A stretch of DNA of 13,995 nucleotides from Fonticula alba ATCC 38817 (taxonomy: Eukaryota > Protista > Nucleariida): NCBI GenBank assembly GCA_000388065.2, contig KB932203.1. The stretch is one strand, 5' to 3'. Both the position numbers and the translations under genes were made by a program. Shown piece by piece: positions 1 through 13,995 of this stretch. How positions within the stretch are numbered: the first letter of the stretch is position 1; every line of letters starts with the position of its first letter. The notes beneath the pieces are model-generated. The model was not told where the DNA came from. It did no database searches and saw nothing but the letters and a program-made list of their open reading frames with translations.

Positions 1-622
1 CCCCCCAGGGCCCGGCGACACGTGTGTCCCCCGCCCAGGATAGCGGAAACCCGCGGGGGCCTCCGCACACAGAGCAGGGCGCCGGGCCCCCCGGCCCCCC
101 GACCGATGGGGGAAAGATGTGTCCGCCGACACCGTGAGAGAGCCTCGAGGGGGCATGTGCGCGCGCGCGCACAGCCGGGCACGCCCCCACCTTCGGCAGC
201 CGGGCGGGGGGGCGGGGGGGGGGGGGGGCCGGCCTGACGCGGACGCCCCGCCTGGCGACAAGATAATCCTAAATGGTGCTCCCTGTTCACATGATGTGAG
301 TATCGGAGCACTCGGGCGCGTGATGCTCTTTCATTTTACGCATCGCCCCGATCGGAGGGCCCGCGCGCCGGCCAGTGATGAGGCGCGCCGGCGGGAGAGG
401 CGGCATCGGACGCGTGTGCACTGGGCGCGCCCCCAGTCGGGGTGGGCCGAGCCGGGCCGGGCCAGGCCGGGCCGGGGGGCCGCATCCCCTCCTGGGGAGA
501 AAAGTGGTCCCCTCCTGTAGCGGCGCGCGATCTCCACTCATCCAACCCCAGCCCCTTTTTGCATACTGCCGCCACGTCCCCCGCCCGCGCGCCCCAGATC
601 CCGCCCAGATCCGGATTCCCCC

Positions 623-707
623 NNNNNNNNNNNNNNNNNNNNNNNNNNNNNNNNNNNNNNNNNNNNNNNNNNNNNNNNNNNNNNNNNNNNNNNNNNNNNN
701 NNNNNNN
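623..707. other. Assembly gap (85 N), probably hiding the first exon of the carrier gene
   Basis: Run of N flanked by C homopolymers, ~90 nt upstream of the acceptor at 796. Confidence 0.9.
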
Positions 708-796
708 CCCCCCCCCCCCGGTCCCCGGCCCTCCTTTGTTGCTGCTTTCGCGCCACCTCGCCGGCCTCTGACCCCCGCCCTCCCGCGCCTCGCCAG

Positions 797-2696
797 TCCT
801 CCATCCCCTGGACACGGTGAAGATCCGCCTGCAGGCGGTCCAGCCCTCGCCCCCGCTCTACACCTCGCTCGGCCAGACGTGGGCCCGCATCGCCGCCGAG
901 GAGGGCTTCTGGCCGGGGCTCTTGCGGCCGGGGCTCGTGGCCAACCTCTATCGCGAGGCCATCTACTCGTCATTGCGCATGGGGCTGTACCCGTATGTCC
1001 GCGGGGCCCTATGCGGCGAGGATGCCGGTGCGTCGTGATACCACCACCATTGTGGTCATGGGCAGGGGAGGATGAGGGCCGGGCCGGGTGGGGAGCCTCT
1101 GCCCTGTGGCCCGGCCTTGCTGCCACCCCTCAGCCAGCGGCCCCGGCGATGCTCACACTAACATGGCCGTGCCCCTCCTCGCCGCGGTGACCGCCAACAC
1201 CCGGGCCTAGACCCTGGCCTGGCCAAGCGCCTGCTGGCCGGGCTGCTGACCGGGGCCATCGGCTCGGCCCTGGCCAATCCCCTGGATCTGGTGAAGATCC
1301 GCATGCAAGCCGAGGCTGGTGTCATTCGCGACGGGCGCTATGTGGTACGCGCGTGCAAGGGCACATTCGCACAGGCGCCGAAAATGGGGAAGGCCGCCTC
1401 CGGCCATGGAGATCTGACCACCTATATCCCCGGCCTCCCGGCAGACCGGCCTCCGTACCGGCAGCGCCCCGACTGCCACCTCGACAATGGGGTTCCTCCG
1501 GCATGCCATGTATGCCCCCCAGCCGGCGGCGCCGGCCCTCGCCCCGCCGACCGTCAGCGTCGACGCCCTGCGGCGTGTCAATGCGGCGGTCTCGCCGCCG
1601 GGGGGGCTGATCAGCGCCTCGGCCGAGGCTGCTGCTGGCGCCACCACCGGGCCGCTGGTCTTTCGTCCGTCCGGGCTCTTCCGGGGCGTCGGCCCGACGG
1701 CCGCCCGTGCGGCCCTCCTCACTGCCGGCCAGATGGGCACCTACGACCACTCGAAGACCGTGCTCAAGCGCAATGGCCTCATGAATGAGGGTCTGGCTCT
1801 GCACTCGGTGTGCGTGACCGCCTCGGCCCCTGGCCCTTTGGCTGTCTCTTGCTCTGCCCGCCTGCCTGCCCAGCTGCCTGCGCTCCCCTCTGATGTGCCT
1901 GCCTCCTTACGCCCGACCTGCTCGCCCCCCGCCCCCTCTGATGTGCCCCTCTCTGTCGCGCTCTCTCCCTCTCCCTTGCTCCCTCTCCGCCGTGCGTGCC
2001 GCCCTCCAGTGCAAGTCTCATTGCTGGCCTCACAGCCACCACCATCAGCATGCCGGCCGATGTGATCAAGACGCGGCTGATGGCCGCCCGTCGATCGGCC
2101 GATGCCGCCGCCGCCCCTGGTCCCCCTGGCGGGGCTCCGCTGTCCACGGCCGGTGTGCCCGCCGTTCGGTCGCTGCTGTCTCCGACCACCACGCTCGGAT
2201 GCGTGGTCGATGTACGTTCCACTCTGGGAGTGTGCATGCCCCTTTTCCTTCCTCCTCCCCCCCCACACACACATGCACATGCACATGCACATGCGCATGG
2301 ACGCTCGCGCGCACACACTGAGCCAGGCACAGCCAGAGAGGTGGGCCACGAGAAACACCCCCAGACACATGAATCTAACTCCGGCCGACATCCAGATCAT
2401 CAAGCGGGAGGGCATGCTTGCCCTGTGGCGCGGCTGGTGGCCGGCATATCTGCGCATCGGCGCCCACTTTATCATTGTACGTGTCGCGCCCACGGGAGCG
2501 GGTTTCGCCACCCAAGAGGGCCCCACACGGCGAAACCGTCGCCCTGCCTCTCCCTCTCTGTCCCCTCGGCGGGACGATCCCGTCCCCCAGTACTGACGCT
2601 CGTTGGCCCCTCCGCCCCCCCCGGCCACCACCGGACACACAGTGCCTGCCACTGAACGAGCAGATCCGCAGTGCGATGGGACTCAGTGCTATCTGA
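797..2696 (+). CDS. Mitochondrial carrier (SLC25/MCF), UCP/dicarboxylate/2-oxoglutarate carrier-like; 5'-partial. Exons 797-1027, 1211-1344, 1445-1809, 2010-2211, 2396-2476, 2643-2696
   Basis: Three PX[DE]XX[KR]XR signatures: PLDTVKIRLQ, PLDLVKIRMQ, PADVIKTRLM. Even-helix motifs REAIYSSLRMGLY, GVGPTAARAALLTAGQMGTYDH and EGMLALWRGWWPAYLRIGAHFII; ends LPLNEQIRSAMGLSAI*. All five introns are GT(A/G)CG...AG and keep frame. As recalled, the pattern resembles Dictyostelium UcpB-type carriers. The N-terminal ~25-30 aa are not visible. Confidence 0.95.
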
Positions 2697-3617
2697 TGCG
2701 GTGCGATGCACGTGATATCAGACTGTGGGCTACGGCCACATTCCTTGTCGCCCACAATACACGCTCCCTTCTGCCCCCTTGCCTGTGTCCCCCCCCCCCC
2801 TGACTTATGCCAAGGGGCGAGGGAAAAGATGTAATGTGCCAACCTTCGCGGCCTTGGTGCTGAGCCCGGTGTCAACCGTCACCGGGGGTGCTGTTGCTGT
2901 TGATGCCGCCAAGGCCGCCGGGCTCAGCCGCGCCCCCCCTCCCCCCGCCTCGGTTCCTCTTTTTGCCTGGACCAAGCCCTGCCCCCCGCCCTCCCACCTC
3001 CCGATCTGGCCGACCACGGCCCCCCCCCCCCCCCCCTGACCCCCCCCCCCCCCCCCCCCCCCACTTACCCCCCCGATACCGTCCGCCTCCCCTGTGGCTG
3101 CAAGCGTAAGCGTACGTCGTTCCGTGCTCGGCCACCCACTCGCGCTCGCCCCTGATCGCATGGCCTCCGCTCCCCGCTGGGGACCTTAATTGCGTCTTGC
3201 AGTTACTCTCGGAGACCTTTGAGAGGCGTGGTGCATGGGGGCCGGGGTGGCGAGGTGGACGCACCAAACAGCGGCTGGCCCCGGCTTAGGTGGAGTCAAG
3301 GATGTGGCCAGGGGACGGGAGCCCGAGGGCCAGTGCTGCCTGGCCCTCGGCGGTGCAGGGGATCCGGCGCCATTCGAGTCTGGCGCGGGGGGACTCGCGC
3401 GAGAGGGGGCGAGGCCTTTTTCGGCCACATGCCCTGACCAGGTGGAGGAGGGCCACTCCTCTTGGCTGCCACACGCAATGCCTCGGCAACACTGCCCCCA
3501 CCATCTCTGCTCCCCATCCGCCTCCCATCCGCCCTCCAAGACACTCGCACACAGGCACACAAGCACACACGCACACGCACACCCATCGACCCTCGCTCTA
3601 GCGCACTCGCGCCTGCG

Positions 3618-5240
3618 ATGACCGAATCGCCGACCACTGAGCAGCAGGCACCGCCGGTCCCTTCGGTCACGGTCCTGCCGGGAAAGGTCTCTCATTTGGG
3701 GGTCGACCAAGAGGATGCTGCCTCGATCGTCTCAGACGAGCAGCTCGTCGCCGAGAACGCCCCGAGCGCCCAGGCAACACCGCCGCTCGGGTCGGACCAG
3801 CTGTCCTCTCGGCCTGACGACCGATCTTCAGATGCCCAGGCCACGGCCGACCAGCCTCCAAGCACCGAAGCCGCGGACGCGCCGCCGGCCCTGCCACACG
3901 CCCCGGCCATGATCACCATCACGCCGGACGCTCGCACGGACCAGGTGCTGGAGTCCACCGATTCCGGCACCCTAACGACCGAGCTGGAGGAGGAACCTCC
4001 GCTTGGCACCGACACCTCACGGGAGGCCGATGCGCCTGGGGCTGACGGACCGGAGGGCCTGGCCCAGGCCACCGGGGGCCTGGCTGAGGGCCGCGCCACC
4101 TCCGAGGCTTCCGCCAGCGAGGGCTGCAGCACCGCCCCCTCGCCCAGCACCGAACCCCATGCTCCGGCCCCCGAAGCCGGAATGCCGGGCGCTGACCCGG
4201 TCGACCCCGGCGAGACGTCCATCCTGCGCATCCCCTTTCAGGCGACGCTGCGCCGGCTGCTGCGCACCTGGGCCGAGCAGGGCGGCTCCGGCCGCGGGGA
4301 GTGCGCCGCATGTCAGCCGAGCCGCACATCGAGCCGGGATTCCCTCTCGGAGGTGGTGTTGGATTTCGACACGAGCCCCGGGGGCGACGACGCCCCGGCC
4401 ACCGACGCGCCAGCCGGGGCCCGGGGCACCGCCTCCCCGCGCGTCAGCAACGCCTCGCTGCCGGTGGTGGAGATGGACCAGGATGGCGACGTGGTCCGGA
4501 GCCACGCGCTCCAGTGCCCGCAAGGGTGGCTGCTCCTGCTGCCGGAGGCTCCCTCCAATGGCCCGGGATCCGAGGCTGACGATGAGCCCCTCTCCCCGGC
4601 GCCGACCGCGGAGGAGCTGGCCCAATCGCAGCTGCTCGGCTTCCTGTCCGAAGCTGTCAGCCTGGACCCGGACCTGGAGGAGAACCAGCACGCGGCCGGT
4701 ACGTGCTCGCCCGCACATGCGCCCCCGGTCAGCCGGTCCTCCGGGCTTGAGCTCTCCCAGGACTGCCCCGCCCCCGCCCCCCCCGGGGGCGTGTGTGGGC
4801 ACCGGGCCGGGGCCAAGAAAATTGACCATGGTGCCGGCTCATGTGTCCCTGCGCGCCCGGTCCCCGACCCTGGGCCTGCTGCCCTGCTAACCGCTTTGAC
4901 TGCCTGCCTCGCCGCCTACACACCCTACCTTCCGCCGCCGACCCCCTCGTTCGCCCTCCCCTCTCCCCCCCGATCTACACCCCCCCCCCCCCCCCCCCCT
5001 CCTTCGCACCTGCTGACCATGTCACCCGCCCACCTGCTGGCCCTGCTGCCCGCGCCTGACAGAGCTTTGCGGGCTGACCGTGCGCGCGGCCACCGAGGTC
5101 GCCGCGGCCGGGGCCCCGGTGTCCTCCAAGCGTGATGTCCTCCTCCTGACCTATCTGCTGCTTCGAGTGCGCTTTCGATTTGATACCGTGCGGACGACAG
5201 CCACCCGCCGCTCTTTCACCGCTTGGCTGACCTCGCTCGC

Positions 5241-5339
<99 letters not shown>

Positions 5340-5349
5340 NNNNNNNNNN

Positions 5350-5447
<98 letters not shown>

Positions 5448-8400
5448 GGCCATCCTTTTCTTCCCTACCCCTCCGCGCCGTGCCCCGGCGGTCAGCTCGA
5501 TGGAGATACTGCCGCGGCCGGGCGCATCTTCCGGCATCTGCGTCGATCGCAGCGCAAGCTGGATGCCGGGCTGATTCGCGGTCGGTCGGCCGGCCAGCGG
5601 GCCGTGCACATCCCGCCCTTCGTCGAACGCCGGCTCTGTCCGGATGCCGCAGACTCGGCCACGCGCACCCGTGTGGCCAATGCCCTGGATGACTGGTACA
5701 TTTGCATGCAGTGGTTCATCGCCGGCACCTGGGCTTGCTTCGGGGTACGTGGAGAGCCCCTGCCGGCCGCCCTTTCCTGCTGGCCCTCGTCAAGACCCAG
5801 GAGGGGGGGGGGGGGGTGTCTGCCATTCTCTTGCCTGACACACGCACATATATGTTTATCCATGCCACGGCCACTGTCCTCGCGGCCGTCGCCCTCGCGG
5901 CCCTTCCTGTCCATCGACCACCTCCCTGGTGCCCGGCCGCCCGGCAACCCGACCACCCAACCAACCAACCATTCGTTGCGCAGCTCGCCGCCAACTGGAC
6001 CGGGGTGTTGGTACATGCGGCCCTGACCGAGCAGCTGCCCGGGCTGCTGGACGCCCTGGCCCGGCAGGCGGCCACCAATGCCGTGGTTGCCGCGCCGGCC
6101 GAGGGGGATCTGGACACCCTGGAAGAGCCGGACTCCTTCGATGTGGCGATCCGACTGCGCGCGGCTCGGGCGCTGGCCCGCATCGGCGACCCCCTGCTGG
6201 CCAATGTCAATTTGGCCGTCTGGACCGGGGAGATTTATGACGAGTGGCCGGTCGAACGCCGGACCTTGTGCGAGCAGCAGGACCGGGCCCCGGGCCAGGA
6301 CGACGCCCCCCCGGGGGATGACCTGTTTTTCGTGGAGCACCGCGACACCGGCGAGACTCTGTCCGCCATGTTTGGCGCGGTGTCGACCACGGCCGCGGCA
6401 TCGCTCCTGCTGGCCGGCCTGACCAGCCCGGCCCCGGGGGCTGGCGATGCCCGGCACCCGGCCGGCCCGCTGGTCCAGCTGGAAGACCACCAGCGTGGCT
6501 TGTCCTCGGTGAGCATCTCCTTGCGCGCGTTGCTCGGCGACCCGGACGCCCTGCTGGCCTTGGTGGACTTCGCCAATAGCCAGGCGGACAATGATGTGCG
6601 CGAAGCTCGTGACACGGCCACCGGCCGCCGGGCACGTCTTCGCCAGCGCCTCCGCCGACTGGCCGGCCACAAGACGGCCACCGGCGGCAAGCCCGACCCC
6701 CCGACCACCTCGGCACATGGCCATGCCCACTCGGACGACATGCGCCACCAGGCGGGCTCCCCGGATGACGCAGACCGGCAGTCGGCCGATGGGCCCCGGC
6801 TGGAGGAGCTGGTCGAGGGGGCGGACGAGCGAGACATGGAGGAGGCGGAAGCTGAGGCCCACGCCCTGGCTGCTGGGGCCGGACGCTCGACTCGCACCCA
6901 GCGTGCCCTCAATGCGGCGTACCTCTTTTGGCGGTGCCTGGAGTTCGAGCGGGCAGCCCTCATGCTCGGCGAGGGCACGGTCGAACAGGGCCGCGATGTC
7001 CTGGAGGCCATGGCCCGGGAGATTATCGACGCGTACTTGGTGCCAGGCGGCCCGGAGTATGTGGGACCCCTGCCGGAGACCTGCCTGCAGCATGTGTCCG
7101 AGCGTCTGTTCCAGGGGACCGACATTCGCCGGGACCTCTTCCGCCCGGTACGCGAGTACCTCCTGCCCGCGTCGGCGGCCGAGGCGGCCGAGGCCCGGCC
7201 CGGGGGCCGTGCCGCTGCTGGCTGGCAGGACGACGCGTCGGACCCCGGCCCGGGGCCCGACCTGCGCAAGCTCCTGCGCGCCTTCCTGGCCGACGGGTCC
7301 CGGGCCAACTCGGTCCTGCAAACGGACCAAGCTCGCCGGCGGGAGATCGCCCTGGCCACGGCCAGCCTGGCGGCCAAGCGCAAGGCCGCACGGCGCCGGG
7401 CCCGCGCCCAGGACGCCCTCCTGGCGGCCGGTCGCGCGCTGGCCGGCCAGGCTCCCTCCCTGCGCCGAGGACTCCAAATGCCTGCGGAAAGGACCGCGGC
7501 ACAGGTGCTTGCCGCCGTCCGTCGGACCGGTCGGGCCTTGCCGCGGATGGGGCGCCGCGCTCGACGCGCCCGCGCCATGGACTTCCTGCCGGCGCCGGCG
7601 TCGACGGGCCACGCCGGCGATTCGGCCGGTGCCCCGCCCCTGACCGAGGACCACCCCGCGGACGACCCGCTCATCTGGCAATGTGACGCGCTGATCTTCG
7701 ACCGGGGCAAGTGGATGGTGCGTCGCCATTAGGCCCTCCGCCTGGCCGGGGGCCTTTTTTTCGCCTCCGGTAGCCACGGACGCGCTCCCCGGTCCCCAGC
7801 GTGTCGGCCGGTGATTTTTGGAGCTCTCTCCCTCTGCCTTGCCCGCCTTGTGACCATGGCCACCGCACTAACACGCGCCCTCGCGAACCCCGGGGCTCCA
7901 ATCCGGGCCGCAACCACCCCACGCCACAGCCCAGTGACACCCCCCCGCCGTCGGTGGACGAGGCGATGGACGTCTGTGCTCGGACCACCGTGGCCAGCTT
8001 CCGCCTCGGCCCCGGCGGGGACCCGGATGCCCCGGGCGCGGCACTGACCCTGGACCCGGAGACCCTGGTCACCGGGCTGCCAGAGGTGATCCTCCTGCAG
8101 CGCGTCAGCGATCCCGCCCGGGCGGCCATCCTCTCGTGCATCACCATCCAACGAATGTACTGCGTCACGCCACCGGCCCCGCGCGACAGCATGGCCTTCG
8201 CCGCCGGGCTGATGATCCTCTCGCGCATCCGGCCCTCGCTGGTGGTGGTCCTGCCAGATGCCCCGGTCATGATGATGCTCTGCGGGCTGAACGCTCGCCG
8301 CACCACGCTGGCCACCTTCGACGCGCATCCGGGCGTCCTCCAAGGCCTGGCCAGCGTCCAGCGCCAGCCGGGCTGGCGCGCCACCGACTGCATTTATGCC

Positions 8401-9625
8401 GGCCCGGTGGCCGGGGCCAGCATGGTCGAGCAGGCCTCCGCCATGGGCTTCTTGTGCGTATCCGCCCGGGCCCTTGGGCCGACAACGGCCACCATGGCAG
8501 AAGAGCCCGCGACCGGTGTCCTCACTAGGCCGTTACTGACTGTCGCTTTCACGCGTGCACACGCCCGTACATGTATTTTCCTTTGGTGCCTTTTTGGGTT
8601 TGCCTTTCCACGCGCGCGCGCCACAGTGACGCCTGGTCGCGGCACTGCACCGGGCAGTCGAGCGAGCGCTCGCGCACCGCCGTGGCTCCGGACTGCTGCC
8701 GCGGCCTGGGGCACCCGGCCGCCCGCACCGTGGTGGCCCACCGCGTCATGGCACTCTTCGACGGGGAAACCGCCGACCCGGACGACTACCCCCTGCCCGA
8801 GGTGGCGCCTGGCAGTCCGGCGCTCGGAGTGCCCAGTCCTCCGGAGGGCAGCCCGGCCCCCCGAGGGCCGGCGGCTGACTTGAAGATTGCCACGCCAGTC
8901 TTGCAGGACCCCGGCAGCGAGGGAGCCGCCAGTCCCGCTGTGTCGCCCTCCAGTCCCGCTGTGTCGCCCTCCAGTCCCGCTGTGTCGCCCTCCAGCCCGG
9001 ATGGCTCGGCCGCCAGCCCATTGGCGGCCCCGGCAACCAGATCTCCACCAGGCGAGGTGGCCACGCAGTCCATGGGGGCGAGCGCCTCCACGAACGGAAC
9101 AGCAACCCCCCCAGCCGGGACGGGGGGCGCCCCCCCAGACGGTCAACAACCGGGCTGCCAGTGCCGCAGCATTTCGGCGGAGCTGCTTCAAGAGGATCTC
9201 CGCACGCGGCCAGACCGCATGCTCATCCAGACGGTGCGACAAAAGCCGGCCGCGTCACCGCACCCCTCGGGCCATACTAACACACACACACACACGGGTG
9301 CATGCCGAACGCTCAGAGAGGTGACTTTTGGAGCGTGGCTTCCGCCTGTACAATGGGCCTGACGTACACCCAGGGCACGCCAATTGGCTCGCCAGAACGG
9401 CCGCTGCGCCAGTTGCCCGGCGTGTCCGGGCAGGGACCCCCGCGACCAGGCCCCGCGGCCCAGCGGGCGCTTCGCCTGGCTGCCCGCCGCCGCGGGCTCA
9501 AGGTCACGCTGGAGGCCCCACCCAGCGCGGTGGCCGCCGCGCGCGCTGCTCACGCCGCGCGCTCATCGCCTAATCACCAACTGGCACTCAGTGGAGAGGC
9601 CTCCTTCGGTTGCCAGGTCATGTAA
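3618..9625 (+). CDS. Large multidomain protein (~1542 aa): acidic disordered N-terminus, 2-3 RGS-homology domains, degenerate HAD (MDP-1-like) domain(s). Exons 3618-4698, 5063-5187, 5496-5744, 5984-7717, 7930-8453, 8627-9233, 9317-9625
   Basis: Exon lengths sum to 4629 nt (1543 codons) with no internal stop. Donors gtacgt/gtgcgg/gtacgt/gtgcgt/gtgcgt/gtgcga with CAG acceptors in matching phase; branch sites CACTAAC 7866, TACTGAC 8534, TACTAAC 9275. RGS-like motifs SLRALLGDPDALLALVDF, YLFWRCLEF, AREIIDAYLVPGGPEYVG, DLFRPVREYL. HAD-like motifs DALIFD, AAILSC, DCIYAG...ASAMGF. Confidence 0.8.
5245..5446 (+). repeat. (CTG)n trinucleotide microsatellite, about 64 units visible, interrupted by a 10-N gap; intronic
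   Basis: Perfect TGC repeats at 5245-5339 and 5350-5446, inside predicted intron 5188-5495. Confidence 0.97.
6515..7294 (+). other. RGS-homology domain (best-conserved copy) within exon 4 of the large gene
   Basis: ISLRALLGDPDALLALVDF (a1-a3), NAAYLFWRCLEFE (a4), AMAREIIDAYLVPGGPEYVGPLPETCLQHVSERL (a5-a6), DLFRPVREYL (a7) and LRKLLRAFLAD (a8-like) follow the PF00615 helix pattern, with insertions. Confidence 0.8.
7682..8650 (+). other. HAD-superfamily (MDP-1/class IIIC-like) domain, degenerate, spanning exons 4-6
   Basis: CDALIFDRGKW (motif I), LVTGLPEVILL...AAILSC (helix plus motif II), FDAHPGVLQGLASVQRQPGWRATDCIYAGPVAGASMVEQASAMGF (motif III/IV region and terminal helix-Gly). Confidence 0.6.
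8931..8998 (+). repeat. Coding 21-bp tandem repeat, 3 copies plus a partial (SPAVSPS)
   Basis: AGTCCCGCTGTGTCGCCCTCC x3, followed by AGCCC. Confidence 0.95.
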
Positions 9626-9874
9626 CAGCAAAAGGGCGGTGGCCGCCTACCAGGAAGACCACCAGCAGGGGGTGTCCCCCTTCTCCCCTGGCCCTCCCGG
9701 ACACACCCATACATACATGTCAGAAGATGCGCACGCGCCGCCTTCATGCCCAGCGTGCCTGAAGGATGGATGACGATGGAGGGGGTGAGGAAAACCCGGG
9801 CATGACATGGCAGAGAGGTGGGGGAGAGAAACAGAGACATAAAGGCGGGGGGGCGCGTGGGAAAGCCGGCAGAC

Positions 9875-9914
9875 AGAGAGGGGAAGAGAGGGAGAGAGAG
9901 AGAGAGAGAGAGAG
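9875..9914 (+). repeat. (GA)n-rich tract between convergent 3' ends
   Basis: Pure (GA)n at 9892-9914, preceded by degenerate GA-rich sequence. Confidence 0.85.
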
Positions 9915-9980
9915 GCAACCCCGGTGAAGACATGACTGTATTCTTCCTCAAGGACAGGCGGGGGGGGGGAGGCTAGGACA

Positions 9981-10528
9981 TTACAAGGAGCCGTCTAGCA
10001 GCGGGACTTTCGGGCTGGACGAGGAGAGGGACGACTGCACGGACGAGACAGATCCAGCCGGCGAGGCGGGCTCTGTAGTGGCTGCACTGGCCCCGGCAGC
10101 TGCGGCGGCCGCACCGGCCATGCTCACTGACGCCCGGAAGGCCTCATACTCGTCGGCGGCCTTCTCGTCCTCCTCGAATTGCGACTCATACCGTTGCAAC
10201 ACAGGATCCATGGTGGCCAGCTTGCGGGAGATATGACCTCCTTGCAGCCCGGGGGCCCCCTCGGCCGGGGGAGGGTGTCCATCGGGTCCAGGCCCTGCGG
10301 ACGTTGGCAGCCCGGCTTCCGGGAAGACCGGATGCACGGCCGTCGACGAGGTGGCGCCCCCGGCCAGTGCCGGGCCGGTGTCAATGTACATGCCACTGCG
10401 CTCAATGCGCTCGATGATGAGAACCAGCTGGCCGATGCGGGTGACAGAAATCTGCGCATGGACATGGGCGCGCCAGGGATCGATGGGAGGATGGGCGGGG
10501 GAGGAGCCAGCCAGACAGACAGACAGAA

Positions 10529-10619
<91 letters not shown>

Positions 10620-11635
10620 TGGACACAAGGGGGGAGAGTTAGCATGGGCGACAGGCCGCCTTGGAAAGCGCGTATGCGGAAACAGCACAGAAGACACACC
10701 CAGAGGAGAAGAATCGCCGGCACCAGGCACAAGAGGCCGGCATTGTGTAGCGACAGGCCAGCTGCGATGGGAGGTCAGGAAGGGCATCGGCCAAGCGAGG
10801 GGCTGTCGGTCGAGGGCAGACTATTTGAGGGTCGGGCAGGATTCGCACCAAGCAATGAGGCGATGATCATGGCCGTATCGCCGATCAGGAAAATGACATA
10901 CTGCGCGCGGTCGCGACACAGGAGCCAGAGGAGACGAGAAAATAGAGAGATGGTGAGAGGGAAAGAGAGGGGGAGGGGTGGAGAGGGGGAGGGGTGGAGA
11001 GACGCAAAAAGAGCAGAGAGAGAGAGGGGGGGGGGGAGGGAACACAGGGTATCAGAACGCTGGAGCGCGAGAAGCACGAGAAGACCCTGGAGTCGAACCC
11101 GGACACGGAGCCGGGTGGCAAGGAGAGGACGTACCACCAGTCGAAAGACCTTGTGAATGGTCAGGCGCTTCTGCAGGGCGACCACCTGCTCCTCGGCCGT
11201 CTGGGCACAGCAAGTACATAGGTGTACAGGCGCACACACGCACACACGCACACACGCACACATACATACATACACACATACATACATACACACATACATA
11301 CATACATACATACAGGATAAGGGAGGAGAGAGAGAGAAAGACAAAAAAGAGTAGGGTCAGTCACATAGGGACTACCTTGGCAAGCAGAGAGGAAAGCGCA
11401 AGCGCACCATGCAGCCCGGAGGGGGATAGAAGGAGAAAATCGACTCGGACGTCGGGCCGTAGGGCGGATGCCGGGCATCGGTGTTGAAGAAGTCATCACT
11501 CAGCAGCGGCATGCTGGCCTGGGCCACATCCGGATCCGAGGGAAAGTCATCAGGCCCGCCACGAGGAAAGAACACCGGGAGCTGGTCCCTCGGCTCTGGG
11601 TCGAAGGTGCCGAAGCTGGCGAAAGGATGCGCCAT
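9981..11635 (-). CDS. Hypothetical membrane protein, ~292 aa, two predicted TM helices. Exons (minus) 11635-11408, 11200-11135, 10900-10849, 10761-10700, 10451-9981
   Basis: Exons total 879 nt (293 codons); donors gtgcgc/gtacgt/gtgcga/gtgtgt, CAG acceptors, phases consistent. Spliced core TAEEQVVALQKRLTIHKVFRLVYVIFLIGDTAMIIASLLAGLSLHNAGLLCLVPAILLLWISVTRIGQLVLIIERIERS contains two hydrophobic segments. No family recognised. Confidence 0.75.
10512..10619 (+). repeat. (CAGA)n tetranucleotide microsatellite, ~27 units, in intron 4 of the minus-strand gene
   Basis: Near-perfect CAGA repeats with one variant unit; reads (TCTG)n on the sense strand. Confidence 0.97.
11232..11314 (+). repeat. Compound (CA)n/(CATA)n microsatellite in intron 1 of the minus-strand gene
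   Basis: gcacacac units grading into (CATA)n. Confidence 0.9.
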
Positions 11636-12737
11636 TGTGTCGGTCTCCTGACGGCGGGCGGGCGGGCGCGCAGGTCGGCGAAGGGGCGGGGAAGAAAAGG
11701 AAAGTCACGTCCGCCTGAAGGGCGGGTGTCGGCGAGTGCTTGCGCAGGGGGACGAGGCGGAGGGAGGGGGGGAGCGGCAGCGGCGCACGGGCGGATGGAG
11801 ATGATGAGTGTGGAGGCGGGCGGAGGGGAGGGGAGGAGGGAAGTGCAGAAGCCCTGGGGGGTGTGGGGTCGTCGGGCTGCTCCCTGAAAGCCTCAGCCGG
11901 GGGGGGGGGGGGTCCCGGTCGCCAGAGGCGCTGTCGACAGGCAGGCCGAGAGGGGCGCGAGGGTGAGACAGTGAAGTACACTGCACACAGGGAGGCCAGA
12001 AGCGGGCACAGGCCGCCGGAAAGAGGGACTCGGGAGGGAGGGGGTCGGGAAATCATTCGTTGGCGAGATCAGCCGTGGGAGGGCACGCAGGGGGGGGGGG
12101 GGGGGGACCCCGGGGAGGCCCCCCCCCCCCCCCCTTTTTCTCCCCCGGGCCCCCCCCCCCCCGGGAGCCCCCCGCGGGGGAGACGGCCACACATAGGGGA
12201 CTTCACGGGGGGACCCCCAAAACAAAGGCCCCACCAGCCCCCAGCCAACCGCCCTGGCCGCCTGGGACCCTGGAGGCGGGGTGCGGACACCCGCCAGCGG
12301 GCACCCCCCCCCCCCCCCCCCCCCAAGGGACCGGGCATGGCAACCCAGCCAACCATGGGTCAGGCCTTCGGGACCGGACGGGGCTGCCAGACCGCGAGGA
12401 GGGTGAAGAAAAAAAACAAGAACAACTATGAACCTTAAAAAGCCACAACAAGAAATACTGAATATTCGCGCGGCCAGAGCCGTCCCGCCGGGCCTAGGGA
12501 GGCGGCACATGGGTTACACCGGCCCCCGCACACACCTCTGCGCCGGTCTACGACGCCAAGCGAGGCCGGGACATGGGGATCCCGGACCCGCACCCACCCA
12601 CCCACCCACACCCGCACGCATATATACACGCACACTCGCACGCAGGCACACAGATACACACGCCTGGAGGTGTCGGCGCATCGCGTAGTCCCCATGTTGT
12701 CTCCGCTTTGGGGGACTGGAGCGGGACGACAGTTGGT

Positions 12738-13103
12738 NNNNNNNNNNNNNNNNNNNNNNNNNNNNNNNNNNNNNNNNNNNNNNNNNNNNNNNNNNNNNNN
12801 NNNNNNNNNNNNNNNNNNNNNNNNNNNNNNNNNNNNNNNNNNNNNNNNNNNNNNNNNNNNNNNNNNNNNNNNNNNNNNNNNNNNNNNNNNNNNNNNNNNN
12901 NNNNNNNNNNNNNNNNNNNNNNNNNNNNNNNNNNNNNNNNNNNNNNNNNNNNNNNNNNNNNNNNNNNNNNNNNNNNNNNNNNNNNNNNNNNNNNNNNNNN
13001 NNNNNNNNNNNNNNNNNNNNNNNNNNNNNNNNNNNNNNNNNNNNNNNNNNNNNNNNNNNNNNNNNNNNNNNNNNNNNNNNNNNNNNNNNNNNNNNNNNNN
13101 NNN
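12738..13103. other. Assembly gap (366 N)
   Basis: Run of N. Confidence 0.99.
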
Positions 13104-13158
13104 CCCGCCCCGCCCGGGAGAGAGATGGCACACATTCGGCAGCTGGTGACCACGAACG

Positions 13159-13188
<30 letters not shown>
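13159..13188 (+). repeat. (GGC)10 trinucleotide repeat
   Basis: Ten perfect GGC units. Confidence 0.9.
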
Positions 13189-13190
<2 letters not shown>

Positions 13191-13995
13191 AGGCGACCGG
13201 GCAGCAGCCTCGGCCTGCGCGGGCCGGCGGCGGACACGATCGGGGCCCGGCCGCCGCCCCGCCCCGCCCCGCCCCGCCCCGCCCCCAACACAACACAACA
13301 ACAACAACAGACCCCACCGCAGGAAGAAGGCGCACGGGCGCACGGACCCTCGCGCGGGGCGTGAAGCCTGGGGCGGGTGCGAGCGCGCGCGGCCGGCGCG
13401 CGTTGTTTTTTCTCCGGCCGTGAGGATCGTCGCGTGACCATATTGGCATTGGGCGCTCATGTGTTCCCAGCATGCCAATTCCTAAACTCACATTGATCTG
13501 TGGCCGGTTCTGCAGGCCTCTCCTTGGCAAGGCTCCAAGGGTGCCCTCTGCGCGCGTGCACACTCGCGGCCCAGCCTCCTTGTCGGCGCCCTGCCTCGTC
13601 CGGCGGTGGTGCGCCGCCCCTTGACACCCTGCCCGCGTCATGGTCCCACAGCGTCATCGTCTCACAGGAAGCGGGTATATTGCCTTGCACACGGTACCGC
13701 GAGGGGGGGGGGGGGGGGATCCACCCTACATGCGTTCCAGCTTTGATGGGTCTAAATACAGGGTGGCTGTGCGCGCCAGGCCAAGATTCGGAGAGGCTCC
13801 CCTGACAAGGCCAGCACACGCCGGCGGCCTCTTCCGCCGCCGCGGCCATTTAGCGTCGCTTTAGAGCAGCCAGCACCTCGCGCGGGCTGAGGATCTTGGT
13901 GCCCTGGCTGGCGCCCACGCGGTCCTTGTGAGCACGCTTGCGCTCGCGCCTGTGACATGGCGAGCCAGGGAAGGCGGGCCGCAGGGGGGGGGGGG

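What the first reader, a model, noticed from the sequence alone, without database searches (positions are those of the whole stretch)
3618..9625. Hidden fusion gene: multi-RGS-homology protein spliced to a HAD-like domain
The ORF track suggests an RGS ORF ending at TAG 7732 and an unrelated ORF from 7801. However, a consensus donor (ATG|gtgcgt, 7718), a CACTAAC branch site (7866) and a phase-0 acceptor (cacag|, 7929) join them in frame. The junction makes biochemical sense: HAD motif I (DALIFD) lies just before the intron and the rest of the HAD-like fold lies after it. The product is a ~1542 aa protein with RGS-homology domains plus a HAD-like module. I know RGS fusions to kinases, PX/PXA, DEP/GGL, RhoGEF and 7TM domains, but I do not recall an RGS-HAD fusion. 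It could be a lineage-specific scaffold linking G-alpha signalling to phosphate or phosphoprotein sensing (inference).
Basis: partly seen in the sequence, partly recalled or inferred. Interest (0 to 1): 0.8.

Follow-up and report, generated by a model that had tools for sequence, protein, structure and literature searches.

The report
Annotated orphan gene, not RGS-HAD fusion
The two reading frames are very probably joined by an intron, but that joined gene is already in GenBank as a Fonticula alba hypothetical protein, and tests against real RGS and HAD/MDP-1 families do not show that it is an RGS-HAD fusion.

Summary
Window 3618-9625 (+) is Fonticula alba gene H696_02214 (XP_009494390.1, 1482 aa, "hypothetical protein"). 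The public model already has the 7717/7930 junction, so the fusion is not hidden.

- **Splice signals:** they are real. GTGCGT sits at 7718, CACTAAC at 7866 and CAG at 7929. The window holds only 3 YACTAAC against 0.36 expected.
- **Junction:** no RNA contig covers it.
- **Assembly gap:** 5340-5349 lies in a (CTG)~69 array inside annotated intron 2, so it touches no modelled codon.
- **RNA contigs:** they confirm intron 9234-9316. They contradict two annotated 3' features, which gives a 1535-aa product.
- **Homologues:** phmmer over 1.84 billion proteins found only the protein itself for residues 479-1056.
- **Family models:** Pfam and NCBIfam give no RGS or HAD.
- **HAD test:** against 54 real MDP-1 proteins, hhalign gives probability 0.2% (P 0.27). 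DxDxT is not intact.
- **RGS test:** against 15 verified RGS sequences, one 23-residue stretch (816-838) matches weakly (P 0.008). A GRK6 RH-domain hit has E about 1. The other two proposed RGS segments score nothing.
- **Structure:** AlphaFold models were unusable (pLDDT 34-40).
- **Language-model features:** they point to RGS and HAD, but below the tool's own threshold.

Verdict: a real, already annotated orphan gene; the domain reading is unproven. An earlier scan note (s1-066387) made the same MDP-1 claim on this window.

The parts
3618..4698 (+). Exon 1 (ATG 3618; residues 1-360, low-complexity Ala/Pro/Asp/Thr-rich)
   Evidence: The chain of annotated exons reproduces P0001 exactly. ATG 3618 is the first ATG after an in-frame stop. 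No RNA evidence.
4699..5062 (+). Intron 1 (GTACGT...CAG, phase 1)
   Evidence: Model only.
5063..5166 (+). Exon 2
   Evidence: Model only.
5167..5495 (+). Intron 2 (GTGCGC...CAG, phase 0). It holds the (CTG)~69 array 5241-5446 and the assembly gap 5340-5349
   Evidence: The gap is intronic in the model, and the repeat phase is kept as written. No RNA evidence.
5496..5744 (+). Exon 3
5745..5983 (+). Intron 3 (GTACGT...CAG, phase 0)
5984..7717 (+). Exon 4 (residues 479-1056); transcribed
   Evidence: 100% match to P0001 residues 479-1056. RNA contigs lie on 6696-6848 and 7028-7213. GC3 is 0.8-0.93.
6890..7174 (+). Possible RGS/RH-like helical segment (residues 781-875: ...LFWRCLEFER...AREIIDAYLVPGGPEYV...DLFRPVREYL)
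   Evidence: hhalign P 0.008 over residues 816-838. GRK6 RH domain residues 96-157 at E about 1. Shuffle p 0.012-0.02. Atlas features: 77 of 100 hits are RGS clusters, at score 0.79. Pfam finds nothing.
7718..7929 (+). Intron 4, the junction in question (GTGCGT donor 7718; CACTAAC 7866-7872; CAG acceptor 7927-7929; phase 0). It contains the TAG 7730-7732 that ends the upstream ORF
   Evidence: GC3 is flat here. The intron is in the public model. No RNA coverage.
7930..8453 (+). Exon 5 (residues 1057-1231), the proposed HAD-like module; the most hydrophobic part of the protein
   Evidence: GC3 is 0.85-0.90. Hydrophobic fraction is 0.33-0.42. No HAD family by Pfam, NCBIfam, PDB or hhalign. Atlas features point to HAD families at 0.66-0.78.
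8454..8626 (+). Intron 5 (GTGCGT...CAG, phase 2)
8627..9233 (+). Exon 6 as RNA shows it. It includes 9068-9169, which the public model removes as an intron. It holds a 21-nt x3.4 repeat at 8929-8999 (SPAVSPS)
   Evidence: RNA contigs run unbroken over 8969-9177 and 8984-9190. Tandem repeat. Model lengths.
9234..9316 (+). Last intron (GTGCGA...TACTAAC 9275...CAG, 83 nt), confirmed by RNA
   Evidence: A joint from 9232 to 9316 (cut +1, GT..AG) appears in contigs of X1 and X2. The public model uses acceptor 9373 instead.
9317..9625 (+). Last exon, stop TAA 9623-9625

Best explanation
This is the already annotated Fonticula alba gene H696_02214. It is a + strand gene with seven exons once adjusted to the RNA evidence, and eight in the public model.

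**Gene structure**
- Its fourth intron (7718-7929) removes the TAG at 7732.
- That splice joins the long 5984-7717 exon in phase 0 to the 7930-8453 exon.
- The product is about 1482-1535 aa.

**The protein**
- It is rich in Ala, Pro, Arg and Gly.
- Most of it is low-complexity and probably disordered.
- No detectable homologue was found in public protein collections.
- Four more hydrophobic islands could fold: residues about 361-480, 541-600, 781-875 and 1081-1232.

**Domain reading**
- The protein is not a demonstrable member of the RGS family or of the HAD/MDP-1 family.
- At most, residues about 781-875 keep a faint RGS/RH-like helical signature.
- In the only alignment register suggested, that segment lacks the G-alpha contact residues.

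**Inferred function.** If the islands fold, the protein most likely acts as a non-catalytic, lineage-specific scaffold or regulatory protein. It is unlikely to be a GTPase-activating protein or a phosphatase.

**Shown versus inferred**
- Shown: identity with the public model, the splice signals, the coding signal, partial transcription, the last intron, and the absence of family matches.
- Inferred: use of the 7717/7930 junction in vivo, the fold of the islands, and the function.
For: - **Identity with the public model.** phmmer over 1.84 billion representatives returns one protein, P0001 (1482 aa, 100% identity over 479-1056). It is KCV71267.1 / XP_009494390.1, H696_02214 of Fonticula alba. 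The gene call spans exactly window 3618-9625. Its exon chain reproduces the protein, junction 7717/7930 included.
- **Splice signals.**
- **Coding signal.** GC3 switches frame across a flat 7740-7920 stretch.
- **Transcription and last intron.** RNA contigs lie on exon 4 and exons 6-7. Intron 9234-9316 is confirmed.
- **Orphan status.**
- **No family match.** Pfam, NCBIfam and PDB sequences find nothing.
- **MDP-1 tests negative.** hhalign P 0.27 and 0.26. HMM score -2.7 bits, with 270 of 2000 shuffles scoring at least as high.
- **RGS hint in one segment only.** The controls were real RGS sequences scoring 52-124 bits.
- **Composition.**
Against: - **Junction not transcript-supported.** No transcript covers 7717/7930 or introns 1-3 and 5. 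The junction rests on signals and on a gene model that may be ab initio.
- **Language-model features disagree in direction.** They point consistently to RGS (77 of 100 hits) and to HAD families. The HAD score rises from 0.66-0.68 to 0.77-0.78 when the 21 residues upstream of the junction are added.
- **Limited sensitivity.** A very diverged single sequence without homologues can escape every profile method.
- **Fold untested.** Both AlphaFold runs were unusable.
Confidence: 0.68

Rival explanations
1. [not shown]
For: - Atlas language-model features: 77 of 100 hits for residues 479-1056 are RGS clusters.
- All listed named hits for residues 1036-1236 are HAD-type or labelled HAD-like: MDP-1/Acid_PPase, FCP1 homology, HAD_2.
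- The GRK6 RH domain is one of only three PDB hits, and it aligns in the expected register.
- hhalign P 0.008 on RGS helices 4-5.
- The hydrophobic islands coincide with the proposed domains.
Against: - All Atlas scores are below 0.8. The tool states that a third of shuffled proteins reach a first hit of 0.8 or more, and a third also get ten consistent family hits.
- Pfam and NCBIfam find nothing, even at E<=10.
- MDP-1 profile tests are at chance level.
- The invariant MDP-1 residues D10, D12, T14 and the FFDD pair are not matched: the sequence reads F-D-R-G-K-W, then CIYAGP or GFFDAW.
- The two other proposed RGS segments score nothing.
- No fold evidence.
Confidence: 0.15
2. Two genes, or an intron-retaining main transcript. 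The upstream protein would end at TAG 7732 (about 1061 aa). The downstream exons would be translated separately from ATG 7966.
For: - The first in-frame ATG of the downstream frame is at 7966, only 36 nt after the proposed acceptor.
- No RNA contig crosses 7358-8788.
- The public model is wrong at two other places near the 3' end, so it is not fully RNA-based.
Against: - A strict GTGCGT donor lies 12 nt before the stop.
- One of only three YACTAAC boxes in the window lies inside the interval.
- The join is phase-compatible and the intron length (212 nt) is typical.
- Only 233 nt would be left for a 3' UTR, a promoter and a 5' UTR.
- RNA depth is similarly low on both sides.
Confidence: 0.12
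3. The 5' part of the model (exons 1-3) is wrong. Either the (CTG)n array is coding, as poly-Leu in the frame of exon 3, or exons 1-2 belong to another transcript.
For: - Frame 2 is open from about 5190 through the array to 5744 (ORF 5223-6026).
- The donor of intron 2 is GTGCGC, not the strict hexamer.
- There is no RNA evidence upstream of 6696.
Against: - A run of 65 or more leucines is implausible.
- The annotated chain is phase-consistent, with GT..AG ends.
- GC3 of exon 1 is 0.8-0.9 in its frame.
Confidence: 0.05

Closest known systems
Fonticula alba H696_02214 hypothetical protein (KCV71267.1 / XP_009494390.1 / UniProt A0A058ZCV3; GCA_000388065.2, KB932203.1)
   Same: It is the same locus. 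The gene call covers window 3618-9625, and six of its seven introns have the donors and acceptors used here, including 7717/7930.
   Different: RNA contigs read through annotated intron 9068-9169 and use acceptor 9316 rather than 9373. The transcript-supported product is therefore 1535 aa, not 1482 aa. The public record gives no domain or function.
RGS domain (Pfam PF00615) and the RH domain of GPCR kinases (GRK6, PDB 3nyn)
   Same: Residues 816-838 (DVLEAMAREIIDAYLVPGGPEYV) align with RGS helices 4-5 (hhalign P 0.008). GRK6 RH residues 96-157 align with residues 816-875 in the same register at E about 1. An 'LFW' lies where RGS has 'EFW'.
   Different: - There is no Pfam match at E<=10.
- hhalign probability is only 4.9%.
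- In the suggested register, the SEEN motif reads NAA and the Asn after 'EV' reads Gly (low confidence).
- Real RGS controls score 52-124 bits.
Magnesium-dependent phosphatase 1 family (MDP-1, Pfam PF12689 Acid_PPase; HAD superfamily, capless type)
   Same: The size is similar (about 190 aa). A hydrophobic strand followed by Asp (ALIFD) lies at the start, and 'GFFDA' resembles the family's FFDD. Atlas features list MDP-1 clusters at 0.77.
   Different: - hhalign probability is 0.2%, P 0.26-0.27.
- The HMM score is -2.7 bits, equal to shuffles.
- The second Asp and the Thr of DxDxT are absent, and the FFDD pair is not kept.
- E. coli GmhB shows nothing either.
Other RGS fusion genes noted in this genome by the scan (for example RGS-FSP1/AIFM2-like reductase: s1-065421, s1-065403, s1-065514)
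   Same: They come from the same organism and show the same theme of an RGS joined to an enzyme-like module.
   Different: According to those notes, which I did not check, those genes carry recognisable RGS domains and belong to a widespread family. This protein has no recognisable RGS and no homologues.

Membership tests
RGS domain (PF00615) | Match to the family profile at or above the gathering score (23.9 bits) | tested here: not met
   No RGS hit at E<=1 in the exon translations. None at E<=10 in P0001 or its segments. Control RGS sequences scored 52-124 bits.
RGS domain (PF00615) | Similarity over the whole ~120-residue domain in profile comparison | tested here: inconclusive
   - hhalign against 15 RGS sequences (A2): probability 4.9%, P 0.008, only 23 columns.
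- hmmsearch gives 0.8-1.2 bits. Shuffles reach that in 60 of 3000 for residues 760-890 and 36 of 3000 for residues 778-880.
- GRK6 RH domain at E 0.9-1.1.
RGS domain (PF00615) | G-alpha contact residues (SEEN motif; Asn after 'EV' in the helix 5-6 loop) | tested here: inconclusive
   In the permissive alignment these positions read NAA and Gly. Alignment confidence there is near zero.
RGS domain (PF00615) | Nine-helix bundle fold | tested here: inconclusive
   AlphaFold2 on a single sequence gave mean pLDDT 40, and 52-60 in this segment. It predicts helices, but no usable fold. No fold search was run on it.
   Residues 330-480 score P 0.71 and residues 640-760 score P 0.54 against A2. Neither is above shuffles. 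PDB gives no RGS hit.
HAD superfamily / MDP-1 (PF12689) | Match to a HAD family profile | tested here: not met
   Pfam and NCBIfam give no HAD family. An MDP-1 HMM built from 54 proteins scores -2.7 bits, and 270 of 2000 shuffles score at least as high. PDB sequences give no HAD.
HAD superfamily / MDP-1 (PF12689) | Profile-profile similarity to the family | tested here: not met
   hhalign against A1: probability 0.2%, P 0.27 for residues 1036-1236, and P 0.26 for 1040-1290. GmhB alignment: P 0.48.
HAD superfamily / MDP-1 (PF12689) | Motif I DxDx[T/V] (nucleophile Asp and the acid/base Asp two residues on) | tested here: not met
   The sequence reads A-L-I-F-D-R-G-K-W (residues 1047-1055). Only the first Asp is present. 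In A1, D10 is invariant and D12 and T14 are at least 90% conserved.
HAD superfamily / MDP-1 (PF12689) | Motif IV acidic pair (FFDD, invariant in A1) | tested here: not met
   The candidates are CIYAGP (no acid) or GFFDAW across the exon 5/6 junction (one Asp).
HAD superfamily / MDP-1 (PF12689) | Rossmannoid alpha/beta core fold | tested here: inconclusive
   AlphaFold2 on a single sequence gave pLDDT 34 for residues 1057-1232 and about 30-45 within the larger model.
Public gene model H696_02214 | Same exons and same product | tested here: met
   The exon chain in window coordinates translates exactly to P0001. Accessions. Locus.

The most novel reading that the evidence does not exclude
The protein really does combine a very diverged, non-GAP RGS/RH-like bundle (residues about 781-875) with a degenerate, catalytically dead capless HAD (MDP-1-like) module. 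That module would be split over exons 4-6. This domain pairing has not been described, and it would be confined to the Fonticula lineage.
Probability: 0.12. Interest if true: 0.5.

Novelty: already known. Interest (0 to 1): 0.15.

Why it matters
- **Little changes.** The spliced gene is already in GenBank, and there is no tested support for a new RGS-HAD architecture.
- **Correction to the public model.** RNA contigs keep annotated intron 9068-9169 and use acceptor 9316 rather than 9373. The supported product is 1535 aa.
- **Assembly gap.** It sits in an intronic CTG microsatellite and affects no modelled codon.
- **A caution for the scan.** Motif resemblances read by eye in a 70% GC, Ala/Pro/Arg-rich orphan protein, together with sub-threshold language-model hits, did not survive comparison with real family alignments.
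- **If the domain reading were later proven.** It would be a lineage-specific curiosity, a pseudo-enzyme scaffold near G-protein signalling. It would not answer an open question.

Tried and rejected
1. **RNA test of the junction.** The only runs that hold this locus (X1 and X2, 12 Mb each) have no contig over 7358-8788. Two large runs under a 'same species label' laid no reads at all. No more reads could be laid, so the junction remains untested.
2. **Homologue searches to build an alignment.**
   - phmmer over 1.84 billion representatives found only the protein itself.
   - Two word-index searches for residues 1030-1240 also found only the protein itself.
   - With no alignment, both AlphaFold2 jobs ran on a single sequence and were unusable (pLDDT 34 and 40).
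   - I ran no fold search, because matches to such models are meaningless.
3. **Family libraries.** Pfam, NCBIfam and PDB sequence searches on the whole protein and on segments gave nothing relevant. The exception is GRK6 at E about 1.
4. **Antisense ORFs** (for example 5492-7777, 761 aa) have no family match. They are rejected as the usual by-product of high GC.
5. **E. coli GmhB as a capless HAD comparator.** BLASTP and hhalign found nothing. The 80 loci fetched were all 88-99% identical, so the profile was shallow.
6. **A viral-contig scan for an RGS motif** returned no RGS. The metagenome scan did.
I used hhalign's own P-values instead.
8. **Rfam:** no RNA family in the window.
9. **Literature:** no paper mentions the accession. 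A GPCR survey that includes Fonticula says nothing about this gene.
10. I also could not submit an RNA-adjusted spliced protein to the tools, because it has no reference.
Full report
**What the locus is**

The window is about 70% G+C. I searched the translation of 5984-7717 with phmmer against 1.84 billion representative proteins. It returned one protein, P0001 (1482 aa), 100% identical over its residues 479-1056.

P0001 is KCV71267.1 / XP_009494390.1 / UniProt A0A058ZCV3, 'hypothetical protein H696_02214' of Fonticula alba. Its gene call on KB932203.1 spans exactly window 3618-9625, with no Pfam family on record.

I rebuilt the annotated exon chain in window coordinates:
- 3618-4698
- 5063-5166
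- 5496-5744
- 5984-7717
- 7930-8453
- 8627-9067
- 9170-9233
- 9374-9625

This chain translates exactly to P0001. The protein reads ...CDALIFDRGKWM|PSDTPPPSVDEAM....

**The assembly gap (tested first, as asked)**

- Ns 5340-5349 lie inside one (CTG)68.7 array, 5241-5446.
- That array lies inside annotated intron 2, 5167-5495.
- The nearest modelled codons are 173 nt upstream and 146 nt downstream of the gap.
- As written, the ten Ns keep the CTG phase. The true array length is unknown.
- Under the model the gap touches no codon.
- There is no RNA evidence for introns 1-3, so the 5' part of the model is unverified.
- A reading in which the array encodes poly-Leu in the frame of exon 3 cannot be excluded from sequence alone. 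I rate it unlikely.

**The junction**

- TAG at 7730-7732.
- ATG|GTGCGT at 7717/7718.
- CACTAAC at 7866-7872.
- CAG| at 7929, phase 0.

The signals are more than chance would give:
- GTRCGT occurs 20 times in the window against 8.3 +/- 2.8 expected from shuffles.
- Its four + strand copies inside the gene are exactly the four modelled donors 4699, 5745, 7718 and 8454.
- YACTAAC occurs three times against 0.36 expected, all on the + strand. One copy lies in the intron that RNA confirms.
- Third-position G+C is 0.8-0.93 in the frame of exon 4. It is flat at about 0.69 in all frames over 7740-7920. It is 0.85-0.90 in the frame of exon 5.

What is missing is transcript evidence.
- The only runs that hold this locus are two small 2012 RNA data sets from one sample.
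- Their contigs lie on 6696-6848 and 7028-7213 (exon 4) and on 8929-9434. Nothing lies between 7358 and 8788.
- The downstream frame has its first ATG at 7966. A two-gene or intron-retention reading therefore remains possible; I give it about 0.12.

**What RNA does show**

- Contigs of both runs skip 9234-9316 (GT..AG, 83 nt, TACTAAC at 9275). This confirms that intron and the + strand orientation.
- The public model uses acceptor 9373 instead.
- Contigs also run unbroken over 8969-9177 and 8984-9190. That reads straight through annotated intron 9068-9169, whose donor GTCCAT is poor.
- With these two corrections the product is 1535 aa with no internal stop.

**Is it an RGS protein?**

Standard searches give nothing significant:
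- Pfam finds no RGS in the exon translations at E<=1.
- Pfam also finds none in P0001 or eight segments at E<=10.
- NCBIfam and PDB sequence searches find nothing significant.

To make a direct test I fetched real RGS genes.
- I scanned metagenome contigs for a degenerate EENLEFW motif.
- Six ORFs verified as PF00615 at 52-124 bits.
- I aligned 15 sequences (A2).

Results against A2:
- Residues 760-890 give hhalign probability 4.9%, P 0.008, over 23 columns. Residues 816-838 align on RGS helices 4-5.
- An HMM built from A2 scores this segment 0.8-1.2 bits. Shuffles equal or exceed that in 1.2-2% of cases.
- None of the other eight segments stands out.

Two further hints point the same way:
- Against PDB sequences, residues 778-880 give only three hits at E<=10. 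One is the RH domain of GRK6, residues 96-157, in the same register at E about 1.
- The ESM Atlas feature search gives 77 of 100 nearest clusters as RGS, at score 0.79. The tool says a third of shuffled proteins also reach a first hit of 0.8 or more.

In the permissive alignment the G-alpha contact positions read NAA for SEEN and Gly for the Asn. Alignment confidence there is negligible.

My reading is that one RGS/RH-like helical segment is possible, at roughly 0.4. 'Multi-RGS' is not supported, and membership is not shown.

**Is there a HAD/MDP-1 module?**

- Pfam, NCBIfam and PDB sequence searches give no HAD family.
- I fetched real MDP-1 genes by scanning viral contigs for FDLDxTLWP.
- I expanded these to 94 PF12689 proteins and aligned 54 (A1).
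- hhalign of residues 1036-1236, which span the junction, against A1 gives probability 0.2%, P 0.27.
- Extending the query into exon 6 (1040-1290) gives P 0.26.
- An HMM built from A1 scores -2.7 bits, and 270 of 2000 shuffles score at least as high.
- E. coli GmhB, another capless HAD, gives nothing.

The motifs are not matched. In A1, D10 and the F134/F135/D136/D137 run are invariant, and D12 and T14 are at least 90% conserved. The candidate motif I here is F-D-R-G-K-W. Motif IV would be CIYAGP or, across the exon 5/6 junction, GFFDAW.

Some evidence leans the other way:
- Atlas features list only HAD-type families among named clusters.
- Their score rises from 0.66-0.68 for exon 5 alone to 0.77-0.78 when the 21 upstream residues are included. 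This is still under the tool's lead threshold, and the two searches were not run with the same settings.

I put a HAD-like fold at about 0.3. MDP-1 membership is not supported.

**Structure**

With no homologues, both AlphaFold2 jobs ran on single sequences and failed:
- pLDDT 34 for residues 1057-1232.
- Mean pLDDT 40 for residues 330-1240.

I ran no fold search on them.

**Nature of the protein**

- Composition is 16% Ala, 9.5% Pro, 8.6% Arg and 8% Gly.
- Most 60-residue windows are 70-90% disorder-promoting residues.
- The more hydrophobic islands are 361-480, 541-600, 781-840 and 1081-1200.
- No homologue was found for residues 479-1056 in 1.84 billion representatives.
- No homologue was found for residues 1030-1240 in two length classes.
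- Antisense ORFs have no family match, and no Rfam family occurs in the window.
- No paper names the gene.

**Verdict**

The two ORFs are most likely one spliced gene.
- That gene is already annotated.
Structure could not be tested.
- The best explanation is a lineage-specific, largely disordered, probably non-catalytic protein of unknown role, with at most a faint RGS-like remnant.
- Interest is low.
- The residual novel case, a true RGS-like plus pseudo-HAD architecture, has a probability of about 0.12.

Noticed in passing
window 9068-9169 and 9234-9373: The public model H696_02214 has two errors at the 3' end. RNA contigs read through annotated intron 9068-9169 (102 nt, in frame, weak GTCCAT donor). 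They also use acceptor 9316 rather than 9373. Together these add 53 residues (1535 against 1482 aa).
   Followed up: yes
window 5241-5446: A pure (CTG)n microsatellite of at least 69 units is interrupted by the 10-N gap, inside a predicted intron. Its true length is unknown. The frame of exon 3 is open through it, which would read as poly-Leu.
   Followed up: partly
window 8929-8999: A 21-nt tandem repeat of 3.4 copies encodes SPAVSPS repeats in exon 6. It is transcribed (RNA contigs cover it).
   Followed up: no
window 623-707 and 12738-13103: Two further assembly gaps. The second explains the apparent G+C dip to 0.31 at 12501-13000 in the composition profile. The first lies inside the span of the upstream mitochondrial-carrier gene.
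   Followed up: no
window 273-2696 (+), 9981-11635 (-), from 13850 (-): Neighbouring gene calls in the public assembly are a Mito_carr protein (347 aa), a 292-aa protein with no Pfam family, and a ResIII/DEAD/Helicase_C protein. RNA contigs cover 9961-10200 at a higher depth than the gene studied.
   Followed up: no
L083-L090 (IMG/VR contigs, e.g. L088:9485-10036:+): Seven of eight 'viral' contigs matching FDLDxTLWP encode complete MDP-1/Acid_PPase phosphatases. Two are from one giant-virus MAG (GVMAG-M-3300027712-35). They are either giant-virus MDP-1 genes or eukaryotic contigs binned as viral.
   Followed up: no
L116:163-4788:-: A G+C-rich metagenome contig carries a 1542-aa uninterrupted ORF with a verified RGS domain (70.7 bits) in an Ala-rich context. 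It is a bona fide RGS in a protein of similar size and composition, but it shows no detectable similarity to H696_02214 beyond that.
   Followed up: no
window 4975-5000 and 5803-5816: Long homopolymer runs lie inside introns 1 and 3: C about 24 and G about 14. Such runs are typical trouble spots for assembly.
   Followed up: no
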